DNA of 64,000 nt from a virus. The stretch lies in IMG/VR virus record IMGVR_UViG_3300037961_004224, positions 32,001-96,000 of that record; one strand, 5' to 3'. The position numbers and the translations under genes were made by a program. Below the pieces are notes generated by a model. That model made no database searches, had not been told where the DNA came from, and saw nothing but the letters and a program-made list of their open reading frames with translations. Shown here piece after piece: positions 1-64,000 of the stretch; within the stretch, counting starts at the first letter, position 1; each line of letters starts with the position of its first letter.

Positions 1-118
1 TTGCGGAGACCCACCGATTACAAATGGGTTGACTTAACTTTAAATTTTTTTTACAACAAATACAATTTAATTTGGGTCTTTAAAATGATTACCACATAGT
101 GTCACTTATGAAAATTAC

Positions 119-153
119 AACCCGTCTTGTTGTTACAGCAAGATGGGTTTTTT
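119..153 (+). terminator. Intrinsic terminator upstream of nrdA
   Basis: 13-bp stem aacccgtcttgtt/agcaagatgggtt (2 G-U pairs), loop gttac, followed by a T run. Confidence 0.75.
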
Positions 154-161
154 AATTAATA

Positions 162-167
162 ATGTAT
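162..167 (+). promoter_or_regulatory. Candidate phage promoter motif RTGTAW (ATGTAT)
   Basis: Begins 27 nt upstream of the nrdA ATG, just after a terminator; the same hexamer recurs in other intergenic gaps. Confidence 0.3.
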
Positions 168-188
168 TAGAGATAAATAGGGATAATA

Positions 189-2417
189 ATGCAAGTCACC
201 AAAAGAGATGGCAAGAAGGAAAGTTTTTCTGTAGAGAAAATTCATAAAGTGGTTGAGTGGGCAACTAAAGGTATAAATGGCGTTAGTTTTTCTGATATAG
301 AAATGAACGCAAATCTTTCCCTATATGATGGTATTTCAACAACAGAAATACATAAAATTTTAATAAAGTCGGCAAATGATTTAATATCAACTAGCTCTCC
401 TAATTATCAATACGTTGCTGCTAGACTTTTAAATATGGAGCTAAGAAAAGAAGTATGGGGCTATGGTGATCAACCTACTGATTTTTTGCTTTTCTTACAA
501 AGAAATACAGATAACGGACTGTACGATCCATTGATTTTAGAAAAATGGACTTCAAAAAAAATTGATCTACTAGGCAACTATATCAATCATTCCAGAGACG
601 ATTTATTTACATATGCTGGGTTGCAGCAAATGATTGACAAGTATCTTGTAAAAAATAGAAGCACTGGTCAAATTTATGAAACTCCGCAGTTTGCATATAT
701 GTGTATTGCTATGTGCCTATTTGATACTATAGACGAGGTAAAAAAAGCTTATGATTGCTACTCTACGTTTAAAATTAATCTTCCCACTCCTATTATGGCT
801 GGGGTTCGTACTAACATCCGTCAATTCGCAAGTTGTGTTTTGGTTGATGTTGACGATAACCTTGATGGTATATTTTCAAGTATTCATGCAGTTGGAAAGT
901 ATACGGCAAGAAGAGCAGGAATCGGACTCAACATCGGACGAATGAGACCAATAAACTCTCCGATTCGTGGGGGAGAAGTAATACATACCGGGGTAGTGCC
1001 ATATTTGAAAAATTTTGAGTCTGCCGTAAAGTCAACATCTCAAAACGGACTTCGTGGTGGATCTGCAACTGTTCACGTTCCGTTTTGGCACTATGAGATT
1101 GAAGACATAATGGTACTGAAAAATAATGCAGGAACAGATGACAACAGAGTAAGAAAATTAGATTATTCAATTCAATTTTGTAAGATTTTTTATGACAGAC
1201 TAATATCAAATGAAGATATAACATTATTCAGTCCACATGAAGCCAAAGGTTTATACGAAGCTTTCGGAGATAACGAAAAATTTGAAGAACTATATATTAA
1301 ATATGAAAATGCTAGGTCTTTGAAATTTAAAAAGAAAATACCAGCAAGAAAATTAGCTGAAATTTTTGCTAGAGAAAGATTGGAAACTGGAAGAATATAT
1401 AGTATGAATATTGATTCTGCAAATGACAATGGCTCATGGGATGTTCCAGTGTATATGTCAAATCTATGCCAAGAAATAATTCATCCAACAAAGCCCATAC
1501 AATCAATAAACGATGAAGAAGGTGAGATCGGAATTTGTATTCTTTCAGCTTTAAATCTTCTAGAACTTAGTAATGAAAAAGACATAGAAGACGCTTGTAG
1601 AATGGCAGTAAGAACTTTAGAGTCTATAATTGATTATCAAGATTATCCAGTGATTGCTGGTGAAAATTTTACAAAAAATCGTCGCTCTCTTGGAATTGGT
1701 ATTACTAACCTAGCTGGATTTTTAGCAAAGAATAAACTGACTTATGATAATCCAGCAGCATTAGAATTAATTCATGAAACTATGGAACAGATCCAATGGA
1801 ATTTAATTAATGCTAGTTGTGAGCTTGCAGAGGAAAAAGGAGCCTGTCCTAAATTTGAAGAAACAAAATACTCAAAAGGTTTGTTGCCAATCGACTGGTA
1901 CAAAAAAACAGTAGATGAATTAATTAAACCTCAATATAATATGGACTGGGAGGTGCTACGTGAAAAGGTTAAGAAACATGGACTACGACATTCTACTCTG
2001 TCTGCTATTATGCCTTGTGAATCTAGCAGTGTTATACAAAATAGCACAAACGGTATTGAACCAGTTCGTAGTCTTTTAATTCACAAAAAAGCAAAAAATG
2101 GAGTTTTGAAACAATTAGTACCGAATTACCACATGCGTAAAAATTATTACACGATGGCTTGGGATATGCCAGATAATAAAGGTATGATGAACGTTGCTGC
2201 TGTTATACAAAAATTTGTAGACATGAGCATGAGCACTAACTTATACTACAACTACTCACACTATGACGATGGTAATATTCCGTTAAGTATGTTAATTAAA
2301 GACCAGATATATGGTTATAAATATGGATTGAAAAACTTTTATTATGCCAATACGCCAGATGGCGATGGTGAGACTGAAAAAGAAATGAATTGCGAATCTG
2401 GAGCGTGTGCAATATGA
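189..2417 (+). CDS. nrdA: Ribonucleotide reductase class Ia alpha subunit with ATP-cone
   Basis: N-terminal ATP cone (VTKRDG), PTPIMAG, SCVL, NLCQE catalytic loop, PCESSS..NSTNGIEP, C-terminal YY and CESGAC redox pair. Confidence 0.97.
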   Translation: MQVTKRDGKKESFSVEKIHKVVEWATKGINGVSFSDIEMNANLSLYDGISTTEIHKILIKSANDLISTSSPNYQYVAARLLNMELRKEVWGYGDQPTDFLLFLQRNTDNGLYDPLILEKWTSKKIDLLGNYINHSRDDLFTYAGLQQMIDKYLVKNRSTGQIYETPQFAYMCIAMCLFDTIDEVKKAYDCYSTFKINLPTPIMAGVRTNIRQFASCVLVDVDDNLDGIFSSIHAVGKYTARRAGIGLNIGRMRPINSPIRGGEVIHTGVVPYLKNFESAVKSTSQNGLRGGSATVHVPFWHYEIEDIMVLKNNAGTDDNRVRKLDYSIQFCKIFYDRLISNEDITLFSPHEAKGLYEAFGDNEKFEELYIKYENARSLKFKKKIPARKLAEIFARERLETGRIYSMNIDSANDNGSWDVPVYMSNLCQEIIHPTKPIQSINDEEGEIGICILSALNLLELSNEKDIEDACRMAVRTLESIIDYQDYPVIAGENFTKNRRSLGIGITNLAGFLAKNKLTYDNPAALELIHETMEQIQWNLINASCELAEEKGACPKFEETKYSKGLLPIDWYKKTVDELIKPQYNMDWEVLREKVKKHGLRHSTLSAIMPCESSSVIQNSTNGIEPVRSLLIHKKAKNGVLKQLVPNYHMRKNYYTMAWDMPDNKGMMNVAAVIQKFVDMSMSTNLYYNYSHYDDGNIPLSMLIKDQIYGYKYGLKNFYYANTPDGDGETEKEMNCESGACAI

Positions 2418-3484
2418 AAACTATTTTTAATACAAAAAACATAGACCCTATGAGTCAGCCATTGTTTCTAGGCAAAGACTTAGGTGTTCAAAGATATGAT
2501 GTAGTAAAATATCCGATCTTCAAAAGTCTTGATAGCAAGCAGATGATGAACTTCTGGAGACCAGAAGAAATCGAACTAAAAAAAGATCGTGCAGATTTTC
2601 AGACATTGACCGATAATGAAAAGTTTATCTTTACCAGTAATCTAAAATATCAAACAATGCTAGACAGTGTTATCTGTAGAGGTGTTCCGACTCTTCTTGA
2701 ATTTGTCACAAACACAGAGCTTGAAGCGTGCATGATGACTTGGCAGTTCTTTGAAAAGATTCATTCGCAAAGTTATAGTTATGTTATTCAAAATGTATTC
2801 GCAGATAGCTCAGAAGTTTTTGGCGGAATCTATGAAGATAAAGAAATTATGAAACGTGCAAATAGTGCTATTGCAGACTACAATAATTTGATGGGAATGG
2901 CCTGCCCTACTACTAAATTATCTGAGCTAAAAAAACAAATTTATATGACGATTGTAAGCATTAATATTCTAGAAGCCATACGATTTTATGTAAGTTTTGT
3001 TTGTAGCTTTGCTTTTGCAGAAAATAAAAAGATGGTAGGCAATGCTGATATAATTAAATTAATAAAACGTGATGAGGCTTTACATTTGTCAAGCACTCAA
3101 AATATTCTTAAAATTCTACATACAGAAGAATCAGAAGGATTTAAGACTACAGCAAAGCAGTGTCAAGATGCAGCAATAAAAATGTTTGAACATGCCGCAG
3201 CAGAGGAAAAAGAATGGGCTTCATACTTGTTTAAAGACGGATCAATCATTGGTCTAAACGAGGCTGTGCTTCATCAGTACATTGACTGGCTATGCATGAG
3301 CAGAAGGAAAGCAATTGGGCTACCATACGATAATGCTGGTAAAAATCCTATCGCTGGTTGGACTCAAGCTTGGATGCAAAGCGAGAGTGTACAGGTAGCA
3401 CCTCAAGAACATGAAATAACTAGCTACAAAATCGGTGCTAGTAAGAACGATTTAGAAGATATGGATTTAGGAGACTTACTTTGA
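2414..3484 (+). CDS. nrdB: Ribonucleotide reductase class Ia beta subunit
   Basis: FWRPEEI, LDSV, EKIHSQSY (Fe ligands and radical Tyr), EAIRFY, DEALH; ATG at 2414 overlaps the nrdA stop (ATGA), so this start is preferred over 2390. Confidence 0.96.
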   Translation: MKTIFNTKNIDPMSQPLFLGKDLGVQRYDVVKYPIFKSLDSKQMMNFWRPEEIELKKDRADFQTLTDNEKFIFTSNLKYQTMLDSVICRGVPTLLEFVTNTELEACMMTWQFFEKIHSQSYSYVIQNVFADSSEVFGGIYEDKEIMKRANSAIADYNNLMGMACPTTKLSELKKQIYMTIVSINILEAIRFYVSFVCSFAFAENKKMVGNADIIKLIKRDEALHLSSTQNILKILHTEESEGFKTTAKQCQDAAIKMFEHAAAEEKEWASYLFKDGSIIGLNEAVLHQYIDWLCMSRRKAIGLPYDNAGKNPIAGWTQAWMQSESVQVAPQEHEITSYKIGASKNDLEDMDLGDLL

Positions 3485-3918
3485 GAATAGGAATTATATC
3501 AGGATATTTTAATCCGGTACACACAGGGCACTTGGATTATATAGAGGGTGCAAAAAGAGAATGTGATTTTTTGTACGTTATTGTAAATAATGACGATCAG
3601 GTTAATTACAAAGGTTCTACAAAATTTATGGATGAAGAGTCTAGGGTAAGAATAGTTTCTGCATTCGGGTGTGTTGATAGGGCTATTCTTTCTATAGATG
3701 ATAATCCTACTGTGGTTAAAACTATATCACAAATTTATAGAATGCATCGAGATGATCCATTTATAGAAAGTTTTTCATTCATGAATGGTGGAGATAGAAA
3801 ACAAGGAAACACGCCAGAATCTGATTTTTGCAAAAAAAATAATATAAATTTAATTTATAATGTTGGTGGTGATAAAACTGAGTCTTCTAGCACATTACTT
3901 AAAAATGTGAAAAGTTAA
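3481..3918 (+). CDS. HIGH-superfamily cytidylyltransferase (TagD/RfaE-II-like)
   Basis: GYFNPVHTGH (GxFDxxHxGH variant), C-terminal GGDKTESSS; TTG start overlaps the nrdB stop. Confidence 0.85.
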   Translation: MRIGIISGYFNPVHTGHLDYIEGAKRECDFLYVIVNNDDQVNYKGSTKFMDEESRVRIVSAFGCVDRAILSIDDNPTVVKTISQIYRMHRDDPFIESFSFMNGGDRKQGNTPESDFCKKNNINLIYNVGGDKTESSSTLLKNVKS

Positions 3919-3929
3919 TAACATTAAAG

Positions 3930-3935
3930 GTGTAT
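3930..3935 (+). promoter_or_regulatory. Candidate phage promoter motif GTGTAT
   Basis: Intergenic, 49 nt upstream of the protease ATG. Confidence 0.3.
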
Positions 3936-3978
3936 ATATAAATGGTATAGTTCTTTAATTTAAAGAAAGGGGACAAGT

Positions 3979-4905
3979 ATGAGCGACTTTAACACTCCAG
4001 ATGAGCTTATCAAAGCTTATGAGGATGGGTTTGTTGGTGGTGAATGTGACCCAGAAGATGTAATGGCATTGTTAGGAGAATTACCAATGCCTTTGTTCGG
4101 TGCTGCTGCATGGGACTTAGATTCTTCAGGTGCTGGAAAATTAAGCACACCATTTAAATCTTTACTAAAATTTGTTAAAGATTTTGGACCTTCCGAAAGA
4201 CAAACTACGGGAGACTGTGTTTCTCACTCAACAAGAAATGCCGTGGATATTACAAGGGCAGTTGAGATAGACATAAAAGGAGAAGCTGAGTCTTTTGAAG
4301 CCCGTGGAGCCACTGAGGGCATATATCAGTCCAGAGGACATATGGGACAAGGTATGACATGTTCTGGTTCTGCTAGATATGTCAATAAAACAGGTGGAAT
4401 CTTGTTAAGAAAAAATTATGGAGATGTTGACTTATCAAAATATAATTCTACTCTAGGTGCTAAGAAAAGAATACCTAATGACATTTATGTTACAGAAGCT
4501 AAAAAGCATCAAGTAAAAACTATCTCTCTTGTAACTACTATAGAAGAAGCAAGGGATGCCCTCGCTAACGGCTACGCTTTGTCGTGCTGTAGTCAAGTCG
4601 GATTTACTTCTATGAGAGATAAAAATGGAATATCCAATAGAAAAGGATCTTGGGCACACGCTATGGCATGGATTGCGTGCGATGACACTCGTAAAGTATA
4701 TGATGAAACCTTGTTCCTAATACAGAATAGCTGGGGCAAATGGAATAGTGGTCCCAAGGTTCATGGTCAACCAGACGGAAGCTTCTGGGTTAGAGAAAAA
4801 GATGCAAGGTCTATATTGAATGCAAGAGGTTCTTTTGTATTTAGTGATGTTGATGGTTTTCCTGCAAGACAATTGCCTGATTATGGCTTAGGAGGGTGGG
4901 TATAA
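3979..4905 (+). CDS. Papain-like (C1 family) cysteine peptidase
   Basis: QTTGDCVSH (oxyanion Gln + catalytic Cys), WAHAMAW (His), IQNSWG (Asn); no obvious signal peptide. Confidence 0.88.
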   Translation: MSDFNTPDELIKAYEDGFVGGECDPEDVMALLGELPMPLFGAAAWDLDSSGAGKLSTPFKSLLKFVKDFGPSERQTTGDCVSHSTRNAVDITRAVEIDIKGEAESFEARGATEGIYQSRGHMGQGMTCSGSARYVNKTGGILLRKNYGDVDLSKYNSTLGAKKRIPNDIYVTEAKKHQVKTISLVTTIEEARDALANGYALSCCSQVGFTSMRDKNGISNRKGSWAHAMAWIACDDTRKVYDETLFLIQNSWGKWNSGPKVHGQPDGSFWVREKDARSILNARGSFVFSDVDGFPARQLPDYGLGGWV

Positions 4906-5744
4906 TGAAAGATATTGATATAAGAATGTGGTTGGGGATTATACTTCTTCTTGTAGGGTTATTCTACAAAGGTGGTTTCCCAATAAATATTCCAGTTGTA
5001 AAGCCTAAATTACCTGCACCAGAACAATCAATTATTGATTTAGTTGATACCCTTCCGAATATAGGCGATCCTGTTGACGCAAATAAACTTGCGGGTACTT
5101 TTTACGCTATGTCGCAAAAAATTCCAGAAATGGAAATTAATTCCAACCTACAGGTTCAATATTTTTTGGATTATGTTGGTACAAATACCATAAAAGATGA
5201 ATTATTTCAAGATGGTGAAAAAAAATATCCAGATTTTTCTCCTGCTGCTGCAAATTTGATAGAAAAAACTATTGGTCCTCAAACAGAAACTGAGGCTCTT
5301 ACAGATGAAGAAAAACAAAATTTGTCAAAGTTGTTGTACGGATTTGCTTGGAAAATGTATGATAAAAATCAAGATAATGTATTTGAATCTTATAAATCTA
5401 AAGCTCTTTCCTCAATCGCAGAGTATAATAAAGAAGACGAAACACCTGATCCAGAACCAGACACAGACTGTCCGTGTGAAGGTAAAGGTTATATAATACA
5501 TGGAGATGGTCATCGCACAGATTGTCCATGTATAGAGTCTGGAAAAAAGTGTGAATGTAATCCAAAATGTGGTAGCGTAAAGGCTTCAGACGAGATACAG
5601 TGCCAATGTGTTTCAAAAGAAAGAAAAACCAAATGTGGTTGCGTTAAAGCATATGGAAAATGTTCCTGTCCTAAGTCATCATCAGAAAATGTGAAAAATA
5701 AATGCTCTTTTGTTAGAGGTATATTTGGATGGAGAAAAATATGA
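4905..5744 (+). CDS. Membrane-anchored protein with Cys-rich (CxC) C-terminal tail
   Basis: N-terminal hydrophobic helix WLGIILLLVGLFY; 14 Cys in the last ~85 aa; GGAGG SD 9 nt before ATG 4905 (TAATG overlap). Confidence 0.8.
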   Translation: MKDIDIRMWLGIILLLVGLFYKGGFPINIPVVKPKLPAPEQSIIDLVDTLPNIGDPVDANKLAGTFYAMSQKIPEMEINSNLQVQYFLDYVGTNTIKDELFQDGEKKYPDFSPAAANLIEKTIGPQTETEALTDEEKQNLSKLLYGFAWKMYDKNQDNVFESYKSKALSSIAEYNKEDETPDPEPDTDCPCEGKGYIIHGDGHRTDCPCIESGKKCECNPKCGSVKASDEIQCQCVSKERKTKCGCVKAYGKCSCPKSSSENVKNKCSFVRGIFGWRKI

Positions 5745-6097
5745 AACTAGAAGAATATGTTTCGCAGTTAGCGTGGATGGTTCATAATGATGTAAAGATT
5801 AAAGCGAGAAAAGATGAATATAAAATTGATCCACTAACGGTCATCACTATCATAAGTCTTATCTTGGAAGTAGTAAAATGGTTCATCAAAAATTATGGTG
5901 ACAACCCTGAAAAATTAGCTGAATCATTTGGGAATATGAATTTAGTCCAGAAATGGATAGTCTGGAGATGTATAAGAAGGGAGTCTGACGATAGACAAGA
6001 GGCTCGTTATATTTATGATTCTTTGGTAAAACTATCAGAGAAAATGTCTCTAGAAGACCGTGTTAAACTTTTTACCCTAAAGGAGAGTGAACTATGA
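5741..6097 (+). CDS. Hypothetical protein with one hydrophobic helix
   Basis: IDPLTVITIISLILEVVKWF segment; ATGA overlap with the upstream gene, GGAG SD. Confidence 0.7.
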   Translation: MKLEEYVSQLAWMVHNDVKIKARKDEYKIDPLTVITIISLILEVVKWFIKNYGDNPEKLAESFGNMNLVQKWIVWRCIRRESDDRQEARYIYDSLVKLSEKMSLEDRVKLFTLKESEL

Positions 6098-6270
6098 ACA
6101 AAGTTACTTCACTTTTGAAATCCAGACGTTTCTGGGTAGCCGCTGCTGGCCTTGCCGCTGTGTGCTCTCAAGAAGCATTTGGTGTGGAGCTTGATACCGA
6201 TCAACTTGTTGCTGTCGCAACAATTGTAGTTGCTTGGATTGTCGGTGACACTGTACGCGAAACTAAGTAA
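6094..6270 (+). CDS. Small two-TM holin-like protein (58 aa, absent from the ORF track)
   Basis: MNKVTSLLKSRRFWVAAAGLAAVCSQEAFGVELDTDQLVAVATIVVAWIVGDTVRETK; AAGGAG SD, ATGA overlap; basic N-terminus, two hydrophobic helices, charged C-terminus. Confidence 0.75.
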   Translation: MNKVTSLLKSRRFWVAAAGLAAVCSQEAFGVELDTDQLVAVATIVVAWIVGDTVRETK

Positions 6271-6292
6271 TTATTGATCAAGGAGAAACGAT

Positions 6293-6610
6293 ATGGAAAC
6301 AGTATTGAGTTTCTTTAGAGGGCTTGATGCTTTTCAATGGGTTTTGATAGTTGCGGGTCTTGTTCTTTTGTGGCCAAACATTCAAGAACGACTTGTTAAA
6401 TTGTTTACGAAAACAGAAAATGAAACAGAAGATGTTGAAGTTCCTGTTATCGACAATGAGACAATTAAAAAAGACGACCTTACATCTTTAGTTTATAAAT
6501 GGGAAGTTCTATATGAATCTTGCCGTCAGCATGATCTTAACGATGCTTGCAATAAATTAAAAGAAGTGTTTCCAATGCTAATCAAGCCTTACGAAAAATA
6601 TGATGCTTGA
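6293..6610 (+). CDS. Membrane protein, N-terminal TM plus helical C-terminus
   Basis: FQWVLIVAGLVLLWPNI TM; AAGGAG SD. Confidence 0.75.
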   Translation: METVLSFFRGLDAFQWVLIVAGLVLLWPNIQERLVKLFTKTENETEDVEVPVIDNETIKKDDLTSLVYKWEVLYESCRQHDLNDACNKLKEVFPMLIKPYEKYDA

Positions 6611-6629
6611 TCAATTTTACACATAGAAT

Positions 6630-6674
6630 GAGCTATCATGATATCTTTATGGTGTCGTGAATAGCTCTTTTTTT
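6630..6674 (+). terminator. Strong intrinsic terminator closing the protease/membrane cassette
   Basis: 16-bp stem gagctat-catgatatc / ggtgtcgtg-a-atagctc (3 G-U pairs, 1 bulge), loop tttat, then 7 T. Confidence 0.8.
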
Positions 6675-6707
6675 ATTTATAACTCAAAAAATAAAATTAA
6701 ATGCAAA

Positions 6708-7241
6708 ATGAATCACAAGCCATGTTTAATATTAAACCAAGACTACACACCACTGACTATAATAAACTGGAAAAGATCAATATGCTTAGAAATAATAGGA
6801 AATGAAATGCCCGGAGAGGGTGTCATTGTTTTAGAACATTACGAAGATGATTTCGTAAAGTCTAGCGGTGGTATTAAATATTTTATACCTGCGGTGGCAG
6901 TAACATCAAGGTATATCAAAAGACAAAGGAACATTAAATTAAAAAAAACAAATTTATTAATAAGAGACAATTCAACATGTCAGTATTGCAATTTAAAACT
7001 TTCTGCAAAAAATACAACGATAGACCATGTAAAGCCTAAAAGTCACTTTCAAACAAAAGAAGATGCTCACACTTGGGATAATGTAGTCATAGCTTGCTCC
7101 AGATGCAATACAAAGAAGGCAAATAAAACATTAGAACAATCAGGCATGAAATTATTAAAACAGCCTAGAAAGCCAAACCCGAATAACTTTTTTTCATTCT
7201 TAAACTTTCCTATTCCAGAAGAATGGAGCATTTATGTTTGA
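6708..7241 (+). CDS. HNH endonuclease (McrA/HNH_5-like)
   Basis: CQYC..TIDHVKP..WDNVVIACSRCNTKK; N-terminal LILNQDYTPL; the GTG at 6657 lies inside the terminator, so ATG 6708 is preferred. Confidence 0.9.
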   Translation: MNHKPCLILNQDYTPLTIINWKRSICLEIIGNEMPGEGVIVLEHYEDDFVKSSGGIKYFIPAVAVTSRYIKRQRNIKLKKTNLLIRDNSTCQYCNLKLSAKNTTIDHVKPKSHFQTKEDAHTWDNVVIACSRCNTKKANKTLEQSGMKLLKQPRKPNPNNFFSFLNFPIPEEWSIYV

Positions 7242-7446
7242 GACTAGACGTTGTGATAATTGTAAACGTATGCTAGAGCATGGCCAAAAAGTGACAGTGA
7301 TTATACCCGATGTGGAATTAGAAGGAAGATATATAAAAAATCGTGAAGGATTTAATTTAAAACTATCCAACGATGGTGTTGAAATTAGAACCTCTAAGGT
7401 ATATTGTAAGGAATGTTTAGACATTAAAAAACATTTCCCGGAATAA
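7234..7446 (+). CDS. Small Zn-finger protein
   Basis: CDNC ... CKEC pairs; overlaps the HNH stop. Confidence 0.6.
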   Translation: MFETRRCDNCKRMLEHGQKVTVIIPDVELEGRYIKNREGFNLKLSNDGVEIRTSKVYCKECLDIKKHFPE

Positions 7447-7490
7447 AAGTGGAAATTTAATAACAAACGTCATATAAAATAAAAATATTA

Positions 7491-7496
7491 GTGTAA
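7491..7496 (+). promoter_or_regulatory. Candidate phage promoter motif GTGTAA
   Basis: Intergenic, 28 nt upstream of ATG 7519 (AAGGAG SD). Confidence 0.3.
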
Positions 7497-7518
7497 ACAA
7501 GGATATTAAGGAGTAAAA

Positions 7519-7899
7519 ATGCCAGAATATAGTTTTAATTGTTCAGAATGCGATTTAGCTTTTTCTGAGGTTTGGTCAATATCAGAGTATGATTGTAAAA
7601 TAAACAAAGTGATTTGTCCAGAATGCCAAAGCAGCAATGTTTTTAGAGACTTTGCAGAAGATAGAGTGGTTTCAAATTATGTTAAAGGTCTTCATGAAGC
7701 GTCAACGCTTGGAGAATACGCCGATAAACAAGTTAAAAAATTAGGCAAGTCTAAGGTTGAGCAAATGAGAAGAGACCAAAAAACTAAAAAGAATAAAACA
7801 CTTGAGAGCAAGCTTCCGAGTGGCATGAGCAAAACTTCTTATGAAAATACTGCAAGAATTTCAAAATCAGAAATGTTAAAAAGAAGGAATGGTAAATGA
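7519..7899 (+). CDS. FmdB-family zinc-ribbon regulatory protein
   Basis: MPEYSFNCSEC...CPECQS N-terminal signature. Confidence 0.75.
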   Translation: MPEYSFNCSECDLAFSEVWSISEYDCKINKVICPECQSSNVFRDFAEDRVVSNYVKGLHEASTLGEYADKQVKKLGKSKVEQMRRDQKTKKNKTLESKLPSGMSKTSYENTARISKSEMLKRRNGK

Positions 7900-8291
7900 C
7901 AACTTTTAAAATCAACAAAGAGCGTGAAGATGATGTTCTTCCCGATGCAGAAGTGTACACCTTTTCAGGTGAGCATGATATGATTAACGGTGAGGGGTAT
8001 CCTGTCTTAGATTTGTCGTATGAAGATGATATATTTCAAGACCCAGATGCATACGCAGTCAAAATAACAAAAGGTCAAAAAATAAATTACTATGTAAAAA
8101 GAGGAAAGTATGGTAAGCTTTTCAATCCAATTGGAATGTATTCTGAAGGCAGGAAGAGACAACAAATGCGTCACGCAGGAAGACCAGAATGGAGACTTGA
8201 GCATACGACAGAAAAAATATTTAACTACTACATCAATTTTCTAAAAACTAAAAATTTGGCATGGCTAAACAATGCAGAGAGGGAAGTATAA
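7896..8291 (+). CDS. Hypothetical protein
   Basis: Coupled ORF (ATGA overlap), no recognised motif. Confidence 0.65.
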   Translation: MTTFKINKEREDDVLPDAEVYTFSGEHDMINGEGYPVLDLSYEDDIFQDPDAYAVKITKGQKINYYVKRGKYGKLFNPIGMYSEGRKRQQMRHAGRPEWRLEHTTEKIFNYYINFLKTKNLAWLNNAEREV

Positions 8292-8635
8292 TGAGCAAAG
8301 GAAAAGTAACAGAACAAGAAGCTTGGGTTATGAAGGGTATGTACAGCGATGGTATTTCAATTAAAGAAATATCTAAAAGGCTTTCACGTTCACAGTCTAC
8401 AGTAGAAAAATATTTAGACATAAAAGAACAAGAGCAAGAAGAGCCAGTAAAAGAACATAACAAAAATGATACAACTATGTTTGTTCGCAGTTCAGCAGCA
8501 AAAAATAATAACGGTGTTACTATAATGACCGATGCAGAATCTTCAAGATCAGATTTTATGAGAGGCAAAAGACCGAGTACAATTGGCAATAAGCTTCAAA
8601 GCAATATTCATAAAATCTCGGAAGAAGATGGCTAA
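8291..8635 (+). CDS. Helix-turn-helix DNA-binding protein
   Basis: GISIKEISKRLSRSQSTVEKYL HTH; TAATG overlap gives start 8291. Confidence 0.7.
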   Translation: MSKGKVTEQEAWVMKGMYSDGISIKEISKRLSRSQSTVEKYLDIKEQEQEEPVKEHNKNDTTMFVRSSAAKNNNGVTIMTDAESSRSDFMRGKRPSTIGNKLQSNIHKISEEDG

Positions 8636-9062
8636 AAAAAGAACTGAAAAAAGTAAATACCCATCACGTTACTCTCCTAACGGGTGGGTACATGCTGCTC
8701 AATATATCACAGAACTGATCTGTGAGAAGAAAGCACAAATTGATAAAAAAGAACTCCCACTAAAATTTTGGGAGCTAAAAGAGTGGCTAAAATTCTATAG
8801 ATATCAAATCACATTGGCCAACAAACTCATAAAAGAGTATGGAGAACATGTGATAATATCTGCTTTAAGAGACAAGAGAATGTGGAAGACATATTCTTTA
8901 AGAAGTCCTTTTTTAAAAAATGTAATCGAAGAGTATAAAAATAAACAGGAATTGGCTATGAAAATAGCTAAAGAAGTTGAATATGATTTCTCAGAGAAGA
9001 AAACATTTGAATCTAGTAACAAGAAAAAATCAATCATATCAAAACTTAGGGATTTAGAATGA
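8628..9062 (+). CDS. Hypothetical basic protein upstream of recA
   Basis: Coupled ORF; start MAKKRTEK preferred. Confidence 0.65.
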   Translation: MAKKRTEKSKYPSRYSPNGWVHAAQYITELICEKKAQIDKKELPLKFWELKEWLKFYRYQITLANKLIKEYGEHVIISALRDKRMWKTYSLRSPFLKNVIEEYKNKQELAMKIAKEVEYDFSEKKTFESSNKKKSIISKLRDLE

Positions 9063-10051
9063 GTGAAAAAGATATACTAAAAGAATATGGCCAAGTTTTA
9101 CTGGAAGCGTCTTACATTGTAGATAATCCACCTCCTGTAATATCTGTAACGCCAAAAATAGATATTGCTTTAGGTGGTGGCGTACCAGAGGGTTGCCTGT
9201 TTATTATGACAGGTCCAGAAAAAATCGGAAAAACGGTACATGCATTACAATTTTGTAAAAACGCTCAACAAGTAAAACTAGAAAACGACGAGAATAGAAA
9301 AGTATATTATGGAAACATTGAAGGAAGATTAAAGAAAAGAGATCTTGAAGGAATTAGGGGTCTTGATTTTTCTGAAGACATGCTGAAAATAGTGGGTTCT
9401 ACAAAAGGCAATATATTGTCTGGTGAAAAGTATCTGGCTATATTTGACAATATTATTCACAATGAACCACATGCTGTTTGTGTGATTGATTCATTCTCTG
9501 CATTAGCTGCTGAATCAGAACTTGTGGGCGATATTACAGACCACCAAGTAGCTGCTATGAACCGCTACCTTAGTAAATTTACAAGGCGTTTTGCAAACGT
9601 ACTTCCAATTAACAGGGTAACATTGGTTGGCATAACACACTTGATGGCAAACATTCAAAAGTTTGGAGCAGGAAAAAGTAAAATAGAAAAGTCTGGCAAC
9701 GCACTTAAATATGCACAAGATGTAAAGCTATGGGCTACTCATAAAGAACCTTTGAAACAGGGTGAAACTCAAATAGGACAAAAGGTTCACTGGATTGTGG
9801 AAAATTCTGCGATTGGTGCTCCGGGCCAAAAGGTTACGAGTATAATTAAATACGGTCATGGCATATGGAACGAATATGAACTAGCTGAATTAGCAAAAGA
9901 CTTTGGAATTGTAGAAGGAAAAACTTGGATGACATTACCAAATGGTGAAAAAGTTCAAGGCATGTCAAACTTTGCTACTTACTTAGAAGAAAATCAAACT
10001 TACTATGAAGAACTTAGGCAGCAAGTTTTTGAAATGATAGGCATGGTATGA
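9059..10051 (+). CDS. recA: RecA/UvsX-like recombinase
   Basis: IDIALGGGVPEG, Walker A GPEKIGKT, Walker B VIDSFSAL, SGNALKY..KLW, KNSA-like strand. Confidence 0.9.
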   Translation: MSEKDILKEYGQVLLEASYIVDNPPPVISVTPKIDIALGGGVPEGCLFIMTGPEKIGKTVHALQFCKNAQQVKLENDENRKVYYGNIEGRLKKRDLEGIRGLDFSEDMLKIVGSTKGNILSGEKYLAIFDNIIHNEPHAVCVIDSFSALAAESELVGDITDHQVAAMNRYLSKFTRRFANVLPINRVTLVGITHLMANIQKFGAGKSKIEKSGNALKYAQDVKLWATHKEPLKQGETQIGQKVHWIVENSAIGAPGQKVTSIIKYGHGIWNEYELAELAKDFGIVEGKTWMTLPNGEKVQGMSNFATYLEENQTYYEELRQQVFEMIGMV

Positions 10052-10458
10052 AAATAAAAGATTTGTATGGCAATATTTCTTCTTGGAAAATAAGTGGAGA
10101 TATAGTTACTGCCAAAGATAATCGTTCTAGATCTAAGCTTCATACTCAAGCCAGAAAGATTTTATATGAGCTATTTCCAACTATGCAAATTCTGGAAGAA
10201 GTTTCAATTAAACCAAGAGGCTCTAAAACTCAGTATCTAGATTTTTATATTAATCAAATTAAATTAGCAGTAGAAGTTCATGGCCAACAGCATTATAAAT
10301 TTAATACTATGTTTCATGCATCTGCACAAGACTTTTTGAATCAAAGAAAAAATGATGCTGATAAAAAAGACTGGTGTGATTTAAATAATATAACATATGT
10401 CGAGCTTGCTTACAATGAAAAGGCAGAGGAATGGAAAAAGAAAATTCAGGACCGCTAG
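10048..10458 (+). CDS. PD-(D/E)xK (Vsr/DUF559-like) endonuclease
   Basis: LDFYINQIKLAVEVHGQQHY. Confidence 0.8.
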   Translation: MKIKDLYGNISSWKISGDIVTAKDNRSRSKLHTQARKILYELFPTMQILEEVSIKPRGSKTQYLDFYINQIKLAVEVHGQQHYKFNTMFHASAQDFLNQRKNDADKKDWCDLNNITYVELAYNEKAEEWKKKIQDR

Positions 10459-10919
10459 ACCAAATGAAAATTTTGGACAGTGCTTTAGATGAATACGAGA
10501 GTAAGATTGGATTGCCGCTGTTTGCAGAAAATTCTACTGATGAAAGTGAAGTTCAAAAATACTTATCAATGTCTAGAGAACAAATGGAAAGATTAAGTCT
10601 TGAAGATTGTGCTCAAGCAGCAATTTTGCTTGGTTCTTTTTCTTTTCATATCCAAAGATGCCATAATAGAGAATCTGCTAGAGTTAAATGGGCTGACAAT
10701 AGATTAAAGGCTTTGGTGTCTGGCAAAGAACAACAATATAGAGGCTCTTGGGATAGTCAGTTTAATCAAGCTGTAAAGGATGATGATTTTGCAAGAGGAT
10801 TACTTAAACTTAAAAACTATGCACAACAACGTGCTGATAGACTAACATACTTATCAACATCTGTAAAAAATATTAGCGACTTGTTCGTTAATCTACAAAG
10901 AGCAAAGGTAATGAAATGA
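10431..10919 (+). CDS. Helical protein, possible recombination mediator (UvsY-like)
   Basis: All-alpha/coiled pattern, size and position next to RecA; function is inferred from context only. Confidence 0.4.
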   Translation: MEKENSGPLDQMKILDSALDEYESKIGLPLFAENSTDESEVQKYLSMSREQMERLSLEDCAQAAILLGSFSFHIQRCHNRESARVKWADNRLKALVSGKEQQYRGSWDSQFNQAVKDDDFARGLLKLKNYAQQRADRLTYLSTSVKNISDLFVNLQRAKVMK

Positions 10920-11443
10920 GTAAAAAAGCATTGATAAAAAAGCTATTAGAAAAGCTAAGTGAAGAAGATCTAGCTGAACTTTTAGGAGATGATGAAGAAA
11001 ATTCAGAAGAAGAAGTACAGCAAGAAAAAGAAGATGTAGTAGAAGAACCTTCTCATATTCATACAACACAAAATAATAATCCTAGCAGTAGGAATAAAAA
11101 TTTAGGTAAGAAGTCTGGAAAAAAATCTAAAAGAAGACATAGCTCAAAAGGTAAGGCTTGCAGAGTTTTACCTATGAATATTGATAATCAAAGACCAAAT
11201 AAATTTGAAGACATGATTTCTAAAGTGGGGCTAGATCCAAGCGAACAAAGAGAGCTTGCCTCTGCGTCACAAATGGATGAAAATGCTAGAACAAATAAGA
11301 CATCATTCAAAAAAACATCAAGAGGTTCTACGCTAGTTGATGTAGAGTGTTCTGTTTGTGGTCAAGAAGAAACAATTTCTGCATCTTTAGTGGCAGATTT
11401 TAATCGTTGGAAATGTAACTCTTGTTGTTGTCAGGCTGGTTAA
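10916..11443 (+). CDS. Hypothetical protein with acidic/basic low-complexity tracts and a C-terminal Zn ribbon
   Basis: CSVC...CNSC. Confidence 0.6.
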   Translation: MSKKALIKKLLEKLSEEDLAELLGDDEENSEEEVQQEKEDVVEEPSHIHTTQNNNPSSRNKNLGKKSGKKSKRRHSSKGKACRVLPMNIDNQRPNKFEDMISKVGLDPSEQRELASASQMDENARTNKTSFKKTSRGSTLVDVECSVCGQEETISASLVADFNRWKCNSCCCQAG

Positions 11444-11444
11444 A

Positions 11445-12905
11445 ATGATATTATCTGATCCCGCTTCCGAAAGAGCAGTGCTTGCTGGTATTTGCAGACA
11501 TGGCTCTGAAGCATATTTTGATGTTGCTGATATTGTAGATGCAAATACTTTTACTGTTGAGTCTAATTCTATAATCTTTGCTTGTGTAAAAAGAATATTT
11601 GATAAAGATGACTCAATAAAAATTGATGTCCCCTCAATACTATCTTCTGCAAAAGAGATAGGGCTGGCTGATTTTTTTAATAATAAAAATGAAATATCTC
11701 ATTTAAATGCTGTGATGAAATTTCCAGTATTGTTTGAAAATGTAAGGAGGTTCGCAGCTAAAGCTAGAAAGCTTCAAATAGCAAGGATGATGTATGACCA
11801 GCTAGAGGAAACCAAAGAAAAATATTTGGACATAAAGGGAGACGAGTCAGTATCTCATATATTGGGATTAGCTGAAGAATCAATATTTGATTTTACATCG
11901 CTTCTAAATGATCATGATGATGCACCAGAGTTATTGTTTGGAGATCTTGATGAATATTTAGAAGATAGGGCAGAAAATCAAGTTGATCAAATTGGTATTG
12001 CTACCGGATTTACTAAATATGATTTTGCAATCGGTGGTGGTTTAAGAAAAGGAACTGTGAATGTCATTGGGGCTAGAACCAAGGTTGGTAAAAGCTTGAT
12101 TGGTCTAAATATGGGGGCGGATATAGCCAATCGTGACGTTCCAGTTCTTTATCTTGACACTGAGATGACCAAAAAAGATCAGCAGAATCGTGGCGGCTCT
12201 ATGATATCCTATGGAACTAATGGAAAGTCAACGATCAATGATATTGAAACTGGAAAGTTTGCAGATAATGACTACAGGAAAAACTCATTGATGGAGCTTG
12301 CACAAAATAAAAAGAACATACCCTTCTATCATAAGAATATTGGAGGCAAAGCTTTTGAAGATCAACTATCAATCATGCGTAGATGGATAGCGAAAGTAGT
12401 TGGTTTAAATGACCAAGGAAAAGCCAACGATTGTGTTATTATATATGATTATGTAAAGCTTATGGAAGCATCTGAGTTAGCAAAAAGCGATCTTAAAGAG
12501 TTTCAGCTTCTAGGTTTCATGATGACTGCTCTACATAATTTTGCTTTAAGATATGAGGTTCCAGTTTTAGGTTTTATACAACTTAACAGAGATGGAATTA
12601 ATAAAGAATCCACAGATGCCGCAAGTGGTTCTGATAGAATCATGTGGTTGTGTTCAAACTTTACTATCTACAAACAAAAATCTGATGAGGAAATAGCAAA
12701 AGATGGTCCAGAAAATGGAAATCGCAAGTTAGTTCCAATCATTGCAAGGCATGGCGAAGGTCTTGAAGATGGTGACTATATTAATGTACTTATGAAGGGT
12801 GCATACGCTAAATTAATAGAGGGCATGACCGCTTATGAACTTGAGGATGGCGGTTCTTACACTGAGGATAATGATGAATACCAAGAAGAAGACGTGGCAT
12901 TCTAA
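11445..12905 (+). CDS. dnaB: Replicative DnaB-like helicase
   Basis: ERAVLAG N-terminus, GIATGF..D..GGGLRKG, GARTKVGKS Walker A, IYDYVKL, FIQLNR. Confidence 0.95.
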   Translation: MILSDPASERAVLAGICRHGSEAYFDVADIVDANTFTVESNSIIFACVKRIFDKDDSIKIDVPSILSSAKEIGLADFFNNKNEISHLNAVMKFPVLFENVRRFAAKARKLQIARMMYDQLEETKEKYLDIKGDESVSHILGLAEESIFDFTSLLNDHDDAPELLFGDLDEYLEDRAENQVDQIGIATGFTKYDFAIGGGLRKGTVNVIGARTKVGKSLIGLNMGADIANRDVPVLYLDTEMTKKDQQNRGGSMISYGTNGKSTINDIETGKFADNDYRKNSLMELAQNKKNIPFYHKNIGGKAFEDQLSIMRRWIAKVVGLNDQGKANDCVIIYDYVKLMEASELAKSDLKEFQLLGFMMTALHNFALRYEVPVLGFIQLNRDGINKESTDAASGSDRIMWLCSNFTIYKQKSDEEIAKDGPENGNRKLVPIIARHGEGLEDGDYINVLMKGAYAKLIEGMTAYELEDGGSYTEDNDEYQEEDVAF

Positions 12906-14025
12906 ATACAAGGATCAAGAAAAGCTAAATCAGCTTACTGAAATTGTTTTAGAAAATATAGAAGATATCTATGAATACTTTGATGTGCAATCACACAGAG
13001 GGCAAAAGGTATACTTTTCTGAATGCTTTATACACGGTGGAGATAACCGTTCTGCACTAAATTTATACTATGATGCAGACTATAGGGTGCATTATAAATG
13101 TAGAACTCATGGGTGTGAAGCACATTTTGGCACATCTTTATTAAGTATGATAAGGGGCGGTCTATCAAATATAAAATATGGATGGTCTGTTCCGGGAGAT
13201 AAAACTGTTAGCTTTGATGAAACAGTTGAATTTCTTCTTGATCGTTATAATCTAGACTTCAATGGCTTAAAAGGTCAAAAAATTGATGCCGGGAATCATG
13301 AGTTCAGTAAACTAGTCAACGGTCTTTCTGGCGATAAGGTACGTGGCGATATAACAAAAGATTTCTATAGAAGTAAGGTTGAAATACCTTCTCAATACTA
13401 TCTGCAAAGAGGGTACAGCATTGAGGTTTTAGACGATTATGACGTTGGAACCTGCAAAACATATGGTAAACCTATGTTCAATAGAGCAGTCGTTCCTGTA
13501 TACGATGAGGTTGGTGAAACAATAATTGGTTTTACAGGAAGAAGCATTTTTGAACAATGTCCTAAATGCAAATCTTACCATGATCCTAGTAAAGACTGTT
13601 TTTATTTTCCAAAATGGAGACATACAAAAGGCTTTCAAAAAGAAAAAGCATTGTATAATTATCATAGAGCAAAAGAACATATTATATCCACTGGAGTAAT
13701 TATATTAGTCGAATCTCCGGGAAACATTTGGCGACTAGAAGAATCAGGAATACATAATGCTGTTGGATTATTTGGAACGACACTTAATCCACCACAGAAG
13801 CAACTAATAGACGAGTCTGGTGCATTGACGGTAGTTATTATAATGGATAATGACGATCATGGTGCTGGTCAAAAGGCAGCAGAAGAAATAAAAAAACAAC
13901 TAGAGAGAACATATAGGGTTTATATAATCGACATCAAAAAGAACGATGTCGGAGAAATGAGCACTAATGAAGTAACAGATGATATATTACCTTGGATTAA
14001 TCAAGCAAAGGAAGCATATTTATGA
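12874..14025 (+). CDS. dnaG: DnaG-type primase (Zn-binding + TOPRIM)
   Basis: CFIH..C..C Zn domain, FTGRSI, LYNY, TOPRIM VESPG and MDND; start uncertain (12871 or 12874, after GAGG). Confidence 0.88.
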   Translation: MNTKKKTWHSKYKDQEKLNQLTEIVLENIEDIYEYFDVQSHRGQKVYFSECFIHGGDNRSALNLYYDADYRVHYKCRTHGCEAHFGTSLLSMIRGGLSNIKYGWSVPGDKTVSFDETVEFLLDRYNLDFNGLKGQKIDAGNHEFSKLVNGLSGDKVRGDITKDFYRSKVEIPSQYYLQRGYSIEVLDDYDVGTCKTYGKPMFNRAVVPVYDEVGETIIGFTGRSIFEQCPKCKSYHDPSKDCFYFPKWRHTKGFQKEKALYNYHRAKEHIISTGVIILVESPGNIWRLEESGIHNAVGLFGTTLNPPQKQLIDESGALTVVIIMDNDDHGAGQKAAEEIKKQLERTYRVYIIDIKKNDVGEMSTNEVTDDILPWINQAKEAYL

Positions 14026-14240
14026 TTGAAAAAGCAATGGCGTATCTTAAAAACAAAGCATTGTCAGATGTATCTCAGGCTGAAATGAGCTTTGACCTCC
14101 TGCTGCACAAGTCAGTTGGAATTGGAGATCATTCAACAGGCGACTTTACTAAAAATCTAGACGAGGCATTAGATCTTTTGGTCGATGCAAACGATAGACT
14201 AAAAATGGTTGAAAGACTTTCGGAGAAATATAGAGTATGA
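14022..14240 (+). CDS. Small conserved-type phage protein (VGIGDH motif)
   Basis: SVGIGDHS motif between two helices. Confidence 0.6.
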   Translation: MIEKAMAYLKNKALSDVSQAEMSFDLLLHKSVGIGDHSTGDFTKNLDEALDLLVDANDRLKMVERLSEKYRV

Positions 14241-15001
14241 CTCAAATAATTGGATTTGCAGGTAAAAAACAAAGCGGCAAAAATACATGCTGTAATTTTA
14301 TTACCATGCTAAAAATGATAGAAAAAAATGTTTGTGAAGCCGCAAGACTCAACGATAATGGCGAGATAGAAGTATCTGACATATTTGGCGAGCGTGTTAG
14401 TGGGCAAGAATATTTTACTTTTAAAAAACCTAAAGTAAATACAGATGTTGTAATTGAACAAATGAATTCTGTAAAGATATATGCATTAGCTGATCCACTC
14501 AAGCAGCTATGTATTGATTTTTTTGGACTTCCTGAAGCTAATGTCTATGGTACAGACAAAGATAAAAGTAAAATGACCGATATTAGATGGGAAAACATGC
14601 CATGTAAAGAACGATATTCAAATCAAAAGAAAAAGGGCAGAATGACTACTAGAGAAGTTTTGCAGCATCTTGGCACAGAAGTGTTTAGGATGATTGATAA
14701 AAACATCTGGGTCAATACATTATTGAGAAAGATAGATGAAGATAGACCTGAAATCGCCTTGATTTGTGACGTTAGATTTGATAATGAGATGAAATTATTG
14801 AAAGAAAATGGCGGCATTATACTTGGACTTAAAAGGGATAAATTCAAGTCTAAAGATAAACATGCGAGCGAACAAGTAAATCTTTCGCTATGTGATAAGG
14901 TAATTGACAATTCGAGCTTGACTATTGCAGAGCAAAACAAAGAAATATATTTTGCACTAAAAAAATTGAACTGCAAATATCTTACAGATTTAGGAGTTTA
15001 A
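14237..15001 (+). CDS. Deoxynucleoside monophosphate kinase
   Basis: IIGFAGKKQSGKNT P-loop, FADP-like LADPLK, REVLQHLGTE, DVRFDNE. Confidence 0.88.
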   Translation: MTQIIGFAGKKQSGKNTCCNFITMLKMIEKNVCEAARLNDNGEIEVSDIFGERVSGQEYFTFKKPKVNTDVVIEQMNSVKIYALADPLKQLCIDFFGLPEANVYGTDKDKSKMTDIRWENMPCKERYSNQKKKGRMTTREVLQHLGTEVFRMIDKNIWVNTLLRKIDEDRPEIALICDVRFDNEMKLLKENGGIILGLKRDKFKSKDKHASEQVNLSLCDKVIDNSSLTIAEQNKEIYFALKKLNCKYLTDLGV

Positions 15002-16090
15002 ATGGGTATTCCAATAGTATACTTTAGAAGTAGTTCTTTTAATTGCCACAGAACTTGTCCCATGCAATTTTATACAGAGTATGTGCTGGGACTTAGAGGG
15101 TTAGGTAATAAGAAAGCAGATAAAGGTACAATAACCCATAAAATACTTGAGATAACAGCACTTTGTAAAAAGGCATCCCAAGACGGTATTAAAGTTATTG
15201 ATGATGAAGATATTGGTGAAGTTTTTACCGATAACTATGACCCTGAATATTTAAATTCTATAGGTATCAGGGTTTATGAATACTACAAAAATATATTTAA
15301 TTACCACAAAGGGAAAAATGCTTGGAGAGATAGAGACTTTGAAGACTGCATGGGCTGGGCTTGGAAGGCTCTGAAATACAAAGATGGCATGTACGACCCA
15401 AGAAAAAGAAATGTTGTAGATGCAGAGCCACATTTTGATTTTGAAATACAAAAAGAATGGGCCAAATATGATTACCCAGAGTATGATTTAAAGGGCTACT
15501 TATCATTGAAGGGTACTATTGATTTAGTGGCAGATATTGGGGACGGTGTGTATGAAGTGATTGACTGGAAAACAGGACAAAGAAAAGACTGGGCTACAGG
15601 TAAAGAGTATAATCAAGGAAATTTATTTAATAATCCACAGCTTAGAATGTATCATTACGCATGTAAGAAGCTTTACCCTCAAGCTCACACGTTTCTAATG
15701 ACCATTTACTTTATAAATACTGGCGGTCCATTCACTGTACATTTCCAAGACTCTGACTTAGAGCAGACAGAAGAGATTTTGAAAAAAAGATTTGAAGAGA
15801 TAAGAAATACAGATCAGCCAAATATTCTACCAAGAATAAGACCTAAAGATAGTTGGAAATGCAGAACAATGTGTGATGCTGGAAAGACTACATTTCAAGG
15901 AACGAACATTGAGCCAATTAAAGAACATCGTCCCGGACAAAGAACAAAGTATGGGGAAGTCATGAGCAAATGCGAACAGGTCAGATACATGATAAAATTA
16001 AAAGGAATTGATTGGGTGACTAACAATTACATGTCACCGGGGCATACTATTGGAAGATACGGTTCTGGTGGGGGAAAGGTTCAGGATTGA
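15002..16090 (+). CDS. Cas4/RecB-like PD-(D/E)xK exonuclease
   Basis: CPMQF N-terminal Cys, GTIDL..IDWKTG, QLRMY, C-terminal CRTMC...C. Confidence 0.85.
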   Translation: MGIPIVYFRSSSFNCHRTCPMQFYTEYVLGLRGLGNKKADKGTITHKILEITALCKKASQDGIKVIDDEDIGEVFTDNYDPEYLNSIGIRVYEYYKNIFNYHKGKNAWRDRDFEDCMGWAWKALKYKDGMYDPRKRNVVDAEPHFDFEIQKEWAKYDYPEYDLKGYLSLKGTIDLVADIGDGVYEVIDWKTGQRKDWATGKEYNQGNLFNNPQLRMYHYACKKLYPQAHTFLMTIYFINTGGPFTVHFQDSDLEQTEEILKKRFEEIRNTDQPNILPRIRPKDSWKCRTMCDAGKTTFQGTNIEPIKEHRPGQRTKYGEVMSKCEQVRYMIKLKGIDWVTNNYMSPGHTIGRYGSGGGKVQD

Positions 16091-17979
16091 TGAGATATAC
16101 TCCGCTACACGTTCATTCAGAATACAGCCTTCTTGATGGCCTAAGCAAATGTGAAGATATAGCAAAAAGATTGGAAGTTATAGGTTCTAATGCTTGTGCA
16201 TTGACAGATCATGGTTCAGTTTCTGGTGCTGTTGACTTTTCTAAACAAGCCAAATCTAATGGTATGCGTCCTCTATTGGGGTGTGAGCTTTATGTTTGTC
16301 CTGATGGGCAGGCAACAAACAGAACTAAAGAAAATAGCAAACTAGTACATCAACCCGTTATAGCAAAAAACTTTAAAGGATGGAAAGATCTACTAAAGAT
16401 AGTTTCTTCATCAAACAAAAAAGAGCATTTTTATCATAAGCCCAGAATAGACATGGAAATTATGTCTGAGGTGGCAAGCAATAAAAATTTAATTTGTTTC
16501 AGTGGTCATCTAGGATCAGTGTTGTCAAATGCTATTTGTAATGGAGATGAGCTTGACCCAGATTGGATGAAAAAGGGAAAAGCTATGGCAGAAAGACTTA
16601 GGTCGATGTTTGGCAAGGAAAACTTTTTTATTGAAATACAACTAATAGATTCTAGAATAAATACATTTGCAGCAACTGTCTCCGGTGCATTAAGAGATAT
16701 TTCAAAGGCCACTAAGATACCCTGTGTAGCAACTCCAGACGCACATTACTGCTCTAGGGAAGATGCAGAGGATCAACGTGTACTCTTATGTACGTACTTT
16801 AAAAAGAATATATCTCAGATACAAAGAGAAATAAAACAAGGGACCGCAAATCAATCATTAATAACATTTTTTAAATCAGATAATTACCACATACCTTCAT
16901 ATGAAGATATGAAAGAATTTCATACAGATGAAGAACTACAAAACACAAATCTTATAGTTGATATGTGTGAAGATTATGATATTCTTAAATCACCAGAACC
17001 ACCTCAATTTGTTTGTCCAGATGGGATGTCTCCAGAAGAGTATCTCAGGAAACTTAACAGAGATGGCTGGAATAGAAAAATGCGTCATGTTGAAAAAAAT
17101 AGTGATGAGTTTATTGAATATGGTAAAAGGGTAAATAATGAGCTTGATGTCTTTACTTCTATTGGGCTTTCTAGCTATTTTCTTATTGTCGATGACATTC
17201 TTAATTTCGTTAGAAGCAAGGGATATATTACCGGCCCCGGAAGAGGTTCTGCTGCTGGTTGTATGGTTTCTAATCTACTGGGCATTACTCAGGTAGATCC
17301 AGTACCTTATAATCTTATCTTTGAAAGATTTTACAATGCAGGCAGAAATGCTCCCGGTAAAATATCTTGGCCTGATATTGACTTTGATATACCAAAAGCT
17401 GCTAGAGAAGAAACAATCGAATACATTAAAAGTAAATATGGAGAAGAGTGTGTTGCACAAATACAAACATTCCAAACACTAAAGGGAAAAGCTTCATTAA
17501 CAAGAGTAATGGGTGCTCGTGGCAATATCTCATTTGACGAACAAAAAGCTATTACAAAGTGCTTGCAAGATGAAGCAAAGGTATCTGATGAACTTAAAGA
17601 TATTGAAGAAGAATATGGATATTCATCTAGCATTTTATGGGCACTTGAAAATACACCCGATAAACTAAAACAGTGGTGTCATATAGGAAAAGAAGGAAAG
17701 CTAGAAGGAAGGCTTGCAAAAATATTTGAGCAAGCGATTAGGATTGAGCATACAAAAATTATTGCAGGCACACATGCTGCTGGTATTGTTATTTCGAGTA
17801 ACCCCATTAGTGATTCATGCCCTATGGTATTAGACAGTAAAGGGAAAAGTTATCGTGCTGGATTTGACGGCCCTAGCTGCGAAGATTCAGGGCTACTTAA
17901 ACTTGATTGTCTTGCAATTCGCGGATTAGATAAGGTAATGGATGTGGTTAATATAGTTGGTGGTGAAGACCTATGCTAA
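16090..17979 (+). CDS. dnaE: DNA polymerase III alpha (DnaE), N-terminal half: PHP + palm
   Basis: LHVHSEYSLLDG, TDHG, GPGRGSAAG, PDIDFD, THAAG, KLDCL (all three catalytic Asp), then stop. Confidence 0.95.
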   Translation: MRYTPLHVHSEYSLLDGLSKCEDIAKRLEVIGSNACALTDHGSVSGAVDFSKQAKSNGMRPLLGCELYVCPDGQATNRTKENSKLVHQPVIAKNFKGWKDLLKIVSSSNKKEHFYHKPRIDMEIMSEVASNKNLICFSGHLGSVLSNAICNGDELDPDWMKKGKAMAERLRSMFGKENFFIEIQLIDSRINTFAATVSGALRDISKATKIPCVATPDAHYCSREDAEDQRVLLCTYFKKNISQIQREIKQGTANQSLITFFKSDNYHIPSYEDMKEFHTDEELQNTNLIVDMCEDYDILKSPEPPQFVCPDGMSPEEYLRKLNRDGWNRKMRHVEKNSDEFIEYGKRVNNELDVFTSIGLSSYFLIVDDILNFVRSKGYITGPGRGSAAGCMVSNLLGITQVDPVPYNLIFERFYNAGRNAPGKISWPDIDFDIPKAAREETIEYIKSKYGEECVAQIQTFQTLKGKASLTRVMGARGNISFDEQKAITKCLQDEAKVSDELKDIEEEYGYSSSILWALENTPDKLKQWCHIGKEGKLEGRLAKIFEQAIRIEHTKIIAGTHAAGIVISSNPISDSCPMVLDSKGKSYRAGFDGPSCEDSGLLKLDCLAIRGLDKVMDVVNIVGGEDLC

Positions 17980-17998
17980 TAAACAAGGAGCAAATTAT

Positions 17999-18691
17999 AT
18001 GAAGAATAATCGTTGGATAATATGTTTTGATTTTGAAACTGATCTTCCAGATAAGGACTTGTGCAACCCTGTCCAATTGGCAGCGGTTCCAATTGACCCA
18101 GAAACATTAGAAGTTAAAAAAGATCAAGCTTTTAATGCTATGATAAAACCAGAAGGAATTGATAAACCAGAATACTTTGATGTTCCTAAAAGAGAGGCGA
18201 CTATAAATTGGCACGCACAAAACTATGGAATTACATACGAGGAAGTCATTGAAAAATGGAAAACTGGTGTTTCTGAAAAGGTTGCTTGGAAAAACTTTGC
18301 AACCTATTGCAAAAAATACACCGTAGACAAAAAACCCGGACAATGGTTTCCAGAACCAATACCTGCGGGGTATAATATCACTGGGTTCGATATTCCAATC
18401 GCTGAGAGGTTGTGCAAAAAGCATAAAATTAAAATGCCATTCTCATCAGTAACAAAATTAGATGCTATGGATAATTTATTCTGGTGGTTTGAAAATCTAG
18501 AAGAACCATATGATTTTAAAATGGATACTTGGAGAAAGTTCTTTGGAATTAAAATGAAAGGTGGAATAGCACATGACGCACTGACTGATGTTTTTGAAGA
18601 GTCTGCTATTGTTACTAGATTTATGAAGTTTCATAGAAAACAATCTTCTGTTGGTAAATTTAAAGGAAGCTTTGCGAATGTCTCGATATAG
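17999..18691 (+). CDS. DEDDh 3'-5' exonuclease (DnaQ-like)
   Basis: FDFETD, GYNITGFD, HDALTD; AAGGAG SD before ATG 17999. Confidence 0.88.
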   Translation: MKNNRWIICFDFETDLPDKDLCNPVQLAAVPIDPETLEVKKDQAFNAMIKPEGIDKPEYFDVPKREATINWHAQNYGITYEEVIEKWKTGVSEKVAWKNFATYCKKYTVDKKPGQWFPEPIPAGYNITGFDIPIAERLCKKHKIKMPFSSVTKLDAMDNLFWWFENLEEPYDFKMDTWRKFFGIKMKGGIAHDALTDVFEESAIVTRFMKFHRKQSSVGKFKGSFANVSI

Positions 18692-18965
18692 GTTAGCATT
18701 GGCAATTATTTTTGTTTTGCTTTGTATAGTAGACAATATATTTACATATGAAGTAACAAGATGGCCTTTATACCAAGAAATAGCACCGGTCGCAGTCCTC
18801 ATGCTTTCAATACCATACGGACTTTGGATTCAAAAGTTTTGTGTGTGTCTGGGTTTGTATTATTTTAGAGAGAAGATTAGTAATCAATTTTTGTGTGTTT
18901 TAAACGCAGCTATGCTGTTCATAGTTTGCAACAACGGCTACTTATATTGTAGGGTAATATTTTAA
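18678..18965 (+). CDS. Small multi-TM membrane protein (DUF5658-like)
   Basis: Three hydrophobic segments, LCIVDNIFT motif. Confidence 0.6.
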   Translation: MSRYRLALAIIFVLLCIVDNIFTYEVTRWPLYQEIAPVAVLMLSIPYGLWIQKFCVCLGLYYFREKISNQFLCVLNAAMLFIVCNNGYLYCRVIF

Positions 18966-19294
18966 TGTATGAATATAATGCTAAAGTTGATCGTGTTGTT
19001 GATGGAGACACTGTAGACTTTATTGTTGATCTTGGATTTAATATCAATATAAAGATCAGGACTAGACTGATTGGTGTTGACACACCAGAAAGAGGACATC
19101 CAGACTGGAAAAAGGCAACAGCCGAATGTGCAAGATTGCTTTCTTCTGTAGCAGATATTCACAGTGCTTCTATTGGAAAACCAGAACACTGGGTAAAAAT
19201 AAAAACAACGAAAACAGGGAAATATGGTCGTTGGCTTGTAGAAGTTGATGGTGTAACAGATAAATTAGCAGAGACTTGGCCCTATGAAAAATAA
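18965..19294 (+). CDS. Staphylococcal nuclease-like (SNase/thermonuclease) protein
   Basis: RVVDGDT, RLIGVDTPE, KYGRWL. Confidence 0.88.
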   Translation: MYEYNAKVDRVVDGDTVDFIVDLGFNINIKIRTRLIGVDTPERGHPDWKKATAECARLLSSVADIHSASIGKPEHWVKIKTTKTGKYGRWLVEVDGVTDKLAETWPYEK

Positions 19295-20921
19295 CTATAT
19301 TGAGTTCCCATGTGGTTGTAAGTTTGAAAAAAACTCAAAAGGTCTTCCAATATTCAATCCTAACATTGAAGCACTGCCATTGCATTGTGAAAGAACTTGG
19401 GATATGATTTGCGAAGGGAATACCAAGGGTGTATTTCAGCTTGAATCTCAACTCGGTCAAAGCAAAGCAAAAGAAGTAAAGCCAAGAAGTATAGAAGAAC
19501 TATCAGATCTGATTGCAATCATCAGGCCGGGGTGTGGTGATGCAATTGTAGACGGTAAATCTCTTACCCAGCACTATATTGATCGTAAAGCAGGAAGAGA
19601 TGATGTCAAATACTTTGATCCCAGACTAAAACCAATATTAGAACCAACTTATGGAATCTTGGTATATCAAGAACAAGCTATGCAAATAGCACAACTGGTT
19701 GCTAATTTTTCTTTAGGACAAGCAGATAATCTTCGTAAGGCTATTGGTAAAAAGAATGTTGATCTTATGGCCAAGGTAAAGAAAGAATTTTTAGAAGGTG
19801 CTATTGCTCAAGGAAACTTTACTGAAAAAGATGCTGAAGAGATTTTTAGTTGGATCGAGAAGTCTCAAAAATACTCGTTTAACAAATCTCACTCAGTAAG
19901 TTACGCACTCAATGGATATCAAACTGCTTATGCCAAAGCCCATTTCCCTAGAGCTTTTTTCACCTCATATCTTCGTCATGCTGATGGTAAACCAAAGCCA
20001 TTTGAAGAAATAAATGAATTAGTAAATAACGCTAGACTTATGGATATAGACGTGCAACCACCTAGCATTGTTAATATGAACTCTAATTTTTGTTTAGTAA
20101 ATAAACTTCCAACATTTGGTCTAGTGAATGTTAAAAGCGTTGGTATGAGTGTGTTTAAGCAAATAGATGCAGTAGTAAAGCAAAATTCATATAATGTGTC
20201 TGATATGGGCTGGGATAAATTTTTAATGAAGGTTGGTAGGTATATTAAAAGTAATTCTTTTGAATCTATGATTAGAGCCGGTGTTTTTGATTGCTACAAG
20301 AAACAAAGAAATAAAATGCTTTATGACTTTAACATATATAAAGAGTTAAAAGATTTTGATAAAGACTATCTTACAAAAACAAAGTGTAAAACATTTGTAG
20401 AAGCTCTTGAAGATTTGATCCCATACATTAAAAAGACTAAAAGAGCTACAGTGCATACGGAAAGACATATTGAGCAAGTTAGAGGGTCAATATCAGCACT
20501 AAAATCCCCACCATATGAATTGATTGACAGGCCAGCTTGGAGGGCAAAGCAAGAGAGAGATTTGCTTGGCGTAGAAATAACATGCTCAGAAGTTGATGAG
20601 TATGATACAACAGATGGAAATTGCAGTTGTAGAGAATATGTAAAAGGTTTTGAATCTAATTACATAGCTATAGCAGCACAAATAAGTGACATTAGAGAAT
20701 GGAAGATCAGGGGCGGAAAACACAAGGGAGAGAAGATGGCATTCTTAAAAATTAGTGACAGTTCTTGTTCGCTTGATAATGTTACTGTTTTTTCAGAAGA
20801 CTGGCAAAAACTAAAAAGTAAAATTGTTATAGGTAAGATATTGCTTCTTAGAGGAAACAGAGATAAAAATCGAGGAAGTTTTTTAGTAAAACAAGCACAA
20901 AACCTAGAACAATGTATATAA
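19284..20921 (+). CDS. dnaE: DNA polymerase III alpha (DnaE), C-terminal half: fingers, HhH, OB
   Basis: TKGVFQLES, IAIIRPG, TYGILVYQEQ, FNKSHSVSY..QTAYAKAHFP, C-terminal OB (MAFLKISD...VTVF). Confidence 0.95.
   Translation: MKNNYIEFPCGCKFEKNSKGLPIFNPNIEALPLHCERTWDMICEGNTKGVFQLESQLGQSKAKEVKPRSIEELSDLIAIIRPGCGDAIVDGKSLTQHYIDRKAGRDDVKYFDPRLKPILEPTYGILVYQEQAMQIAQLVANFSLGQADNLRKAIGKKNVDLMAKVKKEFLEGAIAQGNFTEKDAEEIFSWIEKSQKYSFNKSHSVSYALNGYQTAYAKAHFPRAFFTSYLRHADGKPKPFEEINELVNNARLMDIDVQPPSIVNMNSNFCLVNKLPTFGLVNVKSVGMSVFKQIDAVVKQNSYNVSDMGWDKFLMKVGRYIKSNSFESMIRAGVFDCYKKQRNKMLYDFNIYKELKDFDKDYLTKTKCKTFVEALEDLIPYIKKTKRATVHTERHIEQVRGSISALKSPPYELIDRPAWRAKQERDLLGVEITCSEVDEYDTTDGNCSCREYVKGFESNYIAIAAQISDIREWKIRGGKHKGEKMAFLKISDSSCSLDNVTVFSEDWQKLKSKIVIGKILLLRGNRDKNRGSFLVKQAQNLEQCI
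20912..20917 (+). promoter_or_regulatory. Candidate phage promoter motif ATGTAT
   Basis: 23 nt upstream of the sigma factor ATG, overlapping the dnaE-C 3' end. Confidence 0.25.
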
Positions 20922-20934
20922 TAAGGATATATAA

Positions 20935-21381
20935 ATGGACGAATTGATAGAAAAAAATATGGGGCTTGTTGTCTCAATAGTAAATTCTTTTGGACCCAAG
21001 AATCATACTGAGCGTCAAGATTTAATGGACGCAGGCAGAATAGGGCTTTGGAAAGCTTTACAAAAATATAACAGAGAAAATGGTCACTTGATTTCTACCT
21101 ATGCTTGGAGACCAATAAGGTGGTCAATAATTAGGGAGATAAAGAGCAGGAAAAAATTCGTATCTATAGAAAATATAGCATCTCCAGTTGTTGAATCAAA
21201 ACAAAACTTATGGGAATGTTATACTGATGATATGTCACCTGAAGAACAAATCTTAATTGATTTAAGAAAAGAAGGATATAAATTTCATGAAATATGTGAC
21301 ATTCTAGATGAAACTCCTTCTAAAGTAAAAAATAAATTTTATAAACTTATAAAAAGATTAAGAGAAGCAAATGCAACGTAA
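20935..21381 (+). CDS. Minimal sigma-70-family factor (regions 2 and 4)
   Basis: LIEKNMGLVVSIV..DLMDAGRIGLWKALQKYN..STYA..IRWSI; C-terminal HTH GYKFHEICDIL. Confidence 0.85.
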   Translation: MDELIEKNMGLVVSIVNSFGPKNHTERQDLMDAGRIGLWKALQKYNRENGHLISTYAWRPIRWSIIREIKSRKKFVSIENIASPVVESKQNLWECYTDDMSPEEQILIDLRKEGYKFHEICDILDETPSKVKNKFYKLIKRLREANAT

Positions 21382-23017
21382 GAAAAGAATACTCTTTGTA
21401 ACTGAATCTCATAAACTAGCTTCTGGATTTGGGACTTATGCAAAAGAGATACTGAACAGAATATACAAAACTGGTAAGTATGAAATAGCAGAATTCGGCT
21501 GCTATATGAGTCCTATCGAGAATGAATCAACGGATTGGTTGATATATGGAAATGCTCCAATGCCTCATGAAGAGGAATATCGCAAAGAGCATACCTCCAA
21601 TCCAAATGTGCAATGGGGGATTGCTAGATTTGAACATGCTGTCTTAGACTTTAAGCCAGACATAGTTGTTACCTATAGAGATCCTTGGATGGATGCGTAC
21701 ATAGCTGACAGCGTACTGCTTCCCTTTTTTCACTGGGTTTGGATGCCAACAGTAGATAGCGAACCTCAAAAAAATGAATGGCTATATTGGTTTAATAAAT
21801 GTGATGGGTTAATGGCATATTCTGAATATGGTATCAGAACACTAGAAAACCAAACACATGGAAGATTAAAGGTAACAGATTGTGCATCGCCAGCTATTGA
21901 TCCAAATACTTTTAATATAATCCCAAATAAAGCAAAGCACAAACAAAGTATGGGAATTGATCCAGATAGCTTTATAGTTGGAACAGTGATGCGTAATCAG
22001 AAAAGAAAAATGTTCCCAGACCTTATAAAAAGCTTCAAAATGTTTCTTGAAAATGCACCAAAAGAAATAGCGGAAAAATCTTTTCTTTATCTACACACTA
22101 GTTACCCAGAAAAAATGGGATGGGATATAACATCGTTAGTACACGAGTATGGAATAGGATCAAAAATTCTTGTAACTTATACTTGTAAGGCATGTAAAAA
22201 GTATTTTTGTTCTAATTATAGAGATGCCATAACTCAGTGTAACCACTGTGGAAAAACTGCTGCAACAATGCCGGGAGTCACTAACGGTCTAGACCATTCC
22301 GACCTACCTAATATATATAACTTGATGGATTTGTACGTGCAATATGCAATCTGTGAAGGCTTTGGTATGCCTCAAGTAGAAGCCGCAGCGTGTGGGACAC
22401 CAATAGCGTCTATTGATTATAGTGCTATGGAAGATGTTGTTAAGCACTGTAAAGGATATCCTATCAAGCCAAATCTTCAAAGAGAAATGGAAACAAACGC
22501 ACAAAGATCGGGCCATAATAACGAAGAATTAGCAAAGATTATGCTAAAATGTGCTTCTCAAAATGACGCACAAAGAAAAAAACAAAGGCTTGAAACAAGG
22601 AAAGGCTGTATTTCAAGGTATACTTGGGATAAAGCTGCAAAAAGCTGGGAAAAATATTTTGATAGTGTTGAAAGAACAAAGCCACTAGAAGGACAATGGG
22701 ATGCTCCAAGGCTCATGCGTCCTGTACCAAATGAAATGCCTAAACAACATATAAACAACCAGCAGTTTTCAGAGTGGATTTATAATGATGTAGTGCAAGA
22801 TGATTCAGAAAAATTTTCATACAAAATGCTCTTCATGATAAGAAATTTAAATTTTGGAGCTAGAATTGGTGGCGACATGTCTCCCTACACTAAAGAGAAT
22901 GCTTTTAACGATTCTAAACATTTGGCAAATAGAAGACTTTACTTTGATACAATTAGGTGTGAAGGATTGCAACCGCAAGATTTTATAATTCAAGCACATA
23001 ACAGGATTAAGAAATGA
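21371..23017 (+). CDS. GT4-family glycosyltransferase with Cys-rich insertion
   Basis: GTVMRNQKRK, EGFGMPQVEAAACGTP (ExxE motif intact). Confidence 0.88.
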   Translation: MQRKKRILFVTESHKLASGFGTYAKEILNRIYKTGKYEIAEFGCYMSPIENESTDWLIYGNAPMPHEEEYRKEHTSNPNVQWGIARFEHAVLDFKPDIVVTYRDPWMDAYIADSVLLPFFHWVWMPTVDSEPQKNEWLYWFNKCDGLMAYSEYGIRTLENQTHGRLKVTDCASPAIDPNTFNIIPNKAKHKQSMGIDPDSFIVGTVMRNQKRKMFPDLIKSFKMFLENAPKEIAEKSFLYLHTSYPEKMGWDITSLVHEYGIGSKILVTYTCKACKKYFCSNYRDAITQCNHCGKTAATMPGVTNGLDHSDLPNIYNLMDLYVQYAICEGFGMPQVEAAACGTPIASIDYSAMEDVVKHCKGYPIKPNLQREMETNAQRSGHNNEELAKIMLKCASQNDAQRKKQRLETRKGCISRYTWDKAAKSWEKYFDSVERTKPLEGQWDAPRLMRPVPNEMPKQHINNQQFSEWIYNDVVQDDSEKFSYKMLFMIRNLNFGARIGGDMSPYTKENAFNDSKHLANRRLYFDTIRCEGLQPQDFIIQAHNRIKK

Positions 23018-24102
23018 ATGTATTTTATGTCGGCCCCTATAGACAATCTGACGGATGGGGAATAGCCAGTAGAAGCCTCGCTAAAATTATATCACAGCAA
23101 GAAGGTATTGATCTTACTTGCAGGCCAATATGGTATAATTTAAATTCGTTACAACAAGATATAGGGATTCTTGAAGCTTGCGAAAATAAAAAGCTAGAAA
23201 AAAAAGAAACTCTAATACAATTTGGATTGCCTCAATATTTAAATTATAATGGAGATTTTAAAAGGAATATAGCTGCTACTATTGTTGATTGTAGAATTGA
23301 TAATATGGGTTGGGTTGCTAACTTAAATCTATTTGATGAGATATTAGTATTTTCTAAAAATGAAAAAACAATACTTGAAGAATCAGGTATAAAAAGTAAC
23401 ATTCGCAATTTGAATGCTTTGCCAATCGAATTACATGAGCCAATAACAGAGTTTGATGTGGATGAATTTGGGCCGCTGTATACCTTCTACACAAATGCTG
23501 GCTTAGGAACTAATTCAGGTCTCAGAGAAACAATCGTTGCGTTTCTTTCTTCCTTTACAGCACTAGATAATCAAGTATTAGTAATATTTTGCAATGAACA
23601 AAACTCACAACAAATATCGGAAGAAATAGATTTAATAAAAAAATCACTAAATATATTTGGCAATATAAATGATATGTATCCAAGAATAGGTATAATCAAG
23701 GCAGAAGATCAATCTTTAATTAATCATGCTCATTCAACATTTGACTGCTTTATTGATTTATCATATAATTCATCATTAACCTACCAGACTATTCATGCGT
23801 TTTCTAAAAACCGACCTGCAATTTTGCTGGATACTTGCAAAGATCAAATTGGTGAAGATTATGGGTTGCTTGTAAAATCAATTGAAGAGCCTTCATTCAC
23901 TCAACAAAGACCAGTAAAGGGTATGTATTCTGGAGAGCAAGCTTGGTCAAAACCCAAAATACAAGACATAAAAAACAAAATGATTTCTGTAAGCAGCGAT
24001 AATACTATAGCAGACAAAGCAAAAGAAGTAATATACAAATTTAATTCAAATTATAGTTTTGGCAATAATCAAAAAATAAAAGAGATTTTATGTATCCAAT
24101 AG
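23014..24102 (+). CDS. GT-B-like protein, catalytic motif eroded
   Basis: N-terminal VFYVGPY..DGWGIASR typical of GT4; DCFIDLS not followed by EGxG...E. Confidence 0.55.
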   Translation: MNVFYVGPYRQSDGWGIASRSLAKIISQQEGIDLTCRPIWYNLNSLQQDIGILEACENKKLEKKETLIQFGLPQYLNYNGDFKRNIAATIVDCRIDNMGWVANLNLFDEILVFSKNEKTILEESGIKSNIRNLNALPIELHEPITEFDVDEFGPLYTFYTNAGLGTNSGLRETIVAFLSSFTALDNQVLVIFCNEQNSQQISEEIDLIKKSLNIFGNINDMYPRIGIIKAEDQSLINHAHSTFDCFIDLSYNSSLTYQTIHAFSKNRPAILLDTCKDQIGEDYGLLVKSIEEPSFTQQRPVKGMYSGEQAWSKPKIQDIKNKMISVSSDNTIADKAKEVIYKFNSNYSFGNNQKIKEILCIQ

Positions 24103-25031
24103 AGAATATAATTAGAAACGCAGAGAAAAAAGATAGTAAAGATCGTCTATCAATATTAATAGTAAACGATGGAAATGATCGTTACATACAGTCTATGGCA
24201 AAAAAATTGAGTCATGATTTCTATCTAGTTGATAACATTACGGGAAGCGGAAGACAATGGAAAAGCAAAGTCAGGCCAGAAAACCTATCCCTGCTTAATG
24301 ATTTATCTCAAATTCCTAGTAGGTATGTAGATGCAATAATTGTTTTCAACAGAACTAATGAATACGAAAAAGCAGATTTTATTTCAAAAAATTTTTCTGT
24401 CCCACTTATAGTTATTGATACAGTTACAAGTCAGCATAAAGTATGTGTTCCGTTTGGTGCTTCGACCAATATTGAAAATCCATCTCATATCTTAAATAGA
24501 AATATTGACACATGCGTTGCACTGAACGATACTATATTGCGTAGTTGGATAAACAATAATTCATCTTTATGTGTAAAGATCAACCATCTTCCAAATAATA
24601 TAAAACGAGATCAAAACTCTAATCTTGTATTGTTAGACCCAGAATTAGATCGTAACTATTTGGGCAGCATGGGAGTTAATTTTCAAAATGAGATTTACAC
24701 TAATGATCCTGAGAAGGCTTGTGTATATCTAAACATGTGGCAAAGCGTAACCCCTCTGATGATAGATTGTATGCACAACGGCATACCTGTTGCAACCATT
24801 GCTAATAATGAGTTTGAAGATCTTATAAAGAAAGAATGTTGCATTGTAATAGATAATCTAACTTTATTTAATGACCCTAACAATGTAACAAATTTGCTTC
24901 AATTTCAAAAATTACAGAATGTAATAGATAATGCAAAATCATATTTTGAGTATGAAGAGCAGGATTTTAAAAATAAATGGAATAATATTATTAATCATGT
25001 ATGCAACAAAATATTTATGGGAGTACGATAA
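24090..25031 (+). CDS. GT-B-like protein, degenerate
   Basis: PLMIDCMHNGIPVAT resembles the EAMxxGxPV motif with E to D. Confidence 0.5.
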   Translation: MYPIENIIRNAEKKDSKDRLSILIVNDGNDRYIQSMAKKLSHDFYLVDNITGSGRQWKSKVRPENLSLLNDLSQIPSRYVDAIIVFNRTNEYEKADFISKNFSVPLIVIDTVTSQHKVCVPFGASTNIENPSHILNRNIDTCVALNDTILRSWINNNSSLCVKINHLPNNIKRDQNSNLVLLDPELDRNYLGSMGVNFQNEIYTNDPEKACVYLNMWQSVTPLMIDCMHNGIPVATIANNEFEDLIKKECCIVIDNLTLFNDPNNVTNLLQFQKLQNVIDNAKSYFEYEEQDFKNKWNNIINHVCNKIFMGVR

Positions 25032-25424
25032 GTGATAAGTAAGAAAATTAATTTGGTGATTGATAAGGTGAATCAGTCAGATTTTACTGAAGAAGATCTT
25101 CAAAATGCACCCGATGGGTTCTTTGAAGAAATATTCGTTTCAGACTTGCTTGAATTGTCAAAGAATAACGCAATCATAGACGATGTTATAAAAAAGGTAA
25201 GGAAAAATGGAATTGTCAAGTTAAATGGCGTTGATGGAATTGATATGTGTCGCAAAAGTTACTACGGAGAAACACCAATCGAAGAATGCTCAATGTATTT
25301 TGGTGCAGTAAACAGGATTAACTCTGTAATTTCAATTAAGAAATATTTTGAAAAAATAGGATGGCAAATCAATTTTGCTGGAATAAACTCAGGAAGATAT
25401 TTTGTGGAGGCAAAAAGAAAATGA
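25032..25424 (+). CDS. Truncated class I methyltransferase-like protein
   Basis: EEIFVSDLLE..VRKNGIVKL..D resembles the C-terminal half of SAM-MTases; GTG start. Confidence 0.35.
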   Translation: MISKKINLVIDKVNQSDFTEEDLQNAPDGFFEEIFVSDLLELSKNNAIIDDVIKKVRKNGIVKLNGVDGIDMCRKSYYGETPIEECSMYFGAVNRINSVISIKKYFEKIGWQINFAGINSGRYFVEAKRK

Positions 25425-26260
25425 GCCAAAAAGAAGAAGTATCAGTAAACCATGTACATACAATTTGTAAGGAATGTGTATTTGCAAAATGGGAAAAAAA
25501 TACGCAAACCGGATGTAAGCTTGATAGAATAAATGACTATGAGAAAGCTGGAGTAAACATTGTTGGTATAAAAGATGAAGAAGATAAAGAATATTTTGTA
25601 ATTGATGGAAGATATTGTGTTTACTATAGAAACACAGAAATAATGAAAGATTATCCAAGAGATACTTGGGAAGAAATAGTGAATCTTCAGGTTAAAGTTC
25701 CATATCATGCTATGGTTATTGTAAATGAAGAAGATGATTTTAAAACAGTAAAGAAATGTTGTAAAGCCCTCAAAAATCAGAAGTACTCGCCAAACCTAGT
25801 GACACTAATCAATAAACAATATCCTAAATACGTTAGAGAACAGGATAATGCTATACCTCCTAGCAAACTTTTACAACTACTTAAAGATTCAGAATTTCAT
25901 CAATTTAGTTTTAAAAATATATATGATCAATCCCTTGACGATAGAGCCTTGGTAGATTTAGTTTTTGATAGTGCAAAAGAAAATAAATATCCTTTTTATG
26001 TTGTCTTTAATGCTAATTTCGACATACCGCAAGAATTTAGCGAAGAATTTAATAATTCAATATTGATAAAAATGATGCAGGTAGGATTTGCAAAACCCGT
26101 AGACGATATAAATGGGATGATTGGCAACAGGGTTGCACACAAAAAGCACTCTGGAAATTCTTTTGGAAGAAATCTAGAGGATAAAATAATTAATCTTGAA
26201 GATGACGGTGAAAAATTTGTATTTGAAATAGGGGATGTATGCCCATGCTTAAAGAAATAG
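25421..26260 (+). CDS. Hypothetical protein, N-terminal Cys cluster, possibly GT-A-like
   Basis: HTICKECVF..GC..C; ATGA overlap gives start 25421. Confidence 0.5.
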   Translation: MSQKEEVSVNHVHTICKECVFAKWEKNTQTGCKLDRINDYEKAGVNIVGIKDEEDKEYFVIDGRYCVYYRNTEIMKDYPRDTWEEIVNLQVKVPYHAMVIVNEEDDFKTVKKCCKALKNQKYSPNLVTLINKQYPKYVREQDNAIPPSKLLQLLKDSEFHQFSFKNIYDQSLDDRALVDLVFDSAKENKYPFYVVFNANFDIPQEFSEEFNNSILIKMMQVGFAKPVDDINGMIGNRVAHKKHSGNSFGRNLEDKIINLEDDGEKFVFEIGDVCPCLKK

Positions 26261-26646
26261 ATATAATAGAGGCTAATAAAGGTCTACAGTACTTCATGGA
26301 TAGTTGGAATAAAACCCAAGAAGATTCTATAGTATACGTATCTATAGATGGATTTGAAAGAAGCAAAGATTTTGATAGTCTTGTGCTAGATATTTTTGAT
26401 AATGATGATACAGTCGGATTTGTTTATACAGATTTTTTTATATATGACTCAAATGGTTTAAACATAGCTCAGTTTTTAGACGATAAAAACCTACCCAGCA
26501 TCCCTTTCTTTGTAAAAAAGAAAAATAACTTAAATATGCAATTTGTTCAAGAACAGAATATTATATCATCTATGATGCAAATGTATATTAATCATGGATA
26601 TAAGTTTGAACACTTAGCAGAAAACTGTCTCGGACATGTTGTATGA
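26239..26646 (+). CDS. GT2-like fragment
   Basis: VGFVYTDF motif; no DxD recognised. Confidence 0.4.
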   Translation: MPMLKEIDIIEANKGLQYFMDSWNKTQEDSIVYVSIDGFERSKDFDSLVLDIFDNDDTVGFVYTDFFIYDSNGLNIAQFLDDKNLPSIPFFVKKKNNLNMQFVQEQNIISSMMQMYINHGYKFEHLAENCLGHVV

Positions 26647-27347
26647 CTTTGAAATATATAAAAAATATAAAACAACAAACGCCCATAGATATTATTATAC
26701 CTGCCGCTGGTCTAGGTAGGAGAATGAAATCGTATGGTCCAAAGTCTTTAATAAAAATAAAAAAGAATCTGACGGTAATAGACCATCAATTAAAGATAAT
26801 AAAAAATACAATACCAAATGCTAACATAATATTGGTATCTGGATTTGAATCTGATTATCTGATGAATAATACTCCAAACGACATTATTAAAGTAGAGAAT
26901 GAGAGATACGAACAAACAAACGTTGTTAGATCAATAGGGCTAGGTTTAAGGGCTTCACAGAGAGATGTGCTAATTATATATGGCGATTTGGTTTTTAATT
27001 CAGAGTGTATCGAAAATATAAATTTTAACAGGTCTTCTATACTGATAGGAGATAACATGATGAAAGAATCAGAAGTAGGATGCATATTTAATAATAGTGA
27101 TAAATTAGAAAGCATGATGTACGACTTAGAACATAAATGGAGTCAAATGATTTTTTTAAAAGGTAAAGAATTAGAAATATTCAAAAAAATATGCTGGAAT
27201 ACTGATAATTATAGTATGTTTGGTTTTGAGGCTATAAATGACTTGTTATCAATGGGCGGGATAGTGAATGTGTGTCATCACAAAGATGCAAAAGCTATTG
27301 ATATAGACAGTTCAAAGGATTTAGAAAAGGTATCACAAATATTATGA
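26643..27347 (+). CDS. Sugar/choline-phosphate nucleotidyltransferase (LicC/NTP_transferase-like)
   Basis: IIIPAAGLGRRM..PKSL, IIYGDLVF, C-terminal DIDS..DL. Confidence 0.85.
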   Translation: MTLKYIKNIKQQTPIDIIIPAAGLGRRMKSYGPKSLIKIKKNLTVIDHQLKIIKNTIPNANIILVSGFESDYLMNNTPNDIIKVENERYEQTNVVRSIGLGLRASQRDVLIIYGDLVFNSECIENINFNRSSILIGDNMMKESEVGCIFNNSDKLESMMYDLEHKWSQMIFLKGKELEIFKKICWNTDNYSMFGFEAINDLLSMGGIVNVCHHKDAKAIDIDSSKDLEKVSQIL

Positions 27348-28108
27348 ATAAGAATATATTTTTCTCTGCGTCTAGTCATCCAAAAATTATGGGTGTGGCA
27401 CAGGCAATGCAAGACAATGCAAAAGAATCTCGCTGGTTTGAAAACTCGTTGCCTATTTTTGACTTACTGGAAGCAGAAAAGCCAGACTTGGTTTTTTTCA
27501 AAGATAATGATTACCCACTACAGCATATTGAATATGCTAAAAAAGACTTTCCAAACACTAAGTTTGGTTTGTTTACTGAGCTAGAAGAAGATCATGAGTT
27601 TTTTGACATCACCATCAATATTCTAAATGAAAAGCATAGAAACTATCTACCTTATCTTGCAAACACATACTATTCTGGAGGCAAGAAAAATGAAATATAT
27701 GAAACAGATATTTTAATGATAAGCAACAATGTTAATTTAGAAAATGAAACACTACTGAAATGGATATTTTCCATAGCTACAAAGTATAGAATGAAAATAT
27801 ATGGAGAAAATAAGGTTCAGTGTCCATATTATCTTGGTAATGTAGGTATAGAGTCGCTTAAAGATCTAATAGCTTCTACAAAAATAATGATAATGCTGAA
27901 TGAAGAATGGCTGCAAACCGCTTTATTAAATGATAAAGTCCCTCTATTGTTTAGCAACAACCCTTCTAACCATTGTGAGTTTTCAACATACAGTCAATTA
28001 GATGAATTATGTAATTTACACATAAATCATGATATGGAATCAACTAAAATAACGCCAAAAACATATTTAGATTTTTGCAATAAAATACTAGAGGAATTAT
28101 ACAAATGA
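27344..28108 (+). CDS. GT-like (CgeB-like) protein, degenerate
   Basis: MKIYG..YLGNV..DLIASTKI pattern; within the glyco island. Confidence 0.4.
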   Translation: MNKNIFFSASSHPKIMGVAQAMQDNAKESRWFENSLPIFDLLEAEKPDLVFFKDNDYPLQHIEYAKKDFPNTKFGLFTELEEDHEFFDITINILNEKHRNYLPYLANTYYSGGKKNEIYETDILMISNNVNLENETLLKWIFSIATKYRMKIYGENKVQCPYYLGNVGIESLKDLIASTKIMIMLNEEWLQTALLNDKVPLLFSNNPSNHCEFSTYSQLDELCNLHINHDMESTKITPKTYLDFCNKILEELYK

Positions 28109-28551
28109 TAGGAATATTAGTAGACAACATTGCCAATGACGCTTTTAACTATTGTATGTTTAGAGAATTGAATCGTCTGTCAAAAAAAGAGCAATGTTTT
28201 GTCTTTACCAATAATGTAATGGCTTTGCCAATGCAGAATAATTTTGCAATATTGCAACAAATAGATGCCTTGGCACACCAAGGTACTCTCATAGCTACTA
28301 ACCTCTTGAATTGTCAAGTTCTTGCAAATTCATTGACAGCAGAAAAGAAATTTATGTATCTATGGAGCTTTGATTGGATGAATTTTAATAGACTTGAAGC
28401 TAGTTCGCTAAACAACATGCTTCACAATAACGAGATAGAGATCATAGCAAGAAGTAAATCACACGAACAGGTAGTCAGGAAAATGTTTAAAAGCCCCAAG
28501 GGGGTCGTTTATAACTGGAGAGCAGATGAAATTTTAAAGGCAATATCATGA
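28105..28551 (+). CDS. Hypothetical protein, GT-B N-domain-like
   Basis: MIGILVD N-terminal strand, KFMYLWSFDW, IIARSKSH. Confidence 0.4.
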   Translation: MIGILVDNIANDAFNYCMFRELNRLSKKEQCFVFTNNVMALPMQNNFAILQQIDALAHQGTLIATNLLNCQVLANSLTAEKKFMYLWSFDWMNFNRLEASSLNNMLHNNEIEIIARSKSHEQVVRKMFKSPKGVVYNWRADEILKAIS

Positions 28552-29342
28552 GCAAGCAGAAATTTTTTAATTGTCTAAATAATACAAGATTGCAATATTA
28601 TGAACAGCATTATTACCAAGAAAAAAAGAGTTGGAAAGAAATAGCGGAAGCACTTGGAACATACCCTAACAAGGTCAGAAGAGATGCGGAAAAACTTGGA
28701 ATAAAATCTAGAACAAAATCACAAGCACAAAAAGTTGCTTTATCAGAGGGTAGAATAAGTCACCCCACCGCTGGAAAAAAACAATCTGAAGAAACTAAAA
28801 TTAAAATTAGTGAAAGTCAAGGCAAAGTGTGGGATGGTATGACTGAAAAAGAGCGTGAATATCGCTCTCAGATAGGCATAGAATCTTGGAATAAAAAAAC
28901 AGAGTATGAGAAGTCGGACTTTTTTAAAAAATCGACTCAGGCGATACAGGAAGCGTCTAGAAATGGCTCTAAAGTAGAGTTGTATTTGTTCAACCATCTG
29001 ATCGAATCAGGATATCGAGTAGACATACACAAAGAACATATATTACAGAATGAGAAATTTCATATTGACCTGTACATACCTTCTTGTAGAATAGCAATAG
29101 AGGTAGATGGTCCGATGCATTTTGAACCTGTCTTTGGTGAAGAAAAACTTCAAAAAAGAATAGCAGCAGATACTCAAAAAAATGGACTAATTTTGTCCTC
29201 CGATATGGTGCTTATCAGAGTAAAATTGGTAAAGAGAGAATCACAACGTTATCTTCGTCAAATTGTAGAAAATGTTATGGAAATTATAAATAAGGTAGAA
29301 ACTAAATTCCCTAAGAAAAATGAAAGGTACTTTGAAGTATGA
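28548..29342 (+). CDS. Free-standing homing-type endonuclease (HTH + NUMOD3 + DUF559/Vsr-like)
   Basis: WKEIAEALGTYPNKV HTH, GKKQSEETKIKISES NUMOD3, IDLYIP..IEVDGPMH. Confidence 0.8.
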   Translation: MSKQKFFNCLNNTRLQYYEQHYYQEKKSWKEIAEALGTYPNKVRRDAEKLGIKSRTKSQAQKVALSEGRISHPTAGKKQSEETKIKISESQGKVWDGMTEKEREYRSQIGIESWNKKTEYEKSDFFKKSTQAIQEASRNGSKVELYLFNHLIESGYRVDIHKEHILQNEKFHIDLYIPSCRIAIEVDGPMHFEPVFGEEKLQKRIAADTQKNGLILSSDMVLIRVKLVKRESQRYLRQIVENVMEIINKVETKFPKKNERYFEV

Positions 29343-30049
29343 CTAATAAACTTGAAGATTATGTAGAAGAGGTAGTGGAAGATGGTGTATTAGAAGTAGG
29401 GGAATCAGTTAAAAAACCTACAGATCCTGAGTGGGTTGATTATGTTTTGGACCATCTTGCTGACCACGAGCTATCTGAAGGAAATCCTACAACAGACGGT
29501 TTGAGAAGGGTAACGGAAAAGCTTTATGGTCAGATTATCAAGTCTGATACAGAAATATTGGAAATACCAAAACAACCATACACTGGAAAAGTAACAGCTA
29601 AACACACGCTTGTAATCGAAAAATATGATGGGCGTATAGTAGAAATTAGTGCATGTGTTGATGTGATTGGAGATAAGCTGCCAGCACCATTTAATAGGCA
29701 TTTAGTAGCTACTGCATGTACAAAAGCTGAAGGAAAGGCTCTTAGGCGTGCTTTAAAAATTAGAGTACAAACAGCGGAAGAGCTTAATACAGAAAAAGAT
29801 GAAGAATTTAATACTGATGAACCTATAAACGATCAGCAGATAGTTGCAATAAAAACACTTTGCAAAAGAAATGACGTTGACTTGATTAAGTTTGTCAAAG
29901 AAAATAGCGATAAACCTAAAACAGTCAGAGATGTAAAAAATCTAGAAGGAAGATTGATGATTAATAAATTATCCGGTTTCCAACGCGAAGGAACTCCAGA
30001 TAAATTAACAGGTTACAATGAGAATTGGGAAGAAACTTTCGGGGCTTAA
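29339..30049 (+). CDS. Rad52/Sak-like single-strand annealing protein
   Basis: VATACTKAEGKALRRALKI..AEE motif; C-terminal INDQQI helical domain. Confidence 0.65.
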   Translation: MTNKLEDYVEEVVEDGVLEVGESVKKPTDPEWVDYVLDHLADHELSEGNPTTDGLRRVTEKLYGQIIKSDTEILEIPKQPYTGKVTAKHTLVIEKYDGRIVEISACVDVIGDKLPAPFNRHLVATACTKAEGKALRRALKIRVQTAEELNTEKDEEFNTDEPINDQQIVAIKTLCKRNDVDLIKFVKENSDKPKTVRDVKNLEGRLMINKLSGFQREGTPDKLTGYNENWEETFGA

Positions 30050-30052
30050 AAT

Positions 30053-30436
30053 ATGTTGATTAAACTAAAAATTAGTGATGACCTTTGGATAGAAGAAGAA
30101 GCAGATAAAGAGGTTGACACTTTCAAGGCGGCTGCAAGACTTACAGAGATATTTAAACACGATAAGTGTGGAAGATGTCATAAAAAAAATGTCAAGTTTG
30201 TATGCAGAAAAGATAAAGAAGATAATGATTGGTTGGAAATAGTATGTAAAGATTGCAGTGCAAAATTAGTTTTCAGCACAGTTAAAGGTAAAGGTGGAGA
30301 AATCTATCCCAAGACCAGATGGAATCATCTTTCAGAAACTCAAGCCAAGCAAAGATCTGATGAAAAAGAGTATGCAGACAGTCACAACGGTTGGCTACCA
30401 AATAATGGCTGGTATATTTACAAAAAACAATCTTAA
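30053..30436 (+). CDS. Hypothetical Zn-binding protein
   Basis: CGRC...CKDC. Confidence 0.6.
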   Translation: MLIKLKISDDLWIEEEADKEVDTFKAAARLTEIFKHDKCGRCHKKNVKFVCRKDKEDNDWLEIVCKDCSAKLVFSTVKGKGGEIYPKTRWNHLSETQAKQRSDEKEYADSHNGWLPNNGWYIYKKQS

Positions 30437-30448
30437 TGGAGAATTAAA

Positions 30449-30754
30449 ATGGCACAACAATTTTGTGTAGACATAGCAGATAGTGACGTAGATCGTGTGA
30501 TCACGGCAATGTGTGCTAATTATAATTATCAAACTGAAATACCGAACCCTGATTTTAACCCGGATTTACCAATTGATCCAAATACTAATCCTGAAAAGAT
30601 TGCAAATCCTGAAACACCATATCAATTTGTAAATAGAATGGGAAGAGATTTTTTGATTAACAATACAGTTGCTTATGAGTTGAAACTTGAGAAGCAAAAT
30701 GTTCCTCAACCAACTCCCCCAGACATTACAGATCCACAAATTCCACCCGCTTAG
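30449..30754 (+). CDS. Small Pro/Asn-rich protein
   Basis: GGAG SD; NPD/NPE repeats IPNPDFNPDLPIDPNTNPEKIANPE. Confidence 0.65.
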   Translation: MAQQFCVDIADSDVDRVITAMCANYNYQTEIPNPDFNPDLPIDPNTNPEKIANPETPYQFVNRMGRDFLINNTVAYELKLEKQNVPQPTPPDITDPQIPPA

Positions 30755-30765
30755 GATGGAGTTTT

Positions 30766-30798
30766 AAAAACGGGGCGTGGTAAAACACGCCCTTTTTT
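30766..30798. terminator. Bidirectional intrinsic terminator between the convergent arms
   Basis: aaaaa-cg-gggcgtg gtaaaa cacgccc-tttttt. Confidence 0.8.
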
Positions 30799-31054
30799 AT
30801 TCACCTTCTTCAGATTTCCTGTATGGAAATATTTGGTTAAAAAACTTCTTGACTTTTTGGCAACCGCAACCTCCGATACCGGCAAACTTGCTTATGGTTT
30901 CTTCTGTTACGCCAAATTTAGCAAAAGCTCTTTCCAAGCTATCACCAACACCTTCTGGATCTTTGTGTTGATAGTTTTCAAGCTTTACATCTTCTTCATT
31001 TTCTAAATATTCAACAATTTCATTTAGATGTTGTTTAGAGCCGTCATCTGACAT
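30797..31054 (-). CDS. Small CGC-motif protein
   Basis: EGVGD..FGV..GGCGCQKVKKFFNQIFPY; AAGGAG SD. Confidence 0.7.
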   Translation of the reverse strand: MSDDGSKQHLNEIVEYLENEEDVKLENYQHKDPEGVGDSLERAFAKFGVTEETISKFAGIGGCGCQKVKKFFNQIFPYRKSEEGE

Positions 31055-31082
31055 TTATTTTCTCCTTGATTTTTTAGTTTAA

Positions 31083-34000
31083 TTATGGGTCTACATCGGG
31101 AGGCGGTGATGGTCCGGGAATACAACCACCCACGGGGAATGGAGATATGGAAGTAATAAGATACTTACCACCGCATGTTTTCATACCAGCTACAGTTGTT
31201 GTTAAAGGATAAACAGCAGTAACAACAGTTTGACTGTTAATAGTTGTTGTTTCAGTTTCGATGCCTGTTACAACACACATTTCCCAATTCTCACTTGCAT
31301 CGGATATCTCAATTTTTGTTATTGCCGTTGCATCAGCAGTATCAACCGCAGCACCTAGACCTTCTATTGCAAAATCCGCCCCCCAGTTGTGTTGATAAAC
31401 TTGTGCAACAAAGATTTCTGGATCTAGACAACCATTTCCAATCTTTTTACCATAATCAATATGATTGTTAAATATTGTTAATCCACCGCACACGTTATCG
31501 GTTGATCCGGGTTCCTGTGGAGATGCAAAACCTATACCCGGACCACTTATAAATGAATTTATGACATCAGGAACCGATCTGTCGTGATATGGAGTTGTCA
31601 GTTCGCAAGCTGCCTGACCCGGATCACAACTAGTACTTGTATATTCCGGTAGTATGTTCCCACCACAATTTAATGTTTGACCAACTTTATCACAACCTCC
31701 GGCCCCCATAGTCAATGTATCAAGTCTCAAAGTACAGTCATCATTGTCTGGTCTGCTAGTGATAAATCCACTACCAATTTCCAAATTTACATAAGTTCTA
31801 TAGCCACCTGTTTGATCACGAATGTCAGTACATGTGTTGGTCATTGCCTTGATTCTCATTCCAGCAGTGATCTTGTAATCGCATGATGAAGATTGATCTT
31901 TTTCAACTCTTATACCCCTGCCAAATATCAAGCTTTTAAATGGTGTTGCTTCTGTATAGTCGTTGGTCCAAGGTAAAGTGTCTTGACTACCATCTTGTGT
32001 AGCAACACAATCATTATCAGTTTTTAAATTTTGCTCATGCTTGATGAGATATTGACAATCGCTTTCTAGTTCTACATGCAATCCACTAAAGTTAAGTTTT
32101 TCATAATTTGTTTCAGTTACAGCATTTGAACCACAAAAATCTTCAGATAAAATCTTCATGGCACTATCAATGCGGAAAGCACAACCAATTGGAGTATCTG
32201 TTGAAGGTCCACCTCCACCCCCAGTAGTGCGTTTAGCAGGCGAAGCTACAAGTCCAGTACCAAGTATTAGATTGTCAAAATGATTTTTGCTTTTATCCTT
32301 GAACATATCTGGATCTTCAGCAGGCTCTCTACCACAAACACCAGTGTTGCTAATAAATTGATTTGCATCTATGTAGTAGTGACAATCTGTGGTGGTCATA
32401 GGCTCAGAAGGTCTTTGGGTTGATCTTATGCCACTTCTGAATATCAAATGAGTGTAATGATTGTATGTATCATCATCTGTCACTTCAATTTCACAGTTGC
32501 CAGTGTGACTAAGCAACATGCTTGAATTTAATCTAGCAAAACACCCATCAAAATCAACAGAAAGCCCAGTGCCAACAGCAATACCAGTAACGGCTGTTCT
32601 CGCACCATCAGTATTTGTATTTGGACATGTACCTGACTGGAACATGAATATTGGAGTTGGAAGACCAGTTACTTTTACTGTGCATGAATCTTCATCATAA
32701 TAACTAGATAAATATCCTCCGAATTTTATATGATCAAATACCTTATTGGTAAATGGAGTATCGTTGCCCCCATCAGTAAGACTTCTCAAAGGAAGACAGC
32801 TTGATTGATATGTAAATCCATCAGCCTGAATATTCGCATTTAATGTAGCACCACAAGTTCCGCTTGATTTTAACTGTAAACCTGTTCCTACAATTATCTT
32901 AGCTGCATTAAAGTCAGAAACTGAAACACCATTATTGCAAGTCTCAACAGACTTCATTACAACTGGACTTGGACTTCCACTTACTATAAGATGATGGCAA
33001 CCATTAGGATAAGTACCAACTGTATCCCAAGTAGAAGAAAGAAATCCTGTAAATGTAATAATTTCAGGAGGATATGGGTGGGTAGTTTCATTAAATGTAT
33101 CTGTTCCACCATATTGATCACAGAAAGGCTCTGAAAGCTTTCGACCTCTTGTTCTAAGATAACTGGAAATAACACCCGTACAAGCATCATTGTCTATAAA
33201 ACTTAATCCACGACCAATCTGCAATGTTTGTATTGGCTTTCTTCCTACAGCAAGACTATTAACATCACAGTTGTTAGACGACTCCACATTAATTGTATTG
33301 CTGCTTATACCACTAACCACAACAGTACAGTCTTCACCAGCTTTTGCGGTTGTAGAAAGTCCTCCAACAAATTCTATTTTGGAAATTGGTTTAGTGTGAG
33401 TAAATGCAGAACCGGGAGTGAGTGTTTGACAAGTATAAGATTTTGATGTACCCGCTACCGAGAAATCGCTCGTTAATGTGTAAGCACAGTCTCCAACCTT
33501 TGTTAATTTTATACCAGTGCCAACACCAAGGCCAGTAAATGTGTCTCTGGCTGCTCCAGCACCACCATCACAATCGCTCAAACCATAAATCCAATTTGGA
33601 TTTGAGTTTACGTGTATTTCTCTGCCATTGTTATGACATACTCCGGTTGCCATTTTCAAACCGGTTCCGAACACTATGTTTGTAAACTTTTTAAAGCCCT
33701 GTAAGTTTAATTGACAAATTTCGTCTGAACCTTTAGCTTGCAAATTAGTTGTTAGTATTCCAGTGCAAGTCTGTGGACTATCTCCTTCAGTAAATGTTAA
33801 TCCACTTTTAGATACAACAAAAGTTTCTGCCAAGAAAGCCGTATCACGAGTACCCTTATCGTCACAAACTCCAGACGCAAAGAATCTGAGTGGAGTTCTT
33901 GAGCCACTAACTGTTACTTTACAGCCTAGAGCATTTGGGCCACCTGCATCTTCATATTTAGCACCCAAGTAGCCTTTAAATTCTATATTTTCAAATCTTT

Positions 34001-37000
34001 TGCGGAAAGATTGTTTTACTGCTCCGTCAGAATTATCATAATCTGATTGCTCTCTTGCGTCTGGGTCGCAAAGATTAGGAGGAACTCTAGATCCTGTTGC
34101 AAATATATTAGATTGTATCAAAGCTGTGCAATCTTGATCATCTGCTGGGAAAAAGTTTGATGATTTATTATTTTCTAAATACAGTCCTGTGCCAACCACC
34201 AAAGTATTCGCAGCAAATTTATCAACTTTACAGTCAGCAGGAATATAGCAACAAGCAGGAAGGCCACTAAAGAACATGGGTGAAGGAGAGCCACTAACCA
34301 CAACACTACATTTAGCGTCATCATAATGAGATGCTAGATTTCCAGTAAAGGTTATTGTTTCAAATGCTTTTTTAAATACTGTATTTCTATTATAAGGATC
34401 ATAATTATCACTACAACCATCTTGACCTGCAAATTTACTTCCACTAGCAAATATTTGAACGTGTATATCTTTTCTATGATCTCTACAATCACCATATACA
34501 CGATCATTATAAACCAGACCAGTACCAAGTCTTAATCCAGTAAAGAAAACACCGCCTTGTCCCTCAGTGCGACAACTAGCCAAACCAGAAACAAATTGCC
34601 TAGACTTTACTGTTATCAAACCACATTCAGGTTCGCTGATTGCAATACCGCTTGAAAATGCTATTCCAGTTATCAACCCTTCTATTCTTGTTGAAGCTTG
34701 ATTTAAAGGTGGGCACTCAGTAGGTTGTCCAGAAACACCAAAATTTAATTTTAGAACACCTGTGCATTCATCTTGTGTCAAACTTAGCCCGCTTGCAACA
34801 ACAAGTTTTTCAGCAAAAAAGTCTGTTTGAATGTGAGCACCGTCATTATACTCACCTTCTCTTTGATCACAAACCCCAGAAATTCCCATTCTCAATACTG
34901 GGACACCACTTACAGTTACGCTACAATCATCCGGTGAATAAGTTGATGATAAATTTCCTCTGAAATTAAGATTTTCAAATCTACGTTTTCCGGGAATGTT
35001 TCGTGTGTAAATATCACAGGTTTGTATACCATATCCACTAGCAGTAATCTTGCTGTGAATAATCCCAAGACATTCATCTTGTTTTTGATAAAATTCTAAT
35101 CCGCTACCCGCAAATAAAGTTTCTGCCCTGAAAGGTGTTCCTCTTGCAGATGTAGGACATGTACCAGAATTAGCAAAATTAATTGTTGGTTTGATACCGC
35201 TAACTTGAAATTCACAGTTTGCCGTATCGTATACAGAAGATAAGCCACCAACAAAAGAAATACTTCTTGTTTTACCTTCGACTATATTTCTTTGTTCTGG
35301 GACTGATGTATTATAAGGATCGCAATGATCGGCTATTTTATTTCCAGAAGCAATAAGCTGTGAGTGTATGGCATATCTACAATCAGCAGATTTTTCTTCT
35401 ACAACCAATCCCGAACCAGCGAGCAAATGGTAATAACTGTTGCAAGCACCTGTAGTTGGTGGAGTTTCCACCCCACAATAATCAGTGACATCACTTATAA
35501 ATTGCCAAGCTTCAACCACACCTTCTTTTAATTCATCGCTTCCGGGCAATTGCTTTACTGTTAAACCATGACCAAACTTCAAACATTTGAATTTTGTTGA
35601 ACACCCTAATGGCATTTCTAAGGTAGATGGAAAATTATTTGCAGGTTCAGATCCATCTTTAACACATTCCATATATCCGTCAAAACATCCGGTCCAAGGA
35701 ACATTGCCCGCAAGAACACCAGATCCGACACCAGACAAACCACTTGCTTTAACATAAAGAGTTCTGTCACAACCATCAACATCTACAAAATTTCCGGCAA
35801 AACCGGAAGCAAATACAATGTGTTTGATATCATATGTTCTTGGAACATGACCGCTAATTGTTGCATCTAGTCTGTTTGTAGGAAATGCATAATATTTACA
35901 ATCACTAGTATCCCAGTATGCTGGAATTTTACCAACACCAGTGGGTGGTTTTACGTCCCAAGGCCACTCTACATTTGCTTCTTGAGTTACAGAGCCACCC
36001 GTATCATCAAAAGTATTTTGTCCATTATTGACATCGGCGGTTGTGTTAGTGGATAATGGACAGCTTTGTTTATATGTGATGTGCAAATTTCTTGGAGCAG
36101 GAGGAACTGTCCAAACACCACGTTTTCTATCCAAACGCAAGTCAACTGGTGCGACTGGCCATGTTTTAGGAAGCTTTAAAAATTTATCTAAAAACTTATC
36201 TTTAAGATTAGATGTAGTGAATGTGCCAGCTTCTGCACTACTTTTACTGTCTGCATCGTTAGGTACAGGTTTTCCATCTGTATCATAACCCCAAGATTGC
36301 AGTACGAGTGGTCCTCTTAATGCAAAAAATCTATAATCATCTGCATATCCACTATCACCTTCTTCTTCTCCCTCTTTAATACACCAGCCTGAAGGTGGTG
36401 CAGATGCATTTCTACCCAAGACTTCAATATCATGCCCACTGGCTGACGTAGTAGATCTTTTTGCTACTGATGAATTGGGGTTTGAAAATGGATCTAAGTA
36501 AGATTGATTTATTTTTAATCCTGAATAAGACAGCTTTGGTCCATCGGGTGCTATTGTAGCTTCGACATTACCAGAACATGTAGAGTCAGTATGATTAACA
36601 AATCTAGGCAAACCTCCATCACCAGCTTTTGAAACCGGCCTGAAGATTCCGTCCATACTCATCAATGCACTTTCAGCATATGTAGCATCAGTTGGGAAAG
36701 TGAGAGTTGCTTCTTTGGCATTTATGGTAAATGATTCATTTCTACCTTCAAGCATTCTACCCATCAGCAAATGACTTGAAGATTTTGGTGCTCTTGCTGT
36801 TTTACCAACTTGAGTTTCTACTCTTTGTTTGATTCTTGCGGTTGCAGCAGCAATCTGTCTTGACAATGCTTGTCTGGATCTTAGGTTTCTTCCAGCAAGC
36901 AATCTTTGTTGGCCAATTGCCTTTATTCTTTCTGCATTATTCTTATTGAATCTACCAAATCTTGGAGTATATGTACTAAATTGAAAATCAGTAGTGAAAC

Positions 37001-39539
37001 CTTGCGGTCCTACTTGTACATTGACATTTGTTATAGCTGGTCCATATGTACCCTGCCAAACTTGACCGGGGGCTTTCCAAACTGGTAATTTTACAGCTAC
37101 TGCTACGGTTGGTGTTCTAGTCTCAACAAAATCATTAGCACCGGCTATATATTTTAGCTCAGAACCAAGTGGATTTGGTGGATATCCTGCTAGTGAAATA
37201 GAGCCTCGTTCACCCTTTCTCATATTTATAGCCTGAAGCTTGCTAACAGCGGCTGCATACATAGGGCCATCACCGCCATATTCCCAAGGAACAAGCCCAT
37301 CATCTCTTTCGAGCCTAACTTGACCCGGATCGCCAACAATACCCCAAGGACCATAACATTGAATGTTGCTTAAACAAGGAACTGCTGCTGCATTTGGACT
37401 TATTGCATAAGAAAGCATTGATAGTGTAAATGTTGATCTGTCAATGTATAGCTGTGCTGGAGGCAATCCTGCTCCACCACCTTTCTTGGCTAAAAAGTTT
37501 GCTCCAGCTTGATTTACATCAATACCATTGTTAGTATCATCATCGCTTTCTTTGTTTGTTAAAACAGATCCTACTTTCATCAAAGCACATATAACTTCTG
37601 TTCCACCACCATAAGGAGTACCACGAACCCATTTGTCGGATACATCTGCTTTTACCCATATGTGACTTGATCCATCTGTTATATAATTATCGTCTCCCAA
37701 TTTAGACGGATCTGGAACAAGACTTCCACCACCACCAGCAAATGTAAATCCACCAGTTGCAGGATACCGTATGATTCCTTGCAGTCTTCCATCATCAGAT
37801 CTAAAAAAATCAGATTGTGCAGTAGGGGGATTAGTGCCAAGATTTAAAACTTCAGCATCTAAAGGCCAACACCCCTCTGTAGAAGGCAAATAGTTAAATT
37901 TAGTATTGCCTCCACCGTCTGTTGCTGCTTTTACAAATGGCATAGAAACTAAAAATTGCTTGCCATAAAATTCATCTGCATAAGATCTTACAAATTCATA
38001 TATTTTATTAAAGTCTTTTGCAGAGTCACTTTTTGGATCTATTTCGTCTGAGGTTGCTTCAATGTTTGGTATCATTGCGGCCATGCCCGGAACTTTACCA
38101 TCTGCTGCTTGTTGTATTTTTTCAGGTCTAATAAATCTTGGTTGTTTTATAGAATCAAAATGAGTGGCAATAGTATTCTGCATAACATGAGTAACATGCT
38201 TCCACGTATCCATATCTCCTAAAACTGCTCTCATTTCGGATTCAGATATGACAGCATAATTGCTTGCTATTGGAGTAACAAGTGTTGTATTCAATCTTCT
38301 TACATCAACACTAACAGCATATTCACCATCAACCACAGTGGCTTGATGAAGATCTCCATTTATATCATATCCCCAAAATGGCAACATCATAGTGTTGTCT
38401 GCTTCAAATGGATCTCTGTTTTGACCACCCATAAGAAACATAGAGGTGGTTTCATTTCTTACTTCTTCACCTTTTGTGAAGTTTAATACTCCCCCAGTGT
38501 CTCCCTCTGTTGCTTCTGCTTTTTTTTCTTCTATAAAAGATGTTAATTGCTCAGTGCTAACTTGACTAGTTCTTAAAGAAACGCGAATTTTTATTACTTT
38601 TAATACTTTGCCACCATTTTTAATAGGAATAAGCTCTACATAATAATCCATACCAGCATCGTCGCAAACCTGAGAAATTATTTCCATCAAGCTGACATTG
38701 GGACCAGATATTCTATAATTTGCTGGTGCAAATGGCATATCGCTTAAATCGACTAAATATTCACTAGCCGCATTTCCGCCAACAGTTCTATCTTTTGGTA
38801 AAACACCATATCCATCGGTAAAATCAGTTCCTACATAAAGCAATCTGCCCCCTTGAGCGTAGGCATCTGGGCCTTTCCCAATTGCTGCTGTTAGTTCATG
38901 TATAGCAGCCCTGACTTCAGTCCAAACCATACCTCTATCGTTTGCCATAAGCTGGTTAGGAAATTCACTGTTTCCAAATGCTCCAAACCTATAAGGCAAA
39001 GCAGGACCAAGTGGACCCTGTGAATTTTCACCACCAAATAGACCTTGAGACTCAATGTATCCAAAAGCATTTATTAGATTGAAAACACCAGAAGTAGCAC
39101 CTATAAAATCATTAACAATTACTTGCGTATTTTGCAAGATTATTCTAGGATCAGTTAATTGAACTGTATATTCGGGATAACCATTAGGAGAATAACTCGA
39201 CGACCAACTTTGAATTAAACCGCAATATTCAAATCCTTTTCTTTCTGTTGCTGATGCATGTCGTGGGTTTTCTTCAATTCTAAAGTAGACAGGAGTTCCC
39301 GGATCGACTTGACCGCTTGGAAAGCCATAATCACTAATTATTCCGCTTTGTCTGTTAAGCTGTTCATCATAATATATTTTTAGACCACTACAAGGATCTT
39401 CTACTAGATTTACAGTAAGATTAGAAGCTTGCTCGTTCCAACCTATAGATGCACTAAAACTTTTTATGGTGCAACCCATAAATAGAGTTTGAACCATTGG
39501 CCCATGTATTCTAGCAGGTTCACATGTATTATATGCCAT
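31083..39539 (-). CDS. Tail hub/Tal-like protein fused to a Cys-repeat central fibre (2818 aa)
   Basis: Position after TMP and distal tail gene; N-terminal ~870 aa beta-rich hub-like (SLMEIISQVCDDAG..., ITNVNVQVGPQGFTT); C-terminal repeat array. Confidence 0.7.
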   Translation of the reverse strand: MAYNTCEPARIHGPMVQTLFMGCTIKSFSASIGWNEQASNLTVNLVEDPCSGLKIYYDEQLNRQSGIISDYGFPSGQVDPGTPVYFRIEENPRHASATERKGFEYCGLIQSWSSSYSPNGYPEYTVQLTDPRIILQNTQVIVNDFIGATSGVFNLINAFGYIESQGLFGGENSQGPLGPALPYRFGAFGNSEFPNQLMANDRGMVWTEVRAAIHELTAAIGKGPDAYAQGGRLLYVGTDFTDGYGVLPKDRTVGGNAASEYLVDLSDMPFAPANYRISGPNVSLMEIISQVCDDAGMDYYVELIPIKNGGKVLKVIKIRVSLRTSQVSTEQLTSFIEEKKAEATEGDTGGVLNFTKGEEVRNETTSMFLMGGQNRDPFEADNTMMLPFWGYDINGDLHQATVVDGEYAVSVDVRRLNTTLVTPIASNYAVISESEMRAVLGDMDTWKHVTHVMQNTIATHFDSIKQPRFIRPEKIQQAADGKVPGMAAMIPNIEATSDEIDPKSDSAKDFNKIYEFVRSYADEFYGKQFLVSMPFVKAATDGGGNTKFNYLPSTEGCWPLDAEVLNLGTNPPTAQSDFFRSDDGRLQGIIRYPATGGFTFAGGGGSLVPDPSKLGDDNYITDGSSHIWVKADVSDKWVRGTPYGGGTEVICALMKVGSVLTNKESDDDTNNGIDVNQAGANFLAKKGGGAGLPPAQLYIDRSTFTLSMLSYAISPNAAAVPCLSNIQCYGPWGIVGDPGQVRLERDDGLVPWEYGGDGPMYAAAVSKLQAINMRKGERGSISLAGYPPNPLGSELKYIAGANDFVETRTPTVAVAVKLPVWKAPGQVWQGTYGPAITNVNVQVGPQGFTTDFQFSTYTPRFGRFNKNNAERIKAIGQQRLLAGRNLRSRQALSRQIAAATARIKQRVETQVGKTARAPKSSSHLLMGRMLEGRNESFTINAKEATLTFPTDATYAESALMSMDGIFRPVSKAGDGGLPRFVNHTDSTCSGNVEATIAPDGPKLSYSGLKINQSYLDPFSNPNSSVAKRSTTSASGHDIEVLGRNASAPPSGWCIKEGEEEGDSGYADDYRFFALRGPLVLQSWGYDTDGKPVPNDADSKSSAEAGTFTTSNLKDKFLDKFLKLPKTWPVAPVDLRLDRKRGVWTVPPAPRNLHITYKQSCPLSTNTTADVNNGQNTFDDTGGSVTQEANVEWPWDVKPPTGVGKIPAYWDTSDCKYYAFPTNRLDATISGHVPRTYDIKHIVFASGFAGNFVDVDGCDRTLYVKASGLSGVGSGVLAGNVPWTGCFDGYMECVKDGSEPANNFPSTLEMPLGCSTKFKCLKFGHGLTVKQLPGSDELKEGVVEAWQFISDVTDYCGVETPPTTGACNSYYHLLAGSGLVVEEKSADCRYAIHSQLIASGNKIADHCDPYNTSVPEQRNIVEGKTRSISFVGGLSSVYDTANCEFQVSGIKPTINFANSGTCPTSARGTPFRAETLFAGSGLEFYQKQDECLGIIHSKITASGYGIQTCDIYTRNIPGKRRFENLNFRGNLSSTYSPDDCSVTVSGVPVLRMGISGVCDQREGEYNDGAHIQTDFFAEKLVVASGLSLTQDECTGVLKLNFGVSGQPTECPPLNQASTRIEGLITGIAFSSGIAISEPECGLITVKSRQFVSGLASCRTEGQGGVFFTGLRLGTGLVYNDRVYGDCRDHRKDIHVQIFASGSKFAGQDGCSDNYDPYNRNTVFKKAFETITFTGNLASHYDDAKCSVVVSGSPSPMFFSGLPACCYIPADCKVDKFAANTLVVGTGLYLENNKSSNFFPADDQDCTALIQSNIFATGSRVPPNLCDPDAREQSDYDNSDGAVKQSFRKRFENIEFKGYLGAKYEDAGGPNALGCKVTVSGSRTPLRFFASGVCDDKGTRDTAFLAETFVVSKSGLTFTEGDSPQTCTGILTTNLQAKGSDEICQLNLQGFKKFTNIVFGTGLKMATGVCHNNGREIHVNSNPNWIYGLSDCDGGAGAARDTFTGLGVGTGIKLTKVGDCAYTLTSDFSVAGTSKSYTCQTLTPGSAFTHTKPISKIEFVGGLSTTAKAGEDCTVVVSGISSNTINVESSNNCDVNSLAVGRKPIQTLQIGRGLSFIDNDACTGVISSYLRTRGRKLSEPFCDQYGGTDTFNETTHPYPPEIITFTGFLSSTWDTVGTYPNGCHHLIVSGSPSPVVMKSVETCNNGVSVSDFNAAKIIVGTGLQLKSSGTCGATLNANIQADGFTYQSSCLPLRSLTDGGNDTPFTNKVFDHIKFGGYLSSYYDEDSCTVKVTGLPTPIFMFQSGTCPNTNTDGARTAVTGIAVGTGLSVDFDGCFARLNSSMLLSHTGNCEIEVTDDDTYNHYTHLIFRSGIRSTQRPSEPMTTTDCHYYIDANQFISNTGVCGREPAEDPDMFKDKSKNHFDNLILGTGLVASPAKRTTGGGGGPSTDTPIGCAFRIDSAMKILSEDFCGSNAVTETNYEKLNFSGLHVELESDCQYLIKHEQNLKTDNDCVATQDGSQDTLPWTNDYTEATPFKSLIFGRGIRVEKDQSSSCDYKITAGMRIKAMTNTCTDIRDQTGGYRTYVNLEIGSGFITSRPDNDDCTLRLDTLTMGAGGCDKVGQTLNCGGNILPEYTSTSCDPGQAACELTTPYHDRSVPDVINSFISGPGIGFASPQEPGSTDNVCGGLTIFNNHIDYGKKIGNGCLDPEIFVAQVYQHNWGADFAIEGLGAAVDTADATAITKIEISDASENWEMCVVTGIETETTTINSQTVVTAVYPLTTTVAGMKTCGGKYLITSISPFPVGGCIPGPSPPPDVDP
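31530..35825 (-). repeat. About 27 degenerate protein repeats (hxFGxGL core, two Cys each)
   Basis: Cores HIVFASGF, HLLAGSGL, SISFVGGL, TLFAGSGL, NLNFRGNL ... SLIFGRGI, NLEIGSGF, SFISGPGI, bracketed by Cys; visible only at protein level. Confidence 0.8.
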
Positions 39540-39568
39540 TTTTTTCCTCTTGTTTTTTCTCTATAAAA

Positions 39569-41113
39569 CTATGGAAGATTACATTTATTATATGTCCAAG
39601 CAACACTTCTAGTGTATCTACCTTGAGTAAAATTCCAATTTTCTGTGTTTGTTCCTGTAAATACTATATCAAATCGCGATGTTAGATCCTGAGCAACCGA
39701 CCTAATAAGCGTGTCTATCTGACCTGTTGGAACCGGCTTCCAAATACCATACGCTGATTGTTTATCGAATCCATCACAACCTGTTGGTGGTGCTAGTACA
39801 AGCTCTATACTTAAAGTTCTTACTTTTGCGGTTGTTGTGCCTATATCTTGTAAGACTGGACCTAGTTTTCTTCCAAGTGCAACATGGCTTGCAAAAACAT
39901 CTGTAGCAAGTTGATCATCAATAGAAATATTTTGAGATATAAGACATTCTCCAGTTATGCAATATTTTGATGTATTGTCAAATTGATAATCATAAGATAT
40001 TGTTCCGGCCCTTGGATTACAACCAATAGTTCTTGATATTGGTGCTGGGTTCAATTGAGCAGTTGTTCCGCAACCAGATACACCACTCATGCCATAAACT
40101 CCACTTGCACGACGAATGAATGTAGGCTCTATAGCGTTAAAATAGGCTTCTGCGGCCTCCCAAGCAGTAACATCTGGGTTTCCTAGAGGGTCTGAACCCG
40201 TGTAATCAATACTAGCCAATCCTTGTATTTCACCTTGGACATTTACAGTTGAAATATTTTCAGCAACGTTCACATTAAGATCAAAAGTTTCAACAGCACC
40301 TCTGGGCATAGGCTGGCCAAGAATACTGCCAGTGCCCATGAAAACAAAATTTTCTACTACATTTATAGTTCCTTCGGTTTTATTACAAGAAATTTGTCTT
40401 ATTTGATTATAAGGCTGGCCGGATGGGGCACTCAGTAATCCGGTCATTCGGATTTCACCCTCAGTCAAGCCATTATAAATTCCAGAATTAAATATTCCTG
40501 ATGCATATTTTTTAGCATCTTCAAATAAATTGTTTGTTTTTTCCACTCCAGTGTATACAAGTCTTGCAGTAACATCTAAAGAGTGTGTAACATTTAATGC
40601 AACTGGAAATTTTACACCTTCATACACAGTGCCAAACTGCTCATCTCTTACTTCTACATCCCAGCTTTCTGATACAGTTTCAATAAATGGAGGAAATGTG
40701 CAATTGTTGAAAGCGTCTCCGCTTACGCCAGTAAACCCCGGTAGTTTAAAATCAAGTGTAAAATCTGCACGTCTTGTAAAGTTATCACTTTTATTTTCTA
40801 TATTAAAAGATTCAATTGTTGGATAACCACTTATAATAGTATTTCCATTCGTTGCAGGCTGACCGCAGTGTATGTGCAAAAGCTTTCCGTCTGCATCTAG
40901 TGCTTGTTTTAAATCTGCTATATATTCATTAAATAATCCTGTAATTCCTAATGACAAATCCTGACCAGTTAATATCAAATGCCCCTGACACGACAGGGTA
41001 TTTAGCTGACCAAACCCACGACCATCGGGTGTTTTAAGGTACTCTGTTTGTACTGAAAATACTGGTGCTGGCTTAAACCGATAATCCCCGTATTTAAAAA
41101 CAATATCTGACAT
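39569..41113 (-). CDS. Distal tail (Dit-like) protein
   Basis: Immediately downstream of TMP; beta-rich with internal duplication (ESWDVEV..HSLDVTAR / ETFDLNV..VQGEIQG). Confidence 0.55.
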   Translation of the reverse strand: MSDIVFKYGDYRFKPAPVFSVQTEYLKTPDGRGFGQLNTLSCQGHLILTGQDLSLGITGLFNEYIADLKQALDADGKLLHIHCGQPATNGNTIISGYPTIESFNIENKSDNFTRRADFTLDFKLPGFTGVSGDAFNNCTFPPFIETVSESWDVEVRDEQFGTVYEGVKFPVALNVTHSLDVTARLVYTGVEKTNNLFEDAKKYASGIFNSGIYNGLTEGEIRMTGLLSAPSGQPYNQIRQISCNKTEGTINVVENFVFMGTGSILGQPMPRGAVETFDLNVNVAENISTVNVQGEIQGLASIDYTGSDPLGNPDVTAWEAAEAYFNAIEPTFIRRASGVYGMSGVSGCGTTAQLNPAPISRTIGCNPRAGTISYDYQFDNTSKYCITGECLISQNISIDDQLATDVFASHVALGRKLGPVLQDIGTTTAKVRTLSIELVLAPPTGCDGFDKQSAYGIWKPVPTGQIDTLIRSVAQDLTSRFDIVFTGTNTENWNFTQGRYTRSVAWTYNKCNLP

Positions 41114-41128
41114 TTTTATTCTCCTATG

Positions 41129-44100
41129 TTATACAACCGGTTGTCCACCATCAATGTTTGAATTATTGGCTGCTATTTGGTTAGCAACTTCATCAAATAT
41201 CTGATCTTGGAATTCTTTTCTGAATTCTGCTAATAGTTGACCACCGTTTAGAATAACATTTACATCAATAGGTTCTGAATTAAGTGTTATATTTATATCT
41301 GGTAATGATTCAAGTTTAGTAGCAGCGGCCAACAACTCGGTTGCGAATGTTGAAGTATTTAACATCTCGACTGCTTGTACAAACTTTGCAGTTGGGTCTT
41401 GAGTTCCTGCGGCAGTAGGTGCTTGTTGAATTTCTTGTTGTTGTTGCTGTTGTTTTTGCTGTTGTAATTGTTGATTTTTCTTTAAGTCGGTTTGTTCTTG
41501 CGTTATTTGTTTTGCTTGTGCTTCATTTTTTTGTTTGTTTAATTGTGCTGCTTCTTGTTGTTGTTGTGCGGCAACTTGCTCAGTACCGCCTAACCTTTGT
41601 ATTCTTCCAGAGCCTGTGTCAATTCTTTGCGAAAGCCCTTGTCTTGCTTTCAGATTTATAAGCTCTTTGTTTTGTTCCTCACTAAGCGGCCCTACAGTTT
41701 GTTTTAGCTCTGATAGTCTACTTGCATCTTTTTCACCAAAACCACCCTTTTCTTCAAGTAATTTTTTACGGTTTGCTTGTGCTCTTTGTTCTTTTTCAAG
41801 ATCCGCTAATCTTCTGGTTCTCTTTCTTGGGTCTCTTGCTTCTGCTGCTATTTGTTTTTCTCTGGCTCTGGCTTGTCTGTTTTGACTAGACCTGAGCTTG
41901 AAAGATTTATTTGCTATATCAACATCTTCCTGTTCCAAAAGACCAGCTTTAACTAATTCTGCCTGTGTACGTGGCTTTTCGCCTGCTTTGGCAGCACGCT
42001 TCGCTTCTTGTTCTCTTGCCGCTACAACAGCCCTTCTTGAATCACCAACAAGTCCTCCAGTTTCTGCACCAGCTATTCTTCCAGTAAAATCTGGTCCAAG
42101 AAGTTCTTTCGTAACTTGAAGATCTGCGTCTTGTTGGCTTATTCTTCGTATAGATCTAAGATTTCCAACAGCGACTTTTGCTGCGGGTTGTTGTCTTGCT
42201 GCTGCATTAGCTCGATCCTTTTCTCTTGCAGCATCAATTTCTGCTTGTTTATCAGCCTCAATTTTGGCTTTAACTGCTGCACCGAAATCATCATCCGTTT
42301 CTATGCCATCAATAGGTTTTAAGTTTAAATCTGCCACTACCTTGTCTGCCGCTGCCTGATCTTCTGCTTGTCTTTTCCTAACTTTAGCTTCTTCTGGACC
42401 GGGAGTTGCCCCAACACCAACCACTCTACGCTGACCGGTTGCTGGCTGTTGCTTCCTTGCTACATCAAGCCTCATGATTTGACCACCAGCAGCATCTCCG
42501 ATTCCGTCTGGCCTTTGTGGTTCAATAACCGGAGTTCTTTGCTCAACTGGCATAAACCTTGGAGCACTTTTTTCGGCCTCTGCTTGTAGTCGTTCTGCTT
42601 CTACAGTCGCAGCAGACTTGTCACCTCTAAGTTTGCTTTGAAGTGCAGTCAATTTATCTTTGTCTTCAGTCAGTAAAGGTGCTCTTCCTGCTTTAAATTC
42701 TTGTGTGAGTATTTCTGCTGTTCCAAGTTTTTGTGCTTGGTCTGCTAGTCTGGTTTGATCTGGGGTCAATCCTAGCTTGCTAACATCTTCTCCTGCTCTT
42801 ATTTTATCAATAGTATCTTTGAACTGCTTAGGATCTGTAAATGTTGATTTTAATTCTTTTTCTGTTTCAAGCCGTTTGTCTCGTGCTGACTTTTCACCCT
42901 TTGCTTCTGCTTTAAGCTCGCCTTCAATAGCTTTTCTATTTCTATTTGATTCTTGCTCTTGTGCTTGCTGTGCTTTAACTTGATTAAGATTCTTATCAGC
43001 TTCTTCAAACTTCTTGGTTGCTTTATCTATAGCGGGGTCCATTGTTTCTAATTTGGCTGTAACAGAATCTAATGCTGCCTGAGCTTTTTCGGTTTCAAGA
43101 TTACCTTTTCTAGTTGCCAAAGCACTATCTATAATTTTATCAGCCTGAGATATAAAATCTTGTGTTGTTCCTCCAGCAGCCTGAGTATCTTTTAAAGCAC
43201 TTGCTAATTTTGACTGAAGATCTAATTGAAACTTTGTTCCTGCACTGTCTGTATCTGTAACATCAATTTCACCAAACCCAGCCTGAGCAGCATTCAATGC
43301 CAATTGGTCTGTAAGTTGAAAAGCATCTGAAGAAGTAATATCGCCAGCTTTTGTAGTTTGTGCAGCACGACCAGCAGCCGAACCTTGGAAAGCACCAGTA
43401 ACAAGTTCTTTATCAAAACCAGTTCCAGCTTGACCAAGACCAACAAGAAAATCAAAAGCACTGCCTTTTGAACTATCAACTCCAGTTGCTTGGTCTACAG
43501 CTTTGTTTCTTTCCTGATCTAACTTTTTAGCCTCCTTAACATTAGCTTCCTCCTCTTTTTTCTGCTTTTTAAGATCAGATTTCTGTTGCGTCAAATCTAT
43601 CTGCTCTAACTGTGCAAGACGTTTTTCACTAAGTGCAAGCAAAGCTTCTTCTCTGTCTCTTAAAGATGCAAAAGCTTCACCAGCCGTAGCAAGTGCTTCT
43701 GTGGTTTTTATTATTTCCTGTCGATAAAGAATTTGCTGATCTTGCAGAAGCTTGGTATTTTGATCAGTGCTTCCTTTTATAAGTTCCGCTTGTTTGTCAA
43801 CTATTGATTGGAATTCAGATATCAAATCTTTTTCTTGTTTCGTTTCACCTTTGACTGTTGCACCCGGACCATCTGCACGCCCAAGCACAGCGTCAACAGC
43901 ACCAGCACCCAATCCTAAGTTGCTAAACAAATCACGACCACCTTGCTGGAAATTAGCAAGACTGGTTTCAAGGAAATCACCAACTTCTTTATCTGATGCA
44001 TCTCGACCTGTTCGATCTTTAAATTGCTGTCTAAATGCAGTTGCAGCGATTCCTTGATCATCAAATAAATCTTGTTGAAGTGCTGCACCTTCTTGTACGC

Positions 44101-47100
44101 TAATAGCTTGGCCACTAGCAACCTTACTAGCAGCAATAAATGGTCTTTGAATATCATTTAAAATTCTATTAACGTCTTTTTGACTTCTAGCACCACTAAG
44201 CTGACTTAATCCAGCCTGTAATCTTTGTCGTTGGCTCAATCTACTTTCTTGTATTGAACTTAATTTAGACTCAATAGCACTCAATCTGGCGGTTTCATTG
44301 GTTTGTTCTTCTATCGCACGTTTTGTGCCTTCAAGTGCAGCAATAGTATTTCCAAGCTCATCTACAAGAGCACCTTCACCAGCTTCTCTAGCTGCGGCTA
44401 TTGCATCGTCTGCATTTTCTGTATCAACACCAACTGTTTCACCTATACGATCCAGCAAGCCTTTTCTAATTTCTTCAAGACCCGCTCTTCTTTCAAGCAA
44501 ATCAATGTTTCCAGTTGGACCAGCACCAACGGTTCCAAGATTAACTCCTCCAACGTTTGCGGTTCCAGAACCACCAGCATTAAGTAGTATAGATGTTCTG
44601 TCTGCCAACCTTTGATTAGCTAACTGTAATGGATCTGCACCACCAGTTCTAAATTGAGATAGTCTATCTTGTGCATCAGCACGTCTTCCTTGTATTTCAA
44701 GTTCAGCATTTGCTCTTTCTCTTGATGCTGTTACAATTAGATTGGCACTGTTTATTATTGCTTGATTTAATTGATTTAAAGAATTAGTTATACTTTCTAA
44801 GTTTTGTGCTGCCTGTTGGCTCAACTGAGAGAAAGCACCTTGTATATCTCCAAGTTCTCCAAGTTTTGCTTTTACTCCTTCAACGCCAAGAGGGTCTCCA
44901 CCTTGTCTTAGTCCTACAAAAATACCTTCCAAAGAAGCCATAAATTGTTTCTTGACAGGTTCTGAAAGCCCACTAAATATGTCACCTTCTGCATTGATAT
45001 TATTAACCAATGTATCTTTAACATCTTCAAAAGTAAATTCTCCACCAGCACGCTCAATTTGATCTACAGTATCTTTTAGGGCTTGAGGTAATCTATTTCC
45101 AAGAGCTATGGTGTCTGGTAAATCGGCAAAGTCTTCAGCGTCTCCACCAACGGCACGTCTTACTCTTTCAACACCGGCTGATAATTCTTCTCTTGATCTT
45201 CCTCTTCCTCCACCAGCGAATACATTAGCTCTACCTACTGCTTGTGCTTGTTGAGTAGTGCTGAGTATTCTACTTACTTCATTTTGAACGTTTTGTGCTG
45301 TGGTAGTAAAGTCTGATACTATGTTTGCAACCCTTTGATCCAAGTCTTGTAGTGCAGCAGCAAATGCATCTAGACCTTGAACTTGAGCCAACAGCAGATC
45401 ATTAACTATTCTTTGCTTTTGTTCAGCAGCAATTTGTGCGGCTATAGAATCTCTAACAGAAGATATATAATTTTGAGTAGAATTGACAAGTGTTGATAGC
45501 TCTGTGGAAGAAACACCAGCAGCTTTAGCTACCTTATTTAATACTTCTGGATTTTTCTCAATAGCTTTCTGGAAACTTTCGATATCTGTTATGCCCAGAT
45601 TAAGACCTGAAATCGCATTTCCAGTTTGTGCATTAAGATTGCTTATTAGTCTTTTGCTTGCTAACTTTCCAGACTCTTCAAATCCTTTACCAGCATTTAT
45701 TCCTGCTATAAAGTCTGCGGCAGATGTTTTACCTGCTGCGAAAAATGCATCTAATTTTCCTTTACGACCGCTTGCTTCACCAGCAGCCGATATTTGATCA
45801 AACTGTTCGTTTAATGTTTTTGCGGCAGATACAGCTTGTGTTCCAGCCAATGCTTTAAATGCTTCTAGCTGTGCAGAGAATTGTTTTGTGCCATCGCTTG
45901 CACCTTCTAATGCCTTAAACAGATCATCAAGACTTGCGTCTGCACCCAATGCTGCTATATCTGTAACCTGATCAATATTCAAGGAATTAGCAAGTGCTGG
46001 ACCAAGTGCTTCAAAAGTTACTGTCGCTTTTTGTAAAGCCGCATCTGGTATTGCCGCAAGAGTTTGTTGAAAATCTTCAGCACCTTGTAATTGAACAGAA
46101 GCATTTAATTTTTTTGCAGCATTTCTTGCCCTAGCATCAACATCAATTCCAACTAACTCCGCTGCTCCTTTTTTAACATCAAGGATAAATGTACTGACAG
46201 CACCAGTAACGCCACCCATCTCTTGTGCAGCCTTACGCATCTGTTGATCAGCTAAAAGAGTAATATCAAGGAGTCCACCTATACTATTAGCAAATCCTTC
46301 TATGCCAGTTCCTTCTGCTTGTGCTAAAGTTTTTCCAACCAAATCAAAGCCCTGAGCAAACTGATCTGAAAACTTAGCAAAACCATCTACCACTCCACCA
46401 ACACCAAGATCAGATCCAATACCCCCAACGGCTGCATTGCCCATCTGTCTACCGCTAACTCTTAGATTTCCCAATCTTTGTGTTGTGGTTGTTACTGCGG
46501 AGGTCAAGCCTCTGGCACTTTTAGTTACAGCGTCTAAAGCATCAGCATCTTTAAATCCTTTTTCAGCAAGTTTGTCTAAAGCTTTTTCAAGTTCCAAACC
46601 AGCAGTCTGTGCGTCTTGTAATGTCTCAAATTTTAATTGTTGTTTTAATCCACCAAGAGCACCGTCAATAGCACCTGTTATACCTCCAATAGCAGCAAGC
46701 AAAGGAGTGAGAACCACCGCTGCTGGCCCCGTAAGACTTCCAATTGCTGCACCTGTCGCAGCACCTGATATAGCACCTTTAGCAGCACCAGTAATTCCTG
46801 CGGTTTTTAAACCTCCTTGTTCAGCACTAAATCCAGCAACTCCTGCAATTTGTTTTCTTTTACCTACAGTAGCTTCAGTAACACCATCAACAATGGCATC
46901 TCCAAATATACTTGCAACAATGGCGGCTATACCCGCTGGTCCTCCAGCAAGTTTAGGAGCAGAAGCAGCAAGTCTTGTTGATCCTGCGGCTGCTCTTCCT
47001 AGACCGGCTGTTGGAACTTTACCGGCTACTCGTGCTCCACCTCTGGCTGCCGATGCCGCTGCATTTGCTTGCCTTGCTCTTTGTGCAGCATCAATAGCTG

Positions 47101-50100
47101 CTCGTTGGCTTCCACCACCTCTACCGAACAAACGCCTACGGGCTGCTTTACCTTTTGCTCTAGCTGTTGCTTGCTGACTAGCTTTAACACCAGCTTCTCT
47201 TCCAAGAAGTTCTTTGCCGACGACAATTGACCTTTGACCCGATTTACTGGTCGCGGAGATAGTTCTACCTTTCGGTGTTTTCCCAGTCCGACCAGCAATT
47301 CTAGCTTTTTCCAAAGTTTCCGGGCCTTTTCGTCCTACAAACTTTTGTAATCCCGCTTCTCTTCTAGCGAGTGTTGATCGAGACTTGGCCAATCTATCAT
47401 TTGCTAATTTAGATTTATCTAAACCAGCAGCTAATGATTTTGCACTTCCTGTGCCTTTAGAAATTTCTGCTGCATTTGCTTTTATTGCCGCACCAAATTG
47501 TTTTAACTGAGGCCCAAGAAGTAAAGCAGTCAATCCAGCGTTCATAAGGTTTGATTTAAATTCTTCTGCTGAATTAGAAGAAGCAAGCATTGCAGCTTCA
47601 AAACCTACAAAAGCTGCTGTTCCGGGGTCTTGCTTTATAGCACGACCAACACCTTTTACAACACCGCCAACTGCAAGCCCTTGTCTTCTAGAATCAATAG
47701 CTTTCATAGTAGAAGCAGGAAGAACAAACGTACCAGCATCAAGTGATGTTTTTATACTATCAGAAGTACCAGTTCCGGGACCAGAAACTCTGTCGATAGG
47801 AAGATTGGCAACAGAATCAATTGCAGAACCAAATCCTTTTCTTGCTTTTTCTAGATCTCTTAAATTGCCAGCCGCAACTTTAGGATCTACAAGACCTTCT
47901 CCATCAGATATAGCTACTGGAACTTTTCCTCTTCCGGGTATTTCCATTCCTTCGGCAGCAGAAAATGAACCAAGGCCAGTAATCTTTTTATTAGCTACAT
48001 AATTACCTGTCTTTTTAAATATACTTGTGACATTACCTTTACTAGCACTTCTTTTTGCGTCTGCCGCCACAAGATTTTGTATTCTTGTTGCGTCAACACC
48101 AAAAAAATCACCCAAGGCTTCTGTTTTTATACCTCTACCGCCCCTAAAGTCAAAGTCAAATACAGCACCAGAGCTTTGTGGAGTAATCTTTCCAATCGCG
48201 GATACTATGCTTTCTAAAAGAAATCCTTGTATGCTTGCACCAGCAGAATTTACTCTGCTACCCTTTTTTGTTTTTTCTTTTTGAAATAAAGGCTTAACCG
48301 CTCTATTAATTTGTGATTGACTAAGATTTAAATCTGTTGCTGGATCTCCTATTTTTAAAGAAGGAGATTTCAGAGCAGCATCTAGTGCAGCTTCCATACC
48401 CTTTTGAGAAGCTTCTCTTGTTTCTTTGTCAATACCGCTTCTGATATCATTTTCTGAAGCAATAAATCTTGCCATGCTACCAGCAATTGCAACTTTATTT
48501 AAATCTTTGGTATCAAAACCCTGTTTGCTTAAAGATGCTTTAGCCTTTGATACTAAAGCTTTTTGGACTGCTTGATTTGTTGGAGTAATTCCTCCACTGC
48601 CAACATTATCTGTACCGTCAGTGCCATTTGGTGGAACGAGATATAGTCCACCAAATTTGTTTGCAGCAACGTTAAATCTTGCTGTTTTTATTGATTTTTT
48701 AGTCTCTTTAGCAGCAGCAGCAGCTTTTTGATTGGCTTTAGGACTTAAAGATTGTCTATATTCTGATTTTAAAGCTAAAAATTGTTTCGATGAAAGATTT
48801 TCAAGTGCATCAACTCCAGCACCTCCTTTGGGAAAACCTTTGCCTTGAATGAACTTACTAAAACCAGTGGTAAGCTGAACTGGTTTTTTTGCATTAGGAG
48901 CATTATTAAGTTTGAATAGATCATCAAAAACTGTTTTTCCTTCAGAAAGACTTTTGGCAGCCCTTGAAGCCAATCCACCTATTCTCATATTCTTTCTTTT
49001 ATAAGCTCTGCCTCCACCGGGGAATTGTTGTCTAACATCTTTTTTGGGTATAACAGCTTCTCCACCTTCAAGGAGTGCAAGAACACCACCTTGTGCATGT
49101 GAAGGTCCGTCAACAAAACCACCTTTTCCAAACTTTGGAATTTTACCACCAGCGGCACGCCTTCTTCTTCCTCTTCCACCAAAAGTGATAGCACCACCAC
49201 CAGCGGTGGCTGCTCTTAATTGAGGAGGTAAAGCTTTGATAGCCCCCGTCAAAGCTACGGCTTGCTTGCTTAGATTAACAGCATTTGTATTAAGACTTGT
49301 AGCTGTTGACTTCAAAGACTTTATGGAACTGTTCAGTGACTTTAATGCAGTAGTATTAGAGTTTAAAGCTGTGATGTTTTTTTGTATTGCGGCAGTGGCT
49401 TGTTTTTTTGCAGATTTTGATGCAGCGTCTTCGCCTCTTCCTGAACCAGTTAAAGCACCAGATATTCCCCTGCCAACGCCTCCTGAACCTCCACCTTTTC
49501 TTATTCCTCCTATAAAGCCTTGAGCAAATTGAAAAACCCCACCAGTTAATTTTACTGCTGCCAAAGCTGTAAGTGCTGGAAGTATAGGTCTTAGTGCATC
49601 GGCAAGTGTTACAAAAGCATTAGCCGCACCTATTGCAAACTTAGCTAGATTTTGAAAAGTAGCAGATTCTGATATATCACGAATTAGCTTTCCAAACCTT
49701 TGTTGTAGCTGCTCTATCTGAACACTAAGTGTTTGTGTAGCTAATGCAACATCTTTCGTAATACTTTCAGTTCCCTGTAAAGCAACTTGTCTTGCACGTT
49801 CTGCTTTTTCAAAGTTTCTAAGTGCTGGCAACAATTTACCAACTTGACGAACACCACCAAGTTCTTCAACTAATTTTGCAACCTGAAGAGTATCTAGACC
49901 TTTTAATCCAGAAGATATCTTTTTCAAAGCTTCAAAAATACCAACAAATTCACCTTCTGCAATACCAAGTCTTTTTGCATCTTCTGCTGTAGCACGCAAC
50001 CTAATACCAAACTGTTCTAAGAACTTAATAGTTTGAGGTCTTTGTACACGAGTAAAAATTGTTCTTAAACCAGTAGCAATCGTGTCAGCAGATTCACGAG

Positions 50101-51040
50101 TTGTAGATCTAACAGCAGTAAAGATACCTATTAACTCACGAAGTCTTTCTTCTGGTGCTCCAAGCTGTTGGCTAGATGCAGCAAATACACCACCAGCACG
50201 ACGAATAACAGATATAAGATCATCAGACTCAACAGCAAAACTTTTAGATACAGAGTTCAAAGAACCCAATATAGACTCAAGCCTACCTGCCTCTATTCCG
50301 AATTGATTCAATGCAGCGATTGCACCCTCAGTAGTTTGCTGTATATCTCCAAAAGTAGGTGCTAACGATGCTTTAGCAACAGCCTTTAAAGATTTTTCTA
50401 CCTGATTCAATGATTGACCAGTTTGTGCAAAAGTACGAGCAACACCAAGAAGCTCATTAGCATTGAGTCCGAGTCCAGTAGCAAGACTGTCAATAGTTTG
50501 TCTTAGTCCAGCTAAATCTTTGCCTGCCCTTCCAGTGACCTGTGTTATTTTTACAAGCTCTCGTTCAAACTTTATAGCTTCACTTGTTGCTTGAGTTATT
50601 GCTCTGGTAAAACCAAAGATAACTCCAGTAGCAATAGAAAATGCCGCGAATCTACGAACAGCAAGTGCAGCATCTTTACCAAAAGCCTGAATTTGACTTC
50701 CAGCAACTTTTGAAGAGGCAGCGGTTTTATCCAAGCTTTTATTTATTTGATTTGTTGCAGAAGTAACTTTATTTGCTGAAGTAGCGACTCCAGCACCAGA
50801 AGCAGCAAGTCTTGTTAATTGAGATGAGGTTCCTTTAGCGGTAGCATTTAATTTTGTTAAATTGCTGTTTAAAGTATTCAATTGCTTGTCTATATTTGTA
50901 AGACCAGCCAATGAGCCTTTATCAACCTTAACTCTCACAGGAACGCTGATATTAGAAAGCTGTTTTTGTATACTGCTTCTAACTTTTGCAATGTTCTTTG
51001 GACCGCTAAGTACTACAGCCGCATTTATGTTAAATGACAT
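41129..51040 (-). CDS. Tail tape measure protein (3303 aa)
   Basis: Ala/Gly/Gln-rich helical protein; TP901-type core (SKSFAVESDDL..RAGG..RESADTIATGLRTIFTR); position between chaperones and distal tail gene. Confidence 0.92.
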   Translation of the reverse strand: MSFNINAAVVLSGPKNIAKVRSSIQKQLSNISVPVRVKVDKGSLAGLTNIDKQLNTLNSNLTKLNATAKGTSSQLTRLAASGAGVATSANKVTSATNQINKSLDKTAASSKVAGSQIQAFGKDAALAVRRFAAFSIATGVIFGFTRAITQATSEAIKFERELVKITQVTGRAGKDLAGLRQTIDSLATGLGLNANELLGVARTFAQTGQSLNQVEKSLKAVAKASLAPTFGDIQQTTEGAIAALNQFGIEAGRLESILGSLNSVSKSFAVESDDLISVIRRAGGVFAASSQQLGAPEERLRELIGIFTAVRSTTRESADTIATGLRTIFTRVQRPQTIKFLEQFGIRLRATAEDAKRLGIAEGEFVGIFEALKKISSGLKGLDTLQVAKLVEELGGVRQVGKLLPALRNFEKAERARQVALQGTESITKDVALATQTLSVQIEQLQQRFGKLIRDISESATFQNLAKFAIGAANAFVTLADALRPILPALTALAAVKLTGGVFQFAQGFIGGIRKGGGSGGVGRGISGALTGSGRGEDAASKSAKKQATAAIQKNITALNSNTTALKSLNSSIKSLKSTATSLNTNAVNLSKQAVALTGAIKALPPQLRAATAGGGAITFGGRGRRRRAAGGKIPKFGKGGFVDGPSHAQGGVLALLEGGEAVIPKKDVRQQFPGGGRAYKRKNMRIGGLASRAAKSLSEGKTVFDDLFKLNNAPNAKKPVQLTTGFSKFIQGKGFPKGGAGVDALENLSSKQFLALKSEYRQSLSPKANQKAAAAAKETKKSIKTARFNVAANKFGGLYLVPPNGTDGTDNVGSGGITPTNQAVQKALVSKAKASLSKQGFDTKDLNKVAIAGSMARFIASENDIRSGIDKETREASQKGMEAALDAALKSPSLKIGDPATDLNLSQSQINRAVKPLFQKEKTKKGSRVNSAGASIQGFLLESIVSAIGKITPQSSGAVFDFDFRGGRGIKTEALGDFFGVDATRIQNLVAADAKRSASKGNVTSIFKKTGNYVANKKITGLGSFSAAEGMEIPGRGKVPVAISDGEGLVDPKVAAGNLRDLEKARKGFGSAIDSVANLPIDRVSGPGTGTSDSIKTSLDAGTFVLPASTMKAIDSRRQGLAVGGVVKGVGRAIKQDPGTAAFVGFEAAMLASSNSAEEFKSNLMNAGLTALLLGPQLKQFGAAIKANAAEISKGTGSAKSLAAGLDKSKLANDRLAKSRSTLARREAGLQKFVGRKGPETLEKARIAGRTGKTPKGRTISATSKSGQRSIVVGKELLGREAGVKASQQATARAKGKAARRRLFGRGGGSQRAAIDAAQRARQANAAASAARGGARVAGKVPTAGLGRAAAGSTRLAASAPKLAGGPAGIAAIVASIFGDAIVDGVTEATVGKRKQIAGVAGFSAEQGGLKTAGITGAAKGAISGAATGAAIGSLTGPAAVVLTPLLAAIGGITGAIDGALGGLKQQLKFETLQDAQTAGLELEKALDKLAEKGFKDADALDAVTKSARGLTSAVTTTTQRLGNLRVSGRQMGNAAVGGIGSDLGVGGVVDGFAKFSDQFAQGFDLVGKTLAQAEGTGIEGFANSIGGLLDITLLADQQMRKAAQEMGGVTGAVSTFILDVKKGAAELVGIDVDARARNAAKKLNASVQLQGAEDFQQTLAAIPDAALQKATVTFEALGPALANSLNIDQVTDIAALGADASLDDLFKALEGASDGTKQFSAQLEAFKALAGTQAVSAAKTLNEQFDQISAAGEASGRKGKLDAFFAAGKTSAADFIAGINAGKGFEESGKLASKRLISNLNAQTGNAISGLNLGITDIESFQKAIEKNPEVLNKVAKAAGVSSTELSTLVNSTQNYISSVRDSIAAQIAAEQKQRIVNDLLLAQVQGLDAFAAALQDLDQRVANIVSDFTTTAQNVQNEVSRILSTTQQAQAVGRANVFAGGGRGRSREELSAGVERVRRAVGGDAEDFADLPDTIALGNRLPQALKDTVDQIERAGGEFTFEDVKDTLVNNINAEGDIFSGLSEPVKKQFMASLEGIFVGLRQGGDPLGVEGVKAKLGELGDIQGAFSQLSQQAAQNLESITNSLNQLNQAIINSANLIVTASRERANAELEIQGRRADAQDRLSQFRTGGADPLQLANQRLADRTSILLNAGGSGTANVGGVNLGTVGAGPTGNIDLLERRAGLEEIRKGLLDRIGETVGVDTENADDAIAAAREAGEGALVDELGNTIAALEGTKRAIEEQTNETARLSAIESKLSSIQESRLSQRQRLQAGLSQLSGARSQKDVNRILNDIQRPFIAASKVASGQAISVQEGAALQQDLFDDQGIAATAFRQQFKDRTGRDASDKEVGDFLETSLANFQQGGRDLFSNLGLGAGAVDAVLGRADGPGATVKGETKQEKDLISEFQSIVDKQAELIKGSTDQNTKLLQDQQILYRQEIIKTTEALATAGEAFASLRDREEALLALSEKRLAQLEQIDLTQQKSDLKKQKKEEEANVKEAKKLDQERNKAVDQATGVDSSKGSAFDFLVGLGQAGTGFDKELVTGAFQGSAAGRAAQTTKAGDITSSDAFQLTDQLALNAAQAGFGEIDVTDTDSAGTKFQLDLQSKLASALKDTQAAGGTTQDFISQADKIIDSALATRKGNLETEKAQAALDSVTAKLETMDPAIDKATKKFEEADKNLNQVKAQQAQEQESNRNRKAIEGELKAEAKGEKSARDKRLETEKELKSTFTDPKQFKDTIDKIRAGEDVSKLGLTPDQTRLADQAQKLGTAEILTQEFKAGRAPLLTEDKDKLTALQSKLRGDKSAATVEAERLQAEAEKSAPRFMPVEQRTPVIEPQRPDGIGDAAGGQIMRLDVARKQQPATGQRRVVGVGATPGPEEAKVRKRQAEDQAAADKVVADLNLKPIDGIETDDDFGAAVKAKIEADKQAEIDAAREKDRANAAARQQPAAKVAVGNLRSIRRISQQDADLQVTKELLGPDFTGRIAGAETGGLVGDSRRAVVAAREQEAKRAAKAGEKPRTQAELVKAGLLEQEDVDIANKSFKLRSSQNRQARAREKQIAAEARDPRKRTRRLADLEKEQRAQANRKKLLEEKGGFGEKDASRLSELKQTVGPLSEEQNKELINLKARQGLSQRIDTGSGRIQRLGGTEQVAAQQQQEAAQLNKQKNEAQAKQITQEQTDLKKNQQLQQQKQQQQQQEIQQAPTAAGTQDPTAKFVQAVEMLNTSTFATELLAAATKLESLPDINITLNSEPIDVNVILNGGQLLAEFRKEFQDQIFDEVANQIAANNSNIDGGQPVV

Positions 51041-51109
51041 TTTGCTACCCCATAAGCAAAAAGCGACCCTTCTCGAAACAAGTTATTATTTCAAGTAAAA
51101 AGGTCGCTT
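51040..51109 (-). promoter_or_regulatory. Tandem RNA hairpins in the tape measure 5' leader
   Basis: 20-bp stem with 3 G-U pairs (51061-51109), followed by a 7-bp stem pairing the A of AUG with GGGG in the loop (51040-51061). Confidence 0.6.
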
Positions 51110-51124
51110 ATCCGAGTGTTACGC

Positions 51125-52036
51125 CTAAGCACTTGCTTCGGCTTTTTTACGTGTCCGTCTTTTTGGCTTTGGCTTTTCTTCTGCTTTTACTTTTTCTGGT
51201 TTTGGTCTGTCAGAATAATCCGATTCATCAATTACTTTACCAGAATCATCCAAGAAGCCTTCAAATTCAACTTCAAAATCACCATCTTCATTAAGTGGTC
51301 TTCCGTTCACGTCAACTTTTACAAACTCAGTATCAGAAGTCCACTTTATATAATTTCCAAATTCATCAATATGCTTTCCCTCGGTGTCAACAAGTCTTCC
51401 GTTATCATCAACAAGGTTATAATCTTCATTGGCAAACTTGTATTTTTTCAAAAACTTATTTTCTGCAAGCTTAGAATCTACATCATCCGAGTCAGAAATA
51501 AGGTAGAAAAACTCAGTTGCACCTACCCCTGCTACTGGATCTTCCTGATTCAAAAGGTAATCGCCAAGGCCATTCTTAAAAAATTGTTCATCTGTATCAT
51601 TATACACCAAGCAGTTGGCAAAAAGGAAATTAAACCTTACAGAATCGGCCTTTCCTTCGCAGGTATTTGAATCCAAATCTGTTCTAGAAGATAGCATTTC
51701 GACCATTTCTGATCTCTTTCTACGCATGGATATAGCTATTTCTTTTGCATCAGATAGTGAAATACCACCTTTGGCAAGTTTATATTCACCATCAATAACT
51801 TCTTGTCTTAAAATTTGATATCTTGATTCTCTATCATCAGACCACAACTTACGCTTTCTAAGCTCTTCATCAAGCTGATCTCTCAGCATTGTTCCAGCAG
51901 CAAGCTCCTCATTGAAGGTCTTTCTCCTCATTTCATTTGCTTTTGTAAGTTCTTGCATAGTTGGTCTTCTGACTGCATATTTAACACCATCAACCTCAAA
52001 AACTCTACGATCTTCTAATTTTTCAACTTTAGGCAT
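51125..52036 (-). CDS. Tail assembly chaperone-like protein
   Basis: Directly upstream of TMP; YAVRRPT motif, acidic/basic C-tail. Confidence 0.55.
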   Translation of the reverse strand: MPKVEKLEDRRVFEVDGVKYAVRRPTMQELTKANEMRRKTFNEELAAGTMLRDQLDEELRKRKLWSDDRESRYQILRQEVIDGEYKLAKGGISLSDAKEIAISMRRKRSEMVEMLSSRTDLDSNTCEGKADSVRFNFLFANCLVYNDTDEQFFKNGLGDYLLNQEDPVAGVGATEFFYLISDSDDVDSKLAENKFLKKYKFANEDYNLVDDNGRLVDTEGKHIDEFGNYIKWTSDTEFVKVDVNGRPLNEDGDFEVEFEGFLDDSGKVIDESDYSDRPKPEKVKAEEKPKPKRRTRKKAEASA

Positions 52037-52048
52037 AACAATAACTCC

Positions 52049-52366
52049 TTATTTATCCTTTTCAGTTCCAGTAACATCAAAATTCATCACATAACGATTC
52101 CAATGAAAACTATATTGTGCTAACTCATTTTGTGCTGCTCTTAAATTAGAGCCGCCATTATCTAATATTTTTACTCTAGCCTTTTTCCAAAGTCTTCTTA
52201 TATTCTTTTGTTGGTCTGTAAGGTCATCTACAGGTAAACCATGCCCCCAAAGATGCCCTAACTCTTCTTCAAAAACAGCCAATGACCCTATAATGGTTGT
52301 GTTGAATTTCTTTTCTAAATTATTAAATAATCTTTTTTTAGAAAATTCATTGTATTTTTCACTCAT
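52049..52366 (-). CDS. Small protein in the tail chaperone region
   Basis: AAGGA SD; position. Confidence 0.55.
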   Translation of the reverse strand: MSEKYNEFSKKRLFNNLEKKFNTTIIGSLAVFEEELGHLWGHGLPVDDLTDQQKNIRRLWKKARVKILDNGGSNLRAAQNELAQYSFHWNRYVMNFDVTGTEKDK

Positions 52367-52376
52367 AATTATTCCT

Positions 52377-53438
52377 TTACTTTTTAAATCTGTCAGCCAT
52401 TTGTTTCATGGCTTGAGATTGAAGTTCCCTTTGGACATCCGGTAGTTCGTGTTCATCTAACCTACCTTTTTTCTGAAGAGCATCAGACCTCTGTCTCATT
52501 CTTATTCTTTCGTTTAAATCATTTACTCCTCTTATTTTTTCTGCTTCTGACTTGCTTGATGCAACAACAAACATTTCTCCAGCACCACCATTTTTATTGA
52601 CACCCTTTGTATCAAGAATATCATCAAGCTCTTTTTTACTTCTTTCTTTTTCAGACTTCCTTCTTTGTTTTGCAAACCATCCGTCAAGCATGTCGTCATC
52701 TTTTATAACATCATCACTTGGTCTTTCTGGATGCTCATATACATTATCATACATTTTAGAATACATTAAAAGTGCATTTTGATCACTAGAGTGTCCATCG
52801 GTTTCAGAAAAAATTTCAGTTCCATAAATAGACCATCTACTTCTAAATGGTTCTGATCTTGCTATTTCTCTTTGCTCCTCTGGAGTTATTATATTGCTCG
52901 TAAGAAAGTTTAGAAATCTTTGAAGCACATAATTATCAATTTTTGACCAATTTTCATAAGAATATACAAATTTGCCATTTGTGTCTCTTATCGTAGTAGC
53001 TATCAAGAACTCGTCTCTTGCGTTTTCAGCGTGACTTTCTAAAGTAATATGATCTAGTGAATATTTTTTTATAATACTTTTATTTATACCAGATCTTACT
53101 GAACTTATTCTTCTACGAAGATTCTTCTTTTCTTTATCTTTGTAAAGAGCATCATACAATTGAATTTTAAGATCTTCTAAATATTTATTTAGCTTTTCTA
53201 ACTCTTGATCATTTTGAGGAGTCCAGATCCCCTTTGAAGCAAGAAAATTTTTTGCTTGATTTCTAGTGATAAGCTCACTATATTTAGAGTTGTCTAGAGT
53301 TTCTCTATAGACAAGTTCAGACAATGCCCTTTGCTGTATTGTGGGCATAGATGTGTGATACAGGGTATTTTTTATATTAAGATATACAATCCCTGTTGTA
53401 ATCCTATTTATGATGGAATTCTTTTTGTCGTCATCCAT
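52377..53438 (-). CDS. Tail assembly chaperone-like protein
   Basis: Directly downstream of the tail tube gene; ERPSDDVIKDDDMLDGW motif. Confidence 0.5.
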   Translation of the reverse strand: MDDDKKNSIINRITTGIVYLNIKNTLYHTSMPTIQQRALSELVYRETLDNSKYSELITRNQAKNFLASKGIWTPQNDQELEKLNKYLEDLKIQLYDALYKDKEKKNLRRRISSVRSGINKSIIKKYSLDHITLESHAENARDEFLIATTIRDTNGKFVYSYENWSKIDNYVLQRFLNFLTSNIITPEEQREIARSEPFRSRWSIYGTEIFSETDGHSSDQNALLMYSKMYDNVYEHPERPSDDVIKDDDMLDGWFAKQRRKSEKERSKKELDDILDTKGVNKNGGAGEMFVVASSKSEAEKIRGVNDLNERIRMRQRSDALQKKGRLDEHELPDVQRELQSQAMKQMADRFKK

Positions 53439-53458
53439 ATCCTAAGTCCTAAAACTAA

Positions 53459-53486
53459 TCGGGGGAAAGATTTCTCCCTCCCCCGA
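53459..53486 (-). terminator. GNRA-capped hairpin after the tail tube gene (terminator or mRNA stabiliser)
   Basis: Minus strand tcgggggaggga-GAAA-tctttcccccga, 12 bp with 2 G-U pairs, followed by ttagtttt. Confidence 0.7.
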
Positions 53487-53505
53487 AGAGTAATAATAAT
53501 CTAAA

Positions 53506-54684
53506 TTATGCAGTGCCTTGAGCAGTAGCACCAAGATAATTTTTTCTTGCTGCCCACCAAGTTTGGCCTTGTGCATTAAAGTCATCACCTGAGTGAAGAA
53601 CAGTAAAGTCGTTAAACGTTGTGTAAGAATATGTCACAGTAACGTTTCCTCCACCGGCATCACCTCCTCCATAGGAAACGGAAGCAAGTTTGTTCTTTTC
53701 ACCAAGATAAATTCTAGTACCTTCACAAGTAGCGATACGAATCTTTCTATCTGCAAGGTTGTCTGGAGTTGCACAAAGTGCGGCATTACCACAATCGTCA
53801 AGTGCATTAACCAAGTCACCAGAGATCGAAGTCACTTCGATGTCACATGTAACCTCAATTGGGAATGTGACAGCCTTGTAATAAGGGCTTCTAGCACCAA
53901 GCTCAAAAACTTCTTCACGAGCCAAGTCGGTAGATACCGAAATGGATGCAACGTGAACAAGACCAGATTTTACACCACTATTGCTAACGCCAAAAATATC
54001 AGCAGGAAGAATAGTATAATCTGCATCTTTTGCTCTTGCAACAGTATCTGCAAAGAACATGTTTTCTCTACGGTTTACACCACCAGAACCAATCGGTGCA
54101 TCATTGTTGTCTTGGAAGTTTCCAGAAACTCCAGATGTTGCCCAAGAAGCATTACAAGTTTGACCAAGAGCATCTTTATTGTTATATGTACTCCATAGTT
54201 TGTTATTTCCAGCCAAGGTAATATCTTCCGAGAAGTTATCATCAAGAGGGAAGTTATAACCAAAACTGTTTACAGCCATACCTGACATTTCAACAAACAA
54301 CGGTGGAACACCGCTAACCCCCTCTTGCGTTTCAGGCCAAATACCTAATTGAACACCACATTCTGCTGGTGCTCTTTTTGCAAGAGATGGGCCGGTAAGG
54401 TCTGCACCCAACTTGTCCGTAGATGTAGCAAGACACCAAAGCAACGGATAACCGTCAAGAACTTTAGACATCGTTACTTCAACACTCGGAATACCTTCAA
54501 TGTTTTCATATATAGCCAATTGACCCAGTTCAAAAGCTTGTTCAAGATTGAACGTTGTAGTGATTCCGATAGACTGAACACCATGAGCTTCTCTAGCGGC
54601 ACTAGCACCAGAACCTGCTCCTGACTTCGGCTTTCGGAATGCTACCTGCTGCACTGGGTAGTAAATTCTATTATTAGCAGCCAT
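53506..54684 (-). CDS. Major tail (tube) protein
   Basis: MAANNRIYY..HGVQSIGITTTFNLEQAFELGQ..; strong AGGAG SD; bracketed by a promoter-like motif and a hairpin; position. Confidence 0.75.
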   Translation of the reverse strand: MAANNRIYYPVQQVAFRKPKSGAGSGASAAREAHGVQSIGITTTFNLEQAFELGQLAIYENIEGIPSVEVTMSKVLDGYPLLWCLATSTDKLGADLTGPSLAKRAPAECGVQLGIWPETQEGVSGVPPLFVEMSGMAVNSFGYNFPLDDNFSEDITLAGNNKLWSTYNNKDALGQTCNASWATSGVSGNFQDNNDAPIGSGGVNRRENMFFADTVARAKDADYTILPADIFGVSNSGVKSGLVHVASISVSTDLAREEVFELGARSPYYKAVTFPIEVTCDIEVTSISGDLVNALDDCGNAALCATPDNLADRKIRIATCEGTRIYLGEKNKLASVSYGGGDAGGGNVTVTYSYTTFNDFTVLHSGDDFNAQGQTWWAARKNYLGATAQGTA

Positions 54685-54737
54685 TTTAATTTTTCTCCTA
54701 AAATTGAAAAAGTATTGTATTACCTTTTTTCTAAAAG

Positions 54738-54746
54738 AGAATACAC
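54738..54746 (-). promoter_or_regulatory. Candidate late promoter GTGTATTCT
   Basis: Intergenic upstream of the tail tube gene; identical 9-mer at 58003-58011. Confidence 0.4.
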
Positions 54747-54760
54747 CATTTTTACTAAGT

Positions 54761-55717
54761 TTAAGACATTACAATCTCAAAAGTGGCCCTTACAGTTCCT
54801 CTGTGAAACCTGCTGTTTGGAGAGGACATTTCTGTAACAGCCATATTATAATATCTAGCCATTTTAAATTTATAAGAATTGACTAGATCTGGGTACATTA
54901 ATGCTGAACTATTACGCATTCCTCTATGATCTAAAGGATAACCAGTTACATTAGCCACTTCATTATTATCATACAACCAAATTGTTCTATCTTTTTCCAG
55001 CGATATTACATCAATTAACTGATTTCTCCACCATCTAGATTCTGATAAAATATGAAATAAAACGTCCTGATATACGAAATTTCCAACTGTTCCCATCTCG
55101 TATGGTTGAAAAGTTCTTCTGGGAACGGCTTCAACAACCACTGCTGGTAATTGAACCCTATGATTGGATAGAATCTGCCAATTGCCAGATCCAGTATCGT
55201 ATATTGTGGGATCATCCACCCTTAACGAATCATATTGAAGTTGGTCCCACCAAGGGGCTTGATCTGCAATATAAGTTTGAACATTTCTGTAAGAATATTT
55301 TAACTGAACATTACTCGTTTGAGGTATAGCAGAGTTAAAAACAACACGACCCAATGGATAATTATAGTGATGTCCATAACTAGCATCACCAGTTCCATAA
55401 AATGTACCGCCTACATTAACGCCTGTTAAGTTGTTGGGTTGAGTATCATAATATATTCCTGTCTCCCAAACCCAGTCCTTGCGTGGTCCTTCCCAAACCT
55501 GACCTAAAGTATATGATGGATCGTTGACAAGTCGCAGTTTGTCAAATGTTCCACCATAAGCTCCAGATGTAGGTATTGAGACATTACTAAAAGCTCCAAC
55601 ACCTAATAACCCCCAATCTAAATAAGTTTTTAAATTACTCTCTAGTTGGGACGTTAATAACGTCTTACCTATTTGAGTAACATGCTTATTTAAACGTGTG
55701 TAATCACTATTGGACAT
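54761..55717 (-). CDS. Tail completion/terminator-like protein
   Basis: Immediately upstream of the tube gene; RVQLPAVVVE motif, C-terminal RATFEI strand. Confidence 0.55.
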   Translation of the reverse strand: MSNSDYTRLNKHVTQIGKTLLTSQLESNLKTYLDWGLLGVGAFSNVSIPTSGAYGGTFDKLRLVNDPSYTLGQVWEGPRKDWVWETGIYYDTQPNNLTGVNVGGTFYGTGDASYGHHYNYPLGRVVFNSAIPQTSNVQLKYSYRNVQTYIADQAPWWDQLQYDSLRVDDPTIYDTGSGNWQILSNHRVQLPAVVVEAVPRRTFQPYEMGTVGNFVYQDVLFHILSESRWWRNQLIDVISLEKDRTIWLYDNNEVANVTGYPLDHRGMRNSSALMYPDLVNSYKFKMARYYNMAVTEMSSPNSRFHRGTVRATFEIVMS

Positions 55718-56347
55718 TTAGAATCCCCTTTTTATTTCTGCGTCCATAACTTGATCAATTGTCTTTTTAATATCAGACAATGACCTAGTTGCAAAATTAT
55801 CTGTAGCTGTGCCCGCATGTTGCGTAGGAATCTGCCAGCCACCTCTTGATTTTACCATGATTCCTAATCCAGTTCTACCAGCATTAGATGCCTTAAATTC
55901 GTAACCAGCAACTATTATCGAATTGCTTTCAAGAAGCAACCAACGTAGCCATTCAATAATACCGCTTCCTCTACTACTACTATAAGCAAAAGATGCTTCC
56001 GGTAAAGACAATACATCAGAATAATCTGATCTTATCATTCCTATTTTTATAACCCCTAAAGAGTTATTTGATTCATATGTAACTTGTATACCTTTAGCCC
56101 AAGTGTTTAGAATGTTGTCTAATCCACTCGTACTTTGTATTCCAAGCTCGCCTCTTAAAATTGAGTTTTGTAATTCTATCCAAGTATTTGAAGATGCTAT
56201 AGATTGAACCAACTCTTGTTCAAGTCTTGATTTAGTTCTCTCAAGTATCTTGGGAATTTTTGTTTTTATTATTTTTTTTAATTCTTTGTTAATATTAGAA
56301 TTAAATTGTTTTTGAAAATTTGGTAGTGTGATTTTTGCTTCAATCAT
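55718..56347 (-). CDS. Neck/tail-joining protein (HK97 gp10-like position)
   Basis: Position; TAATG overlap suggests start 56347. Confidence 0.45.
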   Translation of the reverse strand: MIEAKITLPNFQKQFNSNINKELKKIIKTKIPKILERTKSRLEQELVQSIASSNTWIELQNSILRGELGIQSTSGLDNILNTWAKGIQVTYESNNSLGVIKIGMIRSDYSDVLSLPEASFAYSSSRGSGIIEWLRWLLLESNSIIVAGYEFKASNAGRTGLGIMVKSRGGWQIPTQHAGTATDNFATRSLSDIKKTIDQVMDAEIKRGF

Positions 56348-56865
56348 TATCCAGACCTTTTCCAAATGCATTCTGCAAATTCGCTGTTAAACCCACACAA
56401 CTGAGGTTCAGAAATTCTTTCATATCTGTACCTCCCATATGAGCCTAGATCTGTATTTACTACTATTTCTTTAGCTCTAACTAGTTTTGGAATATTATTT
56501 GAAAAAGTCATTGTTTGTATACTGCCTTCTGGATTATTGACAGTTCCAGCATTCATGAATTGCTTTTCATCCCATATAACCATTAATTTTATATCTTCTG
56601 TAGTTTCAATTGGTTTTTTACCATTTCCATTACACATAGGGCATATGCTACCAAAAGGAAACGGAATTGGCCCTCCATCTTGAAACCGATTTGATGATTT
56701 TTGACCAATTGGATCATAAACACAATTAGTGCAATCTTGATATTTTGTTACTCCATAATAAATTTTACATGGAACAGTAAGTGCATCATCATACAACAAT
56801 GCAGATATAGCATCTTTAAAAAGTGATTTAAAATCGCTGCTGATTATTCCTGAAAAATTATTCAT
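56347..56865 (-). CDS. Head closure/stopper-like protein with CxxC pairs
   Basis: CTNC...CPMC; position in the neck block. Confidence 0.5.
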   Translation of the reverse strand: MNNFSGIISSDFKSLFKDAISALLYDDALTVPCKIYYGVTKYQDCTNCVYDPIGQKSSNRFQDGGPIPFPFGSICPMCNGNGKKPIETTEDIKLMVIWDEKQFMNAGTVNNPEGSIQTMTFSNNIPKLVRAKEIVVNTDLGSYGRYRYERISEPQLCGFNSEFAECIWKRSG

Positions 56866-56881
56866 TTAAGTATTCTTTAAA

Positions 56882-57106
56882 TTAAGACTGACAAGGAGCA
56901 CAACCAGTAAATCTAGTATTGTATTTTGAATTTATAGTTCCAGTAGTTGGAAGGTTTGAAACGTAAGTATCAATAGTATATTGCGTTCCACCCCAGCCAG
57001 ATGCAGCAGGGATCGTTCCGCTTAATGAACCTGCGGGTGCTGCGGATACTATAGTACCTTCTTTGTGAGTAGTACCCGGACCTTTGGGTTGATATATAAT
57101 AGGCAT
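56882..57106 (-). CDS. Small Gly/Thr-rich structural protein
   Basis: GGAG SD; position. Confidence 0.55.
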   Translation of the reverse strand: MPIIYQPKGPGTTHKEGTIVSAAPAGSLSGTIPAASGWGGTQYTIDTYVSNLPTTGTINSKYNTRFTGCAPCQS

Positions 57107-57127
57107 TTTATTATCTCCAGTTTAAAT

Positions 57128-57661
57128 TTAATAATTGTAATTACTTCTTCGGCCTTGACCTGAATCTTGTCCCATAGGTGGGTGATAATCATTAGAAACA
57201 AAAGGAGACATGACAGCAGTTATAATCTTTTTTCCTTCATAACTGAAGTTGTATCCATCTTTTAATTCATCATATACCTTACAAGGACCATTTGTTAGTA
57301 GCTCTTTTAGATATTGCCCATATGAATTTGTCTCAAGTACAGCAGGACCACACCTTGCTTTTACACCTTGCAGCAAAGCGGAGTTTCTAAAATTTCCTTC
57401 ATCTGCAATGCAAGCTGCTTTTAAAACCATAAAATTAATAAATTCGGGACCGTCATCTTTAGAGATAGGGTCTGGGCTTATTGTGTTCTTTTCAACATCA
57501 ACAATATATGTACTGTTAAAGTTTATATCTATTGGTAGAAAGTAAGCCGCAGTTATCAATAAATTTTCTAACCTATTGTTTGTATATTTAGTCTCTCCAC
57601 AACCAGCATCATTGAGCATGGTTCTGAGCATAATCAAGCTTGTATTTTGCCAAGTTGCCAT
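57128..57661 (-). CDS. Head-tail adaptor-like protein
   Basis: MLRTMLND..YTNNRLE..AAY helical pattern; position. Confidence 0.55.
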   Translation of the reverse strand: MATWQNTSLIMLRTMLNDAGCGETKYTNNRLENLLITAAYFLPIDINFNSTYIVDVEKNTISPDPISKDDGPEFINFMVLKAACIADEGNFRNSALLQGVKARCGPAVLETNSYGQYLKELLTNGPCKVYDELKDGYNFSYEGKKIITAVMSPFVSNDYHPPMGQDSGQGRRSNYNY

Positions 57662-57665
57662 TTTT

Positions 57666-57986
57666 CTACCTATCAGTTAATTTGAGTATACCGTCACCCT
57701 CTAGAATTTGACCATCCGATGTGGTCACAGTTATTTCTATTCTATATTTATTACCAGCAGTACCTGACTCAATCCATAATTGAATCTTACTATTGGTAGA
57801 ATTTCCGGTTACAATAGCTGTACTACTTATAGTTAAATCAGAAGTACCACCATCAATAGTTTCGGAGGCAACTGAATTTATGCTAGAAATAGTTTCGCTA
57901 CTCGAAAGCAAACTCGAAAATTCCATAGAGAATCTTCTTTTCTCTGATGGTTGTTTACAAAGTTCTTGTTTAGCAGTTACACCCAT
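57666..57986 (-). CDS. Small beta-sandwich tail/fibre adaptor-like protein
   Basis: KQPSEKRRFSMEF..GGT..GTAGNKYRIEITVTTSDG pattern. Confidence 0.55.
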   Translation of the reverse strand: MGVTAKQELCKQPSEKRRFSMEFSSLLSSSETISSINSVASETIDGGTSDLTISSTAIVTGNSTNSKIQLWIESGTAGNKYRIEITVTTSDGQILEGDGILKLTDR

Positions 57987-58002
57987 TATACACTCCCAAT
58001 TT

Positions 58003-58011
58003 AGAATACAC
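58003..58011 (-). promoter_or_regulatory. Candidate late promoter GTGTATTCT
   Basis: 25 nt upstream of ATG 57986; a second GTGTAT at 57988-57993. Confidence 0.4.
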
Positions 58012-58044
58012 TATTATATTCATTTTTGTTATAAATATTAAACT

Positions 58045-58791
58045 CTATAAAGATTGTCCATTTACCGATATTTCGTAAAAGCTACTTTTTATTCTTTCAG
58101 TTCCTGCATTCAAAGTAAGTTTTAACCAAATACCTTGATACGAATTTGAAACGATTGGCTCACTTAATCCACTAGGTCCAGCACCATAATTAGTAACACC
58201 AGTTGGTGCGACTGTCCTGTTTGATGTTGATTCGTTGTATTTTTGAGATTTTTCTAATCCAAAATTTACTATATTATATAATCCGCTATTAACTTCAGTA
58301 ACGCTGACACCAGAGAACATATTAACAAGATTATTATTTTTTATAAATATTTTTTCATATAACTCTTTATTAGCACCGCCAGTACTATTGGCTGTAGCGT
58401 TGTAAAATGGTTTTAAAAAGCCACTTTCATGTGGAAATATTTTACCTATACCAGAATTACTTGAAGATTCTTGAATAGATATCTCACCGCTTGCAAAATA
58501 ATCAGTGGAACATACAAGTATCGTATCAAATATTTGAGTGCCAACAACAGCGTTCGTCCCACTTAATTTAATTGTGTCTGTTCTTATAATTCCTACTGTA
58601 TCTCTTCCTGTTATGTTTAAATTACCAGTATCATTAGAATTGTTACTAAAAGCAGATATTTTACCATATCCAGCAATGTCTGTAAATACAACCCTCACTC
58701 CACTATTTATTTCACCACCAGTTGTGGATGAATCACTTTGTGGCATATTTTGACTTGCATACAATACTATATCTGAATCTGTAATTGACAT
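58045..58791 (-). CDS. Virion structural protein, hypothetical
   Basis: Ser/Thr/Asn/Gly-rich beta protein; TAATG overlap gives start 58791. Confidence 0.55.
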   Translation of the reverse strand: MSITDSDIVLYASQNMPQSDSSTTGGEINSGVRVVFTDIAGYGKISAFSNNSNDTGNLNITGRDTVGIIRTDTIKLSGTNAVVGTQIFDTILVCSTDYFASGEISIQESSSNSGIGKIFPHESGFLKPFYNATANSTGGANKELYEKIFIKNNNLVNMFSGVSVTEVNSGLYNIVNFGLEKSQKYNESTSNRTVAPTGVTNYGAGPSGLSEPIVSNSYQGIWLKLTLNAGTERIKSSFYEISVNGQSL

Positions 58792-59009
58792 TATAAACTC
58801 CACTCAGTGCTTCGTATATCTAATACCCAATTTGATTCACGTTCATCCAAAATCCAGTCTGCACTCCGTATTGACAATATCCAATCCAAAGTCTTCATAT
58901 CGGGGTTCACATCTTCCTGAACCTCTATTGGTATTTTAAACAATAGATCTAAAGTGTCTAGACCAAATGATGAAATTGGATTACTGGAAATAGGTTCAAA
59001 ACCAAGCAT
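58791..59009 (-). CDS. Small protein with MLGFxPIS N-terminus
   Basis: AAGGA SD; repeated W-x-L motifs at the C-terminus. Confidence 0.55.
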   Translation of the reverse strand: MLGFEPISSNPISSFGLDTLDLLFKIPIEVQEDVNPDMKTLDWILSIRSADWILDERESNWVLDIRSTEWSL

Positions 59010-59019
59010 GTTTTTTCCT

Positions 59020-60312
59020 TTAGGATGCAGCGTTGGATCTTACTCCAACTTGTAAAGAGTTAATATCACTCGTTGTCCAAGCCACGTTTGTCGCAGGATT
59101 ATAATTTTGAATTTCTTGTCGAATTGTATAAGTACTATCTAAATTAATTCCAGAACCAGCATGAACAATACCAGTAGCTTCAAGTCCAGAACCATTTGTA
59201 ACTTGAACAAAATCCATGTTACCGCTTGCAGTTTGCCATCTAGCTTGAGTAAAATGTCTTACTCCATTAACACTTGTCATGGTTCCTATACTTGTCATAT
59301 CAAAAACACCACTGACTGGCCTGATACCACTAACAAAAGTTGTTCCATTATCTATTTTTCTTAAAATCCCTGTCACACTAGACCCAGCACCTATTCCAAA
59401 ATTTTGAAAATTTCCAGTCCCATTAACTGGTAAATATTGGACTCTAGATGTGGAGCCTATATAATCATTATTAAATCCACCGGATGTAGTCAAAAGATAT
59501 ATATCATCATAAAAAGTGCCAAATGCAGTTTTTTGTGTATCGCCCCCAGTGGAAGAGAAGATTCCCGGAGACATTATGATTTCTCTGATATTATTACACT
59601 GATTGTTAGAATAGCTTGCACCGCCTACACTTATTTCAACCGTATCATCCATTTTCACTTCAAAAGTATAATTTTTAGATGAATTAACAGTACATTTTAT
59701 TTCTATTGTTTGCCAATCGTTTGTTTTTACATCTGTACTACCAGTTCCTAAAATCGAACCTATGTAAGTCGTTTTTAAATAGTTTTTTTGCTTGCCGCTA
59801 GGAGCATCAGTACCATCTTCAAACACATTTGCATAAGTTGCACTTGAATGATTGGGAACATACAATATTAATTTTTTTGATGAATTTACGCCAAGTATAA
59901 ATAGCGGGTCTCCAGAACTATCAACAACTGAAATAATTCCATTGCTACTATTACCATCAACAGTTTTTTTATAACTAAATCCAAGAATAAATGATTCAAT
60001 ATCGAACTGTCTTGATATTGGCATTCGTGTCCATGTGCCTGTATTACCTGTGTAGCTGGTTACAACTCCATCCTCGGTCCTAGCTCTTCTAGCAGTATGC
60101 TGTTTAAAATAAAGCTTTAAGGCTCCACCAGAATCATATCTCCCTGAAGCTGGTGCAAATTCTGTTATTGGGTCAGGATCAACAGTATATGTATCCGAAT
60201 GTGGAGAGTTAGCTAATGCTTTCTTGGCTTGAAAAGCCATATCTAAACCAGCATATCCAGCTATAGTTGTTCCTGTAACCGCATCAAAACCCTCTATATG
60301 TATTAATGACAT
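59020..60312 (-). CDS. Tail accessory protein with ConA/LamG-like lectin fold
   Basis: LIHIEGFD N-terminus, WQTIEIK, YDDIYL, beta-rich. Confidence 0.6.
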   Translation of the reverse strand: MSLIHIEGFDAVTGTTIAGYAGLDMAFQAKKALANSPHSDTYTVDPDPITEFAPASGRYDSGGALKLYFKQHTARRARTEDGVVTSYTGNTGTWTRMPISRQFDIESFILGFSYKKTVDGNSSNGIISVVDSSGDPLFILGVNSSKKLILYVPNHSSATYANVFEDGTDAPSGKQKNYLKTTYIGSILGTGSTDVKTNDWQTIEIKCTVNSSKNYTFEVKMDDTVEISVGGASYSNNQCNNIREIIMSPGIFSSTGGDTQKTAFGTFYDDIYLLTTSGGFNNDYIGSTSRVQYLPVNGTGNFQNFGIGAGSSVTGILRKIDNGTTFVSGIRPVSGVFDMTSIGTMTSVNGVRHFTQARWQTASGNMDFVQVTNGSGLEATGIVHAGSGINLDSTYTIRQEIQNYNPATNVAWTTSDINSLQVGVRSNAAS

Positions 60313-60941
60313 TATTGAGTCTCCATCAAATTTTTAATTTTATGTATGTCTCTTCCTAAATATGTGCCCAATGACACCCTCTCTGTTTCAGTATAAATAG
60401 AGTGCCACAAAGGTGAAAAATTATCTCTTATATAAAAAAATCTAAAGTTCCACCCCTGATTCTCTTTGCAGTCTACCAAGTTACCTGAATCGTCTTCATA
60501 TCTAAAATAAGCTAAAGCGTTCTCTGAACAATATGTACAATAAAGTCTCCAACCAAACCTTGCATTATTGTGCCAGCCCATATATCCATTTTTAGGATAC
60601 AACATTCTTCCACTTTGAGAAGGAACGCTACCTTCCAAATCAGAATTAGAAACAACAAACGACGATATCGCATTAAAAAACCGAAGTGAAGTTTCATCGC
60701 TTAATTGTTTTGTTGTTTTTTTTGTTGAAGAATTATTAGAGTCCACATAAGTTGTTTGCTTGAGCCTAAAACTTTCTTTAACCTTCTTCAAAAAATCAAG
60801 ACTTGTGTAATATTCATTGTCTTCATGTTCTACCTCAGAATTGCATAATACATCATCCTCTACAAGTATATTTGATAATATAGTAGATAATTGTTGTTTG
60901 TAACAATCTTTTAAATCGTATGCAGTTCTTTCTAAAATCAT
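60312..60941 (-). CDS. 2OG-Fe(II) oxygenase-like (DSBH) protein A
   Basis: YPKNGYMGWHNN (HxN), LWH distal His, RVS (RxS); ATGA overlap gives start 60941. Confidence 0.6.
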   Translation of the reverse strand: MILERTAYDLKDCYKQQLSTILSNILVEDDVLCNSEVEHEDNEYYTSLDFLKKVKESFRLKQTTYVDSNNSSTKKTTKQLSDETSLRFFNAISSFVVSNSDLEGSVPSQSGRMLYPKNGYMGWHNNARFGWRLYCTYCSENALAYFRYEDDSGNLVDCKENQGWNFRFFYIRDNFSPLWHSIYTETERVSLGTYLGRDIHKIKNLMETQ

Positions 60942-61591
60942 GCCCTCAAGCCTCTCCAGTTCATACAAATATTTTGACAAACATCTATACCAAGCATTAT
61001 ATTCCACTCAAAAGCATATGTTTCACTTTTTCTGCCATGATAAAATGGAGTATTAGAGTCATGTGGTATTTTATAAAGTCTATAATTGAATTTTGAATTG
61101 TGCTTTGATACTTTAACTTGTTTGTTGTCTGACTCATAAAATATAAAGTCAAATTTATCTAAATCTTGAACCCAGCAAATATTTAATATCCAAGAACCTT
61201 CAAATTGTGGCGTTCTATGAAAACCATAAATTCCTTGAGGAACATGCATGTTACATCCAAAAAATGATTGAGCACAAGATAGTGGTCCTTGACTAGTATT
61301 AAAATAATTTAAATATTTTTGATAGCCAAGCTCTGCCAAGTTATTTATTGATTCAAACTCTTCTGTTGATGGCATTCTGGTCATAGGAACCGCTTGACCA
61401 CCACTGTCCATTAACGCCTGTAAAGAATCCATAGAAAATTCACTATCAACGTCATAGTTTTCAGGTAAGTCTAGACAATTATCGTATTGAGACAAGTCCC
61501 CTAAAGATTCTATATTGTTTTGAATTTCTTGTTCTATGTTGGAAAATACTTCAGTATTTTTTACGTAAAACGCTCCGGGATTTTGACTCAT
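60938..61591 (-). CDS. 2OG-Fe(II) oxygenase-like paralogue B
   Basis: VPQGIYGFHRT aligns with YPKNGYMGWHNN; PFYH distal His; no RxS. Confidence 0.45.
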   Translation of the reverse strand: MSQNPGAFYVKNTEVFSNIEQEIQNNIESLGDLSQYDNCLDLPENYDVDSEFSMDSLQALMDSGGQAVPMTRMPSTEEFESINNLAELGYQKYLNYFNTSQGPLSCAQSFFGCNMHVPQGIYGFHRTPQFEGSWILNICWVQDLDKFDFIFYESDNKQVKVSKHNSKFNYRLYKIPHDSNTPFYHGRKSETYAFEWNIMLGIDVCQNICMNWRGLRA

Positions 61592-62475
61592 ATGAATTTC
61601 TCCTTATTGTGTGAATAATCTTTTTGATCTATTATTCTTAAATCAGCAAGATCCCAACAACCTTTTAATTTTATTTCTTTTTTATAGTAATCTTTTTTGT
61701 TTATAGTTATCAATCTACAATTTCTTGTTGATCTATTTGACACACCGATTACATGAAAATTTTCTGTTGAAGCATAGCCTCTTATAAAATCATTATAATC
61801 ATTTGTAACCAATACTCTAGAATAATCTTCTCTAACTATTGAATGTGTTTTTCCAGTATCTAAAGTTGAAACATGTCCTTTATCTATAAATACACAATGT
61901 GCTAAAAACGCATTAAATTTTTGTCTTTTTATAATTTTTAAGTTTAAATCGCATTTTAAATATTCGCTTGCTTTTTTCATCCAATTATGAAGTAATATAT
62001 ATAAAAAGTTTCCATCGTAATGAAGGCTATTGATGTGGTTCACATCCATTTCTCTAAAATGAACAGGCTCTTTAGGCTCTACTCTTTTCTGTTTTTCTGG
62101 ATCAAATAATTTCTCTACCTTTTCAGTTTTTATATCAAAAACGTTTATTGCATTGACTGTTGTATCTGCTGAATATATTTTACCGTTAATTTCTAATATT
62201 TGATGTGGGTTTCCATAAAAAATGTCATAATGTTTTACTTGATTAAGATTTTTATCAAACTTAATTAAATTGGTTCTGTTTGCAACAAATAAATTTTCAT
62301 TGTTCCAAGTCAATCCGAATGGTCGATGCTTGTGGTACTCCTCCCTGCCACAAACCTTATCTTTTCTAATATCAACATAAAATCCATAATCTTTTTTTTC
62401 TAAAGTTTCTGTATCAATAATTGAAAATTGATTACATTTACCTTTTGGATCAACTGGAGTATATGCTACTTTCAT
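61588..62475 (-). CDS. Beta-propeller protein (DUF4915-like)
   Basis: Blades HRPFGLTW..LFVAN, NPHQILEINGKIYSADT, HINSLHYDG. Confidence 0.6.
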   Translation of the reverse strand: MKVAYTPVDPKGKCNQFSIIDTETLEKKDYGFYVDIRKDKVCGREEYHKHRPFGLTWNNENLFVANRTNLIKFDKNLNQVKHYDIFYGNPHQILEINGKIYSADTTVNAINVFDIKTEKVEKLFDPEKQKRVEPKEPVHFREMDVNHINSLHYDGNFLYILLHNWMKKASEYLKCDLNLKIIKRQKFNAFLAHCVFIDKGHVSTLDTGKTHSIVREDYSRVLVTNDYNDFIRGYASTENFHVIGVSNRSTRNCRLITINKKDYYKKEIKLKGCWDLADLRIIDQKDYSHNKEKFI

Positions 62476-63276
62476 TTATAAATCTATTTCCTTATTGCCA
62501 AATCTTAGCTTATTAAGTTGAACACTTCCTTGATATACCTTATTAATGGTAAGATTTCCAAATCTTATCTTAGTCCCAGCAACCGCTGGTGCTGTACCCA
62601 AAACCTCTATTCCTAGTGCTGAAACGTCTCTTCGCTCTTCTACTTTTGCTCCAACAGCTTGAGTTACAATTCCTGCGACATCCGTTTCATTTACAATTAC
62701 TGAACCCGCAACTTGTGTAATAACTGAAGATACAGATGTCGTTCCAGATGCCGAACCTGATGAAGAATGAACAGTAATTTGTATACAGTCAACATAAGCA
62801 ATATCTTGTGTTCCAAACCCAGTACTATGACTACTTACTTTTAGTATTACTCCAAAATTTGAAGAGTTTATTTTTGCTGGTGTCCAAGTCTCTCCCCACT
62901 TGTCTGATGAGCTTCCGTAAGTAACTGAAGCCTCTGAAGTAGGCCAATTAGTTCCTGTATCAGCTTTATTTGTTGATCCCGTACCTCCAGAACCATCACC
63001 ATTGAGTATAAATACTTCAGCATCTCTTATTAGGTTTTGTGCCTTTTTTTGAATCGTTACAATAATACCATCTATAGTATCACCAGAATCTATAGAAAAT
63101 CCAAAATTAGTAGCTTTAAGTTGATCTGCTGCACCGGCCATGCCGACCATGAAAGTTTGCGAAGCAAAACCTCCATTATCACAATTTTCAGCATCCCCAA
63201 CGTTAGACCATGCGGTATTCATCATACCGCCGCTAACGTTTACTACTGTTCCGTTTTCTCTTGTTACTGATGCCAT
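62476..63276 (-). CDS. Tail accessory protein, beta-sandwich
   Basis: LKATNFGFSI..TIDGI, YGSSSDKWG..WT..INSSNFGV; C-terminal KIRFGNLTINKVYQG. Confidence 0.6.
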   Translation of the reverse strand: MASVTRENGTVVNVSGGMMNTAWSNVGDAENCDNGGFASQTFMVGMAGAADQLKATNFGFSIDSGDTIDGIIVTIQKKAQNLIRDAEVFILNGDGSGGTGSTNKADTGTNWPTSEASVTYGSSSDKWGETWTPAKINSSNFGVILKVSSHSTGFGTQDIAYVDCIQITVHSSSGSASGTTSVSSVITQVAGSVIVNETDVAGIVTQAVGAKVEERRDVSALGIEVLGTAPAVAGTKIRFGNLTINKVYQGSVQLNKLRFGNKEIDL

Positions 63277-63289
63277 TTATTTATAAATC

Positions 63290-64000
63290 CTATACTAAGA
63301 AGTACAATGTATTAGCGTCTTTGGAACTCAAGGCGGTGTAAACAGCTTCTGTCATGACCATCATATTTTTTACGCCAGAAGCAGATGTCTCTGGGTCGGT
63401 AAATGGTATTCCAGACCCATTATATTTGACAGGAGCAACGCTTGCTCCATCGTTGTATAATGTATCGGTAGTTGTAGACGGTGTTTTGTTTTCTAATGTA
63501 ACTCCATGATGAAACTTACCAGAAGCAAATACTTCAAAATCAAAATCAGCTACACCCGTTCCAACACTTACGTATCTTGCATTTTTTCCTATTGATACGT
63601 CACCACTGGCATCTACGTCTATAAGAGATAAGCCAGTAATATCATTTACTGAGAATATTGTTCCACTAGATAAATTATCTGTTATAGAAAATAATTGCCC
63701 CTGTGTTCCTTCAAATGAAAGTGCAGTACCTGAAGTTGAAGCACTTGCAAAACTTGACAAAACTTCTAAGTTTATTGGTGTGTCATTAACACCAGATCCA
63801 GTAAATACAATTTTAGGAGTTACTTTAGTGGTAGATGTTACATCTATTTGCCTAAAGTTTCCGGTTCCTCCAAATATATTAAACTCTGTTCCGTCTAAAG
63901 TCAATCCACTGCCAGCGGTATATGAGCTACCTCCACCCACAGCAGAGCCATTGAAATACAAAGATCCACCGACATTATAAAGCTTGTCGGTTGTGCTTAC
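63290..64000 (-). CDS. Tail fibre-like protein, 5'-truncated by the window edge
   Basis: Frame is open from 64000 (VSTTDKLYNVGGSLYFNG...), so the track start at 63961 is an internal TTG; YTAGSGLTLDG fibre motif. Confidence 0.7.
   Translation of the reverse strand, partial: VSTTDKLYNVGGSLYFNGSAVGGGSSYTAGSGLTLDGTEFNIFGGTGNFRQIDVTSTTKVTPKIVFTGSGVNDTPINLEVLSSFASASTSGTALSFEGTQGQLFSITDNLSSGTIFSVNDITGLSLIDVDASGDVSIGKNARYVSVGTGVADFDFEVFASGKFHHGVTLENKTPSTTTDTLYNDGASVAPVKYNGSGIPFTDPETSASGVKNMMVMTEAVYTALSSKDANTLYFLV

Follow-up and report, generated by a model that had tools for sequence, protein, structure and literature searches.

The window analysed here, 64,000 nucleotides of a viral genome (positions 32,001 to 96,000 of record IMGVR_UViG_3300037961_004224), carries a gene for a papain-like peptidase (g1) followed by four genes for proteins with membrane helices (g2 to g5). 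The question raised by this locus is what such a set of proteins does for the phage. An earlier note on this DNA proposed a self-contained lysis cassette in which the protease takes the place of a classical endolysin. To our knowledge, every tailed-phage lysis system studied in depth works through a peptidoglycan hydrolase, and no C1-like peptidase is known to cleave peptidoglycan. No published description of the cassette was found in the full-text literature. On the evidence presented below, we favour, at a probability of approximately 0.55, the reading that the operon is a holin-gated, protease-based module that breaches the envelope to lyse the host.

The five genes, all on the plus strand between positions 3979 and 6610, form one operon with coupled starts and stops (Table 1). 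In the list of open reading frames, g2 starts with GTG at 4896; the true start is most likely the ATG at 4905, which forms a TAATG overlap with the g1 stop codon. The g3 ATG at 5741 overlaps the g2 stop, and the g4 start overlaps the g3 stop, both as ATGA. The g4-g5 spacer is 22 nt long and includes AAGGAG. Downstream of g5, a 16-bp hairpin (6630-6667) is followed by a T7 tract (6668-6674), with a folding energy of -22.3 kcal/mol (z = -5.1) that was equalled by 0 of 200 shuffles. The earlier description of five genes, four of them coupled by overlaps, between a promoter-like motif and a strong terminator was borne out.

Table 1. Features of the cassette, in window coordinates.
Feature	Position	Strand	Basis or remark
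Promoter-like phage motif AAGGTGTATATATA	3928..3941	+	51 nt 5' of the g1 start
g1, papain-fold cysteine peptidase, 308 aa	3979..4905	+	ORF, conserved catalytic set, AF2 fold
g2, membrane-anchored partner, 279 aa	4905..5744	+	Hydropathy, Cys count, family alignment, fusions
g3, ~118-122 aa, one central TM-like helix	5741..6097 (alternative start 5729)	+	Hydropathy
g4, 58 aa, two-helix, holin-like	6094..6270	+	Hydropathy, weak PHROG holin matches
g5, 105 aa, N-terminal TM helix	6293..6610	+	Hydropathy
Intrinsic terminator, hairpin and T7	6630..6674	+	RNA fold

The exact 10-mer AAGGTGTATA, found at 3928, occurs three times in the 126-kb record, each time intergenic and on the plus strand: before g1, before nrdA and before one further operon. 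The core, GTGTAT[AT], occurs 42 times; 10 copies are intergenic where approximately 2 were expected (P = 1.7e-5), and all 10 point to a same-strand start no more than 300 nt away. In the closest relatives (L006, L008 and L010), the variant GGTGTATT lies at -59/-66 before g1. The g1 promoter motif is common to the ribonucleotide reductase (RNR) operon and to structural operons, and the cassette is located in the replication/nucleotide arm of the genome, not among the late genes. The early promoters are of the form TTGACA-N17-TATAAT, which argues against a Bacteroidota host. ARAGORN detected no tRNA or tmRNA in the window or its flanks.

The g1 product was characterized using alignment, profile searches and a structural model. 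Among 55 homologues sharing 33-54% identity, three residues (Cys80, His227 and Trp252) are invariant, and conservation of at least 90% is seen at Gln75, Asn250 and Ser251. The catalytic positions align with those of caricain around Cys25 and His159; the family profile matched caricain at E = 8e-5 and also matched papain. The AF2 model of g1 (pLDDT 94.6) was matched by xylellain (PDB 3OIS) with a Foldseek E of 4e-10 and, using VIA-align, a Z of 21.9 over 232 residues at 2.9 Å. Procathepsins reached Z 19-20, and more than 300 C1 chains reached Z of at least 8. Xylellain and the C1A zymogens share 12-19% sequence identity with g1. Among the structural neighbours are papain-like domains of phage proteins that bear the names peptidoglycan-binding or muramidase. 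Hydropathy analysis revealed no hydrophobic segment and no signal peptide in g1. The alignment, the model and the hydropathy profile accordingly agree with the earlier account of a papain-like enzyme with intact Gln/Cys/His/Asn motifs and no signal peptide.

The label "C1A-type" used in that account is too specific. Indeed, g1 gave no Pfam match at E values up to 0.1 and no PHROG match, and PF00112 was touched by only 2 of the 55 homologues (best E = 3.6e-4). The protein has the catalytic Gln/Cys/His/Asn-Ser-Trp set and the two-lobed papain fold of family C1; the secretory signal and full I29 prodomain of C1A enzymes are absent, and only a short propeptide-like segment is present. Because g1 does not reach the PF00112 profile threshold, we would assign it to a C1-like family of its own within clan CA. 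The catalytic Cys is the sole invariant Cys among the homologues, so there are no conserved disulfides. Zymogens aligned with the model from residue 5-6, and mature enzymes from approximately residue 50. In the model, the N-terminal ~50 residues look like a propeptide, and g1 looks like a latent, zymogen-like enzyme.

Some members of the family carry export signals: TAT signals are present on homologues P0139, P0265 and P0269, and a lipobox on P0262. The majority, g1 included, have none. These signals, the TM-anchored fusions among homologues and the Sec or lipoprotein signals on the partner protein (see below) indicate that the enzyme family probably acts outside the cytoplasm. Approximately one-third of the cluster representatives contain inteins, inserted either at the catalytic Cys or immediately after the catalytic His. 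Such a pattern of intein invasion is usual for core replication enzymes and unusual for a lysin. Between this genome (G000) and G002, g1 is 70% identical, as compared with 42% for DnaB, 33% for RecA and 25-50% for most structural proteins. Only NrdA/B exceed it, placing g1 among the most conserved genes of the lineage.

Each of g2, g3, g4 and g5 contains at least one TM-like segment by hydropathy, in keeping with the four membrane-helix proteins described earlier. The g2 protein is anchored by a TM helix at its N-terminus and also contains a helical domain, an acidic Pro linker, the Cys motif C-x-C-x-G-K-G-Y-I-x-HGDGH-x-T-x-CPC and a CxC-rich tail; its C-terminus (RGIFGWRKI) is basic. Natural fusions of g1 and g2 occur in P0166, P0167, P0170, P0180, P0188 and P0223, in the order TM anchor, g2 N-domain, peptidase and g2 Cys motif; some also have a thioredoxin-like CxxC tail. 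These fusions indicate that g2 is a true, dedicated partner of the protease. The form with an N-terminal TM was found in approximately 14-16 of 150 cluster representatives. A fold search with a 614-aa fusion model returned matches that were all taken up by the peptidase domain, and the g2 N-domain had no match in the ESM Atlas. Lys and Arg residues flanking the anchor helices numbered 15 versus 15, a count that is not decisive; we therefore base the topology on the forms with a signal peptide, a lipobox or a TAT signal.

The g2 equivalents of sister lineages have a Sec signal or lipobox and a WCGPC thioredoxin domain, with a match to the PHROG thioredoxin family at E = 1.2e-5. Pfam scanning and the family alignment revealed no thioredoxin domain in the g2 of the window, which also had no Pfam or PHROG match. 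In this genome, a WCGPC protein with a lipoprotein signal is encoded separately (G000 21281-21772), 14.7 kb upstream of the cassette. The unit proposed in the earlier note is an operon as described and is not fully self-contained with respect to the exported thioredoxin that sister cassettes include.

The 58-aa product of g4 has the form of a holin: it is small, has TM helices, begins with a basic N-terminus (KSRRFW), ends with a charged C-terminus (DTVRETK) and is encoded beside a putative lytic enzyme. Its helix 1 is rich in Ala and Gly and only borderline hydrophobic. Weak matches to PHROG holins were obtained (9987, E = 1.3e-3; 297, E = 6e-3), together with no Pfam match. The nearest ESM Atlas clusters are named holin with a score of 0.97, the names being automatic. 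Relatives of g4 are 60-80% identical, and several start with M-x-x-K-M, resembling a dual start. The g4 type of gene lies 3' of g1 in 38 of 66 judgeable viral loci; in the other 28, an unrelated 70-aa two-helix gene lies 3-19 nt 5' of g1. No locus of the 66 has both genes, and none has neither. Holins are typically subject to such non-orthologous replacement. The survey, which found one small two-helix gene with the peptidase at all 66 loci, and the two predicted helices of g4 fit the earlier view of this ORF as holin-like, and we consider g4 a candidate holin; the assignment, which draws on matches at E of ~1e-3 and automatic names, is a weak one.

The hydropathy of g3 reaches 1.96 at residues 35-53. 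The g5 protein has a charged C-terminal domain with two Cys residues, is type-II-like and had no Pfam or PHROG match. No lipobox was detected in g2-g5 of the window, and no recognizable spanin pair was found. The antiholin or spanin-substitute roles that the earlier note gave to the extra TM proteins (here g2, g3 and g5) are conjectural. Overall, profile and structure searching yielded the papain fold of g1 and the weak holin matches of g4, and left g1, g2 and g5 without a Pfam or PHROG family.

Pfam scans of nearly the whole proteome revealed no canonical muralytic enzyme. Six-frame searches of this record and of four relatives, three of them 100% complete and the fourth 88% complete, were negative for PF00959, PF01510, PF01464, PF13539, PF05838, PF01520, PF00877, PF08291, PF01551 and PF05257, the control for PF05838 having itself given no signal. 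The failure to detect these ten families here and in the relatives agrees with the idea that no classical endolysin is encoded elsewhere in the genome. A muralytic enzyme of unrecognized fold is possible among the many unassigned ORFs.

The g1 block remains clustered across 80 viral loci in which the position of the RNR genes changes from upstream to downstream of it. Homologues of g2, g3, g4 and g5 were present in 71, 34, 46 and 64 of the 80 loci, respectively, with identities of 20-54% for g3 and 22-45% for g5. The peptidase family comprises 1,412 clusters at 50% identity, many from ocean samples. A Planctomycetota prophage encodes, in this order, a signal protein, a g1-like peptidase with a TM anchor, an exported thioredoxin and another signal protein; the genes for the terminase large subunit, portal and capsid follow directly downstream. 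Lambda-type lysis cassettes occupy the position just before terminase. On a Bacteroidota chromosome, a stand-alone, signal-less copy occurs among polyamine and SDR genes, without membrane partners.

A tblastn search with g1 of 50,697 phage records gave no match, and no family member comes from a cultured phage. With megablast, the sole match of a 20-kb segment was a 73-nt RNR stretch in T4-like phages. The DnaB helicase had only distant matches (~28%, Bacillus and Staphylococcus phages), indicating that there is no cultured relative. The phage is abundant, uncultured and marine. Naming a host from MAG labels (Promethearchaeota, SAR202, Flavobacteriales and Planctomycetes) was rejected, as the low-GC contigs look like binned viral contigs. 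The partnership of g2, the zymogen-like form of g1, its conservation and inteins, and the motif shared with RNR had all been missed by the earlier note.

From these data, we infer a course of events that extends from latency, holin function and docking to the redox role, the substrate and lysis itself. Lacking a signal peptide, g1 would build up in the cytoplasm as a latent, zymogen-like enzyme with its N-terminal ~50 residues in the place of a propeptide. At the end of infection, g4 would permeabilize the inner membrane, allowing g1 to reach the periplasm. There, g2, anchored in the inner membrane, would face the periplasm and dock, position or activate g1 by means of its helical domain and its GDGH Cys motif. 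The exported WCGPC thioredoxin, fused to g2 in sisters and unlinked here, would probably reduce the catalytic thiol or disulfide-bonded substrates. The protease would then cut peptide bonds that hold the envelope, either in the stem or cross-link peptides of peptidoglycan or in structural envelope proteins, and an S-layer is a further candidate substrate; g3 and g5 may be accessory membrane proteins with roles in timing or at the outer membrane. More broadly, we tentatively suggest that this entire lineage of large marine phages, which is abundant worldwide, and unrelated Planctomycetota prophages may have dispensed with peptidoglycan hydrolases and open the envelope by proteolysis, using a latent papain-type protease, holin release, a periplasmic docking partner and an exported thioredoxin to cut disulfide-stabilized envelope proteins or wall peptides.

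Known systems provide partial precedents. As in lambda S-R-Rz/Rz1, a signal-less hydrolase, a small two-helix membrane protein and membrane-anchored or lipoprotein genes are combined in one operon. As in canonical lysis cassettes generally, the holin-like gene is replaceable and the prophage cassette lies just before terminase. Some cassette enzymes have an N-terminal membrane anchor or export signal, resembling SAR endolysins such as P1 Lyz, in which thiol-disulfide chemistry controls the catalytic Cys. Unlike in canonical cassettes, the enzyme is a papain-fold, C1-like peptidase and not a glycosidase, amidase or M15/M23/CHAP/NlpC peptidase; a proposed dedicated docking partner and an exported thioredoxin are present; and g1 is far more conserved than usual lysins and lies in the replication arm, with no recognizable spanin pair. 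The sister lipoprotein equivalent of g2 differs from Rz1 in carrying a thioredoxin domain.

With respect to the enzyme, g1 shares its fold and Gln/Cys/His/Asn-Ser-Trp set with xylellain and the C1A zymogens (procathepsin B/K/L and propapain), and its N-terminal segment superposes on the part of the zymogen propeptide that covers the cleft. In contrast to these proteins, g1 has no PF00112 match, signal peptide, conserved disulfides or full I29 prodomain, and the genes are phage-borne with membrane partners. CHAP, NlpC/P60 and the PeiW/PeiP/PeiR enzymes of methanogen viruses, which viruses use to cut wall peptide links, are cysteine peptidases of the same clan CA superfold; the pseudomurein endoisopeptidase PeiR matched the fusion model at Z 10.4. 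However, these enzymes are of other families, CHAP and NlpC/P60 profiles match nowhere in these genomes, and g1 is much closer to C1 proteases. Cwp84 of Clostridioides difficile, also of C1-type fold (Z 17.9), is a C1A protease that processes the S-layer precursor and thus acts on a proteinaceous surface layer. Unlike g1, Cwp84 is an enzyme that the host secretes; it carries lectin-like and wall-binding domains, serves in maturation and not in destruction, and has no phage or holin context.

The proposal of lysis made in the earlier note gains from the fold, the operon, the holin-like g4 and the failure to find a canonical wall enzyme; against it count a conservation of g1 that exceeds that of a typical lysin, the inteins, the 10-mer shared with RNR, the replication-arm position and the stand-alone cellular copy. 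Several of these points would suit a periplasmic module that remodels the envelope, in which the peptidase, its partner and the thioredoxin process or destroy host envelope proteins and an unrecognized enzyme lyses the cell. Such a module might remove receptors for superinfection exclusion, free progeny from debris or alter outer-membrane proteins. The export signals and TM-anchored fusions denote extracytoplasmic action that is not specific to lysis, the promoter motif is common to middle-type operons such as RNR, and high conservation with inteins points to a tightly constrained enzyme. We nevertheless consider remodelling unlikely. Since most members, including g1, have no export signal, they could enter the periplasm only through a lesion in the membrane, an event in keeping with the end of infection. 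Moreover, every relative has one small two-helix partner, the three complete genomes encode no alternative muralytic enzyme that could be found, and the prophage cassette adjoins terminase.

A purely cytoplasmic protease, active in host takeover, amino-acid scavenging or the maturation of phage proteins (e.g., giant structural proteins) beside unrelated membrane genes, is difficult to reconcile with fusions that place the peptidase between a TM anchor and a g2 Cys motif that is exported in sisters by Sec or as a lipoprotein, with TAT signals on some homologues, and with retention of the block and its membrane genes in every relative examined. It accords with the missing signal peptide, with very high conservation and inteins like those of core enzymes, with a motif and genome arm common to RNR and replication genes, and with the signal-less cellular copy in a metabolic neighbourhood; on balance, we regard it as quite improbable. 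A role as prohead protease was rejected: g1 does not lie near the head genes and is always accompanied by membrane-protein genes, and the record contains a separate gene for a ClpP-like protease. That g2-g5 are spurious ORFs or unrelated small genes brought together by chance is scarcely credible. Although neither g3 nor g5 could be assigned to a family, and both show low identity among relatives, the genes overlap at their starts and stops and lie between a common promoter motif and a terminator; across the 80 loci, g2, g4 and g5 have recurrent homologues; g1-g2 fusions exist; and the two holin-like genes are perfectly mutually exclusive.

That inteins sit precisely at the catalytic Cys is a helpful sign of functional importance, and the either/or pattern of two unrelated small membrane proteins offers a clean genetic test. 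If the cassette is a lysis system, it would represent a new class of enzyme, a C1-like protease assisted by a docking partner and by a thioredoxin in the periplasm, and a class of lysin with redox-assisted activation that is new among phages. A latent, redox-controlled protease of this type might also find biotechnological use. Given the size of the family, such a system would explain how many of the uncultured phages now annotated without a lysin lyse their hosts, and the weak point of these hosts would be envelope components other than the glycan strands.

Alone, the peptidase g1, the first of the five plus-strand cassette genes, matched no Pfam or PHROG model. The profile of its family matched caricain and other papains at the Cys block and at the His/Asn-Ser-Trp block (E = 8e-5). 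Among 55 homologues sharing 33-54% identity, Cys80, His227 and Trp252 were invariant, and Gln75, Asn250 and Ser251 were nearly so. The AF2 model of g1 was confident (pLDDT 94.6), aligned with xylellain over 232 residues (Foldseek E = 4e-10; Z = 21.9, 2.9 Å), and also matched hundreds of C1 enzymes structurally. Zymogens aligned from residue 5-6 of the model and mature enzymes only from approximately residue 50, which places the g1 N-terminus where the cleft-covering end of the propeptide lies; this propeptide-like N-terminus suggests that the enzyme may be latent. As the catalytic Cys is the sole invariant cysteine in the family, g1 lacks the disulfides typical of secreted C1A enzymes, which fits cytoplasmic folding. 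The family is very large: a word-indexed search yielded 1,637 proteins and an exhaustive search yielded 1,412 clusters at 50% identity. Overall, g1 is a papain-fold, C1-like peptidase in a family of its own. The earlier note had called it a C1 papain-like peptidase, and this stands for the fold and the catalytic set but not for the C1A type, given the disulfides and the Pfam result.

The operon layout, comprising five genes with overlaps, an upstream motif and a terminator, was as previously described. The overlaps are TAATG at g1/g2 and ATGA at both g2/g3 and g3/g4; a 22-nt gap containing a Shine-Dalgarno sequence lies between g4 and g5. A 16-bp hairpin with a trailing T7 run forms the terminator (folding z = -5.1). 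The upstream motif differs from the sigma-70 consensus. Specifically, the record contains three copies of AAGGTGTATA, all of them intergenic and on the plus strand: before g1, before nrdA of the ribonucleotide reductase (RNR) operon, and before one further operon. The core, GTGTAT[AT], was enriched five-fold between genes (10 of 42 copies, P = 1.7e-5), and all intergenic copies face a gene start less than 300 nt away, minus-strand structural operons included. Early-type promoters (TTGACA-N17-TATAAT, often preceded by CCCC) were restricted to genome 116-126 kb, at the record's far end; this stretch is probably the early region. Based on its motif and the distribution thereof, the cassette belongs to a phage-specific promoter class. 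As this class is common to RNR and structural genes, it does not precisely fix the timing of the cassette.

Features of the cassette and related loci. Positions are window coordinates unless a record is named; homologue counts refer to 80 related viral loci (g1 identity 67-82%).
Feature	Position	Strand	Remark
g1, peptidase	3979-4905	+	
g2	4905-5744	+	homologue in 71/80 loci
g3	5741-6097	+	homologue in 34/80 loci
g4, 58 aa, holin-like	6094-6270	+	homologue in 46/80 loci
g5	6293-6610	+	homologue in 64/80 loci
GTGTAT[AT], example copies	3928, -100, -17772	+	50-290 nt upstream of operon starts
GTGTAT[AT], example copies	54747, 77232	-	50-290 nt upstream of operon starts
Intein site 1 of g1 homologues, corresponding position	4216-4218		QTTGD/C
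Intein site 2 of g1 homologues, corresponding position	~4666-4668		HAM/C
Basic-aromatic tail of g2	5715-5741		RGIFGWRKI
Cytidylyltransferase-like gene	3481-3918		between nrdB and cassette
HNH endonuclease gene	6657-7241		likely start ATG 6708
Thioredoxin-site protein, 163 aa	G000:C1:21281-21772 (L083:5282-5773)		14.7 kb upstream of cassette, outside window
Stand-alone g1 homologue	L111:10000-10935 (G478:C1)		3.9-Mb Bacteroidota chromosome

The IMG/VR virus record spans 126,253 bp with a GC content of ~35% and an estimated completeness of 81%; the window covers its bases 32001-96000. Its plus-strand arm, extending to ~30.7 kb, carries nucleotide-metabolism and replication genes, of which NrdA/B, RecA-like, DnaB, split DnaE and a sigma-70-like factor (region-2 protein) were recognised. 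Its minus-strand arm carries structural genes, two giant proteins among them. Within the first 32 kb (alignment A2) lie genes for a ClpP-like protease, a CarF-type lipid desaturase, IMPDH/GMP reductase, DUF1501, a DegT aminotransferase and several glycosyltransferases; for a phage, this amounts to a large load of auxiliary metabolism. No close cultured phage was found using tblastn of g1 against 50,697 phage records, megablast of 20 kb, or DnaB comparison, and ARAGORN detected neither tRNA nor tmRNA across the record (window 1-64000 and flanks L082-L085). The cytidylyltransferase-like gene (PF01467, E = 2e-12; PHROG heptose-phosphate adenylyltransferase-like) occupies its position in only 3 of 80 relatives. 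The HNH endonuclease gene right after the cassette terminator was shared by just 11 of the 80 related loci and is therefore probably a mobile insertion. Relative to the cassette block, the RNR genes change sides between lineages, being upstream in some and downstream in the rest.

As judged from sequence, g2 is a partner of the protease. Six longer family members (P0166, P0167, P0170, P0180, P0188 and P0223) are natural g1-g2 fusions, in which an N-terminal TM helix is followed by a domain resembling the g2 helical domain (BLASTP E = 2e-5), the peptidase, and the g2 Cys motif, C-x2-C-x-G-x-G-[YW]-I-x2-GDGH-R-x2-CP (E = 7e-7). Two of the six have a C-terminal thioredoxin-like CxxC domain. The AF2 model of P0170 (mean pLDDT 80.8) comprises a confident helical bundle, corresponding to the g2-like N-domain, then a disordered linker, the peptidase, a low-confidence hydrophobic helix, and a small β-hairpin at the Cys motif. 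The product of the gene that follows g1 in sister lineages combines a Sec signal or lipobox with this same GDGH motif, CxC repeats and a WCGPC thioredoxin domain. In the window's g2, a TM anchor replaces the signal peptide, and a CxC-rich tail with a basic end replaces the thioredoxin. This end follows a basic-aromatic pattern, RG[IL][FL]x[RW][RK], that is conserved in the thioredoxin-less g2-type proteins (the window and related loci L017, L031 and L072) and missing from the thioredoxin-bearing forms; it may be a membrane-active peptide. The 163-aa protein encoded upstream of the cassette carries both a lipoprotein-type signal (…VIMGC) and a thioredoxin site, WCGPC, and is likely the unlinked counterpart of the exported thioredoxin fused to the g2 equivalents of sister lineages.

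Because the Cys motif is exported in signal-bearing forms and is contiguous with the helical domain in the window's g2, the simplest consistent topology would be periplasmic both for the soluble portion of g2 and for the peptidase carried by the fusions. The TM-anchored fused form accounted for about 14-16 of 150 cluster representatives; three g1 homologues bear twin-arginine signals and one a lipobox. Most family members, g1 included, have no signal and would enter the periplasm only via a membrane lesion. Endolysins are known to occur both as soluble enzymes and as variants with a signal or an anchor, and the g1 family is like them in this respect.

Consistent with the pairing proposed in the earlier note, the peptidase was found beside a holin-like two-helix protein in 66 of 66 related loci with enough flank to be judged. 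This protein was of the g4 type in 38 loci; in the other 28, which lack g4, there is instead an unrelated two-helix gene (70 aa) whose end lies 3-19 nt ahead of g1. The sister-lineage gene at L088:7786-7995 is of this second type. No locus had both types and none had neither. A conserved enzyme accompanied strictly by one or the other of two unrelated small membrane proteins is what holin replacement looks like. The holin matches of g4 itself were weak (PHROG E ~1e-3; ESM Atlas neighbours named holin). Several g4 orthologues start M-x-x-K-M, resembling a dual start, while the window's g4 has a single start.

A check for a canonical endolysin elsewhere in the genome detected none among ten peptidoglycan-hydrolase families. 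Six-frame searches for GH24 lysozyme, Amidase_2, SLT, M15_4, GH108, Amidase_3, NlpC/P60, M15_3, M23 and CHAP were negative in this record, in three relatives that are 100% complete (167-174 kb) and in another that is 88% complete; the GH108 control gave no signal. Similarly, no muralytic domain was among the families listed by hmmscan of nearly all ORFs of at least 70 aa (25 of 29 families in one batch). A muralytic enzyme of novel fold may be encoded elsewhere in these genomes.

Among further genomes sampled, the g1 family was present in 4 of 300 from Planctomycetota and 2 of 300 from Bacteroidota. The link to Planctomycetes applies only to distant members of the family. On one Planctomycetota chromosome, the cassette lies inside a prophage and consists of a signal protein, a TM-anchored g1-like peptidase, an exported thioredoxin and a signal protein, in that order. 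Right after this set come the genes for the terminase large subunit, portal and capsid; this position is the classical one for a lysis cassette. One Bacteroidota chromosome provides a caveat to the lysis reading: its intact, signal-less g1 homologue (family-profile E = 3e-105) stands alone in a cellular neighbourhood of polyamine and dehydrogenase genes (SDR, GNAT, agmatine deiminase-type and carbon-nitrogen hydrolase), with no membrane partners or phage genes visible around it.

That copy would also suit a non-lytic role, which the cassette may have in the envelope or the cytoplasm. With 70% identity to its copy in the complete relative G002, g1 is exceeded only by NrdA (85%) and NrdB (82%), far above most shared proteins (25-50%). 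Moreover, the exact upstream 10-mer is common to the cassette and the RNR operon, and approximately one third of the g1-family cluster representatives contain inteins. At one insertion site, the catalytic Cys80 is the +1 extein residue; the other is three residues past the catalytic His. Hint/LAGLIDADG inteins occur in many homologues, including P0121, P0122, P0126, P0137, P0145, P0149 and P0171, and some proteins of ~1,040 aa appear to have one at each site. We know of no description of inteins within a protease active site. The conservation, the inteins and the shared 10-mer make non-lytic roles possible and fit a typical lysin poorly. The gene arrangement seen in the earlier note is confirmed, and its reading as a lysis module is supported in part, by the papain-fold enzyme and by the holin-like partner at every locus judged. 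A full-text literature search found no published description of the cassette. On balance, the best explanation, to which we assign a probability of roughly 55%, is a holin-gated lysis module in which the latent papain-type peptidase g1 would be the core enzyme, g2 would be its dedicated periplasmic partner, and thioredoxin would act as a redox helper.
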